DNA from: Promethearchaeota archaeon
GTDB taxonomy: Archaea; Asgardarchaeota; Lokiarchaeia; Sigyniarchaeales; SOKP01
Assembly (NCBI GenBank): GCA_016839555.1
Contig: JAEOUA010000010.1
Coordinates: 64,001 to 128,000 of the forward strand
Reading direction: 5' to 3'
DNA: 64,000 bases
The notes under the pieces were generated by a model. The model searched no databases, had not been told where the DNA came from, and saw nothing but the letters and a program-made list of their open reading frames with translations. This document shows, in pieces, positions 1 through 64,000 of the stretch. Both the position numbers and the translations under genes were made by a program. The number at the start of each line of letters is the position of its first letter. Positions within the stretch are counted from its first letter, which is position 1.

Positions 1-258
1 AGCAAGATATACAAGATTAATAAAAAGGAGATTTCTCATCTTTATCTTAATATCTGAGGGATATTCGTTATATACAGACAAAAAATAATTTTTCAACTTA
101 TTATAAAATTTGAACATAGGAGAATAATTACATATTTAGTTTTATAAATTTTCATTTTTGAATAATTATCACTTTTAAATTTAAGCTAAAAATTCATTAT
201 TAAAAGCATCTATAGATAGATATAATTAAATGGTTTAATTCTCATAATTAGAAATCAT

Positions 259-1197
259 ATGAAATATTTATATGGTCCCGTTCCGAGTCGAAGATTGGGG
301 CAGAGTTTGGGTGTAGATCCCATTCCAAGTAAGACATGTAATTATCAGTGCATCTATTGTCAACTCGGAAGAACCAGTAATTTTACAAATCTGAGAAAAA
401 ATTATTATCCAAAAGAAGAAATATTTAATGAATTAAAAACAGTATTAACCGAAAAAAAGCCATATTTTGATTATCTTACTTTTGTGGGCAGTGGTGAGCC
501 CACTTTATATAAAGATTTGGGAGATCTCATTTCTTATGCAAAAGAATATACAGAAAAACCGATATGTGTAATCACAAACGGTTCCTTACTTTATAAAAGT
601 GAGGTCAGAGATGATTTATATGATGTTGAAGTTGTGTTACCTACTTTAGATGCGGGAGATGAAAAAACTTTTCGGTTGATTAATAGACCTCATCCTGAGA
701 TTAAATTTAAAGATCTAATAGAGGGATTTATTGAATTTAGAAACCACTATGATGGTCAATTTTGGGTTGAAGTTATGTTGGTTAAGAATGTAAATGATTC
801 AAAAGAAGAATTGCTTAAAATAAAAGATAAAATGGACTTAATAGAGCCCGATAGAATAGATATTAACGTCCCCATTCGCCCACCCGCAGAAAGTTGGGTT
901 GAAATTCCAAATAAATCCGTTATAAGTAGATTAAATGAGGTTTTCATTGATTATAATAATATTAATTTTCCAGAGATGGGGCATTTTAAATTTTATTCAT
1001 CTGATTTTGAAAAGGAACTCTTATCCATTATAGAACGGCATCCTATGAGAGAGGACCAAATTTTAGAAAGCTTTTCATCTCCAAATCTTAGTAAGCAAGA
1101 GATTCAAGAAAAACTTTCCTTGCTGGAAAAGCAAAACAAAATAACGGGAATGAATTATCATAATAATAAGTTTTGGAAACTAAAAATTATTAAATGA
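259..1197 (+). CDS. Radical SAM Fe-S protein (COG0731-like)
   Basis: YGPVPSRRLGQSLG start, CxxxCxxC (CNYQCIYC), GSGEPTL and ITNGSLL motifs. Confidence 0.9.
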   Translation: MKYLYGPVPSRRLGQSLGVDPIPSKTCNYQCIYCQLGRTSNFTNLRKNYYPKEEIFNELKTVLTEKKPYFDYLTFVGSGEPTLYKDLGDLISYAKEYTEKPICVITNGSLLYKSEVRDDLYDVEVVLPTLDAGDEKTFRLINRPHPEIKFKDLIEGFIEFRNHYDGQFWVEVMLVKNVNDSKEELLKIKDKMDLIEPDRIDINVPIRPPAESWVEIPNKSVISRLNEVFIDYNNINFPEMGHFKFYSSDFEKELLSIIERHPMREDQILESFSSPNLSKQEIQEKLSLLEKQNKITGMNYHNNKFWKLKIIK

Positions 1198-1296
1198 ACT
1201 AAAATATCTTTGAAAGTGATAAGTATTAAATGATTATACATATAATCTTTAATATAATAAGTATAAGTTTGAATAATACACTACAAAGGATTTATT

Positions 1297-1716
1297 GTGA
1301 AAACTAACAGCTTAAATTCTAATATACCTCTTATAAAAGGTATTGTGATATGTAAAGATTCTGGAGAATACGTATTTGACTTAATGATTGACTCAGATTT
1401 AAATCCATTGTTACTGTCCTCATATGTTGGCGCTTTATCTTTGTTTGGACATGATAACGTGGGAAAAATTGATGAAATCATTATCAAAAGCAATAATATT
1501 GAAATGCTTATCATTAACAATTATAAATTAGTGTTTATCACGATATTAGATAAAACTTTTGCTATTAACCATGATTTTAAAAATGAAGCAGAGAGTTTAT
1601 TAAAAACTTTTTATGAAACTTATAAAGAGGACATCAATTCCGTGGAAGTAGGAAAATTCGAACCTTTTAAAAAATTATTAAAAAACAAATTAAAAGAATT
1701 TTTGGAAACAAACTGA
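1297..1716 (+). CDS. Stand-alone longin-like domain protein
   Basis: IKGIVICKDSG beta start, LLSSYVGALSLFG helix, beta hairpins and C-terminal F...Y...FEPFKK helices typical of Asgard longins. Confidence 0.65.
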   Translation: MKTNSLNSNIPLIKGIVICKDSGEYVFDLMIDSDLNPLLLSSYVGALSLFGHDNVGKIDEIIIKSNNIEMLIINNYKLVFITILDKTFAINHDFKNEAESLLKTFYETYKEDINSVEVGKFEPFKKLLKNKLKEFLETN

Positions 1717-1822
1717 TGTTTAATTAAATAGATATTCCCTCTACTAAACTCTTTTTCGTTTTTGATTTAATATAATAGACTTTATAATAAAATTGTCAAT
1801 AACAAATAAGTAATTTATTTTA

Positions 1823-2722
1823 CTAAAATTCAGGGGTTCTTTTCTTAAAAATTAAACTTCCCTGATCTACCCCAAATATTCGCTCCATTAATGAACATTT
1901 TGCTTTTAAGAGATAAAAAATATTTTTATTTTGGATCTTTGATTGAATAGATGTGTTTCCCGTAAGAGTTTCAAAATTTCCTTGTCCTTTTGATAAAATT
2001 AAACAGTCTTCTTCAAAAAAATAATGCTTAAATTCCTCGGTAACATCCGAAAAATCAATTCCTGGGGCACCACTGGACTCTATTACTTTCACTAACTTTG
2101 TTAATGATATATCTTTAGCATCTTCTATGGTAGCATCATTAATAATTGGAGCAGAGCGAACGGCACAAATTATCTCTAATTCAGGATATTCCGATAACAA
2201 CATCTCTATTAAAATTTTATCAAATACAATCTCTCCGGTGTTATCTAATATAATCAATAACCGCTTTTCTTTCTCTAACAATTTTTTAAATATAGGATAA
2301 TCATTAATCACTAAATCTTTTGGAGAAAATCTTTTTAAGTCATTTATAATGTCGATTTTATGCTGACTCGCAAAATCAATAGTATTTGCCAACGCTGATA
2401 CAATTATTGCCTCAAATACAGGATCTTGACCACTTTTTACAAAATTTTTCACTTCATCGTAATATTTTAATGCAAGTTGATTATAATGATGCTTCAGCTT
2501 TTTATATGGATCCTTAACCTTCATCATCTCGCCAACTAAATTGTATAAATATTTTCCCACTATCGGCGAGGAAATCTTCTCTACATCGTTGTCAAGTAGA
2601 AATTTCATAAGCTCTTTTTGTGCTTTCAAAATTACGGAAGGTTCAATGTCTGGCTTTAGCAATGTAAACGCTTGAACCATTTGATTAAAAAGACAACCTA
2701 TGCATTCCGGATGAAGCTTCAT
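1823..2722 (-). CDS. DUF89/ARMT1-like damage-control phosphatase
   Basis: ECIGC start, ANTIDF, DNTGEIVFD, PIINDAT, SKGQGNFE and KAKC motifs. Confidence 0.9.
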   Translation of the reverse strand: MKLHPECIGCLFNQMVQAFTLLKPDIEPSVILKAQKELMKFLLDNDVEKISSPIVGKYLYNLVGEMMKVKDPYKKLKHHYNQLALKYYDEVKNFVKSGQDPVFEAIIVSALANTIDFASQHKIDIINDLKRFSPKDLVINDYPIFKKLLEKEKRLLIILDNTGEIVFDKILIEMLLSEYPELEIICAVRSAPIINDATIEDAKDISLTKLVKVIESSGAPGIDFSDVTEEFKHYFFEEDCLILSKGQGNFETLTGNTSIQSKIQNKNIFYLLKAKCSLMERIFGVDQGSLIFKKRTPEF

Positions 2723-2835
2723 TGCAGATGATAACTCTTTTAGATAGAAAAAGGCGTAAAAGTATTAAATTCTTGGATTTTGTGGATAATTTCTTATTAA
2801 ATAAAAAAAAATAAAAAAAAAAATAGAAGAGAGAT

Positions 2836-4251
2836 TTATACTTTCTGCATTGCTTTTTGCTTGGCCAGTTTTTCTTCTTCTGTCAACTCCACTTCTCCAC
2901 GCTTTACAAAGAACATAAATATCAGCGCTAACACAAAGAATACGGAAACCATCAGGAAAAACGTAATTTGCCCAAATAAATCTGTGAGGGCTCCAATTAT
3001 ATATGGCCCCAGAATTGCTGCTAACACACTGAAAAAGTAATAAGCTCCGGTGTACGTCCCTATCTTTTCTGCAGATGGCGCCAATTCCCATACAATGACT
3101 ATCGAATTCACATTTATACATGCCCAACCCATGCCGAATATGATCAAGATAATTATAAGAAGGATTAAGTTGGCTTGAATTATAAAACCAATTACCGTAA
3201 CGACAATTATTATTATTAAGCCGATCTTAATGGTTAATCGTCGACCTATTTTTCCAGCAATGATACCCGCGGGTAAGGCAAATATTATAAATGGTATGGC
3301 AACGAAATTAAATAAAAATCCTGCGGTACCTCTTGTCCCTACTATGGCAAGCCCTTCTGGGCCGGCATAAATAGAGAATAATGCTTCTGCGCCGTTGTAG
3401 CCCACGAACCAGCCAAATATCGCTAATAAAATAAACAAAGTGCTCTTATCCTCTTCTTTGAGAATATATTTAAGGCTTTTAAAGATTCCTGGCTTTTCTA
3501 TTCTTGGTTGAATCTCAGATATACCTTCTTTTCCCCCTTGCTCCATTTCTAGAATTAATTGATAGCTATATGCGTCTTTTTCTTTAACCTTTAGAAGGAG
3601 AATAATTAATGCCACGATCATAACAATAGAACCTATGATGAATGTGATTTCAAATCCAATATAATCCGAAGCAAGACTAAGTGTAAATGCCGCTATCGAA
3701 CCTACTCCTCCCATTAAATTAATAATGGCATTAGCTTTGCTACGATTATGAGGGCGGATGAAATCGGGCATTAAAGCAACGGCTTGAGAACGATAGAATC
3801 CCATGCTTATTGAAAAGAGTGCCATCCATAGAATCAAGAGCCAAAATCCTATTCCTAGACCACCAGAATCAGAGAAAGTTTTTGGTATTTTAATTACAAA
3901 TCCCAAAATGTCCAATTCCGTATATTTCGGCGTCCCAAATCCCGTGGGAATCAAAGCAAAAAAGATGGCGGCTGCAATAGTCCCAACGATTATGTATGGT
4001 ATTCGGCGTCCTAAACGGGTACGTGTTGAATCTGAAACGCCGCCCATGATGGGTTGGATAACCACTCCAACCATATTATCCATAGCCATTAAAAGACCAA
4101 CGATACCATATGTACCAAGATATAGAAAAAGCGCTTGATTGACTTGCGTGTTGTAAAGCGACCAGGATATACCAGTCGTAAAAAACGCAAACCCAATAAA
4201 GAAAGTCAGTTTGTAATCTAATTTTCCTTTAGACTGATTTTGTTCAGACAT
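2836..4251 (-). CDS. MFS transporter (SLC45/sugar-transporter-like)
   Basis: About 12 hydrophobic segments; SDSTRTRLGRRIPY and GKIGRR MFS loop motifs. Confidence 0.88.
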   Translation of the reverse strand: MSEQNQSKGKLDYKLTFFIGFAFFTTGISWSLYNTQVNQALFLYLGTYGIVGLLMAMDNMVGVVIQPIMGGVSDSTRTRLGRRIPYIIVGTIAAAIFFALIPTGFGTPKYTELDILGFVIKIPKTFSDSGGLGIGFWLLILWMALFSISMGFYRSQAVALMPDFIRPHNRSKANAIINLMGGVGSIAAFTLSLASDYIGFEITFIIGSIVMIVALIILLLKVKEKDAYSYQLILEMEQGGKEGISEIQPRIEKPGIFKSLKYILKEEDKSTLFILLAIFGWFVGYNGAEALFSIYAGPEGLAIVGTRGTAGFLFNFVAIPFIIFALPAGIIAGKIGRRLTIKIGLIIIIVVTVIGFIIQANLILLIIILIIFGMGWACINVNSIVIVWELAPSAEKIGTYTGAYYFFSVLAAILGPYIIGALTDLFGQITFFLMVSVFFVLALIFMFFVKRGEVELTEEEKLAKQKAMQKV

Positions 4252-4451
4252 GATTACACCACTTTGATTAATTAATTTTTAAAAAATATTACTAGATTTA
4301 AATAGATTTTGTTCTATAAAAATCCTTAGATAATAGGGTTAATAATAAAATTCAATAAGAAATAAGACAAAATCTACGAAAATAGAATCAATTTAATGAG
4401 TAGAATATTTCAAAATATTATCAAACAAATAATAAGGAAAAGGAAAAAAAG

Positions 4452-4604
4452 TTAAGGTGTGATACTAATATTAATAGTGTTTATATCTTCTGGAATTCCT
4501 TTAATTGATTTCAAGAAGCCCATAGTGATATTTTTAAGCATGGCTTGCATAATCTCGTTCAAAGGAATCTCTTTTTCATTTACTTCTAATTTAATTTCTG
4601 CCAT
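4452..4604 (-). CDS. Small 50-aa protein resembling the MobB C-terminal domain (absent from the ORF track)
   Basis: Hand translation MAEIKLEVNEKEIPLNEIMQAMLKNITMGFLKSIKGIPEDINTINISITP*, ATG at 4604; LxVNxKEIPLN...G..KS.KG pattern. Confidence 0.65.
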   Translation of the reverse strand: MAEIKLEVNEKEIPLNEIMQAMLKNITMGFLKSIKGIPEDINTINISITP

Positions 4605-4810
4605 TTTTTATCTATACCTTTGTATTGTTTGATTTGAAGAAAATTCTTTCAGCTTTAAATAAATTTAGGTTTTGATTTATAAAAAGAGAAATGATGATTT
4701 TTAGAATTGAGTTTTAGAGCTTAAATCAAAAATGGAAAGTTATTAAGCATTGAGAGGAGAAATATCGAATATATAACACAGAAAAACTGACCCAAAATAT
4801 TCTAATAGGA

Positions 4811-5209
4811 TTAATTAAGATCTTCATTAAGATTATAGAGTGCTTCTGAGACCTTTTTATTAAGGTGATGTTCAATTTTGCAGCAAATTTCTTCAATAGA
4901 AACATCTTCTTCACTCAAATTTAATACATTCAGAAAAAAATCTTTTAAGACTTCATATCTTTTTACGATTTTTTTTCCAATTTGTTTTCCTTTCTGGGTT
5001 AATCGCATGGACTTACGAGGCTTCCAATCAATAAGATCTAATTCAGCAAGTTTATATAACATATTGGTAACTGATGAGGGCTTCACATTTAATAAATCTG
5101 CAATTTCTGAATTAGAGACCCATCCTCCATGGTTTCGTTTTGAAATTAAATAGATTGCTTTTAAATAATTCTCTTGGCTTTCCGGTAGTTTTTCTGATAT
5201 TTCTTCCAT
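4811..5209 (-). CDS. DtxR/MntR family metal-dependent regulator
   Basis: ENYLKAIY, HTH (EIADLLNVKPSSVTNML), LTQKG wing, CKIEHH metal site. Confidence 0.9.
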   Translation of the reverse strand: MEEISEKLPESQENYLKAIYLISKRNHGGWVSNSEIADLLNVKPSSVTNMLYKLAELDLIDWKPRKSMRLTQKGKQIGKKIVKRYEVLKDFFLNVLNLSEEDVSIEEICCKIEHHLNKKVSEALYNLNEDLN

Positions 5210-5257
5210 TTTATCTTGTTAGTTTTTAATTTTTTCAAAAAAAAATAAAAAAAAATA

Positions 5258-5641
5258 TTATTTTTGTTCTAGATCACTAATTCTTTTAGAGATATCTTCT
5301 AGTGCACTTTTAATTCCATTCATGTCGGATTCTAAATAATCTTTTTCTTGTTTGAGCATATTAAGCTGCTGTTCATCACTTAAAGGTGCTGCGGGGGCAA
5401 CAGGATAAGTACCAGGTGCGGCAACAGGAGGGACGTATGCGCGAAAACCCCATCCTCTGCCACGTCCCCATGCCATACCTCTTCCATATCCTCTAAAACC
5501 TCTCCCTCGTCCCCATCCCCAGGCCATACCCATTCCTGGGCCTTTTGTGTATCCGGGGGAGCTATATCCAGCACAATAACCTAATCCTCTACCCGTCATA
5601 GGACCTAGTCCGCCAGGTCCAGTACCATCTCCTCCAGGCAT
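5258..5641 (-). CDS. DUF5320 family protein
   Basis: MPGGDGTGPxGxGPMTGRGLGYC signature, RG-rich middle, C-terminal coiled coil; GGAGG SD upstream. Confidence 0.9.
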   Translation of the reverse strand: MPGGDGTGPGGLGPMTGRGLGYCAGYSSPGYTKGPGMGMAWGWGRGRGFRGYGRGMAWGRGRGWGFRAYVPPVAAPGTYPVAPAAPLSDEQQLNMLKQEKDYLESDMNGIKSALEDISKRISDLEQK

Positions 5642-5692
5642 TTTAATTTATAACCTCCTTTTATAAATAATTTTGAAATTTTTTTAATTGTC

Positions 5693-5716
5693 AATATTGA
5701 ATAATTATTCATTATT
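5693..5716. promoter_or_regulatory. Palindromic putative operator
   Basis: Perfect 14-bp palindrome TGAATAATTATTCA (5698-5711), extending to 24 bp with one mismatched pair, in the divergent intergenic region. Confidence 0.45.
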
Positions 5717-5947
5717 TTTAAATGTTCGGGTAAAAAAAGGAAAACAAAAAATAATACTTCTTAAAATGTAAATACCAATGAGATTAATTTAAAAATTGAG
5801 GAATTAAAACAAAAGATCGAGAAAAAAATTAAATTAATATAATTTTTATTAACTATCGTGTTTTTTTTTTTTAACATTAATGTTTATTTATAAAAATAGC
5901 TTAATGCATATTATAAAATTTCAATTAATCAATAATGATTAGGAGAA

Positions 5948-6793
5948 GTGATTAAAATGGAAATCGGTGTATTAAAATTAAGAGAAGATGTCAAACAACC
6001 ATATGAAATTATTTCTACTTCTGATGGAAAGACTTTATTTTTAAGAGAATGGTCTCCTTCTAAGTCTTCAAATATAGCGATTCTTATTTTTCACGGAATA
6101 ACTGGCCATAGTGGTCCTTATGAAATGTTTGGAGAACCGGTATCAAAAATGGGGTATGCTGTATATGGATTAGATCTACGGGGTCACGGATTATCAGAAG
6201 GGATAAGAGGAGATTATCCAAGTAAAGAGCGATTAATAGAGGATATTGGTGAAACGATATCATTTTTAAAGAAAAAATATGCTAAATTAATAATATTTGG
6301 ACATAGCTTGGGTGTTTTAACAGCACTTATGGCATGCAACTTCTATTTAGATCAAATTGATGGGCTAATTCTTTTAAGTGCAGCTAGAGAAACCAGACCA
6401 GGGGTATATAAAAAACTAAGTTTTTTTAAAACATTGAAGATTTTGTTTAGTTCTCTTATAAAACCCAAAAAACCTGTTATATCGTATTATCGCGATGGTA
6501 TGACAGGGTTAGATGATCCATTATTTAATTTTAAATATACTTTTCGATTCATGAGAATATTTGATGCGAAAACGCTTTCATTTCCTGAGAAGTTAGATTT
6601 TCCTGTTCTATTAGGGGTTGGAGAAAATGATGAGATTTTTACTGCGGAAGCTGCTCGCTCTTTATTTAATGAAATCCCGAGTGATAATAAAGAATTTATT
6701 GTCTTACCCAGAGCAAAACATGCTGACTTCCCAGAAAATTCATTGAAAGAGCTAATTGATTGGTTAAATACTAATTTTAAATTAAAAAGTTAA
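5948..6793 (+). CDS. Alpha/beta hydrolase (monoacylglycerol lipase/lysophospholipase-like)
   Basis: HGITGH, DLRGHGLSEG, GHSLG nucleophile elbow, downstream D and H triad residues. Confidence 0.9.
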   Translation: MIKMEIGVLKLREDVKQPYEIISTSDGKTLFLREWSPSKSSNIAILIFHGITGHSGPYEMFGEPVSKMGYAVYGLDLRGHGLSEGIRGDYPSKERLIEDIGETISFLKKKYAKLIIFGHSLGVLTALMACNFYLDQIDGLILLSAARETRPGVYKKLSFFKTLKILFSSLIKPKKPVISYYRDGMTGLDDPLFNFKYTFRFMRIFDAKTLSFPEKLDFPVLLGVGENDEIFTAEAARSLFNEIPSDNKEFIVLPRAKHADFPENSLKELIDWLNTNFKLKS

Positions 6794-6823
6794 CTTCAAT
6801 TCATATTTGTAGGTTGATGTAAT

Positions 6824-7648
6824 ATCTCTAATCAAATTAAAAATGTAAGTATTATTGGTATAGGAAATTTAGGCAAACAAATTGCTGAATGGTCCGCGCT
6901 TCATAACTATAAGGTTAGTATTTTTGATATTAACCAAGAAGGTATAAAAGAATATATCGATGAGGCACTTAAAAAGATAAGAGAGAAGAATGTGAGTGGA
7001 GAAATTTTAAACCACAATTCAATTAAAGAAGCGGTAAAGAATGCAGACCTTATTATTGAAGCAGTCCCAGAAAAGTTAGAACTTAAAAAAGACGTTTTTT
7101 CTCAAATCGATAAAGCGGCTCCTCCTCATGCCATAGTTGCTACTAATAGTTCTTCAATACCAATTTCAAGAATTGAAAATGCTGTTAAGCGTAAGGATAA
7201 AGTGTTAAATATCCATTTCTATAAATTGCCTGATTTTCCTATGGCAGATATAGCACGTGGAACTAAAACCAGTAATGAGTCTTTCAATACCGGTAAAAAG
7301 TGGCTAGAAAGTATCGATATGACTCCATTAGTATTAAAGAAAGAATGCCTTGGTTTTGTATTTAATAGAGTATGGCGCGCTATTAAAAAGGAAGGTTTGA
7401 AAATATGGGCAGGGGGGTATGCTGATTTAGAAGATGTGGATAAAGCATGGAAAATCTTCACTGGGATGCCTTTAGGACCGTTTGAGCTAATGGACATTGT
7501 TGGCTTAGATGTGGTATATGATATCGAACTTATGTATTATAGAGAAAGTGGAGATCCCAATGATAAACCCCCAAATATGCTTAAAGAGATGGTAGATAAG
7601 AGTTATCTTGGAGTTAAATCCGGGAAAGGATTTTACGAGTATAAATAA
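6824..7648 (+). CDS. 3-hydroxyacyl-CoA dehydrogenase; true start lies upstream of the track ORF (6992)
   Basis: Frame is open from 6818 and encodes VSIIGIGNLGKQIA (GxGxxG); also EAVPE, TNSSS, GFVFNR and GPFELMDIVGLD; no ATG/GTG/TTG before the Rossmann motif, so ATC at 6824 is proposed. Confidence 0.85.
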   Translation: MSNQIKNVSIIGIGNLGKQIAEWSALHNYKVSIFDINQEGIKEYIDEALKKIREKNVSGEILNHNSIKEAVKNADLIIEAVPEKLELKKDVFSQIDKAAPPHAIVATNSSSIPISRIENAVKRKDKVLNIHFYKLPDFPMADIARGTKTSNESFNTGKKWLESIDMTPLVLKKECLGFVFNRVWRAIKKEGLKIWAGGYADLEDVDKAWKIFTGMPLGPFELMDIVGLDVVYDIELMYYRESGDPNDKPPNMLKEMVDKSYLGVKSGKGFYEYK

Positions 7649-7901
7649 GTAAATTGTTAAGGCAGGTATAATAGGAACATTTTATACAAAATTCCTTGGA
7701 AAAATAATAATGAAAAACCGGATATTCTATTTAGAACTGCAATGTGGAGTTAATATACAATTTATTTTTTTTTTCTTAAATTCTATTTCAAATGTAATTT
7801 TTATTGCTTATTCTTTTTTAGGATAAATAGTAAAACATAACTTTGGTATTTATGATCTAAAGGAAGAACTTTTAATAATTAAAATAATCCTATTATTATC
7901 A

Positions 7902-8528
7902 ATGTCGAATGAAGATTTAGAAAGTAAAATCTCCTTATTTAGGAAGAAAGTAAGAAATCTCTTTACGGAAATCCAAGAGGGTTTTTCCAGCTTATATACT
8001 GATAATGAGGATTATATCACCCTCAGAATTTCTGTTGAGAAGGCAGAACAAATTGCGGAAAAGAAATTGAAGCATTATATTAATACCCATAAAATAAATA
8101 TTAAGATTCGAGAAGCAAAAGAAAGAGACATTCCAAAAATAAATGAAATTTATCATCGCTCGTGGAAAGCTTCGGAATTACCAATGAAAGAAGTGACAGA
8201 AGAACTCTTAATGGAGATTTTTCAAGATTCTGACACTCATTTTTTATTAGCCCGCTTAGATTCAGAAGATGTGGGGTTTATCTTAATTGAATTCAATAAG
8301 CTAAATCGGGAAATTGGATTAATTTCAGGATTAGGAGTTTTACCGAGATATCAAAAAGGAGGAATTGGGAAATATCTTTCCCTAGAAGCATGGAAATTTT
8401 TTAAGGATAAACGTGTGAAAGAATTACGCTGTGAAGTATATAAGAAAAATGAAATGGCAAAACGTTTCATTAAAGATCTCGGTTTTGAAGAAAGAGGCAT
8501 CCCTCCAAGTCCATATACCTTAAAATAA
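7902..8528 (+). CDS. GNAT family N-acetyltransferase
   Basis: LGVLPRYQKGGIG acetyl-CoA motif A; N..A..F...LGF motif B. Confidence 0.85.
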   Translation: MSNEDLESKISLFRKKVRNLFTEIQEGFSSLYTDNEDYITLRISVEKAEQIAEKKLKHYINTHKINIKIREAKERDIPKINEIYHRSWKASELPMKEVTEELLMEIFQDSDTHFLLARLDSEDVGFILIEFNKLNREIGLISGLGVLPRYQKGGIGKYLSLEAWKFFKDKRVKELRCEVYKKNEMAKRFIKDLGFEERGIPPSPYTLK

Positions 8529-8719
8529 TCGATATAAATAAGAAAATTTTAATAAAAAGGTTGTAACTTTTTGGAGATTTAAGGTTTAAAATTTATATAT
8601 CCCCAAATGATATTAAACTCTCGCAATAAATAAAATAAATTTTATCTAATTATGGGAAAAAAAGTAAAAAAAAAATAAAAAATAAGATATGAAATTCTTT
8701 ATTTACATCTGCTCATATT

Positions 8720-9220
8720 TTATTGGATTTGTATTCGTGGTTTAATAGGTGTAGCCCCTGCCATGTTAGTCATAACTGGGCAATGTTTAAGAGCTCTATC
8801 GAGTAATTCTTGAACCTTTTCTTTTGGTGCATCTGCCTTAATCCTGATCACTGGTTCAAAGTCGGTATAACCTGGTAATTCATCTTCATCAATTCCAAAT
8901 ATCCCAGATAAATTAATTTTACCTCTTGAATATATTTCCATCTTTTCTATTTTAATATCCTCAATCAATGCCCAGAATTTGACTACTGCTATGATACAGG
9001 CTCCAATAACACCTAAAATGACTAATAAAGGACTTGGTCCTTTATTTGTTCCACCCAACCCTTCAGGAGCGTCAATTAAAATTTCAAAACCATCTCCCAT
9101 ATCCACTTTAGTCTGCATTCCTTCTTCTAGCATTTCACATTTTACATTAAAATTTTTCTGTCCAGCTTCATAATTTTTTTTTATTGCTTCATACGTTTCT
9201 TTAAATCCCATTTTGTTCAA
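8720..9220 (-). CDS. OsmC/Ohr family protein
   Basis: DAPEGLGGTNKGPSP...GAC and CPV (two conserved Cys); probable start at M4 (9211). Confidence 0.85.
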   Translation of the reverse strand: MNKMGFKETYEAIKKNYEAGQKNFNVKCEMLEEGMQTKVDMGDGFEILIDAPEGLGGTNKGPSPLLVILGVIGACIIAVVKFWALIEDIKIEKMEIYSRGKINLSGIFGIDEDELPGYTDFEPVIRIKADAPKEKVQELLDRALKHCPVMTNMAGATPIKPRIQIQ

Positions 9221-9459
9221 CTTGTTATTTTAGTTTTAAAGTTATGTGAGTAAATAAAAAATAAATAAAAAGTTTTATGAATGTAAATTCACAACCTTAC
9301 TAATCACACTTTAGGAGGAATTTTAGCTTCAAATTCAAAATTTTCTTTTTTCTATGAAGTTTCATTTTTTCTTTCATAGTTGATCGACTTTTATAATCAA
9401 TAAGGAAATGATATTTAAACTATATTTGAATATCATATTATAAAAATAGCTTAATGTGA

Positions 9460-10008
9460 ATGAATCTCAAAATGGAAGAAGCGAGAACTGTTTCTGAATC
9501 AAAAACCGAAATTGCCCAATTGATGATGCCCCCCGATGCAAATCCAGCGGGGAATGTACATGGTGGAACTATTATGAAATTAATTGATCAATGTGGTGCG
9601 ATTGTTGCATCCCGCCATTGTCATTCGAATTGTGTTACTGCTTCAGTGGATCGTATTGATTTTATCAACCCAGCTTTTATGGGGAATGTTGTAATACTAA
9701 AAGGATCCTTAAACTATGTTGGAAGGACTTCGATGGAAATAGGAGTCCGAGTGGAAGATGAATGTTTAATAACAGGTGCTAAAGCGCATATAGCTACTGC
9801 CTACGTCACCTATGTTGCATTAGATGAGGATGATAATCCTAGGGAAGTACCTCGTTTAATTCCTGAGACGGAGGAAGAAAAACAGCGATTTGAAGAAGCA
9901 AAAATGCGGAGAGAAGAGAGATTAAGTCGTATTCCTAAGCATATTGAACCAAAAGAGGGACCATGCATCCAGAGACCCAGTAAAATTAAAAAAAATTGGT
10001 ATAGCTAG
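9460..10008 (+). CDS. Acyl-CoA thioesterase (hotdog fold)
   Basis: DANPAGNVHGG, VTASVD, GRTSMEIGV and YVALD motifs. Confidence 0.92.
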   Translation: MNLKMEEARTVSESKTEIAQLMMPPDANPAGNVHGGTIMKLIDQCGAIVASRHCHSNCVTASVDRIDFINPAFMGNVVILKGSLNYVGRTSMEIGVRVEDECLITGAKAHIATAYVTYVALDEDDNPREVPRLIPETEEEKQRFEEAKMRREERLSRIPKHIEPKEGPCIQRPSKIKKNWYS

Positions 10009-10067
10009 TGCCAGATTTATTCTTTTATTTTTAAAAAATATAAGAAGTTAAATTAGTTGATTTAAAG

Positions 10068-10490
10068 ATGAAAAATGAATACTCTATCGCAGCCGTCGTA
10101 ATTTATGATAAGGAGTATTTATTGCTTAAGTATGAGATGGGCCATTGGGGATTGGTAAAAGGAAATAAGGAAGAAAAAGAAACTCCAGAAGAGACGATTA
10201 TGCGAGAATTGAAGGAAGAAACAGGTATTGATAATGCCCAAATAATAAAAAATTTTGAAGAACAATATGAGTATTATTATAAATTAAAAGATGATTTGAT
10301 TCATAAATTTGTAAAATGTCTTTTAATCAAATCAAAAACAAAAAAAGTTGATCTTAGTTATGAGCATGTCGATTATGCGTGGTTACCGTTTGAGGAGGCA
10401 TTACAGCGTTTATCTCATAAAAATACGAAGAAGATACTCAAAAAAGCGAAAGAATTCCTTTCGACTCAATTAGATCGATTTCTGAATTAA
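10068..10490 (+). CDS. NUDIX hydrolase (Ap4A hydrolase-like)
   Basis: Nudix box GNKEEKETPEETIMRELKEETG; LSYEH..Y.W. Confidence 0.88.
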   Translation: MKNEYSIAAVVIYDKEYLLLKYEMGHWGLVKGNKEEKETPEETIMRELKEETGIDNAQIIKNFEEQYEYYYKLKDDLIHKFVKCLLIKSKTKKVDLSYEHVDYAWLPFEEALQRLSHKNTKKILKKAKEFLSTQLDRFLN

Positions 10491-10631
10491 GTATTTTAAT
10501 TTCATCGTAAATCTATCCTAATTTATTGATAGCCGGTAATTAATATTTGTTGCGGTAGGTATCACAGAAAAAAAAAATATCTTCAAATTTTTTTACAACT
10601 TTATTTTTTATTTACCTAGGAGGTTACAATA

Positions 10632-10895
10632 TTGGGTAAAGTAAAATCATACGATAAAATTACACAACAAGCATTAAAGAATTTTGAAAACATTAAAGAA
10701 GCAATTAAAGGGATTTATGAACTAATCAGAATTAATTTCAATAAAGATCACATTTATTATAAGATTGGAGTAGATAATATTATCGCACTTTATACCAATA
10801 TAATTGAATTAGGGGCAAACGAATCTGGATTGAAGGAAATCATAGAAAAGTTTAAAAATTCTGAGTTAGAACTCGACATCCCACTTGATTTATAA
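10632..10895 (+). CDS. Hypothetical helical protein
   Basis: 87-aa ORF, TTG start preceded by GGAGGT SD. Confidence 0.7.
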   Translation: MGKVKSYDKITQQALKNFENIKEAIKGIYELIRINFNKDHIYYKIGVDNIIALYTNIIELGANESGLKEIIEKFKNSELELDIPLDL

Positions 10896-11103
10896 TTAAA
10901 GACAATTCATTTAAATTTCCTTCTTTAATTTTATCAAAAATAAACCTTATCTAATTATCAAATTCTAATTCTAAAAAGAAGATTTAAAAAAAAGTAATCT
11001 CTCTTCTATTTATACCATTATAATTTTATAAAGTAAAAATAATAATCTCTCTACGCAAGATTAGTAATAAATATAACTTTATATATAAAAAAGAATATAT
11101 AAT

Positions 11104-12120
11104 ATGCCGTCTCAAAAAAGCAAAGTTCTAATTCTAGGCTCACTTGCTTTTGACTATATTATGGGCTTCGATTCAAATTTCGTATACGCAACGAAAATAG
11201 ATAAATTGAAAGAGGAATACCAAAGCACGATAACAGCGAATAGCAGAAAACAACATTTTGGAGGAACCGCAGGAAACATTGCCTATAATATGGGGTTGCT
11301 AAATATTGGCTCCGTTTCATTGATAGGAAGCGTTGGAAAGGATTTTGAGAGCCTCGGCTATAAAGATCATATAACAGTTTTTGGGAATGTCGAATTGGGA
11401 ATTGATATCCATGAAGATGAATTTACTGCAGCATGTTATATAGTAAATGATGTGAAAGCAAATCAGATGATAATTTTCCATGGAGGGGCATTAGATAGGT
11501 GTAAAGAGCTCAATTTAAAAGATAAGATTGATGATCCGGAAAACTATATTTATGCAATCAATTCCACCCAAAGCGTTGAAGCGATGATCAATTTCACAGA
11601 TCAATTATATGACCTTCAAATTCCAATTATTTTTGATCCGGGACAAGTAACTCCACTCTTTCCAAAAGAAATGCTATTTGAAACTATTAAAAAATCGGCA
11701 ATAATAATAGGAAACAAATTTGAAATAGAGCAAATACAAGAAAAACTTGATATGTCCCAAGAGGATCTTATGTCATATCTTCAAGCAATTATTATCACTA
11801 AAAGTAAAGAAGGATCAGAATTAATTTATAAAAGTGATAATAGAATCTATCACTCTGAAATTCCGATTTCCACTCCAAATGAAATTATAGATACTACTGG
11901 TGCTGGTGATGGATATAGAGCCGGTATTTTATCAGGATTAATGTTAAATATGACATTACTCGATGCCTGTCGCCTTGGTTCCGTCGTTGCATCCTTTGTT
12001 GTTGAAACCGTAGGCGCACAGACACATCGTTATTCAATTAGTCAAGTAAGAAAAAGATTTTTTAAAACTTTTAATTATATTCCCACAGAATTGGAGGGAA
12101 TTAGGAATAAAAAAGCATAA
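11104..12120 (+). CDS. PfkB family kinase (nucleoside kinase-like)
   Basis: GSLAFD, GGTAGNIA, DPGQ and DTTGAGD anion hole. Confidence 0.9.
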   Translation: MPSQKSKVLILGSLAFDYIMGFDSNFVYATKIDKLKEEYQSTITANSRKQHFGGTAGNIAYNMGLLNIGSVSLIGSVGKDFESLGYKDHITVFGNVELGIDIHEDEFTAACYIVNDVKANQMIIFHGGALDRCKELNLKDKIDDPENYIYAINSTQSVEAMINFTDQLYDLQIPIIFDPGQVTPLFPKEMLFETIKKSAIIIGNKFEIEQIQEKLDMSQEDLMSYLQAIIITKSKEGSELIYKSDNRIYHSEIPISTPNEIIDTTGAGDGYRAGILSGLMLNMTLLDACRLGSVVASFVVETVGAQTHRYSISQVRKRFFKTFNYIPTELEGIRNKKA

Positions 12121-12259
12121 GTCAATCAATATTATCAATATACCAAACATTACTTTTTCCTATACTATTCAATATTAAAAATTCTCTTACATATGGTTAA
12201 ATGAGTTTTTAAAATTAAAAAAGAAAGCAAATAACAAGGAACAACTTAGAAATTGTAAA

Positions 12260-12892
12260 ATGTCCGAGGAAAAAGAATTCAGATTTAAATGTAAAAGATG
12301 TGGGAGTTGTTGTACTGATAAAAATACAATTGTGAATGTAACTTACAATGATATTTTAAGAATTAAAGAAGCCTTAGGTTTAAATCTAGATGAAATCAAT
12401 TTTATATTGAGCTTTTATATCTTTGAAAAAGAGCCAACAGAAGAAGATAAGAAAAAAATGGTCGTTTCCCCCGTGGAAACTGAGAGAGGTAAGGCGTTCG
12501 TCGGATTAAAAAAGACTCCTGATGGCAGTTGTTATTTTTATGATAAAAATCAGAAAAAATGTCGAATATATAAGGCTAGGCCCAATTTCTGTCGAACTTT
12601 TCCTTTTTCATTTAGAATATATGATAAGACGGCAAAAAAATTAGAAAAAATGATTGAAATCAAATATACTGAGAAAGCAAAACAATACTGTCAAGGAATT
12701 GGCGAAGAAGCTCCAATTATTAATAAAAAAAAGTGGCTTAAGTTGGGAAAAGTAACTTTGGAAGACTTAAATAAAAATTATTATATTATTCAAAAATGGA
12801 ATAAAGCTGTCCAGAATAAAGAGATGGAACCAAATGTTAGCAATTTCTTACGAATTATTTTAAATATCGAGGAAAAAAGAGAAAAAAATTAG
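12260..12892 (+). CDS. YkgJ family CxxCxxCC cysteine-cluster protein
   Basis: CKRCGSCC; C.FY...CRIYKARPNFCRTFPF; C-terminal CQG. Confidence 0.88.
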   Translation: MSEEKEFRFKCKRCGSCCTDKNTIVNVTYNDILRIKEALGLNLDEINFILSFYIFEKEPTEEDKKKMVVSPVETERGKAFVGLKKTPDGSCYFYDKNQKKCRIYKARPNFCRTFPFSFRIYDKTAKKLEKMIEIKYTEKAKQYCQGIGEEAPIINKKKWLKLGKVTLEDLNKNYYIIQKWNKAVQNKEMEPNVSNFLRIILNIEEKREKN

Positions 12893-12904
12893 CTTATTAA
12901 CCAT

Positions 12905-13987
12905 TTATTTTATTAACTCTTGATATTGAAGAATAGTTATTAAAACCCAAAAAAGCATTTTAAGCTCAACTTTTAATGATATAATATCTTCTTTCCAATA
13001 AAATTTCTTATTCTCCATATCGGAACTAAAAAAGGGAGTTGTATTAATAATGGTATCTAATAATTTAAAAACTAATTCCTTTTCTTCATCTGTTATATTG
13101 AGTATAGATATTATTAATAATAATTGAGAAACTTCTATAATAGTCAATTGATTTAAATCAAGATTACTAGTAAAGTTTTTCAATTTTTGAATATATTTTT
13201 CTCTCAACTCTTCTAATTCCCCATTTGGATTTAATAAAATTATACTACATAAAAAATAAAAAGTATCAGAAATAAGATTATAATTCTCTATTTTTGATAA
13301 TTCTAAATTAGATAATTTTTCTAATATTTCATCTTTTTGTAAATTTACCAATAAACCTCTCTTTTTCAAAATATTAACACTATTTAATATAAAATAATTA
13401 TTATATAACGCATTTGGGTTAAAATAACTTAATTCTAATTGAATATACTGTTTAATTGTTTGTAAATCGATAAATTCTATATTTTTAAAATTACTTATTT
13501 CTGATATAACTGATAAACCATAAAAAGTGTTAATGGGATCGGGAACTTGGGTATCAGGGGCAGTAAAAACTGTGTTATGAGTTTGATTTTTAATAATATC
13601 AAAAGCATTATCCATAAAATTCTTTACAAGGTCAACTTCAAGCATTTTTAATATTGAAATATAAAGAAACATGATTTCTAAATCAATATTTTTAAGAAAT
13701 TTGGTAATAGAGGTTATTAAATTTGATTTTTCAATAGAAATTTTATTTCTCACTTCAGTATTAATTGAAGGAAACTGTCCATAATAATCTAAAAAGGTTT
13801 TAGTAGTTGTTTTGAGTACTTTTTCAATGCTACTAATTGTTCCTATTTTATTTTTAAATGATTCTAATGAGATATTAATATCCTTTTTAAGAGAATCAAT
13901 GTTATCTTTTATTGATCTTCGTAATTTATTGATTTCTTCAAAGGTATTAGCTTTATTACTATTTTTTTGATTATTATCATCGCTCAT
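12905..13987 (-). CDS. Hypothetical all-helical protein (possible alpha/alpha-toroid repeats)
   Basis: 360-aa ORF; repeated (N/D)TFY helix motifs (PINTFYGL, SDTFYFL). Confidence 0.6.
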   Translation of the reverse strand: MSDDNNQKNSNKANTFEEINKLRRSIKDNIDSLKKDINISLESFKNKIGTISSIEKVLKTTTKTFLDYYGQFPSINTEVRNKISIEKSNLITSITKFLKNIDLEIMFLYISILKMLEVDLVKNFMDNAFDIIKNQTHNTVFTAPDTQVPDPINTFYGLSVISEISNFKNIEFIDLQTIKQYIQLELSYFNPNALYNNYFILNSVNILKKRGLLVNLQKDEILEKLSNLELSKIENYNLISDTFYFLCSIILLNPNGELEELREKYIQKLKNFTSNLDLNQLTIIEVSQLLLIISILNITDEEKELVFKLLDTIINTTPFFSSDMENKKFYWKEDIISLKVELKMLFWVLITILQYQELIK

Positions 13988-14173
13988 GAGTTTTCCTCTC
14001 TAATACTATATTAAGATTCTTTATTTATAGTTTTCTTAAAATAAATAATAACATTAAAATATTTTTAAATATATTCAATCGATTTCTAATAATAAAAATT
14101 AAGAGTATTATAAAAAAATTTATCAAACAAGTTTTTTCTATGAGAATTAATTGAGACTTTTTATAGAAGCGGA

Positions 14174-14992
14174 GTGAATTTATTATTATGTAATTCTTTT
14201 ATACAATTAGATCAGATAAATCCTATTCTAAATTCAAAAGATATGAAAAAATCGATACAGTACAAAAACTTAGCAAAAGATTATCACAACAAGCGAAGAC
14301 ATCCTTGGAAAGATTTTGAAAAATTTCTTAAAGAATTAATAGAAAAAGGCTTGGATATAAAGGGCACGGTAATTGATTTGGGATGTGCGAATGGTAGACA
14401 TTTCGATCTTATTACAAATTCAAGAAATAGGCTAATAGGTATTGATAACTCTATTGAATTTTTGAAAATTGCTAAAGAACAACTCCGAGTTAAAATTAAT
14501 AATGAATTGAAGAAAAATCAAATCCAAATCATTCAAGCAGATCTCAATTATTTGCCTATTCGTTCTACTTCAATAAATTCTATTTTTTCAATTGCTGCAA
14601 TACATCATTTAAAAACTAAAGAATTGAGAGCAAAGATTTTCTCGGAAATTTCTAAAGTCTTAAAGAATGGGGGATTTATTATTTTTACAGTATGGCGGAG
14701 ATGGCAAAAAAGATTTTATATACATTTTCTAAAAGATTGGATAAAGAGAAGATTTTACCCATCTTATAAAAAGAAACAAATTAAAAAGGAATTAAAAAAT
14801 TTTGGAGATATTTTCGTTCCATGGACCTTATCATCGGAGAATATAAAAATTAAACGATTTTATCATTTATACTCTTCACATGAATTGAAAAAAGTTTTAA
14901 AAGATTTCATAATTCAAAAATTTGAGAAAAGAGGAGGTCCTGGTGGAAAAGATAATTTTTTTGTATTCGCATCTAATAAAAATTATCAATAA
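14174..14992 (+). CDS. Class I SAM methyltransferase (Trm9/ALKBH8-like)
   Basis: DLGCANGRH motif I, SIAAIHHL...R, VW, D.FVPW and RFYHLY motifs; exact start uncertain. Confidence 0.8.
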   Translation: MNLLLCNSFIQLDQINPILNSKDMKKSIQYKNLAKDYHNKRRHPWKDFEKFLKELIEKGLDIKGTVIDLGCANGRHFDLITNSRNRLIGIDNSIEFLKIAKEQLRVKINNELKKNQIQIIQADLNYLPIRSTSINSIFSIAAIHHLKTKELRAKIFSEISKVLKNGGFIIFTVWRRWQKRFYIHFLKDWIKRRFYPSYKKKQIKKELKNFGDIFVPWTLSSENIKIKRFYHLYSSHELKKVLKDFIIQKFEKRGGPGGKDNFFVFASNKNYQ

Positions 14993-15025
14993 TACTTTTT
15001 ATGTGGTATATTTTAAAAGACATAA

Positions 15026-15526
15026 TTAATGACATTTGACAGATTTATAACATTCTATAATATAAGGCTTAAAATTTTGGTATAATTGCTCAATAATAGT
15101 AGAATGCAGAGAGAAGAAACGTTCTGACATATCACAATAAAACAAGCCATGTATCGCTTGTTCTTCATAATAATTACGATTAATTCTTTTTCTACGATTC
15201 CCAAACCAAAATGTAAACTCATGGCTTCGTACCCATGTATTCTCTTTATTAATTACTACCATATTTATTGAATTGTAAATATCAATCGATTTCTGAACTT
15301 CTTTATAATGAGCAAAATCCAATCTGCTTTTGGTTTCCCAACTGATTTCCATCTTGGCATTGGCTTTCCAATTCTCATCATATTCATTCGCAGAATGTAA
15401 AATTACTCTTCCTTCTTTCTCATTGCCTTCGATTTTCTTTTCTTTAAACCACACAGGCATTCTGTTTATAGTTATATTAAATTCAGGTCTTTCGTATACA
15501 TAATAAGTTTGTTGCATTAAAATCAT
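15026..15526 (-). CDS. Hypothetical protein, possible PsbP/Mog1-like fold
   Basis: P.WF near the N-terminus, beta-rich core, YC...R strand, terminal helix ending SVKCH. Confidence 0.5.
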   Translation of the reverse strand: MILMQQTYYVYERPEFNITINRMPVWFKEKKIEGNEKEGRVILHSANEYDENWKANAKMEISWETKSRLDFAHYKEVQKSIDIYNSINMVVINKENTWVRSHEFTFWFGNRRKRINRNYYEEQAIHGLFYCDMSERFFSLHSTIIEQLYQNFKPYIIECYKSVKCH

Positions 15527-15585
15527 TAAATTTATTTATTTTTTATATATATGATGAAAATTGAGAATTGATAAAGAAATCTCAA

Positions 15586-16164
15586 TTATTTTTCTAATAA
15601 CTTTTTACCTTCTTCAATCCAGTCCTTTATAGAAGCTTCGGAGGTACCACTTACCAGTTTTGCCAATTCTGATGGATTTTCTTTTATTAAATCATTCACT
15701 GAGTGTACTCCGAGGGCATTTAATTTTTCTTGCGTTTTAGGACCTAATCCATACAATTCCGTCAAAGGTATAATCTTTTCTTCTAGTTTCGTCTTCGGGA
15801 TTTTTTGCTTGATTATCTTTTCCTTCTCTGGTTTTTTCTTCTTTACAGGTTCTTTTTCTGGTATTTTTTTTTCGGAAACCAGCTTTTTTTTGGGTTTTTT
15901 TTCTTTAAATGGTGTTCCTTTCTTCTCCTTTTTCACAAATGGTTCTTTTTTTTCTTTTTTCTTTTTAGGAGGTTCTAATGTTTTTAATTGTTCTATATTT
16001 CTTTCGTGAGCAGATTTTCTAAAATAATCAATTTTAATATTTAATTCTTTTAGTAGCTGAACACTTTTCCCAGCCTTTTTAATTTCTGATATGGAAAATC
16101 CGTCTCCTTCTCTATAATGCTGGGTTCTAGATGGAGATTTTACCATTGCTATTTTTTCTTCCAT
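15586..16164 (-). CDS. rpl13e: 50S ribosomal protein L13e fused to a Lys-rich linker and a helix-hairpin-helix domain
   Basis: REGDGFSISEIKKAG...IDYFRKSAHERNIEQL matches the L13e core; C-terminal LYGLGPKT..KL...G HhH. Confidence 0.8.
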   Translation of the reverse strand: MEEKIAMVKSPSRTQHYREGDGFSISEIKKAGKSVQLLKELNIKIDYFRKSAHERNIEQLKTLEPPKKKKEKKEPFVKKEKKGTPFKEKKPKKKLVSEKKIPEKEPVKKKKPEKEKIIKQKIPKTKLEEKIIPLTELYGLGPKTQEKLNALGVHSVNDLIKENPSELAKLVSGTSEASIKDWIEEGKKLLEK

Positions 16165-16321
16165 AATTATACCCGCCTTAATTTTTTAATATTGAAAACA
16201 TATCAAAAGTTTTATTTTTTTCTATTTGGAGATTTTTTTATTTTAGTAATACAATTTGAAATGTATAAATTTAATAAAAAAAATATGAAGTTCTATTTTT
16301 TACTTATTTTCTCAACATTAA

Positions 16322-16963
16322 TTAGAAAGAGATAATTTCTTTCTCTTCCAATTTGTTAAGAATTTGGAGGATTTCAATTTTGCTTTTGTTGAATATTCGA
16401 GAAATATCTAACGGAGAATTTTTTCCATTACATTTTAATGCGATTAAATAATCAAGATCGTTAATAATACCCATGGAATGTATTTTTCTCAATATATTTT
16501 TAATTACAGATAATTTAGGGTAGTCTTCCGCTATTTTACCTCCCATAGTTATAATTTCTATATCATTTTTAAAAGTTTTAAATTTGCTTTTTTCGCTGGT
16601 CGTTCGAAATAATTTTATATCTGAATCATGTTTTTTCCAAAATCTATTTCCAATTTTATACGCAACGCTCTTTATTTTTTCAACATTATCTCCCGCATCA
16701 GAAATTGAACATATTAATACCCTCGATTGCTGGTGATAAAAAATAGTTATAATGGAACTTTCCGCTTCAATTATTCTAGTTTTTTCAAATTTTGTTTTTC
16801 CTTTTGCCATAGCTTTATGGATTGAGTCTATTGTTTTATTTATGGCATTGAAGAAATCTGGAAATACTTCTTTTTCTATTTTCTTATTTTGAAATTCTTT
16901 AAATGTGGTATCTAATATTGCAATACCATTATCAGCATCAATTAAATAGACTTTATAAATCAA
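16322..16963 (-). CDS. Longin-like domain plus C-terminal winged-helix protein
   Basis: MIYKVYLIDADNGIAI longin start, FFNAINK helix, RFWKKH...F..F; C-terminal CNGKNSPLDIS...ILNKLEEKEII wHTH. Confidence 0.6.
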   Translation of the reverse strand: MIYKVYLIDADNGIAILDTTFKEFQNKKIEKEVFPDFFNAINKTIDSIHKAMAKGKTKFEKTRIIEAESSIITIFYHQQSRVLICSISDAGDNVEKIKSVAYKIGNRFWKKHDSDIKLFRTTSEKSKFKTFKNDIEIITMGGKIAEDYPKLSVIKNILRKIHSMGIINDLDYLIALKCNGKNSPLDISRIFNKSKIEILQILNKLEEKEIISF

Positions 16964-17143
16964 TCCATCTTTCCCTAATTATTATAATTTCTTATAAAGA
17001 TAATAACAATTCATTCTTATAATTTAAACTCTCTCTTAAAAATAGAAATTTATATACTTCTTTTTGTATGATTAACAATTAGAATTTTAATTAATGGTGG
17101 TCTTGTCGGAGGTGATAGTTTTTTAATATTTTTAATTGCTTCA

Positions 17144-18553
17144 TCAAATATAAGTATTTACTAATTCCACCAAGTTATCGGATAAATCAGGTAAATTTTG
17201 TTCTATTTTATCAATACTTGTATCTATTTCCAAAAGCAAGAGTAAATAAAGAGTATATTTCTGAACCTTAATTCTTTTAAAAACCATCTTTTTTGAATCA
17301 TTTATAGATAGACTTACGATATAATCCTTTTTTAACAATTTAAACTCCTTAAAAGTTTTATAGAGCGTTTGGAAATGAGGAGCACTAATTTCAAAGACTT
17401 TCTCTTGCGTATCATCATGGGAATAATTGGATATGATGATACCATTTTCATTTAATAATAATATAGATTCTATTGAAGTTTTTTTTGCAAATTGTTTGAG
17501 TTGCTGGCGAAATAGTTCCCGATTGGGGCTTAATTGTCCCAACCCAAAAGAATACGCTACCATTAAGGACCATTGAGTGAAAACTGAAGTCTTAAATATC
17601 TTTACAAAAAATCTATCTGATAAATCTTTAATTTTTTCATACAAATACTGATAATGTTGGTTTGTTTCTTCAGAATTTTGTAAATCAGGATCATATTTAT
17701 TTAAACATACCACAATAGGAGGAAATTCATCAAAATCATTTAGAGATCTGATAACATTTCTATATAATGCTAATGATTGATCAAACCGTTTTTGGTCTTG
17801 AATATCTATGAAAAAAAATAATAGATCTATATTATATAAATAAAGTTTACTCTGTTCAAAATATTTATCTAAATACTTCTGCTGTCCACCTAGATCCCAA
17901 ATCATTATTTCGCTGTTCTTTTGAGAAATAAGTTCTTCCTCGCTTCTATTTACTCCCTTAGTTGGCATTGATTTAATTATTTCAGAGTACTTTTTTTTTA
18001 CTCCATATAAAAAACTGGTCTTACCGGCTTTGTCCAAACCTACAAATACGATTTTAATTTTTCGTTTTAAAGAAAAGGGATCTTTTAATTCAATAGTGAA
18101 TTCATTTAATTCTTCTTTTAACGCATCGATATATTGTTGATATTTTATTTTATCTAATGTTTCTTGAATCTTGGTTGCAGTCCTATCTATTATGACCCGT
18201 AAGTATTTCATATTTTCATATAAAAAATTCTTATTATCTTCATCTACAAGGATTGTTATAGTGGCTGCTTTCGCATTCCCTCGTGCTTTAGGATCGGGTA
18301 TTAAAAAGAAATAGGTTAGACCTGTTAACTTGAGATCAGGGAAAGGGATTACTCCAAAATAATTTATTCCATTTATTTCAGAAGAGTCTTGATATGTTGA
18401 ATCGCCCATTAATAGAGAAATTGTTTTCATAGAAATCAATAATCCTGCTCGCTTTTCTAATGATTTTGGCCAATATATTACTGGAATAGGACCATCACTG
18501 CCAAATTCGCTTAATACTATTGATTTAATTACCTGTCTATCAGATTTTTCCAT
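17144..18553 (-). CDS. FLCN/NPRL2-like longin + Rag/Arf-like GTPase + roadblock fusion (Arg-finger loop present)
   Basis: G1 GLDKAGKTS, G2 PTKG, G3 WDLGGQ, G4 NKYD, G5 KTSVF; Rag-like C-terminal roadblock; N-terminal SEF..GP and DPKARG; start probably MEKS (18553), track ORF begins 18601. Confidence 0.85.
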   Translation of the reverse strand: MEKSDRQVIKSIVLSEFGSDGPIPVIYWPKSLEKRAGLLISMKTISLLMGDSTYQDSSEINGINYFGVIPFPDLKLTGLTYFFLIPDPKARGNAKAATITILVDEDNKNFLYENMKYLRVIIDRTATKIQETLDKIKYQQYIDALKEELNEFTIELKDPFSLKRKIKIVFVGLDKAGKTSFLYGVKKKYSEIIKSMPTKGVNRSEEELISQKNSEIMIWDLGGQQKYLDKYFEQSKLYLYNIDLLFFFIDIQDQKRFDQSLALYRNVIRSLNDFDEFPPIVVCLNKYDPDLQNSEETNQHYQYLYEKIKDLSDRFFVKIFKTSVFTQWSLMVAYSFGLGQLSPNRELFRQQLKQFAKKTSIESILLLNENGIIISNYSHDDTQEKVFEISAPHFQTLYKTFKEFKLLKKDYIVSLSINDSKKMVFKRIKVQKYTLYLLLLLEIDTSIDKIEQNLPDLSDNLVELVNTYI

Positions 18554-18755
18554 AGTGATATTTTTTTGAAATGAGTTCTTACATAATAAAAAAAAAATCA
18601 TTATTTTTAATTATATTGGTAAAAAATATGGGATTTCTGAATAAACCATAAATGTAGCTTTTACGATAAAATTACTTAAATTAATTTATTTGGGTTAGAG
18701 ATGTTTTTACCGCTTAATAGTATATCTATACCCTATCTTTGTTTATAAATACTTA

Positions 18756-19577
18756 TTGTTTTCTTTTATTATTATGTTTAAACTTAATTCAAGAGAAAAA
18801 ATACAATTATTTTTCCGAGAATTATTTCAAGTATTAAAAAGTATAAAAAAAAACTGGAATACCCCATGGATTGAAATTCCTACTATATCGTTTTTTAATA
18901 ATTTAAATGTTCATGAAATTAACGAGTTCATTCACTATTTTAATTTTTTAAAGAAAGAAGCTTTCAATTGTATATCAATCAATAAAATTGAATTTATTAT
19001 CGAATCAATGGCAATTTTAAATTATGATATTAAAGTATACTCAGAAATAATAGATTATCATGGATTCGAATTATTAATAAAGAAGATCCTTTGCAGAAAT
19101 GGATATTATGTTATTAATAATTTTTATTTTTCAGATAATTCTCCTTTAAAAGCCCAAAACGGTCAAAAACGTTATGAGATTGATATAGTGGGCTTAAAAA
19201 AAGATATACTCCTTATAATAGATGCAAAACAATGGTTTAAGAGAAGTCCTTCCCAAGCGATTAGTAATGCAGCAAATCTTCAATACCAAAGAGGTTTAGC
19301 ACTCATTCAGAATCCAGAAATTTTAAATGAATTATTATCAAAATTACTTAACTCCTTTAAACATAAGAAAAAAAAGCCTGTGAAAAGATATGGTTTATTA
19401 AAATTAGTTCCATTAATGGTGACCTTAGAGGAAAATTTCATGAAATTAAATGAAAACCATGTTCCTCTTGTTTGTATTAATAGATTAAATTCTTTTTTAA
19501 ATGAATTAGGAATTACTTTAGATAAGTTTCATTACCTAATATTTAATAATTTCTCCCCCAAACCTATAAATTATTGA
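18756..19577 (+). CDS. PD-(D/E)XK nuclease (Mrr/NERD-like)
   Basis: FE..I..IL...GY and EIDIVG...IIDAKQW motifs. Confidence 0.7.
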   Translation: MFSFIIMFKLNSREKIQLFFRELFQVLKSIKKNWNTPWIEIPTISFFNNLNVHEINEFIHYFNFLKKEAFNCISINKIEFIIESMAILNYDIKVYSEIIDYHGFELLIKKILCRNGYYVINNFYFSDNSPLKAQNGQKRYEIDIVGLKKDILLIIDAKQWFKRSPSQAISNAANLQYQRGLALIQNPEILNELLSKLLNSFKHKKKKPVKRYGLLKLVPLMVTLEENFMKLNENHVPLVCINRLNSFLNELGITLDKFHYLIFNNFSPKPINY

Positions 19578-19768
19578 TAAGTTTTTCAAAGTTTTATGTT
19601 TAATTATTAAGTCTCATAAAATCATCTTATTATAATTAAAAAATTAAAGAAAGACCTAGTAATCTTATATAGATTAAGAATAAGTTTTAAAATGAAAAAA
19701 CTAATTAAGATTCAAAAATAACTAAGTATGGTTATCTATTACTTAATTAATATCTTTTAAAATGCTTT

Positions 19769-20008
19769 ATGGTCGGTAAAATTAAAATTGAGGAAGAATA
19801 CTGCAAAGGTTGTGGCTATTGCGTCGAAATATGTTCAAAAGAAGTATTAAAACAAAATAATAAAATAAATAGCAGAGGGTATATTCTTCCTGAAGTTATT
19901 AATGAAAAGGATTGTATTTTTTGTAAAAAATGTGAATTAATTTGTCCAGAGATGGCGATAAGTATTATAAAGGTGGATTTCCCCGAAAATGAAAGAAATT
20001 CAAGTTGA
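19769..20008 (+). CDS. korD: 2-oxoacid:ferredoxin oxidoreductase delta subunit (2x[4Fe-4S])
   Basis: Two CxxCxxCxxxC motifs; first gene of the kor operon. Confidence 0.88.
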   Translation: MVGKIKIEEEYCKGCGYCVEICSKEVLKQNNKINSRGYILPEVINEKDCIFCKKCELICPEMAISIIKVDFPENERNSS

Positions 20009-21167
20009 TGATTTATTAGAGCCTAAAATTCAATTTGCTACGGGTAATGAGGCAATCGTTTATGGAGCCTTATTAGCAAATTGTCGGTTTTTTGCAGGAT
20101 ATCCCATCACTCCTGCAAGTGAAATTCTAGAATTAATGGCTAAATATTTGCCCTTATTAAAGGGAGGATATTTTTTACAAATGGAAGATGAAATAGCTTC
20201 AATTGCAGCAATTATCGGAGCCAGCTGGAATAATTATAGAACAATGACCGCAACCTCCGGCCCTGGATTTTCCTTAATGCAGGAGAATATTGGATTTGCT
20301 TGTATGACAGAAACGCCTTGCGTAATCATTGATGTTCAGCGCTCTGGACCATCAACAGGACAACCCACCAAACCCGCACAAGGAGATATTATGGAAGTGA
20401 GATGGGGTACTCATGGAGATCATAATATTATAGCATTATATCCAAATAGTGTTCAAGAATCCCTTTGGATGACGATACGAGCTTTTAATTTGGCGGATAA
20501 ATACAGAGTGCCTGTAATTGTACTTTCAGATGCAGCAATTGCTCATATGAGAGAAAAATTAGTTATACCAAATCAAAATGAAGTAGATATCATCAAAAGA
20601 ATACCAGTGACTATTGAAAAGCCAAAATATCATCCTTTCCGAACAGGGTATACGCATCCAACTAAAGTGCCCGAAATGGATACTCTAGGAGGAAAATACC
20701 ATACTTATTTAACTGGGCTAACCCACGATTGGAAAGCTCATCCCGAGACAGATGATCCAGAAGTACATGAAAAATTAGTAAGACGATTTTATGAAAAAAT
20801 AGAAGATAATAAAGACGATATTATTAGCTATCAAGAAGAATATCTTGAGAATGCGGATATTGTGATAGTCTCTTATGGGATTACCTCTAGAGTAATAGGA
20901 ACAGCAATTGAAAAGGCAAGAGAGCAGGGTTATCGCGTGGGTCATTTTCGTTTAATAACTATATGGCCCTTTCCAGCAGAAGAGATTTTGGATCTTTCAT
21001 TAGAGATAAAAAAGTTTATTGTGGTAGAAATGAATCTTGGACAATTATATCATTCTATTGTAGAGTATTCAAATGGAAATTGCCAAGTAGATAAGCTTTT
21101 TTCCATAGGTGGTAAGATTCCAACTCCAAAGGACATTTTGAAAGTAATTAAAAAGAGGATATTATAG
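19989..21167 (+). CDS. korA: 2-oxoacid:ferredoxin oxidoreductase alpha subunit
   Basis: GYPITPASE, QMEDEIAS, TATSGPGFSLM, QRSGPSTGQPT. Confidence 0.95.
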   Translation: MKEIQVDDLLEPKIQFATGNEAIVYGALLANCRFFAGYPITPASEILELMAKYLPLLKGGYFLQMEDEIASIAAIIGASWNNYRTMTATSGPGFSLMQENIGFACMTETPCVIIDVQRSGPSTGQPTKPAQGDIMEVRWGTHGDHNIIALYPNSVQESLWMTIRAFNLADKYRVPVIVLSDAAIAHMREKLVIPNQNEVDIIKRIPVTIEKPKYHPFRTGYTHPTKVPEMDTLGGKYHTYLTGLTHDWKAHPETDDPEVHEKLVRRFYEKIEDNKDDIISYQEEYLENADIVIVSYGITSRVIGTAIEKAREQGYRVGHFRLITIWPFPAEEILDLSLEIKKFIVVEMNLGQLYHSIVEYSNGNCQVDKLFSIGGKIPTPKDILKVIKKRIL

Positions 21168-21170
21168 ACA

Positions 21171-22055
21171 ATGGCAAAATCGACAGAAGAATTAAGGGAA
21201 AAATATTTAAGAACAGATCTTTTACCTACAATTTTTTGTCCTGGTTGTGGGATCGGACAGATTATGCAATATGTGGTAAGAGCGATTAATGATCTTGAAA
21301 TTAATCAAGATAACTTAGTTTTTGTATCTGGTATTGGATGCTCATCTAGATTACCAGCATATTTTGAAGCTTATGGTGTGCATACGCTCCATGGTCGTGC
21401 ATTAGCATATGCAACTGGAATTAAAGTTACTAATCCAAATCTCACCGTTATTGTGTTCACTGGAGACGGAGATCTTGCAGCAATAGGTTTAGGTCATTTT
21501 CTTCATGCTATAAGGCGAAATATAGATATTAACGTTATATGTGTGAATAATGAAACTTATGGAATGACCGGAGGGCAAATAAGCCCAACAACATCCATGG
21601 GAACGATCACAAAAACCACGCCATATAGTAATATTGAACACTCCTTTAATCTTTCATTTTTAGCGAAAGCTGCAGGGGCAGTATATGTATCGCGATGGAC
21701 AACGGCACATTCTGTCCAGGTTATTAAATCCATTAAAAAAGGAATAAAAAAGAAGGGACTTGCCTTTATTGAATTGATTTCCCCATGTCCAACAAGCAAT
21801 AGAAAATACGAAGACCCTAAAGAATATTTAAATTATTTCCTCAATGAAACTATTAATTACTCTAAAGCATGCAAAGATGAATATTCAAGTCATATCTTTA
21901 AAGATTTAGATGAATGCTTTACCGCACGTTATCAAGGAAAGCTTATTATTGGCGAAATTACAGATCTTGATAAACCAGACTATCATACTTTATATGCACA
22001 ATTAAAAGAGAGAATCATAGATGAATATTGGGAAAAACGAGCAGAAAGAGAGTAA
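21171..22055 (+). CDS. korB: 2-oxoacid:ferredoxin oxidoreductase beta subunit
   Basis: FCPGCG, SGIGCS, HGRA, GDGD TPP motif, YGMTGGQ, SPCPT. Confidence 0.95.
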   Translation: MAKSTEELREKYLRTDLLPTIFCPGCGIGQIMQYVVRAINDLEINQDNLVFVSGIGCSSRLPAYFEAYGVHTLHGRALAYATGIKVTNPNLTVIVFTGDGDLAAIGLGHFLHAIRRNIDINVICVNNETYGMTGGQISPTTSMGTITKTTPYSNIEHSFNLSFLAKAAGAVYVSRWTTAHSVQVIKSIKKGIKKKGLAFIELISPCPTSNRKYEDPKEYLNYFLNETINYSKACKDEYSSHIFKDLDECFTARYQGKLIIGEITDLDKPDYHTLYAQLKERIIDEYWEKRAERE

Positions 22056-22566
22056 TATTAGGTTTTGTGGCTCAGGAGGAATGGGTGTTATCCTTGCAAG
22101 TATCATTTTAGGAAGAGCCGCCATTTATGAAGGTAAAAGTGCAATCCAAATTCAATCTTATGGCGCGGAACAGAGAGGTACTAGAGTTAAAAGCGACATT
22201 CTTATCTCCCAGCATGAGGAACCAGCTTTTCCTTTATTCGATAAGGTTGATATATTAGTAGCGTTTTCGCAAGAGGCCTTTAATCATTATCTAATTGATA
22301 TTTGGGAAGAAAGTATTGTAATCATAAATGAAGATCTTGTAGAATCTAAGGAAGAACGAAAAAATCTTTATAAGATCCCGGCAAGTTCTCTTGCAGGAGA
22401 TTTGAAAAACCCTAAAGTTATGAATATTATCATGCTCGGAGGATTAGTTAAAATAACAAATATTATTTCAAAAGATTCTTTACTTAAAGCCATTAATATT
22501 TCAGTCCCAAAAAAATATATTAAAGTAAACATTGAAGGATTTCAACAAGGATATAATATTATATAA
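22021..22566 (+). CDS. korC: 2-oxoacid:ferredoxin oxidoreductase gamma subunit
   Basis: GSGGMG, SYGAEQRG, NIIMLG. Confidence 0.92.
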   Translation: MNIGKNEQKESNIRFCGSGGMGVILASIILGRAAIYEGKSAIQIQSYGAEQRGTRVKSDILISQHEEPAFPLFDKVDILVAFSQEAFNHYLIDIWEESIVIINEDLVESKEERKNLYKIPASSLAGDLKNPKVMNIIMLGGLVKITNIISKDSLLKAINISVPKKYIKVNIEGFQQGYNII

Positions 22567-22615
22567 CAATCTTATTTGAAATTAAATTAAATATTTTAAT
22601 ATTAAAAATTGAATC

Positions 22616-23851
22616 ATGAATCGCCACTGTGCTATTATTGGAGTTGGGCATACTAAATTTGGACGAATAGAAGAAAAAAATTTAATGGATTTATTATGTG
22701 AAGCTTCCTTAGAAGCTATAAAAGACTCCAATACAGATACTAAGGATTTTGATTCGGTCTATGTTGGATGCATGAGTGCAAACGCTTTTAATAATATTTC
22801 GGGAATAGCAAGTGCATTAGTAGATAAGATTAGTCTATTACCTGCAGCGGCAGATCATATTAAGAATGGACCAGCCAGCGGGGGATCTGCTGTGAAAGCA
22901 GGATTTCAAGCTATAATGTCTGGCATGAGCGATCTAGTTCTTATTGTAGGAGGTGAAAAAATGACACATATTGCAAAACCAGGATTTATAACATCTAATG
23001 TTGCAACCATTACGCATCCCGAAGCGGAAAGAATTCATGGTGTTTCTCTTCCTGCTATGGCGGGTCTTTTAACCAGAACTTATCTAAATGAATATAATGC
23101 TAAATTAAGTTGGCTTTCAGATATCGCTATTAAAAATCATAATAATGGGGTGTTAAATCCTTTAGCTCATTTTCAGAAAAGTATAGAAGATATCATGAAA
23201 CACGCAATCAAAAAAGGGAAGGGAAATTGGAACGATATTCAAGAATTTTTAAAAGATGACAAAGTAAATCCTATAATTGCGGATCCACTTCGTTTATATC
23301 ATATATGCCCTATTTCCGATGGAAGTGCAGCACTCATTCTTTGTAATGCGGATATTGCGAAAGAATTTTGTGATACCCCTATATTAATTTCTGGAATTGG
23401 TCAAGCTACAGATACTCATATTATATATGAAAGAGAAGATATAACTACTTTAAAAGCATTGAAAATATGTTCTCAGCAAGCGTATAAAATGGCAGGAATT
23501 TCACCTGAAGATATTGATGTAGCTGAACTGCACGATGCTTTTGAAATTTTAGAAGCTGTTGAAAGTGAGGATATTGGATTCTTTCCCAAAGGAGAAGGGG
23601 CAAAAGCAGCTCATGAGGGTTTGACAGAGATAGGAGGGAAAATTCCAATCAATCCATCGGGAGGTTTAAAAGCACGTGGTCATCCTTTAGGTGCTACTGG
23701 TGTGGCGCAAATTGTCGAATTATATTGGCAATTACAAGGAGAGGCGGGAAAACGACAAATCGATGGGGCTGAAAAAGGTATAAGCTGTAATTTTGGAGGT
23801 TTTGGAAATAATATATTATCTTTTATTTTAGAGAGAATGGATCGGATTTAG
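22616..23851 (+). CDS. SCP2/archaeal-type thiolase-fold protein lacking the nucleophilic Cys
   Basis: GGEKM, PISDGSAA, ELHDAF, NPSGGL..GHPLGATG; NGPASG in place of the usual xACASG. Confidence 0.88.
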   Translation: MNRHCAIIGVGHTKFGRIEEKNLMDLLCEASLEAIKDSNTDTKDFDSVYVGCMSANAFNNISGIASALVDKISLLPAAADHIKNGPASGGSAVKAGFQAIMSGMSDLVLIVGGEKMTHIAKPGFITSNVATITHPEAERIHGVSLPAMAGLLTRTYLNEYNAKLSWLSDIAIKNHNNGVLNPLAHFQKSIEDIMKHAIKKGKGNWNDIQEFLKDDKVNPIIADPLRLYHICPISDGSAALILCNADIAKEFCDTPILISGIGQATDTHIIYEREDITTLKALKICSQQAYKMAGISPEDIDVAELHDAFEILEAVESEDIGFFPKGEGAKAAHEGLTEIGGKIPINPSGGLKARGHPLGATGVAQIVELYWQLQGEAGKRQIDGAEKGISCNFGGFGNNILSFILERMDRI

Positions 23852-23854
23852 AGA

Positions 23855-24223
23855 ATGAATGAAAATATAATTGAAATTCGATGGAAAAAATGTAATAATT
23901 GTGGATTCTTACAACATAATTCTCATTTAAGATGTCTGCAATGTAAAAGTGATAACTTTTCTTTAATTAATCCATCTGGACTTGGAACACTAGTAAGTTA
24001 TACTATTTTAAATGCTCCACCCATGGAATTTAGAGAAAAAAAATCTTACGCTTTGGGAATTATAGAATTTAGTAATAATATTAAAACTTTAGGGCAAATC
24101 ACAAGAACTGATAATTTAAAAATTGGGATGAAATTAAAACCAATTTATCAAGAAATATGCCCTAATTTAGATGGAAAAAAAGTTATAACATATATATTTG
24201 AACCTATAGAGAAATTAGCCTGA
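23855..24223 (+). CDS. DUF35 Zn-ribbon/OB-fold protein (thiolase partner)
   Basis: CNNCG...CLQC, G.LVSYT, Y.LGIIE; directly follows the thiolase-like gene. Confidence 0.9.
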   Translation: MNENIIEIRWKKCNNCGFLQHNSHLRCLQCKSDNFSLINPSGLGTLVSYTILNAPPMEFREKKSYALGIIEFSNNIKTLGQITRTDNLKIGMKLKPIYQEICPNLDGKKVITYIFEPIEKLA

Positions 24224-24240
24224 GAAGAGGGATCAAAATA

Positions 24241-25917
24241 ATGTTTTCTAAAGAAGAGTTAAATAAAATAAAACAATTAAAAAAGAATTGGAAATCTAAG
24301 GTTTTAAAAAATAATGTAAAGAAAGGGGAGAGAAAAGATAAAATTGAGACTCCCTCTGGGATTACTTTAAAGGAAATTTATGATCCACTAAATATTAAAA
24401 ATTTAGATTATCTAGAACACCTCTCTTATCCAGGCTTACCTCCTTATACCCGAGGAGTCTATCCAACCATGTATAGAGGACGATTATGGACAATGCGACA
24501 ATATAGTGGATTTGCGGATGCGCAGAAAACAAATGAACGATTTAAATACCTTATTTCTCAAGGACAAAAAGGATTATCTATTGCTTTTGATCTCCCCACT
24601 CAAATGGGTTATGATCCAGATAATGAATTATGTATCGGAGAAGTTGGAAGAGTTGGTGTTTCAGTTAGTTCATTAAAAGACTTTGAACAATTGTTTGAAG
24701 GTATTCCCCTAGATCAAATATCTACTAGTATGACAATAAATTCACCTACCGCAATTCTTTTAGCAATGTATATTGTTGTTGCCGAACAAAAAGGAATCGA
24801 GAAGGCAAAACTGAGGGGGACTGTACAGAATGATATTTTAAAAGAATATGTAGCCAGAGGTACTTATATTTTTCCTCCAGATCCTTCATTAAGATTAACA
24901 GCAGATGTGATTGAGTATTGTTCAAAATATATGCCTCTTTTTAATATCATAAGTATTAGTGGCTATCATATGCGGGAAGCAGGGTCTAATGCAATACAAG
25001 AGGTAGCATTTACATTAGCTAATGGAATTAGCTATGTGAAGGAAGTTTTAAAGAGAGGTATGAATATTGATGAGTTTGCGCCTAGATTATCATTTTTTTT
25101 TGCAGCACAAAATAATTTTTTTGAAGAAATTGCTAAATTTAGAGCAGCTAGACGATTATGGGCACGAATTATGAAAACAAAATTTAATGCTAAAGATCCT
25201 AAGTCTTTAAAAATGAGATTCCATACACAGACGGCCGGAATAACCTTAACTGCACAACAGCCTAAAGTTAATATAATAAGAGTTGCGCTTCAAGCATTAT
25301 CTAGCATTCTTGGAGGTACCCAAAGTCTTCATACATGTGGGGCAGACGAAGCATTAAGTATCCCTACAAAAGATTCTGTGAGATTATCATTAAGAACCCA
25401 ACAAGTAATAGCATATGAATCGGGTGTGTCAGATGTAATAGATCCATTAGGAGGGTCATATTATCTCGAATCTTTAACCACTGAATTAGAACAAAGAGCA
25501 ATGGAATATATAGATAAAATTGAGGAAATGGGGGGTATGGCAGCAGCAATAAATAAAAACTTTATTCAAAAAGAAATCTCCAATAATGCCTATTTGACCC
25601 AAAAAAAAATCGAGGAAGGTAATATAAAAATAATAGGTGTAAATATATTTCAAAGCAAGTATGATTTAGAAACCGAGACATTTAAATTTGATGAGAGTAT
25701 AGCTGAAAAAAAAATAAAGGAATTACAACAATTAAAAAAGGAAAGAGATAATGAAGCGGTACATGAGAGCTTAATTAATTTAAAAAAAGTAGCAGCAACT
25801 AATGAAAATATTATGCCTTCAATAATCAAAACAGTAAAATCATATGCTACTCTTCAAGAGATTTGTGATATATTAAGAGATGTATTTGGAATATATCAAA
25901 AAAGACAGATTTTTTGA
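24241..25917 (+). CDS. mcmA: Methylmalonyl-CoA mutase, substrate-binding subunit
   Basis: PYTRGVYPTMYRGRLWTMRQYSGF, AFDLPTQ, QNDILKE, SISGYH, GGTQSLHT; no B12-binding domain. Confidence 0.93.
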   Translation: MFSKEELNKIKQLKKNWKSKVLKNNVKKGERKDKIETPSGITLKEIYDPLNIKNLDYLEHLSYPGLPPYTRGVYPTMYRGRLWTMRQYSGFADAQKTNERFKYLISQGQKGLSIAFDLPTQMGYDPDNELCIGEVGRVGVSVSSLKDFEQLFEGIPLDQISTSMTINSPTAILLAMYIVVAEQKGIEKAKLRGTVQNDILKEYVARGTYIFPPDPSLRLTADVIEYCSKYMPLFNIISISGYHMREAGSNAIQEVAFTLANGISYVKEVLKRGMNIDEFAPRLSFFFAAQNNFFEEIAKFRAARRLWARIMKTKFNAKDPKSLKMRFHTQTAGITLTAQQPKVNIIRVALQALSSILGGTQSLHTCGADEALSIPTKDSVRLSLRTQQVIAYESGVSDVIDPLGGSYYLESLTTELEQRAMEYIDKIEEMGGMAAAINKNFIQKEISNNAYLTQKKIEEGNIKIIGVNIFQSKYDLETETFKFDESIAEKKIKELQQLKKERDNEAVHESLINLKKVAATNENIMPSIIKTVKSYATLQEICDILRDVFGIYQKRQIF

Positions 25918-25974
25918 AATGAAAGTAGATGACTTATATTTTTTTATTTTTGTAATTTAATTCTTTATAGATTA

Positions 25975-27009
25975 TTATTGATTATTTTTCTTTAATAAGC
26001 GTTTTAATTGTTTATTAACAAAAGTACTAGCGATATGTATGATCCCGCTCTTGACTTTTGGATTAGAGAAAATAATTAGGATATTATCACTTAAATCTGC
26101 AGTATTATAATAAAGAGGTGCTAAATCTAACACACCTTCTGTTCCTCTGAGTGTTATCGAATGCAAAACACCAGCATTTAAACCATCAATAATATCTGTT
26201 CCAATCATGAATAAATTTTGTGCGATTGTGGCAAATAAGGAATCAGAAGCTCGATCAGAAATGGCAGATGCTAGGATTTTTCCATCATTATTTAAGATTG
26301 CAGATGCTTCTATATGTATATCTATATTTAATAATTCCTTCAATACTTCATTTAAATTTTCCGGTTTTAACTCTTTTTTACTTTTAACTTTTTCATATGA
26401 TTGTTCCTTATTAACTGTCAATTCAGGAGATGGTAACTTTTCTGATAAAAATGATAAAACTGTTTTCATATCCTTAGCTAGACGCTTTTGCCTATCTGGA
26501 GTGGCTGGTAAACATTCTTCCTTAGTTGATAATTCTTGCGTTTCATCGATTAAGTTTGATTTTGAGGGCTTTTTTATCTCTTTCTTATATGAAGGGGTTA
26601 AAAAAGAACCATCAAAAGGTATTGGGTCAATTTCCTTTAAATATTCTTTTTTATCATATTCCATCTCAATTGAATTAGACTCAAATGATGGTTCCTCATT
26701 TGTCGTTAACCCTTTATTTGGTATATCTTGAAGGTCTGATTTCTTTGGTTTTTGTTGAGACTTTGAATTCTTGCTTAGATTAGGGCCACTAAAGAATTTT
26801 AATTCTCCATATAAATCCATTTTTTGATTATTTTGGACATCTTGATCTTTTTTCTTATTTTTTGGCAAATTTTCTAGGGTATTATTTGCATTTCCATATT
26901 GAATTCGAACTCGTGGAGGTTCGGATGATACAGGGAGAACTGCGCCACATCTTCTACAAACCTTTGCATCATCTCCATTTGATGACCCACAATTACTGCA
27001 TATTCTCAT
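25975..27009 (-). CDS. Zinc ribbon + disordered linker + roadblock/LC7 protein
   Basis: CSNCG...CRRCG; long polar linker; LNEVLKELL..IEASAILNNDGKILAS roadblock. Confidence 0.8.
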   Translation of the reverse strand: MRICSNCGSSNGDDAKVCRRCGAVLPVSSEPPRVRIQYGNANNTLENLPKNKKKDQDVQNNQKMDLYGELKFFSGPNLSKNSKSQQKPKKSDLQDIPNKGLTTNEEPSFESNSIEMEYDKKEYLKEIDPIPFDGSFLTPSYKKEIKKPSKSNLIDETQELSTKEECLPATPDRQKRLAKDMKTVLSFLSEKLPSPELTVNKEQSYEKVKSKKELKPENLNEVLKELLNIDIHIEASAILNNDGKILASAISDRASDSLFATIAQNLFMIGTDIIDGLNAGVLHSITLRGTEGVLDLAPLYYNTADLSDNILIIFSNPKVKSGIIHIASTFVNKQLKRLLKKNNQ

Positions 27010-27215
27010 GCTTAACCTCTAATATTTTAGATATTAAATGATATAAATGATATATTGTTTTTTATATAAATATGCTTCCTTTTTTATAAATTACAGTCTA
27101 AAAGAACTATAAAAACAAAATAATAAAAATTTATTCTTTATAAATTGAAAACCTAAATTTTGAAATAGTTACATGCTATTAATATTAAAAAATATTTAAA
27201 AAAACCAAGAAAAAT

Positions 27216-28154
27216 TTACCTAATAAATGATTCCAAAAAATTACTTAATATTACTACTGAATCATTATTATAGGTGGATTCCTTCTTTACAAAAAGTAGA
27301 TAATAAGGTGGATTAACCCTTATTTGGGAAAAGAAAAAATATCTATTATGTCGATATACAATAATTTTATCTTCTGGATTCTTTACAGAAAAACCTCTGG
27401 TCCCAACTAATAGATTAAATCGGTCATTTAAGCGAAGAAAATAAGGAGGAACTAAATTCATTAATTCTTCAATATTGTTATCTTCAAAAAAAGAACTGAC
27501 TATTAAGGAATTATTATCAATTAATACTGCCCCTTCACAGTTTTCTTTATAAGCAAATTGTTCTAATGTTCTATTTAATAACTCAGGTTTATCTATAAGT
27601 GTGAGGAAAATTTCAGACATTACTTGTATTAATCCAGAAATATCATATACAGAAGTCTTATAGAAATAGAGCCGTTTATAGTTAGATGCTTTCTTAATAT
27701 CTTCCTTTAAATTGATTATTAATTCCGAATATTCATTTAATGCACTTCTTTCCAACGCGGGATCGTACTTATGAAAGAATATATAAATTGGAGGATTGAT
27801 TTCTAATTCCTCAAATTTTTTGATAACATCATCAAGATAACTAAGAGCCTCTGGAATCCTTTTTTTATTTCTGATGTCTATACAAAAGATACAGATTTCT
27901 GTATTATCGAAATATTTACCAGGATTTTTAATATATGAGATACGATAGAGTTCTTGTCCACCAAGGTCCCACTCGCTTATGTTTCTTCCTAAGAAACTAA
28001 AAACCCTTCTCTGAGCCCCTCTAGTGGGAGTAATAGAAGATATTTTCGAAAATTCTCTTTGTAAAGCTAGTATAATAGAGCTTTTTCCTGCATTATCCAA
28101 TCCGGTGAAGAGAATCTTCTCAACCTCGATGTCCTCTTGTTTTAAATATTCCAT
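27216..28154 (-). CDS. Rag/Gtr-like small GTPase with C-terminal roadblock
   Basis: GLDNAGKSS, PTRG, WDLGGQ, HKYD, KTSVYD; L..TLEQFA...EGAVLIDNNSLIVSS roadblock. Confidence 0.88.
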   Translation of the reverse strand: MEYLKQEDIEVEKILFTGLDNAGKSSIILALQREFSKISSITPTRGAQRRVFSFLGRNISEWDLGGQELYRISYIKNPGKYFDNTEICIFCIDIRNKKRIPEALSYLDDVIKKFEELEINPPIYIFFHKYDPALERSALNEYSELIINLKEDIKKASNYKRLYFYKTSVYDISGLIQVMSEIFLTLIDKPELLNRTLEQFAYKENCEGAVLIDNNSLIVSSFFEDNNIEELMNLVPPYFLRLNDRFNLLVGTRGFSVKNPEDKIIVYRHNRYFFFSQIRVNPPYYLLFVKKESTYNNDSVVILSNFLESFIR

Positions 28155-28220
28155 TTGTGAATTTCACCTTACACTCATTAATATTTATTATAATAAATAA
28201 ATATAATAAATATTTGCAAT

Positions 28221-29573
28221 CTAGAAATTTTCTTTTAAAAAGGCTTTAAAATCTTGATATGTTTCAATTTTAACGGGATTGGGAATTTCTTTTTTTTTTT
28301 CAATTTTTTTTAATGATATTGGCATTTCTGGAGTAATATTGATTAGATTAATGATTTCATCAGGAAATTTAGCAGGATCCGCTGTTTCTAAGGTGATTGA
28401 TTTTAATTTGAAATCCCTTGGATAATCTCTTCGATATTTTTGGAGCGCAGCCCAGCCTACAGCACCATGAGGCTCAATAATTTTATTAAAATTTTTATAA
28501 AATCTTTCGATTGTTTTTTTCGTCAATTCATCGGAGATAGAATAAGAAACGATATCTTGACGTATTTTATCCATATTAGGCTTCTTAAGAAGATTTCCTT
28601 TTTCGTTCATTTGTCCTCCATATAAATCAATTAATCTTGCCAAGTTAGAAGGATGCCCAACATTCATAGCATTAGAAATGCAGTTTATGGAGGGCTCTAT
28701 TTTTTGATATACTCCTGTTTTTAGAAATTGAGGGAATTCATTGTTTTCATTTACAGCGGCAATGAATTTACCACCAGGGAGTCCCATTCTATATGCGATT
28801 AACCCTCCCATTAAATTTCCAAAATTTCCTGAGGGAGCTGAAAATATAATTTTTTCATCTTTTTTTTCTATAATTTGAGCATAACTCCAAAAATAATAAA
28901 GAGTTTGAGGCAATAAACGTCCAAAATTTATTGAGTTGGCAGAGGATAAATTTAAATGCGAAAGATCCTCATCTGCAAATGCGGTTTTTACCATTTTCTG
29001 ACAATCATCAAATTTTTCTTCTATTCCAATCGAAATAATATTTTTTCCTAATGTGGTCATTTGTTTTCGTTGTAATTCACTTATTTCATTTTTAGGATAT
29101 AACACAACGACTTTAATTCCATTTATCTCATAGAAAGCATTACACGCAGCACCTCCAGTATCTCCACTTGTGGCAACAAGAATAATAATATTCATATTTT
29201 CTTGTTTAAGGAAATATTCCATTAAATTCGCCAATGTTCTCATACCTATATCCTTAAAGCTACAAGTTGGACCCCGATCCAAATAACAAATATAATCCTT
29301 TTTAGTTATCTTTTCAATGGGTGCAGGAAAATTTAAAGCTCTATTAATTATTGTTTTTAAATCATCTGAGGGAATCTCATCCCCAATTATTTTTGATAAA
29401 ACTATAAAAGCGATTTCTTGGAATTCTAAATTTTTAAAAGAATAAATTTGATTTTTATTTAATTTAGGAATTTGATTTAGCATATATAATCCTTTGTCTA
29501 AGGCTTGCCCCCTTAAAATTGCTGTTTTAAATCCGACTTCCTTTGTTTTATAATTTGTAGAATGAAATAACAT
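28221..29573 (-). CDS. thrC: Threonine synthase
   Basis: GPTCSFKD PLP lysine, ATSGDTG, SANSINFGR, PSGNFGN, TADPAKF. Confidence 0.95.
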   Translation of the reverse strand: MLFHSTNYKTKEVGFKTAILRGQALDKGLYMLNQIPKLNKNQIYSFKNLEFQEIAFIVLSKIIGDEIPSDDLKTIINRALNFPAPIEKITKKDYICYLDRGPTCSFKDIGMRTLANLMEYFLKQENMNIIILVATSGDTGGAACNAFYEINGIKVVVLYPKNEISELQRKQMTTLGKNIISIGIEEKFDDCQKMVKTAFADEDLSHLNLSSANSINFGRLLPQTLYYFWSYAQIIEKKDEKIIFSAPSGNFGNLMGGLIAYRMGLPGGKFIAAVNENNEFPQFLKTGVYQKIEPSINCISNAMNVGHPSNLARLIDLYGGQMNEKGNLLKKPNMDKIRQDIVSYSISDELTKKTIERFYKNFNKIIEPHGAVGWAALQKYRRDYPRDFKLKSITLETADPAKFPDEIINLINITPEMPISLKKIEKKKEIPNPVKIETYQDFKAFLKENF

Positions 29574-29844
29574 AATTTATATGATAAAGTTAACCAAAAT
29601 TAATTAAAATTTTCCAAAAAAATCTGTGATATCAAAATATATCATAATTTCTTTTCCATTTACTTCAATAACTTTATTTATTTATACTATAATATCTGGC
29701 TTTAATCTTTTTCCAACTGGGATAAGTGTATTTTTAAAAAATTTATTATAGAATTAGATTTTGTTTTAAAGTTTTCTTTAAGCATTTCCTTCTTATTCCT
29801 ATTTTCTTCGCTTTTTTCGGATAATATGATTTAATCACTTAATT

Positions 29845-30405
29845 TTAAAATTCTTCTGCCAAATCCAGATTTATTTTCATATTTTTTTTATTAATTAATT
29901 TATTAACCAATTCAAGAACTTGTTCTGGTGATTCTGCTTCATAAATTTTATCGTTTCTTCTATTATCAATGCTTTTTCCAGCTAATTTTTCCGACCAGCC
30001 TCCAACACCTGTTAATGCTATAACTGGCTTTTCATATATCCAAGCGAAAGCCATCTCACTTAAAGTTCCTGCTTTTCCTCCAATGGCAACAACTATATCT
30101 CCACTAAGAACCACCACAATATTTCTTGCTTGTGAAAATGGTACGGGTATTGCAATATCTACATATCGATTAGCAGCATCTTTTTGCTTATAAGGAATGA
30201 TTCCAATAGTAAGACCGTTTTCTTGCTTTGCACCTTTACACACTGCCTCCATCCCACCAAAAAGCCCTCCACAGGCAATAGCATATTTATTTTTTGCTAA
30301 AAGCTTGCCTATTTCAAATGCTTTTTTTTCAGTATTAGTATCGATTTCACTCCCACAAATAATTGAAATTATTCCTTTATAATCTCGTTGAAAATTAAAG
30401 TCCAT
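29845..30405 (-). CDS. TIGR00725/LOG (SLOG) family protein
   Basis: CGGLFGGMEAVCKGA, ARN, GGKAGTLSEMAFA. Confidence 0.9.
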   Translation of the reverse strand: MDFNFQRDYKGIISIICGSEIDTNTEKKAFEIGKLLAKNKYAIACGGLFGGMEAVCKGAKQENGLTIGIIPYKQKDAANRYVDIAIPVPFSQARNIVVVLSGDIVVAIGGKAGTLSEMAFAWIYEKPVIALTGVGGWSEKLAGKSIDNRRNDKIYEAESPEQVLELVNKLINKKNMKINLDLAEEF

Positions 30406-30600
30406 CTTTATTTTCTTTAATAATAATTTAAATTAATTTAAATATATTCTATTTAAGATAAAATAATTTTTAAAATTGATATAAGCTCTTTTCTTATAAA
30501 TGCATTTATTTTTGATTTAAAAACAGACATAATGATTTAATTTAATTTTTGAATGAAATTTCTCAGAAATAGAAAAAAATAGAAAAAATTTTAAAATTTT

Positions 30601-31158
30601 TTAATAAGATTCTCTTCTAATAGAAAAAAGATGTATTAAAGAGGTAATTATAGTTATTATTGCAGGAATTAATACTAAGTAAAATCCTACACCAGCCTCA
30701 GCGGATGCTAACTTAAGGATTATTGCTATAAAAATATTCAGAATAAAAACGAAGGTAGGGATTTCAGGTTTAATATAATTTTTAAAAATATAAAATTGAA
30801 TAATTGTAATTAATACTAAAACAACTCCAATTATTATAATAAGAATAACCACAGATTTAGCCTCAGTACTAATTAATTGAATTATTCCCAAAATTGATAT
30901 TGCTATTGCTAAAACAAGCATCATATATCCAATTATTGAAGGAGCCAACACTATACTTCCTGCAAGATTCTCTAAATCACTAACATTATTAATTATGGGT
31001 ATTCCAGTCATCTTACCTAATGGAGTTATTTCAATTGATAATAATCCATATATATCGATTTTCCCTATAGGTAAAAATATCCCAAGAAGAGCCAAGCCCC
31101 CTAGAATTATAGAAAAGATACCAGCATATTTATTAAAACCCACTTGTATTTTCACCAT
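30601..31158 (-). CDS. Tetraspan membrane protein, paralog A
   Basis: Four core TM segments; GFY start of the last TM shared with paralogs. Confidence 0.75.
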   Translation of the reverse strand: MVKIQVGFNKYAGIFSIILGGLALLGIFLPIGKIDIYGLLSIEITPLGKMTGIPIINNVSDLENLAGSIVLAPSIIGYMMLVLAIAISILGIIQLISTEAKSVVILIIIIGVVLVLITIIQFYIFKNYIKPEIPTFVFILNIFIAIILKLASAEAGVGFYLVLIPAIITIITSLIHLFSIRRESY

Positions 31159-31782
31159 TTAATTTAAATTTATTGTAAATTAATAGAATTACATTAAATT
31201 TAAAGGTTTTGCGTATTAATATTGAAAAGGATTTAAAAAATTTTATTATTTCTAATTTTCTTGAATTAATTCTCTAATAAAGTTCTAATTATGATAAATT
31301 TTTAGTAAAAAGATTTTTTTAAATGCTTTTTGAATTAATCTTAGTCTTTAGAAATTCTTTTTATCTATTTTTTAGAATAAAACTCAATTCAAAAAACCCT
31401 CAAAAGAATTCTATATAATATTTCTTTACTCTGATTTTATGATTTTATTATTATTGAATTTTTAATTATGTTACTTTCAACCCAAATTCATTAAAGAATA
31501 TTGATTTCTAATTAACTTATTGGAAATTAATTTTTGATATTTTTACAATTAAAGCCTCTGTTTTCGTTTCCTAATAATTTGGATATGGATATCTTTTTCA
31601 ATACGCAAAATAAATCAAATTAAAAGAGATCAATAATAAAAAAAATATAGATTCTATGAATTAATTACAATTATTATTTTTTTAAGATACTTGAAAAAAG
31701 AGGTTTAAAAAAAAAAAAATTAAAATTAAATTTTAGAATTTTTATTATTATTTTTATTATTATTATTTAGTTTTTATAGCGT

Positions 31783-32382
31783 CTAGCCCCTCATCTTTAT
31801 GATTAAAACTATTTCAACGATCAATGCTATGATTGCACCAATAATAATATAATAGAATCCTAAAGCTGCTTTAGTTACCACACCACCCAACATTATTACA
31901 GCCGCAAAGAGCCCTGCGTCACCAGTTAAATCTGCCATTATTATAGAGATTAATATAATCATTGGATCCCCTACTAATGCTGATGGAATTGAAGCCAATA
32001 TGATATATTGAAGGATTATAAGTACTATTAATGCTATACTGACAATTAAAGCAACAATAATAATTTTAGAGTCTTCGTGTAATGCAAATTGCATAGCTCC
32101 TAATGCTATTATCGCAACTGCTAGTCCTGTTATTATGAATCCTATAATTATGGGGATCAAGGCTTGACTAGATAAACCAGTAAGACCTCCTAATCTAGAA
32201 AATCCCAAAAATTGCCCATACCAGTAATCCCCAGTCATTTGACCCGTACAAGTTATCCATATTTCCATGCTGGTAAAAGAAAAGCTACCACTAATAATTT
32301 TAGTTACATTTAAGTATGTACCAACAAGAGCTAATATGCCTCCAATAATAGGGATAAGAGCTAATAATTTTTTAGTTTCCAT
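31783..32382 (-). CDS. Tetraspan membrane protein, paralog B
   Basis: GGILALVG TM1, LGAMQ, QY and LGFY motifs. Confidence 0.75.
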   Translation of the reverse strand: METKKLLALIPIIGGILALVGTYLNVTKIISGSFSFTSMEIWITCTGQMTGDYWYGQFLGFSRLGGLTGLSSQALIPIIIGFIITGLAVAIIALGAMQFALHEDSKIIIVALIVSIALIVLIILQYIILASIPSALVGDPMIILISIIMADLTGDAGLFAAVIMLGGVVTKAALGFYYIIIGAIIALIVEIVLIIKMRG

Positions 32383-32655
32383 TTTATTTCACCATTTTGT
32401 TTAAAAATATTGTGATTTATTATAATTTTTTGTTTATATATAAATATTGCTATTGTATGGAATGAAAAAGATACTCAATCTTATTGCCTTGATAATAATT
32501 TTTAAAGAATTATATTTGGTTTTCAATATCCAATAGAATTTTATAATATAGGTCACCAAAGCCTTATTTTTATTCAATATAAGTAATTTTAAAGTAAGAA
32601 AAACTGGTATGGAAATTAAAAGAAAAAATAGTGTTAGAATTAAAAATGATATTTT

Positions 32656-33210
32656 TTATTTTTTCAATATAAAAATAGCATAAATTGAACTTAATACTAA
32701 AGCAATTCCAGGAAATAATAAGAAATAGAAGCCCACATGTGGTACAAATTTTATAGTTATAAAATAACTTGTAATTCCAAAAATATCAGTTGTATAAATA
32801 TCTAAAACACTCTGGATTAATATATATTCAGCTATAGATAATATAATTAAAGCTCCACTTGAAATAATAGTTATCAATAAAAGGGAAAGTGATTTTGGAT
32901 TTCTTCTTTGTTTGATTCCTAATATTATGATTATTAAAGCAATAACTGCAATTATGTATTCAATAATTACTGGAAAAATTAAAGACCTATATATATCGAT
33001 TTCTTCAAACAGATAAAATGAATTTTTTACATTAACTATGCCTAGTATTTGTAAGGAAATATATATCAATCCAAGCAAAAAATAATAGCCGATTGCCGAT
33101 ATTATTCCTATAAAAGAAGCTTTAGCCATATTCATAGGAATGAATATTGCTATAAGAGTAAATACTCCACCTATAAAGGTTACCATCCAACTTTTTTTAG
33201 AAAAATCCAT
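32656..33210 (-). CDS. Tetraspan membrane protein, paralog C
   Basis: GGVFTLIA TM1, LGIKQ, EY and VGFY motifs. Confidence 0.75.
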   Translation of the reverse strand: MDFSKKSWMVTFIGGVFTLIAIFIPMNMAKASFIGIISAIGYYFLLGLIYISLQILGIVNVKNSFYLFEEIDIYRSLIFPVIIEYIIAVIALIIIILGIKQRRNPKSLSLLLITIISSGALIILSIAEYILIQSVLDIYTTDIFGITSYFITIKFVPHVGFYFLLFPGIALVLSSIYAIFILKK

Positions 33211-33405
33211 TTTAATTTTCCAATTAATTATAAAAGTGCATAATAAATCAAAATAATCTATTAAATATATTTAAATCTTATTTTAAAAAAAGAATAATTT
33301 AAAAATTTTAAACTTAGTACAAAAAGATTTTAAAAAGAGAGTTTTAATATAAAGTTTAATAAGTTATATAGCAAAATTAAGTTGATTTATTAAATATTCA
33401 ATCTT

Positions 33406-34419
33406 TTAGTGGATGTATCCTCTTAATTTCTGAATGTTTATTAAATCATTTAAAATTGCTGCTGCTGCTTCTTTTGCACCTGCACCTCGTCCCATAAGTA
33501 TTATTGGACCAGCATATTTCGTTTGAATCTCTATGACATTTAAAGTCCCATTAATATCTAAAGAAGAATTTTTTTCAATTAAGCGGGGTTCTACTAATAA
33601 AGAGTTATTCTTATAGATAGCTAAATGTTTTATCACATAACCATCTGATTTAGCAAGTTTTATGGCTTGAGGAGTGATATCAGAAATTCCTCTTATTTTT
33701 ACATCTTTAATTGTTAAAGATAAATCAAATAATTCATTTACCAAAATTACTAATTTTCCAGCTGCATCAAAACCTTCAATATCTAAAGTAGGATCGGCTT
33801 CAGCATAGCCCAATTCTTGGGCCTCTTTAAGAGCTAGTGAAAACTCAACTCCTTCAGAGGTCATTCTTGACAAAATATAATTAGAAGTGCCATTGAGAAT
33901 AGATTTAATCCCAATTATTTCATTTGCGATTAAATCATTTTTAATAGCTAGTGCTGGAACGCACGAAGCAACAGTGGCATCATACTTTATGTAGCACTTA
34001 TTTTTTTCTGCAAGTTCATGGAGCTCCCTATATTTAAGATAAAATGGACCTTTATTAGAGGATACAACGTCAAATCCATTATTAAGTGCCTCAATAATAT
34101 GGCTTAAAGCGGGCTCACCAGTATCAGGATTTGTGGGGGTTGTCTCGATACATGTTTCAATATCTAATTTTGATAAATAATTAAGAGCTTTTACATTTTT
34201 TTCCCAATCTTCAAGTTTTCTAAAATTTTCCCCAATATCAAATATTTTTGCAAGATCTAATCCATTATTATTAATTAATGCTCCATCATATTCAAATATT
34301 GCAATAATTCTAAAATTTAATCCAAATTTAGTTTTTAGTATTTCTTGCTTTTTTTGAAGTAATTTTAGAAATTGCGTCCCTACATTTCCTTTACCAATTA
34401 AGCATAAATTTCGTTCCAA
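33406..34419 (-). CDS. hom: Homoserine dehydrogenase
   Basis: GKGNVG, SNKGP, ILNGTSNYIL, GYAEADPTLDIEGFDAAGK, GRGAG. Confidence 0.95.
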   Translation of the reverse strand: MERNLCLIGKGNVGTQFLKLLQKKQEILKTKFGLNFRIIAIFEYDGALINNNGLDLAKIFDIGENFRKLEDWEKNVKALNYLSKLDIETCIETTPTNPDTGEPALSHIIEALNNGFDVVSSNKGPFYLKYRELHELAEKNKCYIKYDATVASCVPALAIKNDLIANEIIGIKSILNGTSNYILSRMTSEGVEFSLALKEAQELGYAEADPTLDIEGFDAAGKLVILVNELFDLSLTIKDVKIRGISDITPQAIKLAKSDGYVIKHLAIYKNNSLLVEPRLIEKNSSLDINGTLNVIEIQTKYAGPIILMGRGAGAKEAAAAILNDLINIQKLRGYIH

Positions 34420-34515
34420 GGGTTATAACATCTAAAATTTAATTTATAATTTTTATCAATTTCTATAAAGTATAAAATAATGCTTATTTTATTGAACTAA
34501 TCAAAAATAGCTATT

Positions 34516-35046
34516 TCATGAGCGGAGCAATATTAAATTTTTTTCTTTACATATATCGTTTAATTCTTCAAACACTTTCTTTTTGGTTATAGTTTCTGAA
34601 ATATTCAATTTTAACCTAACATTAGAAATTTCATTCATCTCTGTGAAAATAGCGTGTAATTCTGAGACTTTTATTCCCTTTGATGCTAACCGATCAATAG
34701 TATCAACAACATCAGTATCGAATACATGCCCTGATAAAATAACCATTATCTGCTGTCTTTCCGCCCCAAGGATTATATTGTCAATTTGAATTCTTTTTTC
34801 TTGGAGTTCCTTTTTAATATTTCTTAAGCTAGCTTCATGTAATCCTTCAGGGAGTTCAAATGAAACACTCACAGGTATCATATCATCGGTTTTTTTATCA
34901 TGATGATGTAACACGGCGAATATATTCCCACCATTATTAGATATAGGCTTAATTAATTCTATCAAACTCCCGGGAGTATCAGGAATTCTCACCATAAGTG
35001 AGATCATTTCTTTTAGGAGTTTATTGTTCGGATATTGATTTTGCAT
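34516..35046 (-). CDS. Tandem ACT-domain protein (homoserine dehydrogenase-associated, COG2061-like)
   Basis: PDTPGSL...PIS..GGNIF..H; GHVFDTD..DTIDR; upstream of hom. Confidence 0.85.
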   Translation of the reverse strand: MQNQYPNNKLLKEMISLMVRIPDTPGSLIELIKPISNNGGNIFAVLHHHDKKTDDMIPVSVSFELPEGLHEASLRNIKKELQEKRIQIDNIILGAERQQIMVILSGHVFDTDVVDTIDRLASKGIKVSELHAIFTEMNEISNVRLKLNISETITKKKVFEELNDICKEKNLILLRS

Positions 35047-35303
35047 GAAGATTATATAATTAATTTGTTAGACTAATTTTATTATGATTTATTAATATAA
35101 TATTTGCTAAAATTTAATTTATTTCTTAAAAGAACAAAAAAATCCAAGGTTCAATTCTCATTCGAAGAATGAATCAATATTTAAAGATATAATTCTGAGA
35201 AAAAAACCGATCTTTTACAATAATTATTGATTTTATAGATAAGAATAATAAAAAAAAGAATAATTTTATTAATTTTAGATAGTATTTCTCTTATTTCTAC
35301 TTA

Positions 35304-35948
35304 TCAGTCTTTTTTAATGAGAGATAATAGAGATATGATCGTTATTATACTTCCAGATATTAAAATTATATAGAACCCAAGGGTAACTTCAGCACTGATC
35401 TCCATAAATAGAATGATAATCGGAATAGAAGAGAATAAATCCCACGGAAATAGCCAATCTATAAAAAAACCTCCGATTAAATAAAAAAGTTTTACTGTTT
35501 CAAGGATTTCATTTTTGAATGTATAATATTCTATAATAGGTAAAAGTATTAGTGCAACTCCAAAAATTAATGTTAACACTACTATTATAACAGATATTCT
35601 GTCCGTTACTTCTAAAATTCCTATTAATACTACAGCTACTCCTAAAATGAGAATTAATATTGAAAATACTGAATGAGTTGATGATAAAGCAATATTAGTA
35701 AAGATGTTAGAAAATAGTTCATTGAGTATGAAATCATAGAGGAGATAATTTAATAATATATCAGGAGGATAGAAATCCCATAAAGTACACTTGAGTTCAC
35801 CAAATAACGGTATATATTCCACATTTATACCTGCGAGAAGAAAACTGATTGTTCCTTTTGAAATGGTTAGGAAAGAGCCTATTACCGCAACAGCACCTAA
35901 AATTATCATAAAAACTCCTATAAATCGAGCATATTTTTTTAATGTCAT
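35304..35948 (-). CDS. Tetraspan membrane protein, paralog D
   Basis: LGAVAVIG TM1, IGILE, EYY and LGFY motifs; closest to paralog A. Confidence 0.75.
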   Translation of the reverse strand: MTLKKYARFIGVFMIILGAVAVIGSFLTISKGTISFLLAGINVEYIPLFGELKCTLWDFYPPDILLNYLLYDFILNELFSNIFTNIALSSTHSVFSILILILGVAVVLIGILEVTDRISVIIVVLTLIFGVALILLPIIEYYTFKNEILETVKLFYLIGGFFIDWLFPWDLFSSIPIIILFMEISAEVTLGFYIILISGSIITIISLLSLIKKD

Positions 35949-36135
35949 TTTTTTTAACGCTCCTATTATATCTTAAAGATGTATAAAATTTAACTAGTAT
36001 TTTATTTAAAGTTTATTCTTGAATAAATTAATAGTAATAATATCTTTTATTTCGAAAAATTTCTAAATACTCAATATTTTAGAATTAATACTAATACAAA
36101 TTATAGAAATAGTAAAATCTAATTTTTAATAAATT

Positions 36136-36480
36136 TTATTGAAATAAACCTTCAGGAGGTATACGCTCTCCGCACTCTGGGCAGAAAGTCAGATTTTTTG
36201 GGATTTTCTTATGACATTTTGGACATTGTATTTTATCGGAGGGTAATCCCTCAACTTCTTCATAAGATACAGCTTCAGCAGAATCAGAAGTTCCCGTTCC
36301 TGATATTTTTTGTGGTTTATATTTAATTATTAAGAGTGCCAAAATCGAAAGAAGAACAATGGGAATTGAAATCAAAATTGCAATATAAGGAATACCTAAT
36401 AACGTTAATAGAATTAGTAGAAGTATAATTATCATTAATGAGAATCCAATAATCAAACCTGAAACTTTTTTTTTATTCAC
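36136..36480 (-). CDS. 2-TM membrane protein with C-terminal zinc ribbon
   Basis: Hydrophobic hairpin; CPKC...FCPECG. Confidence 0.8.
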   Translation of the reverse strand: MNKKKVSGLIIGFSLMIIILLLILLTLLGIPYIAILISIPIVLLSILALLIIKYKPQKISGTGTSDSAEAVSYEEVEGLPSDKIQCPKCHKKIPKNLTFCPECGERIPPEGLFQ

Positions 36481-36501
36481 TATGTTAATTCACGCATTTA
36501 T

Positions 36502-37461
36502 TTAAAATTTCATGACATCAACAGAATCTATACCATCATTTAATCTCAAAAGATTTTTTTCATTTATAATTTTTCCTATAACATTTGCTGTCAATCCATG
36601 GTCTTTGAAAATGTTAATAATAGGTTCACAATTATGATCTGGAGCAGTTACTATAAAGGAGGTAGTTAAATACATCTTGGAATATGTTATTAAATCATAA
36701 TCGGCTTCATTTAAGATGGGTGGGATATGTATTTTATTAATATTAATAGTTGCTCCCACCTTAGAATATTTAATTAATTGAAAGATAGAACCAAAGATTC
36801 CACCATTAGAAATATCCTTGGAGGACGTAGCAATCTTTTTCTCTGCAATGACATTCATAGCTTTTCTTCTTCTCAGTACTTCTTCTGAACTTTTAAAAGT
36901 TGTGGTATCAAAAAAATATTTGCTTGCTTTACCTATTCTTCCATTAAAATCTACAGCTAAAATAATATTATCATTAATTTGAGCTCCTCCTGCCGAAATA
37001 TAATGATTTTTACTAATCTCACCGATCATCGTAGAACTTAACTCGTAACATGTACCATTAGTATTCGTATGCCCTCTTATTATCGGTACCTTAAATTTAT
37101 TTGATCCATAACAAATACCTTTTAATATCTGATTTCCTATCTTCTTTTTCTTGAAAGAAAGTATAATACTCGCTCCAAGAGGTTTACCTCCACAAGCATA
37201 GATATCATCAACACTAACAAGAATACTACTGAATCCCGCACCGAAAGGATAATTTTCCACAAAAAAAGTAATTATTCTATCTGTTGTTATTAAAATATAT
37301 TTATCTCCATCCCGAACAGCAGCAGAATCTTCTCCCATGTCGGAAAAAATTCTTTCTGTTTTAAAACTATTTTCTTTTATAAATTGAATTATAGGACTTA
37401 TTTCCTTTTTTTGAATTACATTCTCATTATTTCGAATAGATTCTGCTAACCTTTTCAACAT
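36502..37461 (-). CDS. AIR-synthase (PurM/ThiL/HypE)-related protein, sll0787/marker-2-like
   Basis: GEDSAAV, DDIYACGGKP, RGHT, KDISNGG motifs. Confidence 0.8.
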   Translation of the reverse strand: MLKRLAESIRNNENVIQKKEISPIIQFIKENSFKTERIFSDMGEDSAAVRDGDKYILITTDRIITFFVENYPFGAGFSSILVSVDDIYACGGKPLGASIILSFKKKKIGNQILKGICYGSNKFKVPIIRGHTNTNGTCYELSSTMIGEISKNHYISAGGAQINDNIILAVDFNGRIGKASKYFFDTTTFKSSEEVLRRRKAMNVIAEKKIATSSKDISNGGIFGSIFQLIKYSKVGATININKIHIPPILNEADYDLITYSKMYLTTSFIVTAPDHNCEPIINIFKDHGLTANVIGKIINEKNLLRLNDGIDSVDVMKF

Positions 37462-37621
37462 ATAATATTATAAGAAAGTTTTATTATTATAAGAATGTTT
37501 TATTTTCATAATAACCTTCTTACAAAATTTTAATCTGAAATAAATATTTAATAGACTCAATAAATAATCATCCTAATAATATATTCATTAAAATTAAGAT
37601 TAATAAAAATTTCTCAAAGCT

Positions 37622-39091
37622 ATGGAAAAATTATTTGAAACTTCAATTATTAAGGGGTTTGTTTTGTCCTACTCGCATACAGAAAAAGGACCAGAATTAA
37701 TATACACGTTTCCTTATTACAAAAAACAAGAAGCTAAGAGTAATGAAGATAGTAATATAAATGAAAGAAATGAAATAATCCTTACTCAGCAAGAGTTTAT
37801 GAAGATCACGATTAAAAATTTATCACTAGTCCTCACTGATGAAATTATTTCCTCTGAAGGTGAAGAAAAACCACAATATTTTTGCATTATTCCGTTTCCA
37901 GATTTCTTTCTTACGGCAATAACTTATTATCATTATATTAATGGAAATGTAATCGCTTTTTCCGTGCTTGTTCATGAGAATGATAGAAATTTTTTGTATA
38001 AAAATCATAATGGGATTAAGAAAATTATAATTGAGTTTTTTAAGAAATTTGATAAAATTCTGGCACAGAATTTTATATCACAAGAAGAAGCACACCCCTA
38101 TTTTGAAAACCTTTTGATACAATTAAAAGAATTAGAAAATCAGAAATTAGATCCAGCAATAGCCGATAGAAAAATGAAAATAATATTAGCTGGATTAGAC
38201 GATTCCGGAAAAACTAGCTTTCTTTTAACCGTTGATCGCAAATTTTCAAAATTAATGAATATAAAACCTACAGCTGGGGCTAAAGTACAATCTATCCAAG
38301 CTTTAGGGGCGACACTCTTTATCTGGGATCTTGGAGGTCAGAGAAAATACCTAGCTAAATATTTAACTAAATCAAGTATTTATTTATATGAATCTGATTT
38401 AATCTTTTATTTTATTGATATTAAAAATAGAGAAAGGTTTGATGAAAGCCTTGATTATTTAAGGAGAATTCATAAAATACTGTATAAAGAGTTAAACCAA
38501 GACACTCCTATAGTCTATATTTTTTCTAAAGGAGATATTGATATAATAGACACAAGGGAAATAAAACAAAATATTAAATATCTCAAATTCAAGATCAAAG
38601 ATATTATAAATAAAAAAAAATTTAGAACTCATGTCACCAGTATCTTCGAAATTACAACTGTTCTACGAGCTTTTTCTGAAGGAATAAAGAAATTAAGTTT
38701 TAACCGAAAATTGATAAATTATAACTTAAAAAAATTCTCGAGAAAAATAAATGCCTATATTACTTTACTTTTGAGTAATGATGGATTAATTCTATCAAAT
38801 TATTATTCTACGCAAATAAAACCAAAAGAAATAATACAAGATGTACTAGAAATTACGGCTCCTCAATTCACTATTATATATAAAATATTTTATAAATTTA
38901 AAGCCCTTAATAAAGAACAGGCGATATTTGAAGTAGCAAATTCAATATTTCTTATCAAAAGAACTAAGATTTTAGGACAAGATATTTTTATATTATTCGT
39001 CCTTAACAATTTAAACAAACAAAATAAAATAAATATATTATTACCTGAGTTTTTAGATCGGATTAAAAGTTTACTTACCACATATATATAA
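37622..39091 (+). CDS. FLCN/NPRL2-like longin + Rag/Arf-like GTPase + roadblock fusion (Arg-finger loop absent)
   Basis: GLDDSGKTS, PTAG, WDLGGQ, SKGD, VTSIFE; shares YF.IIPFPD, NFLY.N, YLY..DL.F.FIDI and EI.AP.F with 17144-18601. Confidence 0.85.
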   Translation: MEKLFETSIIKGFVLSYSHTEKGPELIYTFPYYKKQEAKSNEDSNINERNEIILTQQEFMKITIKNLSLVLTDEIISSEGEEKPQYFCIIPFPDFFLTAITYYHYINGNVIAFSVLVHENDRNFLYKNHNGIKKIIIEFFKKFDKILAQNFISQEEAHPYFENLLIQLKELENQKLDPAIADRKMKIILAGLDDSGKTSFLLTVDRKFSKLMNIKPTAGAKVQSIQALGATLFIWDLGGQRKYLAKYLTKSSIYLYESDLIFYFIDIKNRERFDESLDYLRRIHKILYKELNQDTPIVYIFSKGDIDIIDTREIKQNIKYLKFKIKDIINKKKFRTHVTSIFEITTVLRAFSEGIKKLSFNRKLINYNLKKFSRKINAYITLLLSNDGLILSNYYSTQIKPKEIIQDVLEITAPQFTIIYKIFYKFKALNKEQAIFEVANSIFLIKRTKILGQDIFILFVLNNLNKQNKINILLPEFLDRIKSLLTTYI

Positions 39092-39127
39092 TATTAAAAT
39101 AGTCTTTTCCTTAAAAAAATTCAAAAT

Positions 39128-40033
39128 TTAAAATATCTTCTTTAAAGGATTCCTATCCGATAATTTTTTTCTTAAAACTCTTTTTCTATAATACGACTTC
39201 ATTCCAGAGATTAATGCTAGCGAAGGAATGACGCATTGAGCAAATTTAATAGGACCAAAAAGAACAAAATCACCTCCAGCATCAATACAATTTACCATAA
39301 TTGATGAAATGGCGCCACAACGTACTTCATCTCCATATTTTTTGATATATTCCCAGCCATATATCGCATTCGAAGGAGCATAACCCGTAGGAAAACCCGT
39401 TTCTCTTTTAATCAATGATGTAGCCTCAGCATTAAAGCTTATCGAGGGAAGATCTAAAACTGCTGTATCTACAATTAAATTATCAATCCCAGCCTTCTTA
39501 GCCTTTGGTATTAATATATCTTTAAGAAATTTTAATTTTTGTTCAGGATATATTGCTTTCATTCCAAATGTTAATAACACTGAATTCTTAATTCCAATCT
39601 GCTTTAGTTTTTCGCAAGACTCTTCGGTAGTATTCTCATCAATACTATTTAAAATAGCTCGATTTAATAAACCAATTTCTTTTAGCCCTTTCAAGGCGGG
39701 AATTCTAATCTCATCATTTAATCCATCTACTAAAAATGGTATATCAACCAAATCCGCTATATATACACATTCTTTTATTAACGCTTCTGGATAAGCACCA
39801 ACAATATCAATTATTGCTTGTATATTATTATCATCTACAATACTCATAAAATCATTTACTTCTTGTTCAACAAGATCTTTGTCAAATTCTCCTGTTTTTT
39901 CATTTTTTAATGCAGGATGTTTTGAATAAAAGACAGAACCAATTGCAGCCGGAGGATACTCTCCGGGTTGTCCTCCAAGCTTAATATTCCCAATTTCTAT
40001 AATTTTTTGCTCTTTTTCAAAAAGAAAGACCAT
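39128..40033 (-). CDS. mtrH: MtrH/MtgA-like pterin:corrinoid methyltransferase (stand-alone)
   Basis: FEKEQK...GGQPGEYP...GSVFY, FLVDG, ILNSI, VDTAV, GGDFVLFGPI. Confidence 0.88.
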   Translation of the reverse strand: MVFLFEKEQKIIEIGNIKLGGQPGEYPPAAIGSVFYSKHPALKNEKTGEFDKDLVEQEVNDFMSIVDDNNIQAIIDIVGAYPEALIKECVYIADLVDIPFLVDGLNDEIRIPALKGLKEIGLLNRAILNSIDENTTEESCEKLKQIGIKNSVLLTFGMKAIYPEQKLKFLKDILIPKAKKAGIDNLIVDTAVLDLPSISFNAEATSLIKRETGFPTGYAPSNAIYGWEYIKKYGDEVRCGAISSIMVNCIDAGGDFVLFGPIKFAQCVIPSLALISGMKSYYRKRVLRKKLSDRNPLKKIF

Positions 40034-40178
40034 ATGATAACCATTTTTTAAAAATTTGAGTTATATTATCATTGGAATTATTAAATTTAATCTTAATTAA
40101 TTTACAGATAATAATTAAAGGAATTTTAAACTAAAGATATATTCATTATAATTTAATTTCAAAAAAAAGATAATGTTC

Positions 40179-40856
40179 TTATGATTCTGTTAAGGAGATA
40201 GGCACCTTATCTTTAGGAGGTGCTTTTCCATCTCCATAAATCTGATACATAACGGCCCTTCTAGAGCATTCATAAAAACTCTCATAAATATTCATCTGCT
40301 TATCATAAAGAGCACAAGTATGAAATATCTTAGGATTCCATATAGAAAGATCATGATTGGAATTGTACCATAATTTTTCTTCCTTAAGGACTTTTTTGAA
40401 ATCCTCTGCTTTTATTGTCAAACTTAAATCTTGTTTATTCAACATAACAACTAGGGGAATCTCTTTAATCAGCTTATCATATGCTATTGTTTTTAATTCT
40501 TTTAGAAATTCAATGTTATCTTCAATACATTTTTGCTGAGAATCAACTACAAAAAGAATTCCATCTGTTTGCTCATAAACCCGCTTACGTAATTTTGAAT
40601 AGCTTTTTTGACCAGCAACGGTATATATCAAATAATAAACCTTATTTTGTTTTTTAGATTGAAAAAGTCCTTTATCATACAATAAGGTTGCGCCACTACT
40701 GCTTTCTATTTTTGTTAAATTTTCCGTAGGGACGATATTTTTATTCTCTTCTTTTGTTAATTTATATAAGGTGTCTAATATAGTAGTTTTTCCCGATGCG
40801 TACATTCCAAAATAGAGGATCTTTATGTAGATCTTATCCCCATCGATTTTTACCAT
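40179..40856 (-). CDS. MglA-like small GTPase
   Basis: KILYFG..ASGKTT, TLLYD, YTVAGQ, DGILFVVDS, NKQD. Confidence 0.85.
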   Translation of the reverse strand: MVKIDGDKIYIKILYFGMYASGKTTILDTLYKLTKEENKNIVPTENLTKIESSSGATLLYDKGLFQSKKQNKVYYLIYTVAGQKSYSKLRKRVYEQTDGILFVVDSQQKCIEDNIEFLKELKTIAYDKLIKEIPLVVMLNKQDLSLTIKAEDFKKVLKEEKLWYNSNHDLSIWNPKIFHTCALYDKQMNIYESFYECSRRAVMYQIYGDGKAPPKDKVPISLTES

Positions 40857-41129
40857 GAGTGGTTAACCTAATTCATTTTTTATATTATTCGATAAATCTA
40901 TTCTTTTTACATCGGTTTTGTTATATTAATTAAATAAAGGGTCCCTTTTATAAAAATGATTGAAATTTTTTTTTTATTTTGTTAGGTGAATCTTTTAATT
41001 AATATATATTTACCACCATACTTAAAAAATTGTTTATATTATTATAAAAATCTTTTTTGTTTGATTTATAAGAAAATTATTTTAATTATTTAGGTTCTCT
41101 GTTTTTTTTAAAAAAAGTTTATTAAGGGA

Positions 41130-42020
41130 TTATTTATGCAGTTTTAATAAAAATTCGGCAAGCTTCCATTGTTTTCGAATATTATCATAGACATTTTGCT
41201 GGCTTTCTTGTAAATAATTTTTGAAAGTATCCCAATCTTTTTTATTTTCTTCAGATGTCTCTTTTATAATATCATATAGTTGTTCAAATTCATTGACAAA
41301 AATTAGCTCGTCGCTCGTCCTATTTGCATGCTCAGAAAGGAGAAAAATATAATATTTACTAAGTTCTTCGGGATCCATTATACCTGGACCAGCATTTCCA
41401 TCTCCTGCCTTATCTCCTCTTAATAACTGAGTATCAACCATTGTCGGAAGAACTGTATTAAAATTAATATTTTCACGTCGATATTCTAATGCTACAGCTC
41501 TTTGAAATCCAACTACAGCATATTTTGAAGCAGTATACGCTGTGAATCTTGGCATAGCATTAGGATAAGCAGCACTCCCAGTAATAATAAATCTCGCTTT
41601 ATCGTTTTTATCATCTTTTTTCAATAAATCATATGCTGCCTTAAATGTATAAAACACTCCATCCACATTGACATCCATTATGAAAGCAAATTTTTCTGGG
41701 GTAAATTTATGGGTATCATATCTCCCTGATGCGCCAGCGTTAGCAATTACACCATTTAATTCTCCTAGCTCATTATGAAAATAATTAAATAATTCTTCTA
41801 CTTCAGAATAATTTGTGATATCAGCAGTCTTGAGGGAAACTTTAACATCTGGATTAATATTTTTTATTCGTTCTTTTGTTTCCTTTAATTCTTCAAAGGT
41901 TCGTGAAGTTATACCTATATTTGCACCTTCTTTTGCGCAAGCTTTCGCAATTTCTCTCCCAATACCCCTTCCAGAGCCCGTGATCACAATATTTTTATCT
42001 TTTAATAACATTACACTCAC
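41130..42020 (-). CDS. Short-chain dehydrogenase/reductase
   Basis: TGSGRGIG, NAG, YTASK, PTMVDT. Confidence 0.92.
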   Translation of the reverse strand: MSVMLLKDKNIVITGSGRGIGREIAKACAKEGANIGITSRTFEELKETKERIKNINPDVKVSLKTADITNYSEVEELFNYFHNELGELNGVIANAGASGRYDTHKFTPEKFAFIMDVNVDGVFYTFKAAYDLLKKDDKNDKARFIITGSAAYPNAMPRFTAYTASKYAVVGFQRAVALEYRRENINFNTVLPTMVDTQLLRGDKAGDGNAGPGIMDPEELSKYYIFLLSEHANRTSDELIFVNEFEQLYDIIKETSEENKKDWDTFKNYLQESQQNVYDNIRKQWKLAEFLLKLHK

Positions 42021-42223
42021 TCTTTCTTTAAATTATAGAAATAGCTCTTATCTTATTTCGTATTAATGTACTTAATTTTTTTATAGTAAATAATATTTAG
42101 ATTTATTTTATAAAACTTTTATAGAAATATATTTTCTTTTTCAAAATCTAATATTTTTTTTGCAATATACTATATTCTCTATTAGAAGAGATTAAATAAA
42201 AAGATTAAGTTAAGAAGAAAATT

Positions 42224-42787
42224 ATGGATAAACCAATTGCTAAAGAAATTGATAAGGACGAGGAATGGAGTTATGACTTTTTAGAAGAATTAACAGAGGA
42301 TGTGAAAGAAAATAGAAATATTATACAATGTATATCTTGCGGGAAATGCGTTGGTGAGTGTCCAGCGTCTAAAATTTCTAATTTTAATATAAGGAAAGTT
42401 ATCCAAAAGGTTTTAAAAGGAAATAGAAGCGTATTAAAAGATTCTGATATTTGGTATTGTTTTTTATGTGAGCAATGTAAACGCGTCTGTCCTAAAGAAG
42501 GAATAAATATTCCATTACTTATAATTAATTTAAGAAATGAGTCCTTTAAAAGAGGTTATGGCCCAAAATATAATGATTTAACTAAATATGTGGAAATGTC
42601 TGAAAGATTCTTAACGAGTGGGGTAGTGGTTGATGAGCCATTAGATGGAGTTCTTTCAGAGGATAGAGTCAGGGAATTAGATAAAATATGCGATTTTGCG
42701 AGGATTAAATACGTCTTTAAAGCAAGTGGTAAGAAATTACCCGAAACAAAAGCTAAACATAAAAAATCTTCAAATAAAAAAAAATAG
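42224..42787 (+). CDS. hdrC: Heterodisulfide reductase subunit C-like
   Basis: CISCGKCVGECP and W.CFLCEQCKRVCP; upstream of hdrB. Confidence 0.85.
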   Translation: MDKPIAKEIDKDEEWSYDFLEELTEDVKENRNIIQCISCGKCVGECPASKISNFNIRKVIQKVLKGNRSVLKDSDIWYCFLCEQCKRVCPKEGINIPLLIINLRNESFKRGYGPKYNDLTKYVEMSERFLTSGVVVDEPLDGVLSEDRVRELDKICDFARIKYVFKASGKKLPETKAKHKKSSNKKK

Positions 42788-42831
42788 AGAGATCAATACA
42801 AATTTAAATATCATAGTATAAAAAATAGAAA

Positions 42832-43842
42832 ATGGAAATAGATAATTTAGCATTAAATCTTGATAAAATCAGAAAGGAATATCCGGATAATCCCCTAGAT
42901 TTTTTTAAAGGAAAGCGATTGTGTCTCTTTAAGGCTTGTCTTGAGAAATATTTTCCTGGAGTCCGTTTTGGGATTGAAAATTTATTAGAAACATTGGGAC
43001 TTAAAGTATCGGTGTGCGAAAATCAATCGTGCTGTGCCGGAACTTTTTTTCAGAGGAATTTAATTACGCGAGCTCAATTTGCCGCAATTAATGAGCGAAA
43101 TCTTAATGAAATTAATAAACAGGCAGATATTTTATTAGTAAGTTGTAATGGTTGTTACAATTCTTTATTAAGAGGTAGAGACTTCCTAAAAACTCCAGAA
43201 ATTAGACGAAAAACCCAACAAATATTAGATGGAATAAAAAAAGAGATGGGAGGGGAAAGTTATCCTGGTCAATATAAGATACTTGAAAATCCCAATTTAA
43301 GAATCGTTCATGACTTAGATTTTATTTATTTAATTCGAAAAGAAGTTTTAAATACTTTAAAATATGATTTAAAAGGATTAAAAATTGCGATCCATTATGG
43401 ATGTCATTATTTAAATCTTGAGAGAGATAAAGATATGGAGGCGTATTTAAGAGATTCTTTTAAATTGGAAGAACTCGTAAAACTTTTTGGAGGAGTACCA
43501 GTGGATTATTCTGAGAGAGAAGCATGTTGCGGCTGGGGTGCTTCACAAATTGTTATTCATCCTGAGGAGGCATTACAAGTTACATATAAAAAACTGAAAA
43601 GTGCTGAAAATGTAAATGCTTGCTTTTTATTAATGCCTTGTCCCACTTGCTTGTATACTCTCAGCAAGCCTGAATTTCGAGAAATGATGGGGGAAATGTA
43701 CAATGAAAAGCTGGAAATAGCAACTATACATTTAAATGAATTAATTGCTATTTTAAGGGGTTGTGAAGAAGATCAATGTATTAGTTTAAAAAGAACATCT
43801 CCTCGAATTCATTTAATATATGAAACCCTCACAAAAGAATAA
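42832..43842 (+). CDS. hdrB: Heterodisulfide reductase subunit B-like (two CCG domains)
   Basis: SCCAG...CNGCY; HYGCH...CCGWG...CPTC. Confidence 0.88.
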   Translation: MEIDNLALNLDKIRKEYPDNPLDFFKGKRLCLFKACLEKYFPGVRFGIENLLETLGLKVSVCENQSCCAGTFFQRNLITRAQFAAINERNLNEINKQADILLVSCNGCYNSLLRGRDFLKTPEIRRKTQQILDGIKKEMGGESYPGQYKILENPNLRIVHDLDFIYLIRKEVLNTLKYDLKGLKIAIHYGCHYLNLERDKDMEAYLRDSFKLEELVKLFGGVPVDYSEREACCGWGASQIVIHPEEALQVTYKKLKSAENVNACFLLMPCPTCLYTLSKPEFREMMGEMYNEKLEIATIHLNELIAILRGCEEDQCISLKRTSPRIHLIYETLTKE

Positions 43843-43852
43843 GATACTTAAT

Positions 43853-44105
43853 GTATATATTATAAGGCTATTATCATTTATTGCTGATATTAGAGTTTCC
43901 TTTTTATTAAGATCAAGTTTAATAAATTCTAAATCTTCCTCCATTGATTCTTCTATCTTTATTCCTTTTATAGTATTTTTTCCCTCTAGAATAAATTAAG
44001 AGCTGAGTTAAGATTCAATAAAATTTTTTGCAATGAATTCAAAAATGGTGCGGCAAATTGAATTTCCAATTCTAAAAGTACTTCCAATGGAAAAAATTTT
44101 TTCAT
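43853..44105 (-). pseudogene. Degraded 5' fragment of a Rossmann-fold oxidoreductase (saccharopine dehydrogenase/epimerase-like)
   Basis: With one added A in the A6 run after ATG 44105 it reads MKKIFSIGSTFRIGNSICRTI...ES*LSS*FILEGKNTIKG...LEFIKLDLNKKETLISAINDNSLIIYT. Confidence 0.45.
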
Positions 44106-44434
44106 TTCAATCGAATTAATTATTAGACTATTAAATTTTATCCAATTAAGCATTTTGATAATATTCCATAAATCTCAACATAGAAAAATAATTGAAAAAT
44201 GATATTTTTTTCTAAATACTGAAAAATTATCATATTAAACGCGCCTAATAAATTTTAATTATATAGAGAAAAAAAATTAGATTTAGTTTAATTAATTAAA
44301 ACTTTATTCCATTATGAATTTATAAGAGTAAAAATTTTTTTTTTGAACAAAATTTATAAACTTATAAATTATTATTAAAACAAAATTTACAAAAAAAATA
44401 TAAAATATCTTTATCTTACGAAGGAGGTAAAAAT

Positions 44435-44626
44435 ATGTCAGAAAGAATAAATAATATGACAAAAATTGTCCAATTAATTCTCTTAATAACACTTGTGGTA
44501 GTGGGTGTAATTATAGCAATAGGTTTTATTATACTAAATTTAATTAGGCTACCAGCACTTCTAGAACAAATTGAACAAATGACAACTTATATTATGTTAA
44601 TTTTATTGCTATTCATAACTCCTTAA
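44435..44626 (+). CDS. Small membrane protein (63 aa)
   Basis: Strong GGAGGT SD, hydrophobic helices, downstream long T-tract. Confidence 0.7.
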   Translation: MSERINNMTKIVQLILLITLVVVGVIIAIGFIILNLIRLPALLEQIEQMTTYIMLILLLFITP

Positions 44627-44663
44627 TATATAATCTTGAAAGATCTGGAAATGATCAATCAAG

Positions 44664-44677
44664 TTTTTTTTTTTTTT
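44664..44677 (+). terminator. Archaeal oligo-T terminator-like tract
   Basis: T14 run about 40 bp after the 44626 stop; similar A/T tracts follow many genes here. Confidence 0.45.
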
Positions 44678-44820
44678 AATATATTATACATATCCAAGGA
44701 GTTCTTTTATGAAGTTATGGATTTTCAACTATTTAAATAAGATACTCGGGATTGAAATTAATGAAATACTAATTTTCATTTTTTAGGATTACTAAATAAT
44801 GGAGAAATATTAGAAATCTT

Positions 44821-45219
44821 TCATTTACTCTCTTTTATGGCCCCCCTTGGACAGGAATCGATACAAATTAAACAGCCTATGCATTTATCCTCAGAAAATT
44901 CAATTTCATCATCCTCATTATAATGTAACGCCTCCACTACACAGAGACTCAAGCATGCTCCACAGTGAATGCATAAATCCTTATCTAAAACAACTCTTCC
45001 TTTCTTATTTACTTGGATTTCGTTGCGCATTAAAGATTCTGAAATCTGCTTTGTTTTTTCTTCTGGGATATCTAATAAGAGATTTATGCCTTCTGAGGTA
45101 GTAGAAAATTTTAAAATATTAAAAGAAACCCTATTTTTTAAGATTTCATTAATAATTTTTGAATAGTCATCAATTTTCTTAATTAAATGGAATGGAACAG
45201 TCACGTTTATTATTGTCAT
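44821..45219 (-). CDS. NIL-domain ferredoxin (MA1822-like partner of homocysteine synthase)
   Basis: NIL-like N-terminus plus CIHCGACLSLC and CIGCLICIDSCP; 5 bp downstream of the DUF39 gene. Confidence 0.85.
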   Translation of the reverse strand: MTIINVTVPFHLIKKIDDYSKIINEILKNRVSFNILKFSTTSEGINLLLDIPEEKTKQISESLMRNEIQVNKKGRVVLDKDLCIHCGACLSLCVVEALHYNEDDEIEFSEDKCIGCLICIDSCPRGAIKESK

Positions 45220-45224
45220 TTATA

Positions 45225-46703
45225 TCATCGCCCCAATAGCTCCTCAGAACTAATTATCCCCACAACATAATTTTTATCATCAATCACAGGTAATGCCGAA
45301 ATATCATGTTTTTTCATTTTTCGGGCGGCAACCTCTACGGGTTCATTATCAGATGTTGTGACTACTTTCTTAGTGATAATATCCTCCAATGAATCTTTAT
45401 TTTTAGCGACAGCTTTAGTAATATCAAAACTGGTCACAATTCCTTTTAACTTGTTTTCTCGATCGGTTATGACGATATGATTTATATTTTGATTAATAAT
45501 TTTCTCTGCAACAATTTTAATGTCGCAATCATCATAGCAAATAACAGCTTTCTTTTTTAAGTCTTTGACAAACTTAATTTTATCTGTTTGTCTCATTGGC
45601 TTATATTCTGTATCTATTGGTAAGGTTTTTGCTGGGGGATTTAGGAAAAATTTTCCATTTTCAATCCACTCTTTCAAGTCATTTGCGATTTTTCTCGCAT
45701 TATAGAGTGAAGACATGGATGAACATTTAACTTTTTGCCCGTTTATTTCTATATAACCACTTTTTAATTCTTTATAATTTGTTTTTCCTATTGTTGGTCT
45801 ATCTCGTCGAGGGACACCATAATCAACAATTTCTGTTATAATATTTTCATCTTTAATAGCGGTCTTTTTTGCTAATCCTTCGTTTAGAATTGGTATTGGG
45901 ACACCGACCCCAACAAACATTGATGTTCCATACTTTTCATAATTAACACCCCTTAGATACTCTTTATTCATTTGTTTTAAATCTCCCTTTACAAATAATG
46001 TACCAAAACGTTCTTTAGGATTATGTTGCGTGCCATGTCCCATAATATAACCAACCCCACCTCCCAAAAAGATTCTTGTACCTATTCCAATTGTTTCATA
46101 ATCAGGATCATTCGATAATGGATTTAAACATCCCGCACCACAATAATGTGCATTACCAAAATTTGGAAGTAACTTGCCCATATAGGTGTAGAGGGTTCTA
46201 TCGGTACTATTTACCGCACATACATACCTCTGATAAGCATTTCGAGGATTACATAATATTGCTTGATTTAAATCATCAATTGTAAAATAAGTGTCTATTT
46301 CTCCTAGAGGATAGCAATCTGTTGTGTTTGAAATCCCTCTCAGCCTTATTTGTTTTCCGGATACTAATTCTTCGATAACATTTCCCCCACCGTATTCGAA
46401 TGGTCTTTTATCTGCCATACGTGTCACGCCAATATAACAATCTACGGCGGCATTTCCATGATATGCATGAACTTCATTGAGCCAAAGATGATCAAATTTA
46501 ATTGGAGGATCCGAATGGCCAAAATTAAGGAATGCTCCGGAACTACACATTGGACCAAATGTTCCGGTTGTCACTATATCTATTTCCTCAGCAGCAACCT
46601 TAGGACCACTTTCCTCAACGATTTTGATCATTTCTTCCGCTGTGACTACAACAGCCTCACCGTTTTTTATTTTTTGGTTTATTTCTTTATATGTTTTCGT
46701 CAC
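45225..46703 (-). CDS. L-aspartate semialdehyde sulfurtransferase (DUF39 + CBS pair; MA1821/MJ0100-like)
   Basis: EINQKIKNGEAVVVTAEE, TTGTFGPMCSSGA, TIGIGTRIFLGG, GTQHNP; C-terminal CBS pair. Confidence 0.93.
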   Translation of the reverse strand: MTKTYKEINQKIKNGEAVVVTAEEMIKIVEESGPKVAAEEIDIVTTGTFGPMCSSGAFLNFGHSDPPIKFDHLWLNEVHAYHGNAAVDCYIGVTRMADKRPFEYGGGNVIEELVSGKQIRLRGISNTTDCYPLGEIDTYFTIDDLNQAILCNPRNAYQRYVCAVNSTDRTLYTYMGKLLPNFGNAHYCGAGCLNPLSNDPDYETIGIGTRIFLGGGVGYIMGHGTQHNPKERFGTLFVKGDLKQMNKEYLRGVNYEKYGTSMFVGVGVPIPILNEGLAKKTAIKDENIITEIVDYGVPRRDRPTIGKTNYKELKSGYIEINGQKVKCSSMSSLYNARKIANDLKEWIENGKFFLNPPAKTLPIDTEYKPMRQTDKIKFVKDLKKKAVICYDDCDIKIVAEKIINQNINHIVITDRENKLKGIVTSFDITKAVAKNKDSLEDIITKKVVTTSDNEPVEVAARKMKKHDISALPVIDDKNYVVGIISSEELLGR

Positions 46704-46799
46704 AACATCACCAATTTAATAGTATATTATAATCTATTTTAAGTTAAATAATTATTACCTTAGGAAAAACTAATTCACTTAAAAAGATTTAAATTTTCT

Positions 46800-46838
46800 T
46801 TATGCTTTTGATGCATAATATATTCTTAAAATGCATAA
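46800..46838. promoter_or_regulatory. Tandem palindromic operators between the divergent DUF39 and HTH-CBS genes
   Basis: TTATGC-N7-GCATAA (46800-46818) and ATATTC-N7-GCATAA (46820-46838), 20-bp period. Confidence 0.6.
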
Positions 46839-46855
46839 TGATATTTGAAGCTTAA

Positions 46856-47416
46856 ATGTTGCCTGAATTAGATGAAATTGCACAAAAGAGAAAAAATTTA
46901 AATTTAAGTCAAGAGGAATTAGCCAGAATATGCAATATGACCCAATCTACAATATCAAGAATCGAAAATGGGCTTATAGATCCACCTTATTCGAAAGTCA
47001 AAAAAGTCTTCGAAAAATTAGAAAGTGAAAAAAAAAAGAAAAGTAGTAGTATCTTAAACAATAAGATTGAGGATATTATGACTAAAGAAATTATTTCTAT
47101 ATCTCCTGAAAATAAATTAAAAGACGCAATAGCCCTAATGAGTAAATATAATATTTCTCAATTACCGATTTTCGATAATAATCGTAATTTTGGCAGTATT
47201 ACATCTAAAAAAGCCCAAAAACTTATAATCGGAAATCCTGACCTTTTAAACGTAAAGCTTGCGGACTTGAAAGAGCTATCATTTCCAGAAATTGACAGGG
47301 ATTGGAATTTGAAGCATGTTTCTGATTTGCTAACAAAATACTCGGCAATATTAGTAAAAGAATTTGATAAATATGTCGGAATTATAACAGACGCAGATTT
47401 TTTAAAACTTACATAA
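46856..47416 (+). CDS. XRE-HTH + CBS-pair transcriptional regulator
   Basis: LSQEELA...TQSTISRIENG..DP; CBS motifs ISQLPIF and GIITDAD. Confidence 0.9.
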   Translation: MLPELDEIAQKRKNLNLSQEELARICNMTQSTISRIENGLIDPPYSKVKKVFEKLESEKKKKSSSILNNKIEDIMTKEIISISPENKLKDAIALMSKYNISQLPIFDNNRNFGSITSKKAQKLIIGNPDLLNVKLADLKELSFPEIDRDWNLKHVSDLLTKYSAILVKEFDKYVGIITDADFLKLT

Positions 47417-47492
47417 ATTTGAAAAAATCTACTATTTGAATGTTTTTATATAATTAATAATTAGTTTAATAATATAAAAGGAGGTAAAAAAT

Positions 47493-48011
47493 ATGGAATT
47501 TTATGAAGTTATCCAAAAAAGAAGGAGTTATCGATTTTATGATGAATCACAAATGCCTGAAAAAGAGGCAATTGAGAAAATAATAAATGCCGCTCGATTA
47601 GCACCAACTTGGGCGAATATGCAAGGAGTTCAATATATTATAGTTCAAGAAAAAGATATTGTAAAAAAAATCTGGAAAGCAATTGGTCAAGGGAAAAAAT
47701 TTAATAATGCACCAATGTTTATAATAGGATTTATAGCCGAAAGAGATTCTGGCAAAAATAAAAATGGTGAATTATATTACCCTGTGGATTTTGGCATCTG
47801 CTTTGAACAATTAATTTTAGCTGCTACCGCGGAAGGGCTGGGAACGTGTTGGATAGGGTTTTTTAATGAAGAAAAAATCAAAGAGATTTTACAAATTCCT
47901 GAAAAATATCGTGTTTTAGGTTTAACCCCCTTGGGTTATCCATTAAAACCGAAAGAGGATGAATCTCCTCGAAAGAATATAGAAGAAATGATTCATTGGG
48001 AGAGATTTTAA
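47493..48011 (+). CDS. Nitroreductase family protein
   Basis: KRRSYR, APTWANMQ, LAATAEGLGTCWIG, LGYP. Confidence 0.92.
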   Translation: MEFYEVIQKRRSYRFYDESQMPEKEAIEKIINAARLAPTWANMQGVQYIIVQEKDIVKKIWKAIGQGKKFNNAPMFIIGFIAERDSGKNKNGELYYPVDFGICFEQLILAATAEGLGTCWIGFFNEEKIKEILQIPEKYRVLGLTPLGYPLKPKEDESPRKNIEEMIHWERF

Positions 48012-48064
48012 TAAAATTAGTTGAAGCTTTTTATTAAGTTATTATTTTATTAATAGCTATGGCT

Positions 48065-48334
48065 TTAGCCCCATTCACTTTTATAGCCTGTCCCTCCAGG
48101 AGGCCAAGAAAATTGAATAGCATCTTCCGGACAAATATACCAGCAAGAGGCGCATTCCATACACTCCTCTAGCGTTTTGATGTTGGCTTTCTTATCCACA
48201 ATTTCAAAACAGCCCGCTAAACACACATTTACACAGTTCGCGCATCCAGTACATTTATCCTCATCAATCTTTATAAATTCGCCAGTTCCTTCAATCCATT
48301 CCACACCTGGAAATTTTTCCGAAGTTTTGACCAT
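48065..48334 (-). CDS. FixX-like ferredoxin
   Basis: Two CxxCxxCxxxC motifs; WPPGGTGY...G C-terminus typical of FixX. Confidence 0.85.
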   Translation of the reverse strand: MVKTSEKFPGVEWIEGTGEFIKIDEDKCTGCANCVNVCLAGCFEIVDKKANIKTLEECMECASCWYICPEDAIQFSWPPGGTGYKSEWG

Positions 48335-48347
48335 ACTTTTTTACACC

Positions 48348-50015
48348 TCAGGTATAAACCTCAAATATTGATGGATTAGCTTTATCTACAAAATCTATTA
48401 ATTTATTACTCATTTTATCTGTTATAGGCTTAGTTAATTTTAAAAGTGCAAAATAAATAGGTTCAAAAATCCGTAAGAAGCCTTTTAAAAAAGTATTTAT
48501 GGAGTTCGAAAGGGGTATCATAATCGGTTTAAGAATTTTTTTCAATTTTCGAAGCGCCCTCATTCCTACATCAATCACGCGCATCCAGCGAAGAAATTTT
48601 CTTTCCTTTTTCCTTATTACTTTTGAAAATGAAACTTTATTTAGCCTTTTTCGGGAAAATCCATAGCTCTCATGAAGCCAGTTTTGATAATAGCGAAAAA
48701 ACATTTTAAACCATTTGCTAATAATGGTTGGGTCTTTATTGAGATAAGGGAGGAGTAGTTGCAAGAACGGAGAAATAAAAGAACTTAATGCACCTAATCC
48801 CCAACCATTATGAATATATTTCTTAAGTTTCTTTAAATTATGATCTTCTTGCGCGAAGCGTAAATTATATCGGTTTCTACCAGAAATAGACCATTCTATT
48901 ATGGGATGGCTTCGTATTATAGTCTCATATTTTTTTAGAAATTTTTTTGAAACATCATTCGCCTCTATAGCCTGTATGGCGACCTCAGCTGCAATTTCAG
49001 ATGAAAACCAAGCTGCTGGCACACCATCACATAATTCAGTACTTTCTAATCCCGCAACATCTCCTATTAAAATCATCCCATTAGTCACCATTGGGTTTTT
49101 GCGGAGTTCTTCATTCAATCCCACATAAATTTCGAAGCCCTCCCACATTCTTGCCCGCAAATTAGCCCGTGGGGCAATCAAATCCCTCCACCATGGCAAT
49201 TTTGAAGTAATATTATGATGATATAAATCAAATACCTTTTGTAGATTTGGTATTTTTGCTTGATTGAGCCTTAAGCATTGATCTTGCATAAAATGAAGAC
49301 TATTTCGGTAAGGCCATACCATAAGACCATTTCCATATCCAAGGGGGGGTGCTGCCTTTTGCTCATCCCATCCCCAGCACATCTTAACGGAGTATCCAAA
49401 GATTTTATCAATATCTTTTTTCAGCATGATATAATCGTAAGCATCTGCCAGTGATATAGTTTCTGGAGGATATTTCTCACGCATACCTGCCTTTATGGCC
49501 AACAATCCCTGAGATCCTTCTGCATTTATTATAAGTTTTGCTCTAAATTTTTCACCCTTATCAGTGATTATTCCTTGAATAAAACCATTTTCTTTAATAA
49601 AATTAGTTATAGTTGTCGAAGTATGTAATTCCGCTCCCGCTTCAATCGCTTTTTGCGCTTGCCATTGACAGAATGGTTTACAATAGGTATTATAACCAAA
49701 AGCAATAATCGGGGACAACGGTTTAGGTACTTTGAGGGAATCATCAAGTATAATATCACCTTTCTCTAAATCATTAATAATATAATTATCAATCCCATCA
49801 GAAGGTCTTTCAAATGGAGGATTACCATCTCTGATGAAAGATGGTCCGAATAAAAAGCCATAAAAAGGGATTGTTAAACCAGATATCACTTTATCGCCCA
49901 CATTTTTCGAGCGTTCAAATATGATGGTCTTTAGGCCCGCATCTGCGCAGAGTTTCGCAGCTACAGATCCACCGAATCCCGCTCCTATGACGATAATATC
50001 GTATTCTTCTTCCAT
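48348..50015 (-). CDS. FixC/geranylgeranyl reductase-like flavoprotein
   Basis: GAGFGG, FER...G.K, AEG, IGDVAG...DGV..A..S; upstream of the FixX-like gene. Confidence 0.8.
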   Translation of the reverse strand: MEEEYDIIVIGAGFGGSVAAKLCADAGLKTIIFERSKNVGDKVISGLTIPFYGFLFGPSFIRDGNPPFERPSDGIDNYIINDLEKGDIILDDSLKVPKPLSPIIAFGYNTYCKPFCQWQAQKAIEAGAELHTSTTITNFIKENGFIQGIITDKGEKFRAKLIINAEGSQGLLAIKAGMREKYPPETISLADAYDYIMLKKDIDKIFGYSVKMCWGWDEQKAAPPLGYGNGLMVWPYRNSLHFMQDQCLRLNQAKIPNLQKVFDLYHHNITSKLPWWRDLIAPRANLRARMWEGFEIYVGLNEELRKNPMVTNGMILIGDVAGLESTELCDGVPAAWFSSEIAAEVAIQAIEANDVSKKFLKKYETIIRSHPIIEWSISGRNRYNLRFAQEDHNLKKLKKYIHNGWGLGALSSFISPFLQLLLPYLNKDPTIISKWFKMFFRYYQNWLHESYGFSRKRLNKVSFSKVIRKKERKFLRWMRVIDVGMRALRKLKKILKPIMIPLSNSINTFLKGFLRIFEPIYFALLKLTKPITDKMSNKLIDFVDKANPSIFEVYT

Positions 50016-50289
50016 TATTAAAATATCAGAATAAAAAACCTATTTAATGTTACTAATTGTTTTTTTAGAAATAAATAGTTATAATTCCGAAGATATAAAG
50101 ACATTAAAAATCGATAAGAGCTAAAATTTTATCAAAATAATTTCAAAAAATCCCGACAATAAATACTAATCCTTTTTTCTAGATATCTTCTATAAAAAAA
50201 ATTTTAATCAAAAAAATTTAATCTATTATTTAATCTATGAAATAATCTAATAATAGCTTTAACAATAAAAAAAATAGGAAAAAGATTAG

Positions 50290-50679
50290 TTAAATCAAAA
50301 TGAAATAGAAAAATATTACAAATATTACGTTAACTATAAAGGAAATAATGCCTACAATAATTCCAGCTTTCGCATATCCATTTACTCCTTCCTCTCGAAG
50401 ACTTTTTCTCCCTAAATACACCCCAACCACGCTTAAGGGCCATAAGAAAAAAAAACTAAATATAGAGAGAACCATTGCTGCAATTCCTTTTCGAGGTTTT
50501 CCAGAGGGTCGTGTGGAAGAGAAAATACTGGGATCAAGTTGATATCTGTCTGATTCTGGTTCTTGAGAATTATTCCTTATATAATCTTTTCTTATAACAA
50601 TTTCTTGACATTCAACACAGAGAAAACCTTCTTTGATTTCCTTTCCGCAATGAGCACAATAAGGCATATCGTTAACCAA
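50290..50679 (-). CDS. Zinc-finger + DUF4190-like 2-TM membrane protein
   Basis: CAHCG...CVEC; IAAMVLSI...G...AKAGIIVGII. Confidence 0.75.
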   Translation of the reverse strand: MVNDMPYCAHCGKEIKEGFLCVECQEIVIRKDYIRNNSQEPESDRYQLDPSIFSSTRPSGKPRKGIAAMVLSIFSFFFLWPLSVVGVYLGRKSLREEGVNGYAKAGIIVGIISFIVNVIFVIFFYFILI

Positions 50680-50813
50680 AATTTTTATTAGAAATTATTC
50701 GCAATTAAAATTTTCAATAAATAATTAATTATTTTATTATTCTATAATAAAAAATTTTTATTACTAATTAGATTTTTTTATCTAACTTTAATCAAAAGAG
50801 TACAAAATGAATT

Positions 50814-52532
50814 ATGAACTTAGTACGAATTAATACAAAAACAAATCAAATAAACTACCAAGAGATTACGAAAGATTCGCCATATTTTCTATTTGGTGCT
50901 CGCGGATTAACATCAAAAATCGTATTTGAGGAGGTTCCTCCAGAGGCAGATCCTATAGGAAAATATAATAAATTAATTATCGCTAATGGGTTATTAACAG
51001 GAAGTCCTTTCCCGAATTCTGGTCGAACCTCAGTTGGTGGTAAAAGTCCTCTCACGGGTGGAATTAAGGAAGCAAATGTGGGCGGAAGAGGGGCTATGAT
51101 GCTTGCTCAGAATGGTATAAGAGCGCTTATTTTAGAAGATCAATCGGAGACATGGAAAATTATAGTAATTGATAATGATGGTATCCATATAGAAGACGGA
51201 CAAGGATATAGTGGATTAGGAAATTATGAGTTACACGAGAAATTATATAAGAAATACGGAGATCGAGTCGCCATCTATTCCATTGGGCTTGCGGGAGAAC
51301 ACAAAATGAAAAATTCAACGGTTGCAGCTAATGATTTGGAGGGATATCCTTCACGCCATGCGGCAAGAGGGGGCTTAGGTGCGGTTATGGGCTCAAAAAA
51401 AATTAAAGCAATAATTATAGCACCACCTAAGAAATCCAAAGTTAATATAAATAATATTAAACGATTTCGCGAGGTTTCAAAACCCTTTGCTAAACAGCTA
51501 GCAACGACTAAGGAAACTTTTTCAACATTTGGTACAGCATTAATGATAAATTCGATGAGTGTATATGGAGGTTTGCCAACTAAGAGTTTCAGAAAAGGGT
51601 CATATGAGAAAGCAAACGAAATTTCTGGCGAAAAATTACACGATATAATTGTTGAAAGAAATGGAAAAAATAGATTAGGGTGTAGTCCTACTTGTGTAAT
51701 ACGGTGTTCACATTTAGTAAATGATGAAAAAGGAGAGCATATCACCTCAAGTCTAGAATATGAGACAATGGCAATGAATGGTTCCAACTTATTAATAGAT
51801 GATATAGATGTTTTGGCACAAATTGATCATAATTGCGATAATTTAGGACTCGACACTATTGAATTTGGATGTACATTGGGAGTTGCTATGGATGCGGGTA
51901 AAATTGAATGGGGAGATGCGGATAAGGTTTTCAAAATTTTTGAAGAAATTAAAAAAGGATCTGAAATTGGACATCTATATGGAAACGGAGTATGTAATTT
52001 AGCAAATGAGATCAATTATGACCGTGTTCCTCATGTTAAAGGACAAGGTTTGTCAGCATATGATCCTCGTGTCTTTAAAGGAATGAGCGTGACATTTGCC
52101 ACATCTCCTATGGGAGCTGATCATACAGCAGGTGCAGCTATTGCTGGAAGATCTGCAAGTGGTGGCAAAGATTATGGAGAATTAACGGAGAATAAGGGAA
52201 AATTGGAATTATCCTATGAATTACAAGTATACACGGCAGTGCTTGATTCTATGGGATGCTGCTATTTTATTGGGCCAAATTATGAGACCATGGATATTGT
52301 CGCTAAGGCATTAAATGCGATGTATGATATAAATTTAAAACAAAAAGATGTTATAAATATCGGAAAGCAAATACTGAAAAATGAAATTGAATTTAATAAG
52401 AAAGCTGGAATTTCTCAAGAGATGAATGATCTTCCAGAATTTTTTAGAAAGGAACCTTCAGATCCAGTTAATTTAGTTGTAGATATACCAAAAGAAGAGT
52501 TAAAAAATTTTTGGAAAAGATTGGAAGATTAA
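50814..52532 (+). CDS. aor: Aldehyde:ferredoxin oxidoreductase (W/Mo-pterin)
   Basis: KSPLTGGIKEAN.GG, AARGGLGAVMGSK, CSPTCVIRC, EYET, GLDTIE, GADH. Confidence 0.93.
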   Translation: MNLVRINTKTNQINYQEITKDSPYFLFGARGLTSKIVFEEVPPEADPIGKYNKLIIANGLLTGSPFPNSGRTSVGGKSPLTGGIKEANVGGRGAMMLAQNGIRALILEDQSETWKIIVIDNDGIHIEDGQGYSGLGNYELHEKLYKKYGDRVAIYSIGLAGEHKMKNSTVAANDLEGYPSRHAARGGLGAVMGSKKIKAIIIAPPKKSKVNINNIKRFREVSKPFAKQLATTKETFSTFGTALMINSMSVYGGLPTKSFRKGSYEKANEISGEKLHDIIVERNGKNRLGCSPTCVIRCSHLVNDEKGEHITSSLEYETMAMNGSNLLIDDIDVLAQIDHNCDNLGLDTIEFGCTLGVAMDAGKIEWGDADKVFKIFEEIKKGSEIGHLYGNGVCNLANEINYDRVPHVKGQGLSAYDPRVFKGMSVTFATSPMGADHTAGAAIAGRSASGGKDYGELTENKGKLELSYELQVYTAVLDSMGCCYFIGPNYETMDIVAKALNAMYDINLKQKDVINIGKQILKNEIEFNKKAGISQEMNDLPEFFRKEPSDPVNLVVDIPKEELKNFWKRLED

Positions 52533-52819
52533 AAAATTTTGTTTATTTTTTTAACGGCAATATTTAATTATTAGTATTCGAATTCTGAACCTAAATTCTC
52601 TAAAGGTATTTTAATAATCCTTTTTTCATCATTATATATTTTCCTATAATGATAAAAATTTTACCTATTGTTCTAATGAGATATTCGAATTTTGCTTTGA
52701 TTGCCATCTCTTTTATTATGTAAGAAAATTTTTTATATGAAATTTGATCTTACTAATTTTAATAATTAATTTTTATAATTAATAGATATTCATTTAATCT
52801 ATCATTTAGGAGATGTATT

Positions 52820-54190
52820 ATGAATAACGAAAAAATTCTTTCTGAATTGCAAAATATTGTCGGTAAAGCCTACGTTTCAAACGATCCCGCGGAATTATTT
52901 ATGTATTCCAGAGATCCGGGCGCGAGCAAGCCTAGAGATGTAGATTTTGTCGCAATGCCTCGAACTACTAAAGAAGTTCAAGCTATCGTGAAATTAGCAA
53001 ATAAATTTAAAATCCCCGTCACACCAATGGGAGGGGGTCTTACATTAAGCGGTCTTGTTATACCAGTGAAGGGAGGTATTGTAATTGACATGAAACGAAT
53101 GGATACTATAGTAGAAATTAATAAATTAAGCCGATATGCTCTAATTGAGCCAGGAGTGTCTACAGGTCAATTACAGGCGTTCTTGGAGGAAAATTATCCC
53201 GAGCTACAAGTTTCCGTCCCAGATGCACCTCCATCAGTTACAGTAGCTGGAAATGCTTTAATTAATGGATCTGGGTTTTTGTCTCATCAATATGGTGATC
53301 ATGGGAGTATGCTTAATGGATTAGAAGTAGTTCTTCCTAATGGAGAAATATGCAAGGTTGGATCTTGCGCGCTTTCTGATTATTGGTTTACACGAGGGCC
53401 AATTCCTGATTTTATCGGATTGTTTACGAGTTCATTCGGAATGATGGGTATCATAACGAAATTATCAATTAAATTGTATCCAAAGCCAAAAATGAGAGAT
53501 TTAGTATTTGGATTATTCAAAAAATCAGAAATAATTCCTGAATTATTATATAACATTACATTTACCGAACTTGCAGAAGATATTTTATTAGGAGCTCAAG
53601 GAAAGCCAGACTGGATGGCGGGTTATATTTTTATAATTGTATATATTACTGGAGGATCTCAAGAAGAATTAGATAAGAAAGAAAAAAGATTAAAAAAGAT
53701 ATATAGAAAGAACGGGGCACGATATATGAAACCTCCCCCAAGAATTAGGGATATTTTTCTCGAAAAGCCCCAATTTGCAGCTAAAGCAGCAGATTTCCGA
53801 AAAGGAGGGGGATTTGAGTATGTTGGGAGCTTTTTTCCCTTAGAAAAAGTTCCTGAGGCAATGGATAGAGGAATGGAGATCTCAAACAAATATGGTATTA
53901 TACCAACTTTAGGCGCGAGAATTTTTGGACCTACCCACACTGTGATGGTATTTTTTTCTTATTCGTTTAATAGGGCAGATCCCGATGATATTCAAAATGC
54001 AAAAAATGCCTTAAGAGATACCAATATAATGACTTTAGAATTAGGGGGTATTCCTTGGAAAGGAGAGTTAAGAGCTCAACAAATGATCTTAGAAAAGATG
54101 AATCCAAATTATAAATACTTATTAAAAACTATTAAAGAACAATTAGATCCTAATAATATCATGAATCCTGGAAATTGGGAGGTGAAGTAA
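52820..54190 (+). CDS. FAD-binding oxidoreductase (GlcD/D-lactate dehydrogenase-like)
   Basis: P.TTKEV..IVK.AN, GGGLTLSG, GLEVVLPNG, GIITK, LDPNNIMNPG. Confidence 0.9.
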   Translation: MNNEKILSELQNIVGKAYVSNDPAELFMYSRDPGASKPRDVDFVAMPRTTKEVQAIVKLANKFKIPVTPMGGGLTLSGLVIPVKGGIVIDMKRMDTIVEINKLSRYALIEPGVSTGQLQAFLEENYPELQVSVPDAPPSVTVAGNALINGSGFLSHQYGDHGSMLNGLEVVLPNGEICKVGSCALSDYWFTRGPIPDFIGLFTSSFGMMGIITKLSIKLYPKPKMRDLVFGLFKKSEIIPELLYNITFTELAEDILLGAQGKPDWMAGYIFIIVYITGGSQEELDKKEKRLKKIYRKNGARYMKPPPRIRDIFLEKPQFAAKAADFRKGGGFEYVGSFFPLEKVPEAMDRGMEISNKYGIIPTLGARIFGPTHTVMVFFSYSFNRADPDDIQNAKNALRDTNIMTLELGGIPWKGELRAQQMILEKMNPNYKYLLKTIKEQLDPNNIMNPGNWEVK

Positions 54191-55357
54191 ATGAATTTAG
54201 AAGAATATGATGGTATTGTCCATCGTTGTTTTAGGTGCGGATATTGTAAATTAACGCATAATTATCTATTACTTAATTGTCCAAGCTACAAGAAATACCG
54301 GTTTGAGACCTACTCAACGGGGGGCCGTATGTGGCTCATATACGCTCTTATGACTAACGAAATTGAATGGAGTGAAAAGGTAGCTGACATTTTATACGCA
54401 TGCCCTACATGTGGCAATTGTAATATTAATTGTAGATTCGATAAATTTAATGATTTCTTAGTAGATATCATTGAAGCCGCACGAGCGGAAGCCGTAAAGA
54501 ATGGTTTTTGTCCTGAAAATCAGACCCAATTGATAGAACGAACCACGAATCCGGAATTTTTTAATCCCTATGCCGAGCCAAATTCCGATAACGAAGACTT
54601 GAAAAAGAAATATAATCTTCCAGATAAAGCAGAGTGGGTATACTTTATAGGATGTACCTCTAATTATAGACAACAAGATTTAAGAGATGCCACGTTAAGA
54701 TTTCTAAAAAAGGCAGGAATTGATTTTACCTTAATTGATGAACATTGTTGCACGAGTCCACTTATAAGAACTGGTCAACTTGATCCAGTAAAAAAATTTA
54801 TGAATTATAATGTAGAAAAGATTAAAGAGACTGGGGCCTCAAAAATTGTAACCTCTTGTGCGGGATGCTGTAGAACTTTAAAAGTTGATTTTGAAAAGCA
54901 AGGTGTTAATATAAATTTTGAGGTATTACATACTTCTGAATTGATTAATCAACTCTTAAAAGAAGGAAAAATCAAATTTAACTCTGAGTTTAATAAAATA
55001 GTAACATACCATGATCCATGTCATATAGGACGCCATATGGGACTTTATGATGATCCTAGAGAGGTGTATAAAGCAATTCCTGGAATTGAATTCAAAGAAA
55101 TGCAAAGGATAAGGGAAAATTCGTGGTGCTGCGGTGCAGGAGGCGGTGTCAAAATAGGATATCCGGATTGGGCCTTAGAGATTTCAAAAGAAAGATTGGA
55201 AGAAGCAAAAGAAACTGGAGCAGAAGTACTCTCATCAACATGTCCATTTTGCCGGACTAACTTGACTGATGCGAATAGAGAATACAATATGGGCTTAGAA
55301 ATTTTAGATTTAGTCGAAATTTTGGATAATATAGAAATCGAAACCCAAAATACTTAG
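54191..55357 (+). CDS. Fe-S oxidoreductase (GlcF/HdrD-like; 4Fe-4S dicluster + 2 CCG)
   Basis: CFRCGYC, CPTCGNC, HCC, YHDPCH, CCGAGGG, CPFC; starts immediately after the GlcD-like stop. Confidence 0.9.
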   Translation: MNLEEYDGIVHRCFRCGYCKLTHNYLLLNCPSYKKYRFETYSTGGRMWLIYALMTNEIEWSEKVADILYACPTCGNCNINCRFDKFNDFLVDIIEAARAEAVKNGFCPENQTQLIERTTNPEFFNPYAEPNSDNEDLKKKYNLPDKAEWVYFIGCTSNYRQQDLRDATLRFLKKAGIDFTLIDEHCCTSPLIRTGQLDPVKKFMNYNVEKIKETGASKIVTSCAGCCRTLKVDFEKQGVNINFEVLHTSELINQLLKEGKIKFNSEFNKIVTYHDPCHIGRHMGLYDDPREVYKAIPGIEFKEMQRIRENSWCCGAGGGVKIGYPDWALEISKERLEEAKETGAEVLSSTCPFCRTNLTDANREYNMGLEILDLVEILDNIEIETQNT

Positions 55358-55449
55358 TATTTTATTTTCTTTTTTTTTTATATTGAAAGAGAATATTTTC
55401 TTTTAATTTATTATATATATTAAAAGAATTATAATAAGGTGAAATAAAA

Positions 55450-56295
55450 ATGAGATTGGGAGCACATATGAGTATTTCGGGTGGTAAATATAAAGCACTT
55501 GAAAGAGGAAACAGTATTGGATGCGAAGCAATTCAAATTTTTACAGGAAATGTCAGAAGTTGGGCTTCAAAACCTTTAGATGAAGAAGAAATTAAATTAT
55601 TTCATGAGAAGAAAAAAGAATATGATATTTATCCAGTTATATCGCATAATAGTTATTTAATTAATTTAGCAACAACAGATGAGGAGAAACTGAAAAAATC
55701 CTATGATGCGATGCTTGACGAATTAACTAGAGCTGATCAACTGGGTATTGAATATGTCAATATGCATCCAGGAAATAAAAATGAAGGAGAGAAAGAAATA
55801 GATGCTCTATTAAGAATTGCCGAACAAATTAATCTTTTATTAAAGCAAACTAATAAATCTAATGTGATCATTCTTTTGGAAACAACTGCCGGTCAGGGAA
55901 ATGATGTTGGTTATAAATTCGAACATATGATCGCTATTATGGATGAAATTGAAAATAAAAAACGTATTGGAGTAACATTTGATACTCAGCATTCATTTGC
56001 TGCTGGCTACGATTTCAGAACTAAAAATACTTACGAAAAATTATGGAATGAATTTGATGATATAATTGGCTTACAATATCTGGATGCATTTCATTTTAAC
56101 GATTCTAAAAGCGATTTAGGAGATAAAGTTGATCGACATGATCATATTGGAAATGGAAAAATAGGGAAAGAGCCGTTTGGCTTTTTTATTAATGATGAGA
56201 GATTTAAAGAGTTGCCTGGAATCTTAGAAACTCCTAATAGCGAAAAGACATTTGAAGATAACTTAAATGTTCTAAAAAGTTTAAGAAAAAGTTAG
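55450..56295 (+). CDS. nfo: Endonuclease IV
   Basis: GAHMSISGG, HNSYLINL, HPG, ETTAGQG, DTQH, HFNDSK, DRHDHIG, ILETP. Confidence 0.95.
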   Translation: MRLGAHMSISGGKYKALERGNSIGCEAIQIFTGNVRSWASKPLDEEEIKLFHEKKKEYDIYPVISHNSYLINLATTDEEKLKKSYDAMLDELTRADQLGIEYVNMHPGNKNEGEKEIDALLRIAEQINLLLKQTNKSNVIILLETTAGQGNDVGYKFEHMIAIMDEIENKKRIGVTFDTQHSFAAGYDFRTKNTYEKLWNEFDDIIGLQYLDAFHFNDSKSDLGDKVDRHDHIGNGKIGKEPFGFFINDERFKELPGILETPNSEKTFEDNLNVLKSLRKS

Positions 56296-56422
56296 ATTAA
56301 TTATCAAATTTTTAATTTATAATTATTTTACCATTAAATAATTAAGGATTTATGAAGATCTAAAGTTTAAAAAAGAAGGAAAAATAAAATATATAATATT
56401 TTAAAATCTCTTAAAATAAAAT

Positions 56423-56617
56423 TCATGCTCGTTTCCTAATATCAGCATTCTTTCTTATTCTTTTGTCCTTAAATTCTTGAGTCTTTTGTCTTAGTATAGT
56501 TCTACGTTCGACAATGCTTACCCTATTATGCTTTAAGAGATCATCTAATTTTTCCATATATTCATCTGTACTCAAACTTAAGTCAAAAATTGAGTTATAA
56601 TCAATTTTTTCTAGCAT
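56423..56617 (-). CDS. Small hypothetical protein
   Basis: 64-aa ORF with GAGGT SD, fills the gap between genes. Confidence 0.6.
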   Translation of the reverse strand: MLEKIDYNSIFDLSLSTDEYMEKLDDLLKHNRVSIVERRTILRQKTQEFKDKRIRKNADIRKRA

Positions 56618-56774
56618 TCTAATACCTCAACACTTCTTATTTCTTACTAGCCATAAAATAATATGGTGGATACATAATATTTAAAAATTCTATTATTTAA
56701 TTTTATCTTTTCAGATAATTATAATTCCGAAATAATAAACTATTTTCAATTTTTTCCAAAAAAAAGATTTTTAA

Positions 56775-57356
56775 TTATTCAATTGATGCGTGTTTGTTAT
56801 CGATATCATCTTCCGATACATTCAGAAGATCCATTAGAACACCACCGATCGAATCTAAAACGGATAAAGTGCATATATCAAATAAACTCGTATATGGTGC
56901 TAGTGTTTTTTGAGATCTTGCTTTATCTTTACTCTTTCCCTGAATTCTAATTATCAAATCAGAAAGACTACCAATAGCACTATTTGGATTACCTGTTAAA
57001 AGAGCCAATGCTCCCCCAATTTCATGAGCTTTGCGAGCAATTGCAACAGAGGAGGTAGTTTCTCCACTTCCACTTATTATAATTAATAAATCAAAGGGTG
57101 TATAACGATATGTTACAGCATCAGAAACAAAACAGGACTTAATTCCCAAATGCATTAATCTCTGCGCAAAAGCTCGCCCCATAAATCCTGATCTTCCTGC
57201 ACCATAGATAAACACTCTATTACCTTTATTATGAATTTCTATAATTTTTTCAATTAATTTGTTAATTTCTGATAAATTTAACTCCTCGGAATTCTTTATA
57301 ATGTGATCTGAAATCTCTTGAAGTGTCTCTATAAATCTTTTTTTTGAGTTTTTCAT
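56775..57356 (-). CDS. hxlB: 6-phospho-3-hexuloisomerase (SIS domain)
   Basis: GAGRSG, FAQRLMHLG, ISGSGET, C-terminal HASIE. Confidence 0.88.
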   Translation of the reverse strand: MKNSKKRFIETLQEISDHIIKNSEELNLSEINKLIEKIIEIHNKGNRVFIYGAGRSGFMGRAFAQRLMHLGIKSCFVSDAVTYRYTPFDLLIIISGSGETTSSVAIARKAHEIGGALALLTGNPNSAIGSLSDLIIRIQGKSKDKARSQKTLAPYTSLFDICTLSVLDSIGGVLMDLLNVSEDDIDNKHASIE

Positions 57357-57383
57357 AATAATCAGTTTAAATCCTAAGGGATT

Positions 57384-58631
57384 TTAATTTTCATCTTGGA
57401 ATTTTTCTGGATTAACATACTTTCGCCATTCTTCAACCGTTTCTTTAGGTCCTAACCCAATAATAAGATCTCCTTGTTCAAATATGAAATCTGGCTCAAA
57501 ACTATAAATCCATTTATTTCCTCTCTTTACAGCAATTATATGAAACCCACGCTTATATTTTTTATCTTGGAGTTCATTGTATTTTTTTCCTTTAAAATAT
57601 GAATCCTCAGATAAATTTTCTCTTACTACGATTTCCGCCGTTTCTGTAATAGCTTTTTGCAAAATTTTATGGGGTTTAAAACCCCTTATAATACTCTCAG
57701 CAATAGTTCCTGCTGCATCAGCGATTAATTCACAAGAAAATGCGATACGTAAAATACCAGTTAAATCTCTTATATTCTGAATATGACTTGCCAATTCTAG
57801 TATATCTTTTTCAAAATTAATATTGAGCCCATCCATTAGCTCCTCCATCTCTAACACATCTTCTGCAACTTCATAGTTATTAAAAAATAACGACGCTAAC
57901 GCCAATTCGATCATTGTCTCTGAAATATCGGTAATTTGAATATAGATTTTTTTAATATTTCGGAACATTTCTTCAATTTCAGGATCGGAAATATCAAACG
58001 CAGGTTCTTTGATCTCCTTCTCAATTTCAAATGACACAGGCTCTTTATCATTACATTCTGTTTTAAGTTGCATTAAAGGAGCCTTTTCTCCTTTTACAAT
58101 TAGGGTATCATTCAATAGAATTTTTTCCTCTTTAGAAAAAAGCCATTTATTTTTGCGTCTTATTGCAATCAAATTCACACCATATTTAGACCGAAAATGA
58201 ATATCTTTACGATATTTCCCCAGAAAATTGCAACCTTCATTTATTTTAATTTTTATAATTGGTTCCGGTACTTTTTCCCAGAATAATTGGGTAAAGTCGG
58301 TGATATCATTATTTATATAAATTACTCGAGCAATATCAGAAAGCGCATCCGATATTTTATCAATAGAATAACCCATAACGATAATAGGCTCTAATTTTTT
58401 CGCATTCTTAATACCCAATGGATGAGTTTGTATAATTTGAAAGCTCAATAAAAAAGTAAGTTCATGGATTCGTTGCTCTATATTATATACTTCATCCGCA
58501 ATTTCTTTGCTTCCAAATTTAATTGCGGAATATGCAAGGTCTATCATCAAATCTATATTTTGTTTCATCTGCGATAAAATATCTTTAAGCGAGATGGGAC
58601 GATATTTAAATTTCTTTTTGATGGCAGTCAT
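57384..58631 (-). CDS. Duplicated PhoU + TrkA-C (RCK_C) protein
   Basis: Two repeats of M.DLA.SA...E (PhoU) and IA.RR..KW (TrkA-C). Confidence 0.85.
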   Translation of the reverse strand: MTAIKKKFKYRPISLKDILSQMKQNIDLMIDLAYSAIKFGSKEIADEVYNIEQRIHELTFLLSFQIIQTHPLGIKNAKKLEPIIVMGYSIDKISDALSDIARVIYINNDITDFTQLFWEKVPEPIIKIKINEGCNFLGKYRKDIHFRSKYGVNLIAIRRKNKWLFSKEEKILLNDTLIVKGEKAPLMQLKTECNDKEPVSFEIEKEIKEPAFDISDPEIEEMFRNIKKIYIQITDISETMIELALASLFFNNYEVAEDVLEMEELMDGLNINFEKDILELASHIQNIRDLTGILRIAFSCELIADAAGTIAESIIRGFKPHKILQKAITETAEIVVRENLSEDSYFKGKKYNELQDKKYKRGFHIIAVKRGNKWIYSFEPDFIFEQGDLIIGLGPKETVEEWRKYVNPEKFQDEN

Positions 58632-58670
58632 ATTGAATTTATTTCACTAATAAAAGTCTATTCTTTAATT

Positions 58671-59231
58671 CTATATAAAGATTATGATTAATATAATTAT
58701 CAATAGAGGTGTTAACAAGTCTATAATAGAGGTGGTAATAGGAATTAAAAGATTATTAGGATCCTTTCCTTTTCTGAATAAAAGAATTGAAAAAATAAAC
58801 AAGATGATAAACAAAAATATAAATAGTAATAAAACAGTTATCGATAATATCATTATAATTATGAAAGGATTTACTATTTTTTTTCCAGAAATAAATAAAA
58901 ACGTATAACCAATTGTCACTAACGCTCCAAAAGAGAGTATAATAGTAATTAAAAGTCCAATAAAGTCATCCTTCAATTTTTCTGATCTTTTTATTTCGGG
59001 GGCAATAGAACCTATATGTAAGTGAGTACTTAATCTTGCAACTAATACAACCGATATATCACCAATTAGAGAGTTTAGGGCGGGTAAAGTAATAAGAATA
59101 ATTGGGATACTATAAAGGATTTCTTCATTAATAGATAATACTGTTCCGGATATGAGTCCTAATAGAGATGAAACAATTAATAATATGAATGATTCCTTAA
59201 CGATTTTTTTAAAATAATCTATTTTTCCCAT
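58671..59231 (-). CDS. MgtE-type membrane domain protein
   Basis: P.L....G......ARLST.LH.G; DPNN..IPI.TS..D. Confidence 0.85.
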   Translation of the reverse strand: MGKIDYFKKIVKESFILLIVSSLLGLISGTVLSINEEILYSIPIILITLPALNSLIGDISVVLVARLSTHLHIGSIAPEIKRSEKLKDDFIGLLITIILSFGALVTIGYTFLFISGKKIVNPFIIIMILSITVLLLFIFLFIILFIFSILLFRKGKDPNNLLIPITTSIIDLLTPLLIIILIIIFI

Positions 59232-59233
59232 TT

Positions 59234-59794
59234 TTAAGGTACCCCCAATAATAGAAGAGTTATATAAAAGGTGAATACCGAGAAAAAATCATCTATGGCA
59301 GCCATAAGGGGATTAACTACATTATTTACATTCAGACCGAATTGGAATGCAATATAATTTAAAAACGTAGATGTAGGAATAGAAATCGATAAACTAAAAA
59401 AATTAGAAATTAAAAGAATAGCTATAAAGAGTGAAAAAGATAATTCCCCTACTTTTAAAAATAAGAGGTTTATAAAATAACTGATAATAGCAATTAAAAT
59501 TGAAGTGATTAATGATAAAAAGAAGGTTGCTAATACATTTTCTAGCCATGTATTAATATTAAAATCTCCAATAATGAGATCTTTTCCCGTTCTTGCGATA
59601 AATGGGCCGCTAATATTACCCCTTAAAGAAAGTATAGCTGGCACCATTAAAATGAGCACAGCAAAGGATTCAAAAGGGAGTATTAATATGGTAAGAATGA
59701 CACCTGCGAAAATAGAACCTATGATGGAAACAATTTCCGAGGGAAAAGTCTCTTTAATAATCCTAATCCGTGAATCATCTTCCAAATATTCCAT
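59234..59794 (-). CDS. MgtE-type membrane domain protein (second half)
   Basis: PAILSLRGNISG; NVNNVVNP..AAIDD; likely start MEYLE (59794). Confidence 0.82.
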   Translation of the reverse strand: MEYLEDDSRIRIIKETFPSEIVSIIGSIFAGVILTILILPFESFAVLILMVPAILSLRGNISGPFIARTGKDLIIGDFNINTWLENVLATFFLSLITSILIAIISYFINLLFLKVGELSFSLFIAILLISNFFSLSISIPTSTFLNYIAFQFGLNVNNVVNPLMAAIDDFFSVFTFYITLLLLGVP

Positions 59795-60242
59795 ATCGCA
59801 GCGCCCATTATTCTGATATAAAATAAGATTATTATTTTGTATTAATACTTTCAATAGTCAAAATTATGAATTAAATATAAAAATTGTTAAAGTACCTATT
59901 TTTTTAAAACCCCGATATTTTTATTTAATTTAGCTAATTAAAAATATTCAAGAAAAAAGGTAAAAATTTATCCTTTACTTATTAAAAATTCGATAAAATT
60001 CACTTGTTTTTAGAAAAATCAATTCATCTTTCAATTCTAAAAACTAAAGTATTGATTTCATAGGAATTAAAATAAATTATTATATTATTCTTAGATGATT
60101 ATTTATATCTCCCAATTTATTTTAAACTGATATATATAGTTCAAATTTCACAATTTGAATATTCCCTTTAAAAAATTATTAATTAGTAAGCTATTATAAA
60201 TATTAGATTATAATTTTAATAATATCGCTTCTTTAAATAGTT

Positions 60243-60950
60243 ATGATTATGAATTTTGAAAGATACAATTCGCGATTCCAAGCTGGAAGGAAATTAATCA
60301 TATTTCTTAAGAATAATGATAATGAATTGTATAAATACCTCAAAAATAATACTAGTAAATTTTTTTGTTTTGCCATTCCTAATGGTGGAGTTCCTGTCGC
60401 AGAGGGATTTTGCACCGAGATGAAACTTAATTATGATTTATTAATAGTAAGAAAAATCAAAATTCCATATAATCCTGAAGCGGGGTTTGGATCAATCACA
60501 CCCGATGGAACCGTGTTACTTAATAAAGAACTTTTAAACTATTTGAATCTGAATAGAGAAGAAATTAATGAATCTATAGACATTACTAAAAATGAAATTC
60601 GAGATCGCTTACAATTTTATCACAAACAAGCAAATCTTGTAAGGGATTATGAGAACAAAATTAAAAATAAGATAATCTTTCTGATGGATGATGGATTGGC
60701 TTCTGGATTTACCATGTTGGCAGCTATTAAAATGGTAAAAAAGTATAACCCAGAGGAAGTCTATGTTCTTACTCCAACTGCACCGTATAGAACGGTAGTA
60801 AGAATTGAAAAAAAGGTTAAGAAGGTTTTTTGTCCTAATATTAGAAAGGTTATGCGATTTGCGGTTGCTGATGCCTATAAACAATGGTATGATGTGCCCG
60901 AATCCGAAGTACTGGATATTTTAAATCAATCAAATTATTATATGAAATAA
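60243..60950 (+). CDS. Type I phosphoribosyltransferase
   Basis: IPNGGVPVA, RKI..P.NPEAGFG, DDGLASGFTM PRPP loop. Confidence 0.9.
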   Translation: MIMNFERYNSRFQAGRKLIIFLKNNDNELYKYLKNNTSKFFCFAIPNGGVPVAEGFCTEMKLNYDLLIVRKIKIPYNPEAGFGSITPDGTVLLNKELLNYLNLNREEINESIDITKNEIRDRLQFYHKQANLVRDYENKIKNKIIFLMDDGLASGFTMLAAIKMVKKYNPEEVYVLTPTAPYRTVVRIEKKVKKVFCPNIRKVMRFAVADAYKQWYDVPESEVLDILNQSNYYMK

Positions 60951-61035
60951 ATTATAACAAAATACACAATATGAACTAAGCAATAATTAAAAAATAATAA
61001 AAAAAAATAGATTTTTCCTTCTCTAAAAATAAAAA

Positions 61036-61302
61036 TTATGCGTTTTTTAACCGAAATAGGATACTAGAATGTGGGATGTAAAAATCATAATCATCCTTAA
61101 TTATTACGGTATTAAAATAGTCTGCAAGTCCTAAGAATCCTCTAATTACGGATTCATCCTCTTCAAATTCAAATGTAACTTCAGCAATCGCATTTTTCCC
61201 TCTAATTGAACAATCCTCGTATACTTGTTCATCAATTAAGGGAATTTGCATCTCGGTTATAATCTCTTTAACACGCTTGATAAAAAAATCTTTATCAGCC
61301 AT
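61036..61302 (-). CDS. Hypothetical acidic protein
   Basis: 88-aa ORF with GGTGA SD. Confidence 0.7.
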   Translation of the reverse strand: MADKDFFIKRVKEIITEMQIPLIDEQVYEDCSIRGKNAIAEVTFEFEEDESVIRGFLGLADYFNTVIIKDDYDFYIPHSSILFRLKNA

Positions 61303-61549
61303 AATTTCTCACCAAAATAATTTTTTAAAAATTTATCAAATTAGATATCTTATGTTTTATTATTATTAATTAAGTATAAATTTTTTGTATAAATAAAAAA
61401 CTTTTAAAGAAGAAGACTATTTTAAAGCAAAATAATTTAGTGGAGAAAAAATAAGTAAAAATAAATTTATAAAATTAGATTATTTTTATTTTAATAATAT
61501 TGTTCTTAAAATATGGTAATTAAAAAATTAATATTAATGAGGATTAATT

Positions 61550-62182
61550 ATGGTTTCAGATAAAAAAAAGATTAATCGCGTTTTAGATTTCTTGAGAAAA
61601 GGGCTCACAAGTTTATCAGATGAATTAAGTGATGCCGTTAAGAATATTAACGATTTTATCGATTCCCTACAAAAAGCTGAGAAAGATCTGATAGGTATAT
61701 CTGTCTCAGAAGCAGTTCAAACAGTCAGTACTTCATCTAAACAAGTAGTCACCACTGCAAGCAATGCTAAGGTATCTGCTGCAAGTACTTTATTTAATTT
61801 GCTAAGTGGGGGGAGATCTTCTCCAGCTGCTCCGACAACCGCCAGTTTAGCGCCTGTCGCGGGACCACCGAAAGCACCCGCTGCTGGACCTCCAAAGGCA
61901 CCCGCTGCTGGACCTCCAAAACCACCTACCGCCGGACCTCCGAAAGCACCCGCTGCTGGACCTCCAAAACCACCTACCGCCGGACCACCGAGCGTGCCTG
62001 CCTCAGGTCCACCAAAAGCCCCTGTGACTCCTCCTAAGCCTCCTGTTGCTGGACCACCGAGTGCACCAACTACATCTGCCACACCTTCTACAACCCAAGT
62101 TGAAGGAGGAGGACTTTCTTCTCTCCGAGATGAAATGTTGGGTGAATTGGAAAGACTTAAGAAGATAATGCGTGGGGAATAA
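61550..62182 (+). CDS. Coiled-coil / proline-rich repeat / WH2-like protein
   Basis: N-terminal heptad helix, nine xGPPxxPx-type units, C-terminal LRDEMLGELERLKKI. Confidence 0.75.
   Translation: MVSDKKKINRVLDFLRKGLTSLSDELSDAVKNINDFIDSLQKAEKDLIGISVSEAVQTVSTSSKQVVTTASNAKVSAASTLFNLLSGGRSSPAAPTTASLAPVAGPPKAPAAGPPKAPAAGPPKPPTAGPPKAPAAGPPKPPTAGPPSVPASGPPKAPVTPPKPPVAGPPSAPTTSATPSTTQVEGGGLSSLRDEMLGELERLKKIMRGE
61859..62071 (+). repeat. Coding 24-bp tandem repeat (9 units) with a 48-bp higher-order duplication
   Basis: Units such as gctggacctccaaaggcacccgct; gcacccgctgctggacctccaaaaccacctaccgccggacc occurs twice. Confidence 0.9.
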
Positions 62183-62348
62183 CTAAATATCTTTTTATAA
62201 ATTTTATAAATAATGTTTAAATGTTTTATAGCTCTTTTTAAATGGAAATAATATAAAGATCAAGAAAATTCTCATTTTTATTGAAATAATTAATTTCATA
62301 GGGTATTAAAATCCGTGGGGTTAGGATTTGTCAGATAATGGAAATAAT

Positions 62349-64000
62349 ATGATACGGAGTCTATGGTATTTAAATATTAATTCCACTAATGGTGTAGCCA
62401 TAGGCAAGTGTGGGAATAAAGGAAGTAATCTTACAGATCTGGATATAACTGCTGGATTGATAACCGCCAGTCAACAGTTAAATAATGAGATGGTTAATAA
62501 TGAGGAAACCAGTAAATATCATATTGAAGAAATAAAAGGAGGTTCAAAAAGGATAACACTTTATTCTACTTGGGCTAATGAAATAAGTAAACACGATAAA
62601 ACACTTGAAATTCCTATAGTTACCTCAATGCTACAAATATCTAGTCCAGAAATGCAAGAAACAGATTATAGTAAATTACTTTTATTTTTAAGAGATTTAA
62701 ATGATCAAATAATTTACCGGTTTATACTAAGAGAATTAGTCCAAGAAAGAACAATCGACCCTATTATTCATATAGATATCTTAAATCACCTTGTTAAAAA
62801 GTATAATGTAGATCAGAAAGGAATTTTAGGAAGCACTAGCAAAAATTTAGAGCAATTAATCGAACATGTTTTAACCAATATTTTTGAAAAAAATAAAAAT
62901 ATATTAAAGATATTGCTCTCTAGAGTCCCATTACAAAGCACTTTTTTTCAACAAGAATATATTAAAAGCATACAGGGGCTTAAAAAATTCCTAAAAAACC
63001 AAATAACTGAATTTTTGATAATTGAAACGTTTTTAACTTATATAAGGGAAGAAAAAATCTATGCAGAGAAAAATTCATTTAAAAATATAAGAAACCATTA
63101 TAATGAATATCTTGATAAACAAGAAACTTATTTCCAAAATAAAACAGCATTAAACAATGCTTTAGAGCGCAGTATATTAATTTTAGAGAATTTAACACCA
63201 CAATTTGATAAATTAGCATACAAGGATAATGTAAAAGATTTTTATGAAATAAAGAAAGCTCTTCTTGAAATACCAAACATAGAGCAGTTTTTAAAAGAGA
63301 TTTATTTAGATTTTAAAAAAAATACAAGCGCACAAAAGTTTAACATAATCAAAGAGAAATCGAATTATAAAGAACTTGATGTTAATAAGGATTTAGTTAA
63401 AGAAAATATAGTATCAAAAGAGGATTCAAAAGAATCTTATAAAAAATTAAAAATATTAAAAGAAAACCTCCAAGCAATTGTTTTTCTTACTGAAAAATTA
63501 TTTAAAGCTGATACAACATCATTATTAGACAAATTAAAGAATAAATTTGAAAAGGTAATAAATCAAAATCCTAAGTTCGAAAATAAGTCAAATCAAGTTG
63601 AATCTTATTACAAAATAAAAAATACTTTAGTCCGATATAACGAATATAACCAAAGTTTGAGAAAAATTTTAACTGGAAATAACTATAGAGAAAAAGTTAG
63701 TCAAATGATGAAAAAGAGTAGAAGTAACCTTCTTACCAAACTGTTAGATGCACTTTTTTCTGAAATATTTCATTCATATAGTCATTTTAAATATGTTATT
63801 GCGTATCCTGGTGATTTTAAAAAATTTATAATTGAAAAATTAATACAACACTTAAACCAATTTCTAAAAAATATTCAAAATTTTGGCTTTGCAAATATAT
63901 TAAATGAAATCTTACGAATAATTAATCCTAATAATTTGATAAAATATTATTCAACCTGTTTGTTGAGATCTTTTTTAGCAAATTTTTTATTAGAAAATTT
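62349..64000 (+). CDS. Large protein with N-terminal longin-like domain and helical body, truncated by the window end (absent from the ORF track)
   Basis: ATG 62349 reads MIRSLWYLNINSTNGVAIG...DLDITAGLITASQQLNNEM...; no stop seen by hand translation to 64000 (at least 550 aa). Confidence 0.75.
   Translation, partial: MIRSLWYLNINSTNGVAIGKCGNKGSNLTDLDITAGLITASQQLNNEMVNNEETSKYHIEEIKGGSKRITLYSTWANEISKHDKTLEIPIVTSMLQISSPEMQETDYSKLLLFLRDLNDQIIYRFILRELVQERTIDPIIHIDILNHLVKKYNVDQKGILGSTSKNLEQLIEHVLTNIFEKNKNILKILLSRVPLQSTFFQQEYIKSIQGLKKFLKNQITEFLIIETFLTYIREEKIYAEKNSFKNIRNHYNEYLDKQETYFQNKTALNNALERSILILENLTPQFDKLAYKDNVKDFYEIKKALLEIPNIEQFLKEIYLDFKKNTSAQKFNIIKEKSNYKELDVNKDLVKENIVSKEDSKESYKKLKILKENLQAIVFLTEKLFKADTTSLLDKLKNKFEKVINQNPKFENKSNQVESYYKIKNTLVRYNEYNQSLRKILTGNNYREKVSQMMKKSRSNLLTKLLDALFSEIFHSYSHFKYVIAYPGDFKKFIIEKLIQHLNQFLKNIQNFGFANILNEILRIINPNNLIKYYSTCLLRSFLANFLLEN

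Follow-up and report, generated by a model that had tools for sequence, protein, structure and literature searches.

In eukaryotes, longin GAP domains of the kind considered here sit on proteins that are separate from the Rag switches and turn these switches off. The window analysed here, a stretch of 64,000 nucleotides from a contig of a Promethearchaeota archaeon, contains a gene (here, gene A) in which a longin with a candidate arginine finger, a Rag-like G domain and a roadblock are encoded in one chain. An earlier note on this DNA proposed that the protein joins an FLCN-type GAP domain, with its catalytic loop in cis, to a Rag-type substrate and could represent an ancestral single-chain form of the FLCN/GATOR1-Rag switch. 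The locus raises the question of whether gene A encodes a self-contained switch or one component of a larger assembly. The existence of the feature and its strong conservation were confirmed. Support for action in cis and for an ancestral role was lacking, and a two-protein pair is more likely than a self-contained ancestral switch.

The open reading frame of gene A, 17144-18601 (-), is intact and 485 codons can be read from it. Orthologs are approximately 470 aa in length and begin at the equivalent of Met17, so the start of the gene is likely to be Met17 at 18553 (Table 1). The architecture described in the earlier note, in which a longin, a complete G domain and a Rag-type roadblock tail follow one another in one chain, was confirmed; all of the quoted motifs are present and the domains are matched in Pfam and by fold. 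In Pfam, Folliculin (PF11704) was matched over aa 95-158 with E 1.1e-5 and 25.7 bits, above its cut-off of 23.3 bits, Gtr1_RagA over aa 183-404 with 85.3 bits, and Arf with 75.5 bits. Motifs G1 to G5 are all complete (GLDKAGKT, PT, DLGGQ, NKYD and TSVF), the longin is joined to the G domain by a short conserved linker (aa 173-180) and, in the alignment of close homologs, no switch-I Arg is found ahead of the Thr. The codon assigned to the putative finger was also correct; it encodes the Arg of the motif DPKARG, which is residue 107.

Table 1. Features of the window related to gene A and its candidate partners or substrates
Feature	Position	Strand	Basis and remarks
Gene A: longin (GP, candidate Arg finger)-Rag-like G domain-roadblock	17144..18553	-	~469 aa from likely start Met17; open frame reaches 18601
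FLCN/SMCR8/NPRL2-type longin, gene A aa 22-172	18086..18538	-	Pfam Folliculin above cut-off, structure model, fold comparison
GP motif G37-P38, GAP-type longin feature, gene A	18488..18493	-	Conservation; weak alignment to SMCR8 G68-P69
R107, candidate arginine finger, beta4-beta5 loop, gene A	18281..18283	-	Codon CGA; conservation; longin model
Rag-like G domain, gene A aa 180-353, G3 Gln240 kept	17543..18064	-	Pfam, motifs, fold
C-terminal roadblock, gene A aa 358-485	17147..17530	-	Foldseek cover and secondary structure
Zinc ribbon-long linker-roadblock gene	25975..27009	-	Pfam; neighbourhood in relatives
Gene C: G domain-roadblock Rag-like GTPase; candidate substrate or partner	27216..28154	-	Pfam, sequence matches
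Gene B: sister paralog of gene A, same three domains; GP kept, Arg loop absent, G4 = SKGD; candidate non-catalytic partner	37622..39091	+	Alignment, tree

The N-terminal domain was modelled as a longin, as had been anticipated. The longin alone gave a model with a pLDDT of 90.6 in which R107 is located between strands 4 and 5, and the model of the full-length protein (pLDDT 72, pTM 0.55) is uncertain in its domain packing. The best fold match was 8YQG, an Asgard longin dimer (VIA Z 18.4, rmsd 2.1, 139 aligned), and further matches were found to the FLCN-complex chain 8dhb_J (Z 13.6, rmsd 2.5, 131 aligned), Lst4 (Z 13.4), C9orf72 (12.9), GATOR1 (~12), SMCR8 (11.0) and DENND1A (10.5), with chain identities in the FLCN, C9orf72 and NPRL2 rows assigned from residue ranges. 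As the Z values of FLCN, Lst4 and C9orf72 lie within 1 of one another, this ranking places the modelled longin in the GAP-longin group and not specifically with FLCN. Of the earlier assignment to an FLCN/SMCR8-type longin, membership of the group is therefore upheld by fold and by the Pfam Folliculin match, whereas FLCN itself could not be set apart from Lst4 and C9orf72. In FLCN proper the longin is followed by a DENN module, while in protein A it is followed by the G domain and roadblock; as yeast Lst7 consists of a longin only (10.1101/2020.04.16.045708), the missing DENN weakens just the statement that protein A is an FLCN.

The complexes FLCN-FNIP2 (the RagC/D GAP), NPRL2-NPRL3 (of GATOR1) and SMCR8-C9orf72 have the longin fold in common with protein A (Z 12-13.6, rmsd 2.5-3.1 over 125-144 residues), together with the GP motif and an Arg between beta4 and beta5. 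Protein A differs from them in having no DENN, in being fused to a GTPase instead of separate from it, in its low identity (7-15%) and in that its dimer and GAP activity are predicted. The beta4-beta5 longin loop holds R164 of FLCN and R147 of SMCR8 (10.1101/2020.04.16.045708). In protein A, G37-P38 is found at the start of strand 2 and aligns weakly with SMCR8 G68-P69 (E 0.93). When the longin was compared with the PDB by sequence and by profile, just 8YQG and a weak match to the SMCR8 N-terminus were obtained, and never FLCN or NPRL2, so that the equivalence of R107 to R164 is based on the position of the loop and on the match in Pfam. On these grounds R107 is a candidate finger in the same loop as FLCN R164 and SMCR8 R147. 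The Arg is absent from 8YQG, the solved family member nearest in fold.

The remainder of protein A has the arrangement by which Rag/Gtr proteins are recognised, i.e. a G domain followed by a C-terminal roadblock, and was matched by fold to LokiRagO (8YL2) and RagA/C, with Foldseek covering about 300 columns across both domains. Eukaryotic RagA/B-RagC/D (Gtr1-Gtr2) and the Asgard proteins LokiRagO and LokiRagM (8ZLA), which share this arrangement, were the top fold and sequence matches. Protein A differs from all of these in its extra N-terminal longin and in its Arf-like G1 and G3, consistent with the Pfam Arf match. A literature search of incomplete coverage found no paper on 8YQG, 8YL2, 8ZLA or 'LokiRag'.

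Both the GP motif and R107 are kept in all of the close homologs of protein A (120/120), R107 being one of 35 longin positions that are invariant in the same set. More distant relatives were represented by 140 rows from a 50%-identity library, from which the counts of the Arg were taken; alignments made up mostly of rows picked for having the Arg were left out. In this distant set, the Gly of the GP motif is kept in 96% and the Pro in 89% of the rows, and the finger was counted in 35/37 of the longins that are joined to a Rab-like G domain, in 14/16 GTPase-free proteins with a C-terminal longin and in only 11/28 of the longins joined to a Rag-like G domain. The rows with a Rag-like G domain form two clades, A with the RG finger and B without it. 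A quick version of the longin tree recovered these as sister clades (support: A 97, B 95, joint 81) with outgroups that carry the Arg. All A-type proteins examined keep the Arg, and four A-clade longins from rows without a G domain have lost it (one derived group, one of the rows being a fragment). In other Asgard families, longins with both GP and RG occur in proteins of ~380 aa that have no P-loop. The conservation expected of the Arg in Asgard homologs was thus borne out; however, as GP and RG longins also occur on GTPase-free and Rab-fused proteins, the finger is distributed more widely than the A-type fusion and is independent of a Rag domain in cis.

Several individual longin genes were recorded alongside these counts. 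The A ortholog of genome G039 (L081:1486-2847) keeps the longin Arg and has a degenerate G3 (WDYKPK) in which the catalytic Gln is lost, which suggests, from its sequence, a finger without a catalytic Gln of its own. Genome G000 has two more GP-like/RG longins on roadblock-free G domains, one of them Rab-like (C2:56298-57347 and C7:302260-303291), and these belong to the large longin-Rab family counted above (35/37 representatives with the finger). A closed genome of another Asgard family carries three GP/RG-type longin genes in a row with no GTPase fused (L094; G155:C1:639114-642299).

The distribution of the three-domain form was examined by searching 251 Asgard genomes with full-length protein A as the query (E 1e-35). 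Matches were obtained in 59 of the genomes, including 53 of the 54 in its own family and 4 of the 5 in the second family of the order, as well as one longin-less match in another family of the same class. No match was found at this threshold in the other 24 Asgard families, many of which are matched by the longin profile alone. With this query the three-domain form is confined to one order, which counts against an ancestral single-chain form. In the ESM Atlas, only Promethearchaeota clusters were returned, all scoring < 0.9.

The clade lacking the finger is represented in the window by gene B. The copies of B counted in the source family have kept GP and have no RG finger (30/30), with G4 reading S-K-x-D, and those examined in the second family of the order, including MK-D1, have also lost the G3 Gln (WDIPGK/S). 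Genes A and B are both present in 45/50 genomes of the source family; in about 30 of its genomes they lie within 20 kb of each other on a single contig, in divergent orientation, and in the closed genome G055 they are 80 kb apart. Linkage of the two genes was considered as specific evidence for a partnership and rejected, because unrelated metabolic neighbours keep the same order. Gene C and the zinc ribbon-roadblock gene are located between A and B in the window, on the strand of A. In G039 these two genes immediately precede A on its strand, with the zinc ribbon gene between C and A, and in MK-D1 gene C is ~1 kb from A. The C ortholog in MK-D1 (G106; L073:9932-10954) contains a stretch of 30 residues identical to LokiRagO (PDB 8YL2).

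A complex of A and B with GTP and Mg was predicted with a score of 0.58 (best control 0.00), which is rated as weak support. Between runs, at least 89% of the contacts were shared, the partner pLDDT was at least 76, and no interface was given. Of the solved pairs 58/80 attained the mark for this score, as did 2/110 of the mismatched ones; at values of 0.60 or below these were only 7 solved pairs and both of the mismatches, a range in which a prediction is more often wrong than right. The score may mirror likeness to the solved Rag and FLCN-FNIP complexes and, since close cousins also reach the mark, it may fit an A-A homodimer too.

The explanation that we favour, for which the chances appear evenly balanced, is that protein A is the Arg-bearing half of a longin-dimer GAP that is borne by a Rag-like GTPase and acts between chains. 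The longin of A would pair with a second longin, most likely that of B, in the manner of SMCR8 (Arg and GP) with C9orf72 (GP only), and the roadblocks of A and B would associate in the way known from Rag dimers. The longin pair may then bring R107 to the G-domain active site of another chain or dimer, which could be A or one of the Rags encoded nearby, for example C, with the drifting G domain of B serving mainly as a scaffold or regulator. The fusion would in that case be a lineage-specific tether of a GAP to its substrate class and not the ancestor of FLCN-Rag. We infer the role of A as a catalytic half from two parallels, namely that eukaryotic longin GAPs act as pairs and that the C9orf72/SMCR8 split mirrors B/A. 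The longins of FLCN and FNIP2 both contact RagC (10.1101/2022.06.28.498039), the SMCR8 longin is inactive without C9orf72 (10.1101/2020.04.16.045708), and C9orf72 retains GP while the Arg is supplied by SMCR8 (PMC12290439). Support is also drawn from the retention of GP and RG across distant relatives, including other Asgard families, from a fold nearer to the GAP-longin group than to DENND1A (Z 12-13.6 vs 10.5), from the closest solved relative, 8YQG, being a longin dimer, from the missing switch-I Arg of A together with the remark in PMC10933270 on a possible need of the MK-D1 GTPases for GAPs, and from the co-occurrence of A with its Arg-less sister paralog B. Against this explanation, R107 is just one of the 35 longin positions invariant among close homologs, 8YQG is without the Arg and the A ortholog of G039 has the Arg without the G3 Gln. 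A more specific version, which is a doubtful possibility, is that A and B form an obligate heterodimer whose two chains combine a longin GAP pair with a Rag-like pair, both of them asymmetric (the longins being Arg-plus and Arg-minus, like those of SMCR8-C9orf72 or FLCN-FNIP), and that R107 switches off a Rag-like G domain.

Other arrangements were weighed against the same data. An A homodimer, in which the longins of both chains carry the Arg and together act on the G domain of the partner or on a separate GTPase (C, which is of the LokiRagO type, or a Rab-like protein) and B has a role of its own, would agree with the homodimeric longin of 8YQG, with the AF2 homodimers reported for longin-GTPases in PMC10933270 and with the position of C and the zinc ribbon-roadblock gene next to A in G039 and of C in MK-D1; it is unlikely, as it leaves unexplained why B retains GP and has lost the Arg across the order. 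It is also quite unlikely that the loop with the Arg has a structural role or is a binding site for a ligand or partner, with the longin serving as a scaffold, sensor or exchange-factor module devoid of GAP activity. The RG loop is kept in most proteins without a G domain and in many architectures, family members such as 8YQG have no Arg, and most longins are not GAPs (PMC12290439); on the other hand, an exposed-loop Arg together with GP, kept at ~20-30% identity, is the published GAP signature, and GTPase-free carriers of the finger can work in trans, as FLCN does.

Highly unlikely, in our assessment, is the reading of the original proposal in which a single chain acts in cis on the G domain that it carries and is the ancestral FLCN/GATOR1-Rag switch. 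The presence of finger and G domain in one chain with a short conserved linker, and the loss of the Arg within clade A being seen in rows that have no G domain, would be compatible with it. However, the need of eukaryotic longin GAPs for two longins, exemplified by the inactive lone longin of the SMCR8 system, counts against cis action by protein A, the domain packing of the monomer model is uncertain, and the finger is equally kept on longins that are GTPase-free or fused to Rab-like G domains. The ancestral part of the proposal is made less probable by the restriction of the fusion to one order among the 251 Asgard genomes, with a longin-less match elsewhere, and by the GTPase-free setting of GP and RG longins in other families.

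The earlier note had named the conserved catalytic loop in cis as its specific point, and in this it was partly anticipated. GTPases of MK-D1 fused between a longin and a roadblock (LGR, longin-GTPase-roadblock) have been described in PMC10933270, and Asgard FLCN/SMCR8-type longins with GP and an arginine finger, for which GAP activity was proposed, in PMC12290439. For Promethearchaeum syntrophicum MK-D1 the former lists WP_147663355.1 and WP_147663364.1 (Suppl. Fig. 6b). WP_147663355.1-LGR has the same architecture as A and shares its G5 stretch with the A ortholog in G106, a protein with 40% identity to A, and by this sequence agreement WP_147663355.1 is the MK-D1 ortholog of A; WP_147663364.1-LGR matches B in its G1 and G3 motifs. 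In the accessible part of PMC10933270, the longin is not classed as FLCN-type, the Arg is not mentioned and Arg-plus and Arg-minus paralogs are not contrasted. The Asgard longins of PMC12290439 have the same GP and Arg signature as A, and its main text contains no longin-GTPase fusion. FLCN-like and NPRL2-like proteins of Asgard archaea are also found in 10.1101/2020.10.19.343400. Both halves are thus already published, and within an incomplete coverage of the literature we found no paper that joins the FLCN-type longin, the Arg and the LGR fusion or describes the Arg-plus/Arg-minus pair.

Protein A connects the question posed in PMC12290439, whether ArfR or Rag GTPases partner the Asgard longins, with the remark in PMC10933270 that the longin-GTPases of MK-D1 may require GAPs. 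In a lineage that has been cultured, it points to A as a concrete enzyme, to R107 as the residue, to B as the partner and to A and C as candidate substrates. If the predicted GAP activity is true, archaea have longin GAP chemistry that acts on Rag-like switches, and the fused form would not thereby be ancestral to eukaryotes. If the A and B heterodimer is true, no working longin GAP-Rag module would have been known from archaea before it, and the layout seen in eukaryotes would have been reached here by an independent route; the cultured MK-D1 has the genes.

Some further genes were observed next to A and B. The gene at 16322-16963 (-), just downstream of A, has an N-terminus that on visual inspection resembles a longin and, at the C-terminus, a weak match to a winged helix (HTH_24, E 0.012), and its homologs remain near A in both families of the order. 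In most relatives, a gene of ~400-440 aa with a hydrophobic N-terminus is found just downstream of A on either strand (L062, L063, L064, L069 and L073); the homolog in the source genome sits elsewhere (C7:262095-263402). At 1 kb past B, the gene at 40179-40856 (-) encodes a small GTPase that is MglA-like by eye, and a similar fragment adjoins A in G055.

Follow-up and report, generated by a model that had tools for sequence, protein, structure and literature searches.

Proteins that combine a longin domain, a Rag/Arf-like GTPase domain and a roadblock domain in one chain (LGR proteins) have been described in Promethearchaeum syntrophicum MK-D1, among them WP_147663355.1 and WP_147663364.1, and the available part of that work includes homodimeric models of the longin-containing MK-D1 GTPases in its Supplementary Fig. 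8 (Tran et al., 2024; PMC10933270). Two proteins with the same architecture, here called A and B, are encoded by the 64,000-nucleotide stretch of DNA analyzed in this study (the window). The available part of PMC10933270 aligns the G domains only and is silent on the longin arginine and its loss in one paralog, and likewise on conservation of the locus and on a heterodimer of A and B. Asgard FLCN/SMCR8-type longins with a GP motif and an arginine finger have also been reported, with GAP activity proposed and the partner GTPase left open, in a study which further notes the retention of the GP motif in the non-catalytic C9orf72 (Novak Vanclova et al., 2025; PMC12290439). Protein A shares the GP motif and the finger with these longins and B shares the GP motif; in contrast to them, the longin is fused to a GTPase and a finger-less sister clade exists.

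In the eukaryotic longin GAPs, both longins contact the GTPase and one of them provides the arginine (10.1101/2022.06.28.498039; 10.1101/2020.04.15.042515). SMCR8-C9orf72, FLCN-FNIP1/2 and NPRL2-NPRL3 each contain one longin with and one without the finger, as do A and B, and B resembles C9orf72 in keeping the GP motif. Unlike these heterodimers, the candidate pair suggested here by sequences and models has a GTPase fused to each longin, and the longin of B is followed by a G domain and a roadblock domain instead of DENN or winged-helix domains. The LGR pair, found in one order, is more likely a parallel solution than an ancestor of the eukaryotic pairs.

The Rag/Gtr GTPases (RagA/B-RagC/D, Gtr1-Gtr2) and LokiRagO (8YL2) have the same fold of a G domain with a C-terminal roadblock domain as B (Z 25-29), but B differs from Rag/Gtr by the additional N-terminal longin, the Arf-like wording of G1 and G3, and SKGD rather than HKxD as G4 (HKMD in RagA, HKVD in RagC). 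The solved Asgard Rag relatives LokiRagO (8YL2) and LokiRagM (8ZLA, 9M28) are titled homotetrameric and monomeric, respectively, not heterodimeric. Our literature search, which had few subscription papers within reach, returned no article on an LGR pair with and without the arginine or on LokiRagO/8YL2, and no measured GAP activity for any Asgard longin was found in the literature surveyed. Thus, the LGR architecture and the Asgard arginine-finger longins are known, and the putative pairing of an arginine-containing with an arginine-lacking LGR protein appears, within the scope of this search, to be new. It bears on the questions of which GTPases are served by the Asgard arginine-finger longins (posed in PMC12290439) and how symmetric ancestors gave rise to catalytic/non-catalytic longin pairs and to Rag heterodimers. 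In this locus, a concrete candidate set of enzyme, partner and substrate can be named (A, B and a third gene, C); an organism in culture has all three, and one of them has been crystallized. The locus also represents a dated case in which duplication was followed by the loss of one finger; as the full-length pair was seen in one order only, it informs the evolution of asymmetry more than the direct eukaryotic ancestor.

Domain architecture of A and B and the arginine-finger loop

The features of the window referred to below are as follows.

37622-39091, + strand: paralog B, 489-residue LGR protein without the arginine finger (ORF, Pfam, AlphaFold)
37640-38146, + strand: longin domain of B, approximately residues 7-175
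37937-37951, + strand: shortened hairpin between longin strands 4 and 5 of B (I106-V110), without arginine and 7 residues shorter than in A
38168-38698, + strand: GTPase domain of B
38699-39088, + strand: roadblock domain of B
38843-38908, + strand: second helix of the B roadblock domain, where the A and B consensus sequences resemble each other most
17144-18601, - strand: paralog A, LGR protein with the ARG finger loop, 485-residue ORF (ORF, Pfam, AlphaFold)
18281-18283, - strand: codon of R107, candidate arginine finger of A, invariant in 120 of 120 orthologs
27216-28154, - strand: gene C, 312-residue GTPase-roadblock Rag-like protein
25975-27009, - strand: zinc-ribbon plus roadblock protein, usually adjoining C (Pfam)

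The A and B genes lie approximately 19 kb apart in the window. A sequence-only reading of this DNA had proposed that the two proteins are paralogs from end to end, and BLASTP confirmed their kinship (35% identity over 441 columns, E 2e-70). The loops and the G4 motifs (SKGD in B, 38525-38536; NKYD in A, 17690-17701) likewise read in the DNA as claimed. AlphaFold modeled three domains in both A and B, the model of B having a pLDDT of 81.8. B thus carries longin, small GTPase and roadblock domains in one chain. The Pfam models Gtr1_RagA and Arf were found in A, B and C alike (Gtr1_RagA in B, E 1.9e-19). A fold search with residues 184-485 of B retrieved 8YL2 at Z 28.9 and RagA (6U62_B) at Z 26.6 (rmsd 3.8, 291 aligned). 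The longin of A matched the Lokiarchaeal longin 8YQG (Z 17.1, rmsd 2.3, 138 aligned), and a profile of arginine-containing Asgard longins matched the longin of B (E 5.8e-11). The GP motif of B (G23-P24, 37688-37693) precedes longin strand 2 and is conserved at 90% or more in the A and B clades alike. The true start of A is probably M17 (18553), judging from its closest orthologs, which are 470 residues long and begin near this position; the first 16 codons of the ORF (18553-18601) are likely untranslated.

In the model of A (residues 1-469), the arginine sits between strands 92-102 and 110-120, whereas the corresponding strands of B (97-106 and 109-118) are joined by a tight turn, and the loop between strands 4 and 5 of B has no arginine. 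The BLASTP alignment places a 7-residue gap in B exactly opposite the loop of A. The proposal that B lacks exactly this loop is therefore right about the gap but not about its being the only difference in length, since B also has an insertion of approximately 20 residues after longin strand 2 that is found clade-wide. The B stretch showed no differences in one contig of the probable source run, and positions 37534-39200 were unchanged in a second sample, which excludes an assembly error in B; both samples belong to one study rather than to independent studies.

The shortening itself holds for this B protein, but the trait of the whole clade is the loss of the ARG motif and not of the loop. The loop span is 36 in 119 of 120 A orthologs, and among 116 B orthologs it is 35 in 98, 34 in 13 and 29 in 5, the last group comprising this B and its four nearest relatives. 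With 5 of 116 orthologs carrying it, a 7-residue deletion as the defining mark of the paralog was ruled out; going by these spans, the deletion is a late, local event. The additional 6-residue shortening in this lineage would then be a late trim of a loop that was already without arginine. Two of the nearest B relatives (P0002, P0003) have RG in the shortened loop where this B has NG; the likeness to a finger is probably coincidental, the hairpin being 7 residues short.

The Pfam Folliculin model matched A only (residues 95-158, 25.7 bits against a cutoff of 23.3), with R107 inside the match, and gave no match in B. Among arginine-containing Asgard longins, 24 of 70 match this model. Going by the loop of FLCN, R107 of A may be the equivalent of FLCN R164 and SMCR8 R147. 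PDB sequence searches with the A longin gave no FLCN or NPRL2 match, and SMCR8 was matched in the GP region alone (E 0.15). In fold searches with the full-length models, GTPases took up the lists of matches, and these searches are hence uninformative about FLCN.

Phylogeny, co-occurrence and genomic linkage of the paralogs

R107 is kept in all of the A orthologs examined, and the ARG motif is absent from 64 of 64 locus-derived B proteins. In the longin family at large (longin-Rab, roadblock-longin and others), the R107 column holds an arginine in 113 of 153 aligned rows. In the longin tree, which contains no eukaryotic rows, 30 B rows form one clade (support 98/95) that is sister to A, with arginine-containing outgroups; five further rows labeled B are not B, three of them falling inside A and two being standalone longins. 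The prevalence of the arginine and the single B clade sister to A indicate that the arginine is ancestral and was lost once for B. It had been considered that loop loss might be sporadic among many paralogs; instead, the presence or absence of the arginine marks a fixed, ancient division between two groups of orthologs. Independent losses of the arginine also occurred elsewhere, in the three rows inside A and in the protein of 8YQG. The latter is the MK-D1 roadblock-longin L166 (G106:C1:1540454-1540810), which is without the finger arginine though most members of its family keep it.

Homologs of A and B carry Promethearchaeota/Lokiarchaeota names. The G-domain motifs of WP_147663355.1 and WP_147663364.1 match the A and B orthologs of one genome in our set (G106), which we therefore took as MK-D1. 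B groups in the tree with the L032 protein; synteny and the motifs, which are those of WP_147663364.1, likewise agree with orthology to an MK-D1 LGR protein. In MK-D1, A and B are both present and are divergently linked around C. The MK-D1 C gene, a syntenic orthologue of C, is identical to PDB 8YL2 (LokiRagO), which is titled a homotetramer with GTP.

Both genes were found in 103 of 127 genomes of the source family, A only in 6, B only in 11 and neither in 7; these counts are descriptive, as related genomes are not independent. In 16 of the 17 single-gene genomes, the locus stops at a contig end or scaffold gap. The remaining one (G030, 99% complete) has lost B by a clean deletion, with none elsewhere and with A and C intact; the site of the loss lies between AIRS and MtrH (L188:15417-16135). 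The two paralogs thus occur one-to-one across the family and in MK-D1, so that the co-occurrence pattern anticipated for a functional pair exists. Four genomes of two other families (f3/f4; 66-88% complete) contain A and no full-length B. In two of them, both of f3, a standalone 169-residue longin with the GP motif and without the arginine lies divergently, approximately 2 kb upstream of A (L039:12350-12859, L061:9476-9985), and is possibly a truncated or replacement partner of A. Outside the Lokiarchaeial order, the matches were mostly longin-Rab and other fusions, and LGR proteins were not among the matches listed in the two class-level genomes inspected. The full-length LGR pair was seen in one Lokiarchaeial order only.

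Same-contig A and B genes are divergent in 71 of 72 cases, at a median distance of 8.2 kb. C lies between them in 57 of 57 single-region loci and the zinc-ribbon roadblock gene in 54 of 57, and the order A, NERD, zinc-ribbon roadblock, C, SLOG, AIRS, B is found in 52 of 57; in the window, metabolic genes are inserted into this order. Synteny was ruled out as evidence specific to A and B, the unrelated NERD, SLOG and AIRS genes being equally linked.

The G domain of B and the putative partnership with A

Our preferred reading, which we consider evenly balanced between right and wrong, is that B is the finger-less, non-catalytic member of a Rag-like switch module of A, B and C, and a partner of A. 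The G domain of B has an intact P-loop (38192-38218), the switch I threonine and a G3 motif with the catalytic glutamine (38324-38341). Among 120 B orthologs, G4 is SKGD in 107, SKAD in 9 and TKGD in 4; the A orthologs have mostly NKxD, with SKxD in 5 of 120. The lysine and aspartate of G4 read guanine, and since both are kept, B likely retains guanine-nucleotide binding. The median dN/dS of the G domain is 0.11 in B versus 0.09 in A. The idea that SKGD marks a dead G domain was rejected in view of the conserved lysine and aspartate, the A orthologs with SKxD and this dN/dS. With G1 and G3 intact and under purifying selection, B is probably GAP-dead but not GTPase-dead. The earlier description of B as inactive thus fits its longin finger but not its G domain, which, judging from its motifs, looks functional in the family of the source genome. 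In the MK-D1 family, two genomes have a B whose G3 is without the glutamine, and L037 and L048 have a degenerate P-loop or G3; a degenerate G3 also occurs in a few A orthologs.

All domains of B evolve faster than those of A (tree lengths 17.95/15.47/12.13 versus 12.31/9.80/8.13). This, together with the degenerate motifs and the clean loss of B in G030, is what would be expected if B were a largely redundant duplicate under relaxed selection, whose finger loss and G4 change have no specific role. However, dN/dS across B is 0.11-0.18, 39 columns are fixed differently in the two clades, 13 are conserved in B only, and B is retained from the source family to MK-D1. Redundancy of B is strongly disfavored by these sequence comparisons, and we regard it as very improbable.

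Partial rate correlations were calculated for 56 loci with seven genes (21 neighbor pairs). The A-B correlation was the highest of all pairs (rho 0.49, bootstrap 0.32-0.63) and ranked first in 780 of 1,000 resamplings, followed by SLOG-AIRS (0.34), B-C (0.28) and A-C (0.26). On terminal branches B-C (0.54) exceeded A-B (0.47), and with the longins left out A-B (0.40) was similar to A-C (0.37). The longin-longin covariation (0.32) was among the top domain pairs. These patterns support one A/B/C pathway and modestly favor A-B, with the proviso that paralogs may covary without binding.

The terminal-branch values are consistent with a different arrangement, in which B would pair through its roadblock domain with C or with the zinc-ribbon roadblock protein, in a Rag- or Ragulator-like manner, and would serve A or an arginine-containing longin-Rab as a substrate or effector at most. 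The linkage of A and B is broken in two genomes of the MK-D1 family, and they point in opposite directions: in G055, B remains with C and A is 81 kb away, whereas in G039, C and the zinc-ribbon gene stay with A and B is on another contig. Two more arginine-containing longins in the source genome (C2:56304, C7:302311) would suit this arrangement; on the other hand, B-C covaries less than A-B over all branches, and the C ortholog satisfies its own interfaces alone in the crystal. We consider such a pairing quite unlikely.

In complex predictions, A and B scored 0.55 (runs 0.56, 0.54 and 0.55) against 0.02 for the best control, homodimers not being among the controls. The runs shared at least 88% of contacts, with a partner pLDDT of at least 73. 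Chain A comprised residues 1-469, which include the 16 probably untranslated N-terminal residues and omit the last 16 of the roadblock helix. Among reference pairs, 58 of 80 solved and 2 of 110 mismatched ones attained the mark, 7 of the solved ones and both mismatches at scores of up to 0.60. The score lends weak support to the modeled A:B complex. It may reflect likeness to solved Rag/roadblock dimers, and close cousins of true partners also pass. The putative heterodimer suggested in the sequence-only reading is plausible, tempered by this possible likeness and by the dispensability of B in some genomes.

A and B could instead be separate homodimeric switches of one pathway, A inactivating itself with its own GAP and B acting as a switch that is slow or stays GTP-bound for long, with its longin as a scaffold or exchange platform. 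Precedents for self-association include the arginine-less MK-D1 longin of 8YQG, which was crystallized alone and is titled a dimer, the homotetrameric C ortholog, and, in the available part of PMC10933270, the homodimeric models of longin-containing MK-D1 GTPases. A occurs without B in G030 and probably also in f3/f4, and co-occurrence and covariation need a shared pathway only. Against separate homodimers stand the weakly positive A:B prediction, the longin-longin covariation and the roadblock domain. The second helix of roadblock domains is the usual dimer helix, and in the A and B consensus sequences it is more alike (55%) than the G domain (42%), which favors cross-pairing. On this evidence we judge separate homodimers unlikely, if still a serious contender.

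The partnership of A and B is suggested by the asymmetry of the arginine, co-occurrence, covariation, dN/dS, the weak complex score and the eukaryotic template. It is weakened by linkage that unrelated genes share, by G030 and f3/f4 with A and without B, by the lone 8YQG dimer and the C homotetramer, and by the covariation with the longins left out and on terminal branches. B has kept the longin fold, the GP motif, an A-like roadblock dimer helix and, in the source family, a constrained G domain; A has kept all of its features. We propose a single, early origin of B within one Lokiarchaeial order, through duplication of an arginine-finger LGR gene. A and B may associate via their roadblock and/or longin domains, and their two longins may build a joint platform for the docking of a single G domain, in the manner of FLCN-FNIP2 or SMCR8-C9orf72. 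If one G domain sits across the two-fold axis of such a longin dimer, one finger could go after duplication and a single finger would suffice: R107 of A would stimulate hydrolysis, and B would complete the platform with its other half and add a second nucleotide state. The target would most likely be the G domain of A itself or C, rather than that of B, since the G3 glutamine or P-loop of B has decayed in some lineages of the MK-D1 family, making the B G domain the least likely essential target of the A finger. C is a candidate substrate or third partner, and the zinc-ribbon roadblock protein a possible scaffold. In a more specific version, one heterodimer would pair its roadblock domains in the Rag manner and its longins in the FLCN/FNIP manner, both pairings at once being what the sequence-only reading suggested. 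It would be a two-chain, self-timing switch, in which the single finger of A would act either within the dimer, on one of its G domains, or on C; we entertain this version tentatively and think it somewhat unlikely. If true, this archaeal heterodimer would have evolved independently as a counterpart of the Rag and longin-GAP logic.

Other genes of the locus and the source genome

A conserved 213-residue gene downstream of A (16322-16963, - strand) is syntenic in many relatives; its Atlas neighbors are unnamed Promethearchaeota/Thorarchaeota clusters, some with HTH domains, and it gave no match to the GAP-type longin profile. The NERD gene (18756-19577, + strand), which encodes a NERD/Mrr-like nuclease domain (Atlas score 0.97), is divergent from A in nearly all loci. 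Another small GTPase is encoded at 40179-40856 (- strand; Pfam Arf, E 3.6e-18), and in G055 and G018, in which A has left the vicinity of B, its ortholog is the gene immediately downstream of A. The gene at 15586-16164 (- strand) is ribosomal protein L13e-like with a C-terminal helix-hairpin-helix, by weak Pfam matches. Gene C is tandemly duplicated in two loci (L042:16904-18933, L057:14987-17097). The two additional longin-GTPase fusions of the source genome, C2:56304-57347 (L051) and C7:302311-303291 (L052), carry an RG finger motif. The L051 fusion has a Rab-like G domain, and such longin-Rab genes often occur in relatives as neighboring pairs near B.

Follow-up and report, generated by a model that had tools for sequence, protein, structure and literature searches.

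A widespread Asgard protein family joining a proline-rich arm to a portable terminal helix, a possible actin-docking module

We describe a small gene of a Promethearchaeota archaeon, here designated T (proline-arm adaptor), which lies in a 64,000-nucleotide stretch of contig JAEOUA010000010.1 (positions 64,001 to 128,000; the window). T is a member of an undescribed, single-copy, nearly universal Asgard family. The order of its parts (an N-terminal heptad helix, a proline-rich array and a conserved end helix), which had been recognized in an initial annotation made from the nucleotide sequence alone, is real and strongly conserved. We propose that T is a tether, with a docking helix that would take hold of a slowly evolving partner outside the family, and we give this model as a whole about an even chance. 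An actin-related role is plausible, and on the comparative sequence evidence presented below it appears to be the most likely single reading of T.

Results

Structure of gene T and its product

The ATG of T is located three codons past an in-frame stop, and GGGLSSLRDEMLGELERLKKIMRGE is the exact C-terminus of the encoded protein (Table 1). An AlphaFold2 (AF2) model, built on an alignment of 27 orthologues, comprises a helix at residues 2-48 (pLDDT about 90), a weaker one at residues 70-85 (pLDDT about 65), a long segment with low pLDDT and without secondary structure (residues 86-188), and a terminal helix at residues 189-208 (pLDDT about 85). No packing between these parts, including that of the tail on the head, is present in the monomer model (pTM 0.25). 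The first helix corresponds well to the N-terminal heptad helix of about 50 residues proposed in the initial annotation, and its hydrophobic residues recur at a regular spacing of 3-4 positions (muH 0.57). The TLFNLLSGG motif pointed out on the same occasion is indeed present and falls within the helix at residues 70-85.

Table 1. Coordinates of gene T, its parts and its neighbours (positions in the window, except for the actin paralogue)
Feature	Position	Strand	Basis or remark
Gene T (proline-arm adaptor)	61550..62182	+	210 aa + stop; ORF list and sequence
N-terminal heptad helix, residues 2-48 (47 residues)	61553..61693	+	AF2, heptads, 27-orthologue alignment
Second short helix with AASTLFNLLSGG motif, residues 70-88	61757..61813	+	AF2, 27-orthologue alignment
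Disordered cationic Pro/Gly-rich arm, residues 89-185	61814..62104	+	TRF, composition, AF2
AGPPK(A/P)P(A/T) array, nine units, residues 104-174	61859-62071	+	within arm
C-terminal tail: Gly cap, then putative docking helix	62105..62179	+	alignment, tail profile, AF2
Core of putative docking helix, LRDEMLGELERLKKIM	62123-62170	+	within tail
c0, 88-aa gene, divergent from T	61036..61302	-	conserved companion of soluble form
Start of 1319-aa ORF, separates T from actin paralogue	62328..64000	+	context only
Actin paralogue	G000:C10:130557-131642		4.4 kb downstream of T

The array of the arm consists of nine 8-residue units. This number agrees with the original reading, which had also taken all of the units to be near-identical; that description holds for five of them (AGPPKAPA or AGPPKPPT), the other four being degenerate. 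The proline runs of T are, as had been stated, only PP pairs, placed in GPPKAP units. At the DNA level, Tandem Repeats Finder detected a period of 24 nt (4.7-5.4 copies, 78-80% matches) and a period of 48 nt (2.2 copies), the latter with an identity of 94%, which indicates that part of the array is a recent duplication. The GC content of the array reaches 0.64, versus about 0.27 for the genome. An antisense ORF of 121 aa (61717..62082) mirrors the Pro-rich array and is an artefact.

Distribution and conservation of the family

A six-frame search revealed full-length orthologues of T in 37 of 41 relatives, one in each, representing four families of the order. More than 200 homologues, all named 'hypothetical protein', were found in a profile search of a large protein collection, and their sources are mostly named Promethearchaeota or Lokiarchaeota. 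T has no Pfam or NCBIfam match above threshold, and its sole hmmscan listing at E up to 1 is DUF5917 (E 0.28). Within the phylum, the full-length profile matches 162 of 301 genomes and the tail-only profile 259 of them (84 of the 90 high-quality ones), usually once per genome. Such a distribution is far from anything that chance would produce. Inspection of 20 distant loci revealed the same end helix behind a proline-rich arm.

Four parts of the protein are conserved in the 27 orthologues: the N-terminal helix, a TVSTSS stretch, the AASTLFxLLSG segment (in which A77, L81 and L85 are invariant) and the tail. Soluble-form families elsewhere contain related (F/W)xxL motifs. The arm is not alignable among the orthologues; its length is 96-163 residues and its composition is characteristic (20-41% Pro, 5-19% K+R, with acidic residues nearly absent). 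Most orthologue arms contain a central LPPxPKLPP motif, which has been lost from the copy of T described here. The length of the arm drifts through gain and loss of repeats.

Exchangeable front end and the companion gene c0

The front end of T varies by lineage, while the arm and the tail remain constant. Ten families (f1, f2, f3, f4, f6, f7, f12, f16, f23 and f25) carry a T without a membrane segment; in this form, typical of Loki-type lineages, the head is a long soluble helix. In seven families, 1-10 membrane segments are present at the front end: f9, f11, f17, f19, f20 and f31 have 1-3 segments with a coiled coil behind them, and f26, where T occurs in two to four copies, has nine or ten. 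No Pfam or NCBIfam match above threshold was obtained for the membrane forms; SHOCT was considered as an identity for their coiled coil and set aside, since its matches were only sub-threshold (E 0.17-0.27).

The steadiest neighbour of T is c0, located within 3 kb of it in at least eight families and oriented, depending on the lineage, head-to-head, tail-to-tail or co-directionally. The c0 profile matches f1 (62/68 genomes), f2 (6/7), f5 (1/1), f6 (1/1), f7 (4/4), f12 (3/5), f16 (16/19), f23 (6/6) and f25 (3/3). The gene was found only in soluble-form families, with one genus of f11 as the sole exception; among the membrane-form families, f9 (0/28), f26 (0/21) and f31 (0/11) gave no match, and neither did f17, f19 and f20. 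The AF2 model of c0 has a pLDDT of 89 and finds no fold match among solved structures (Foldseek E above 0.2, best VIA-align Z 4.5); nothing above threshold was found for c0 in Pfam or NCBIfam.

The co-occurrence of c0 with the soluble form, observed among related genomes, suggests that c0 works together with the soluble head. In that role c0 would be the counterpart, in function, of a membrane anchor. In the tether model, the head would assemble the protein and, with c0, fix it at a site, a task that membrane helices would take over in other Asgard classes.

The terminal helix

The end helix has the consensus LRxEMLxELxRLKxIM. In the 27 orthologues, twelve residues of the tail never change (L192, R193, E195, M196, L197, E199, L200, R202, L203, I206, M207 and G209), and the median identity of the tail core is 75%. 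Comparison of 33 distinct tails from the whole phylum showed that only positions 194, 198, 201 and 205 are freely variable. These four form one narrow stripe, covering about 80 degrees of the helical wheel, and the remaining circumference, including the charged R193, E195, E199, R202 and K/R204, is fixed phylum-wide. The loci from which the tails were taken had been picked by profile searches and not by the extraction pattern, which limits the circularity of this result. A helix under such constraint is expected to be nearly completely covered by a partner or else enclosed in a bundle.

The initial annotation had read this tail as a WH2-like element within a WASP/VASP-like architecture, which raises the possibility of true homology between T and the eukaryotic WH2 or Ena/VASP proteins, in which case the tail would be a WH2/EVH2 site that eukaryotes later inherited. 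The domain order is the same (an oligomerising helix, a proline-rich tract and a short basic amphipathic tail), and LKKI looks by eye like LKK(T/V). The GGGL..EM part of the tail presumably also resembles the F-actin-binding segment of VASP, a likeness to which we give no weight. The gap from the hydrophobic residues of the helix to LKK, put at 2-3 residues shorter than in typical WH2 in the initial annotation, is three residues shorter as read from the sequence.

The WH2-like reading itself did not survive closer analysis. No WH2, WH1/EVH1 or VASP_tetra was found in T by a Pfam-A hmmscan at E up to 1. The AF2 model contains one continuous helix that runs through LKKI, with no extended LKKT segment. 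Conservation of LKKI had been chosen beforehand as the refuting test: the element is present in 25 of the 27 orthologues of the order, and it is replaced by LREI, IKEI, LKRL, LKAL, LKTL or LKSI in other Asgard families and by LRNI, LRGI or LQEI in further motif-bearing proteins; position 205, one of the freely variable ones, lies within it. Of the expected conservation of the tail among Asgard homologues, that of the helix was therefore borne out in the 259 genomes mentioned above and that of the LKKI element was not. There is no WH2 or VASP chain among the solved-structure sequences resembling the tail, and T contains no profilin-binding polyproline stretch (a run of five or more prolines), the longest approach to one in its orthologues being LPPxPKLPP. 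Finally, the 97 matches found among 1.84 billion representatives (see below) show no sign of eukaryotic relatives. With no profile match, an LKKI that varies outside the order and a continuous predicted helix, we consider descent from a common WH2 or Ena/VASP ancestor very improbable.

Portability of the motif

The tail profile also finds three further, unrelated proteins in the same genome. One is a DUF4140-like protein of 241 aa, in which ALRQEMLSELNRMKK comes after a short Pro/Ala linker (E 0.0012); 5 of its 16 orthologues retain the motif, and this carrier has no match among solved structures. The second, of 311 aa, has the motif at its N-terminus (start ...DLKEKLYEELNRLKGIMAGE). The third is a Zn-ribbon protein of 152 aa that carries LLRDQMLSELNNLKELI and is homologous (E 6e-19) to P0217, which belongs to a full-motif family.

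An exhaustive search of 1.84 billion representatives with the tail profile gave 97 significant matches; wherever a source is named, the protein comes from an Asgard MAG. The architecture of 14 of the 97 was inspected. P0122 has three tandem copies of the motif at its N-terminus; P0132, P0151 and P0202 have two or three copies ahead of a Zn ribbon; and in P0125, P0197 and P0204, identified by Pfam as fusions with Ras/Roc-type GTPases, two copies flank a polyproline run. Apart from these Ras/Roc domains, Pfam and NCBIfam gave nothing above threshold for the other motif carriers. The motif is absent from the Arf-like GTPase that adjoins T in f31. In the neighbourhood of the membrane forms, P0122 and P0204 there are only housekeeping or unrelated genes, and no actin, gelsolin, profilin or ESCRT gene. 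A module that binds a partner would be expected to be portable in this way.

Some features of the end helix would also suit a role that involves no external partner, i.e. that of a coiled-coil bundle module, which clusters T and ties it to the other carriers; an oligomerisation helix had been named as an alternative in the initial annotation. Hydrophobic residues occupy heptad positions a, d, e and g, leaving only the b/f stripe free, as in bundles of at least three helices, and the solved sequences closest to the tail profile, although not significant, are leucine zippers (EVARLKKL of GCN4). Three tandem copies, as in P0122, could form one bundle, and the presence of the motif in several proteins of one genome would permit mixed assemblies. 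However, the phylum-wide invariance of R193, E195, E199 and R202 goes beyond what is usual for a three-heptad zipper, T already possesses a long N-terminal coiled coil or a membrane anchor through which it could assemble, and its tail does not pack on the head in the monomer model. These counterarguments are not decisive, and we regard such self- or hetero-association as somewhat unlikely.

ESCRT as a possible partner

Capture of an external partner by the end helix could also involve the ESCRT machinery, if the helix were a MIM1-type motif that docks the MIT domain of Vps4 or of another protein, in line with the MIT-binding helix given as a second alternative in the initial annotation; its carriers would then be recruiters or regulators of ESCRT/Vps4 on membranes. 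The Vps2/24/46-type ESCRT-III protein encoded beside Vps4 in the same genome ends with ...DEKIDELEKELEKLKSKD, and Asgard Vps2/24/46 tails have been described as MIM1-like (PMC7240154). In a profile-profile alignment (hhalign) of T tails with 16 Asgard ESCRT-III tails, DEMLGELERLKK aligns with DELEKELEKLKS over 12 columns, with a score of 18.6 (P about 2e-4) that was reached by none of 300 column shuffles (mean 7.5, maximum 14.5). The MIM1 consensus, (D/E)xxLxxRLxxL(K/R), fits T at M196, L200, L203 and K204; at position 7 there is E199 and not R, and the ESCRT-III tail of the same genome likewise has E at this position. Both kinds of tail are extreme C-terminal segments behind a flexible linker, many forms of T are membrane-anchored, and f21 has neither the motif nor a detectable ESCRT.

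Several observations argue against this assignment. The ESCRT-III tails differ greatly between families (e.g. ...LERAIQSLENELGI and DDLEAEIQKLRKKE), and no convincing parallel change of the T tails was found across families. Outside f1, the identity of the Vps4 MIT domain (G000:C11:272150-272389 in this genome) is no more than 26-42% (in f11 and f26 the domain is detectable only by the Pfam model), while the T tail is near-invariant. Family f24 keeps both Vps4 and ESCRT-III, yet the motif is found in none of its seven genomes. The T tail has additional invariant residues (L192, R193, L197, I206 and M207), and the N-terminal, internal and tandem placement of the motif in other carriers would be unusual for MIM1. 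Moreover, the five best matches of the genome-wide search with the tail profile do not include the ESCRT-III tail, and the pattern shared by the two tails, E-hydrophobic-x-(K/R)-L-K, is also frequent in coiled coils. A MIM1-type function of the end helix is, in our estimate, distinctly unlikely.

Actin as a candidate partner

In the tether model, the end helix would be held at the tip of a flexible arm and would dock a very slowly evolving cytosolic partner. The leading candidate for this partner, put forward tentatively, is actin: the helix could insert into its hydrophobic groove, as does the C-terminal helix of arcadin-2 on crenactin or WH2 on actin. T would then act like a WH2 or arcadin-2 adaptor, while being a member of neither family.

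The genome carries two Lokiactins (Lokiactin at G000:C1:435605-436717), which support its Asgard origin together with ESCRT-III, Vps4 and the source names of the T homologues. Lokiactin is 70-98% identical across the motif-bearing families, and few other partners would match the end helix so closely in conservation. The rate at which this helix evolves appears to be more like that of actin, and far slower than that of the ESCRT-III tail or the MIT domain of Vps4; such a match fits any slowly evolving partner. In the families f21, f24 and f15, where the motif was not found, actin is only 52-55% identical (55% in f24, the family mentioned above that has kept its ESCRT genes), and single genomes of f13 and f10 have no detectable motif and an actin that is 68-70% identical; the families that enter this comparison are few and related.

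In f1, each of the six sampled genomes with a T also has a 40%-identical actin paralogue within 5 kb of it. In the present genome, the two genes are separated by a 1319-aa ORF, in which Pfam detects no known domains. This linkage is limited to f1 (elsewhere the neighbours of T are housekeeping genes) and may be inherited gene order.

Other evidence is less easily reconciled with actin. Conservation covers roughly 280 degrees of the circumference of the end helix, which exceeds the need of a binder that inserts one face into a groove. Among solved-structure sequences, the tail shows no likeness to any actin-binding peptide. Profilins of Loki, Odin and Heimdall LC2 are reported not to bind the polyproline of VASP (PMC8410842). 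A preprint on co-immunoprecipitation with Lokiactin draws attention to profilins, gelsolins, BAR proteins and an Arf GTPase alone, and its summary names no T-like protein (bioRxiv 10.1101/2025.11.30.690169). It is possible, if somewhat doubtful, that Asgard archaea have in the LRxEMLxELxRLKxIM helix an actin-binding module of their own, which arose independently of WH2 and is its counterpart in function.

Discussion

The reported actin regulators of Asgard archaea are only profilins and gelsolins, and no factor responsible for the nucleation or elongation of Asgard actin, or for its linkage to membranes, has been reported in this literature. If the end helix does bind actin, then T, the tandem-repeat proteins and the fusions of GTPase, polyproline and motif would be the missing Asgard factors for actin assembly or for linking actin to membranes, and they might represent a primitive, GTPase-controlled actin nucleation predating the eukaryotes. 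The family therefore bears on the question of how membranes and GTPases of Asgard archaea are linked to the cytoskeleton or to ESCRT. Since it is near-universal and single-copy, has an end helix conserved at a level comparable to actin and has had its motif re-used in GTPase fusions, this question can be approached directly with a peptide short enough to be synthesised and with a few proteins. Even with a partner other than actin, a portable docking motif common to membrane anchors and GTPases would point to a network of interactions that has gone unrecognised in the prokaryotes most closely related to eukaryotes.

It is instructive to compare T with known proteins of similar design. WH2 motifs (PF02205) occur singly or in tandem in regulators of many architectures (WASP/WIP, MIM/ABBA, Spire and Cobl), often controlled by small GTPases; in MIM/ABBA, an N-terminal dimerising helical domain is combined with a C-terminal WH2. 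The motif of T is likewise a short amphipathic helical module, single or tandem, placed beside proline-rich tracts. Unlike WH2, however, it forms a continuous 20-residue helix that is conserved on nearly all sides, and it is so far Asgard-only. With Ena/VASP proteins T shares an oligomerising coil, a proline-rich middle part and a short, charged C-terminal helix, but it has neither EVH1 nor VASP_tetra, the order of its coil and tail is reversed, and its proline runs are short.

The resemblance to MIM1 tails extends to the register: T has a hydrophobic residue at position 4, E7, L8, L11 and K12, as does the ESCRT-III protein of the same genome. Pfam detects no Snf7 (the ESCRT-III core) in T, and the ESCRT-III genes of this genome are located elsewhere.

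Among archaeal proteins, the comparison is with arcadin-2, a crenactin regulator of Pyrobaculum (PDB 5LY3). Its conserved C-terminal helix, formed by the last 17 residues, follows a non-conserved, unstructured linker and is alone sufficient to bind the hydrophobic groove of crenactin (PMC5173319). Going by the published description, this is a likeness of design: in T, another archaeal protein, a terminal helix also stands after an unstructured linker. Arcadin-2 differs in being crenarchaeal and encoded in the arcade cluster, and a sequence relation between the two is not expected; the proline-rich repeat arm, the coiled-coil or membrane head and the portable motif are features of T.

For the membrane-anchored forms, a further parallel, of architecture only, is offered by ZipA of gamma-proteobacteria. 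In this protein, too, a membrane anchor is joined through a long, flexible, Pro-rich linker to a C-terminal module, which in ZipA captures a cytoskeletal protein. That module is a globular domain that binds FtsZ and not a short helix, and the sequence of ZipA is unrelated to that of T.

Proteins carrying the end-helix motif

The motif of the end helix of the proline-arm adaptor (T) recurs in other Asgard proteins, among them the members of a family in which it is combined with a Zn ribbon. The 152-aa protein of this family has a degenerate motif copy followed by a CPxCG...CCxCF ribbon; the database proteins P0125, P0197 and P0204 join both elements to a Ras/Roc GTPase and polyproline, and P0132, P0151 and P0202 carry 2-3 motif copies ahead of the ribbon. 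The motif is absent from a 307-aa Arf-family GTPase with a C-terminal extension of 130 residues in the Asgard family f31.

In the 241-aa DUF4140-like protein the motif (ALRQEMLSELNRMKK) is borne by a disordered tail and precedes a conserved KTQRMRNLAL end, and it is found in just 5 of 16 orthologues. Two related genomes (G008 and G022) each contain two adjacent copies of this family. A 228-aa gene is located directly downstream of the 241-aa gene.

A further copy, DLKEKLYEELNRLKGIMAGE, constitutes the N-terminus of a Lys/Asn-rich helical protein. The helical protein P0122 contains three N-terminal copies in tandem, spaced by ~41 residues; its gene neighbours (Rad51-like, CxxCxxCC and amidohydrolase) gave no clue. 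The metagenome protein P0164 (549 aa) resembles T, with an extra N-terminal membrane segment and, past the end helix, a C-terminal TIR domain (PF13676, E 6e-18). Either a defence-type domain has been fused to the protein, or gene calling has joined two separate genes.

Location of the features described
Feature	Position	Strand	Remarks
241-aa DUF4140-like protein	L091:850-1575 = G000:C1:511625-512350	+	sub-threshold DUF4140 match
307-aa Arf-family GTPase	L047:2975-3895 (f31)	-	directly downstream of membrane-anchored T
152-aa protein	L093:1360-1818 = G000:C10 ~283.4 kb, outside window	+	degenerate motif, Zn ribbon
311-aa Lys/Asn-rich helical protein	L092:679-1614 = G000:C9 ~76.5 kb	-	N-terminal motif copy
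P0122, 344 aa	L168:8001-9035		source name Candidatus Odinarchaeota MAG
88-aa protein (c0)	window 61036-61302	-	conserved T neighbour
121-aa Gly/Ala-rich antisense ORF	window 61717-62082	-	entirely within T proline-rich array
1319-aa ORF	window 62328-64000, continuing to G000:C10:130287	+	TTG start

Genetic neighbourhood of the adaptor gene

The companion gene encoding c0 lies close to T in eight or more Asgard families; it was detected only with the soluble form (a single genus of family f11 being the one exception). Its product was modelled as a confident fold (pLDDT 89), for which no known fold was matched (best VIA-align Z 4.5). A second copy is present in the same genome (G000:C8:37186-37437), and many genomes of its family (f1) also carry at least two.

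The antisense ORF, which has counterparts in orthologous T loci, was rejected as a gene, since CCN-rich repeats yield such ORFs as a by-product.

In most related genomes a PIG-L deacetylase gene separates T from an actin paralogue; here its place is taken by the 1319-aa ORF, which had no Pfam match. A 130-aa ORF is also located after it, together with the actin paralogue. The latter (371 aa; Pfam Actin, 289 bits) is 40% identical to Lokiactin.
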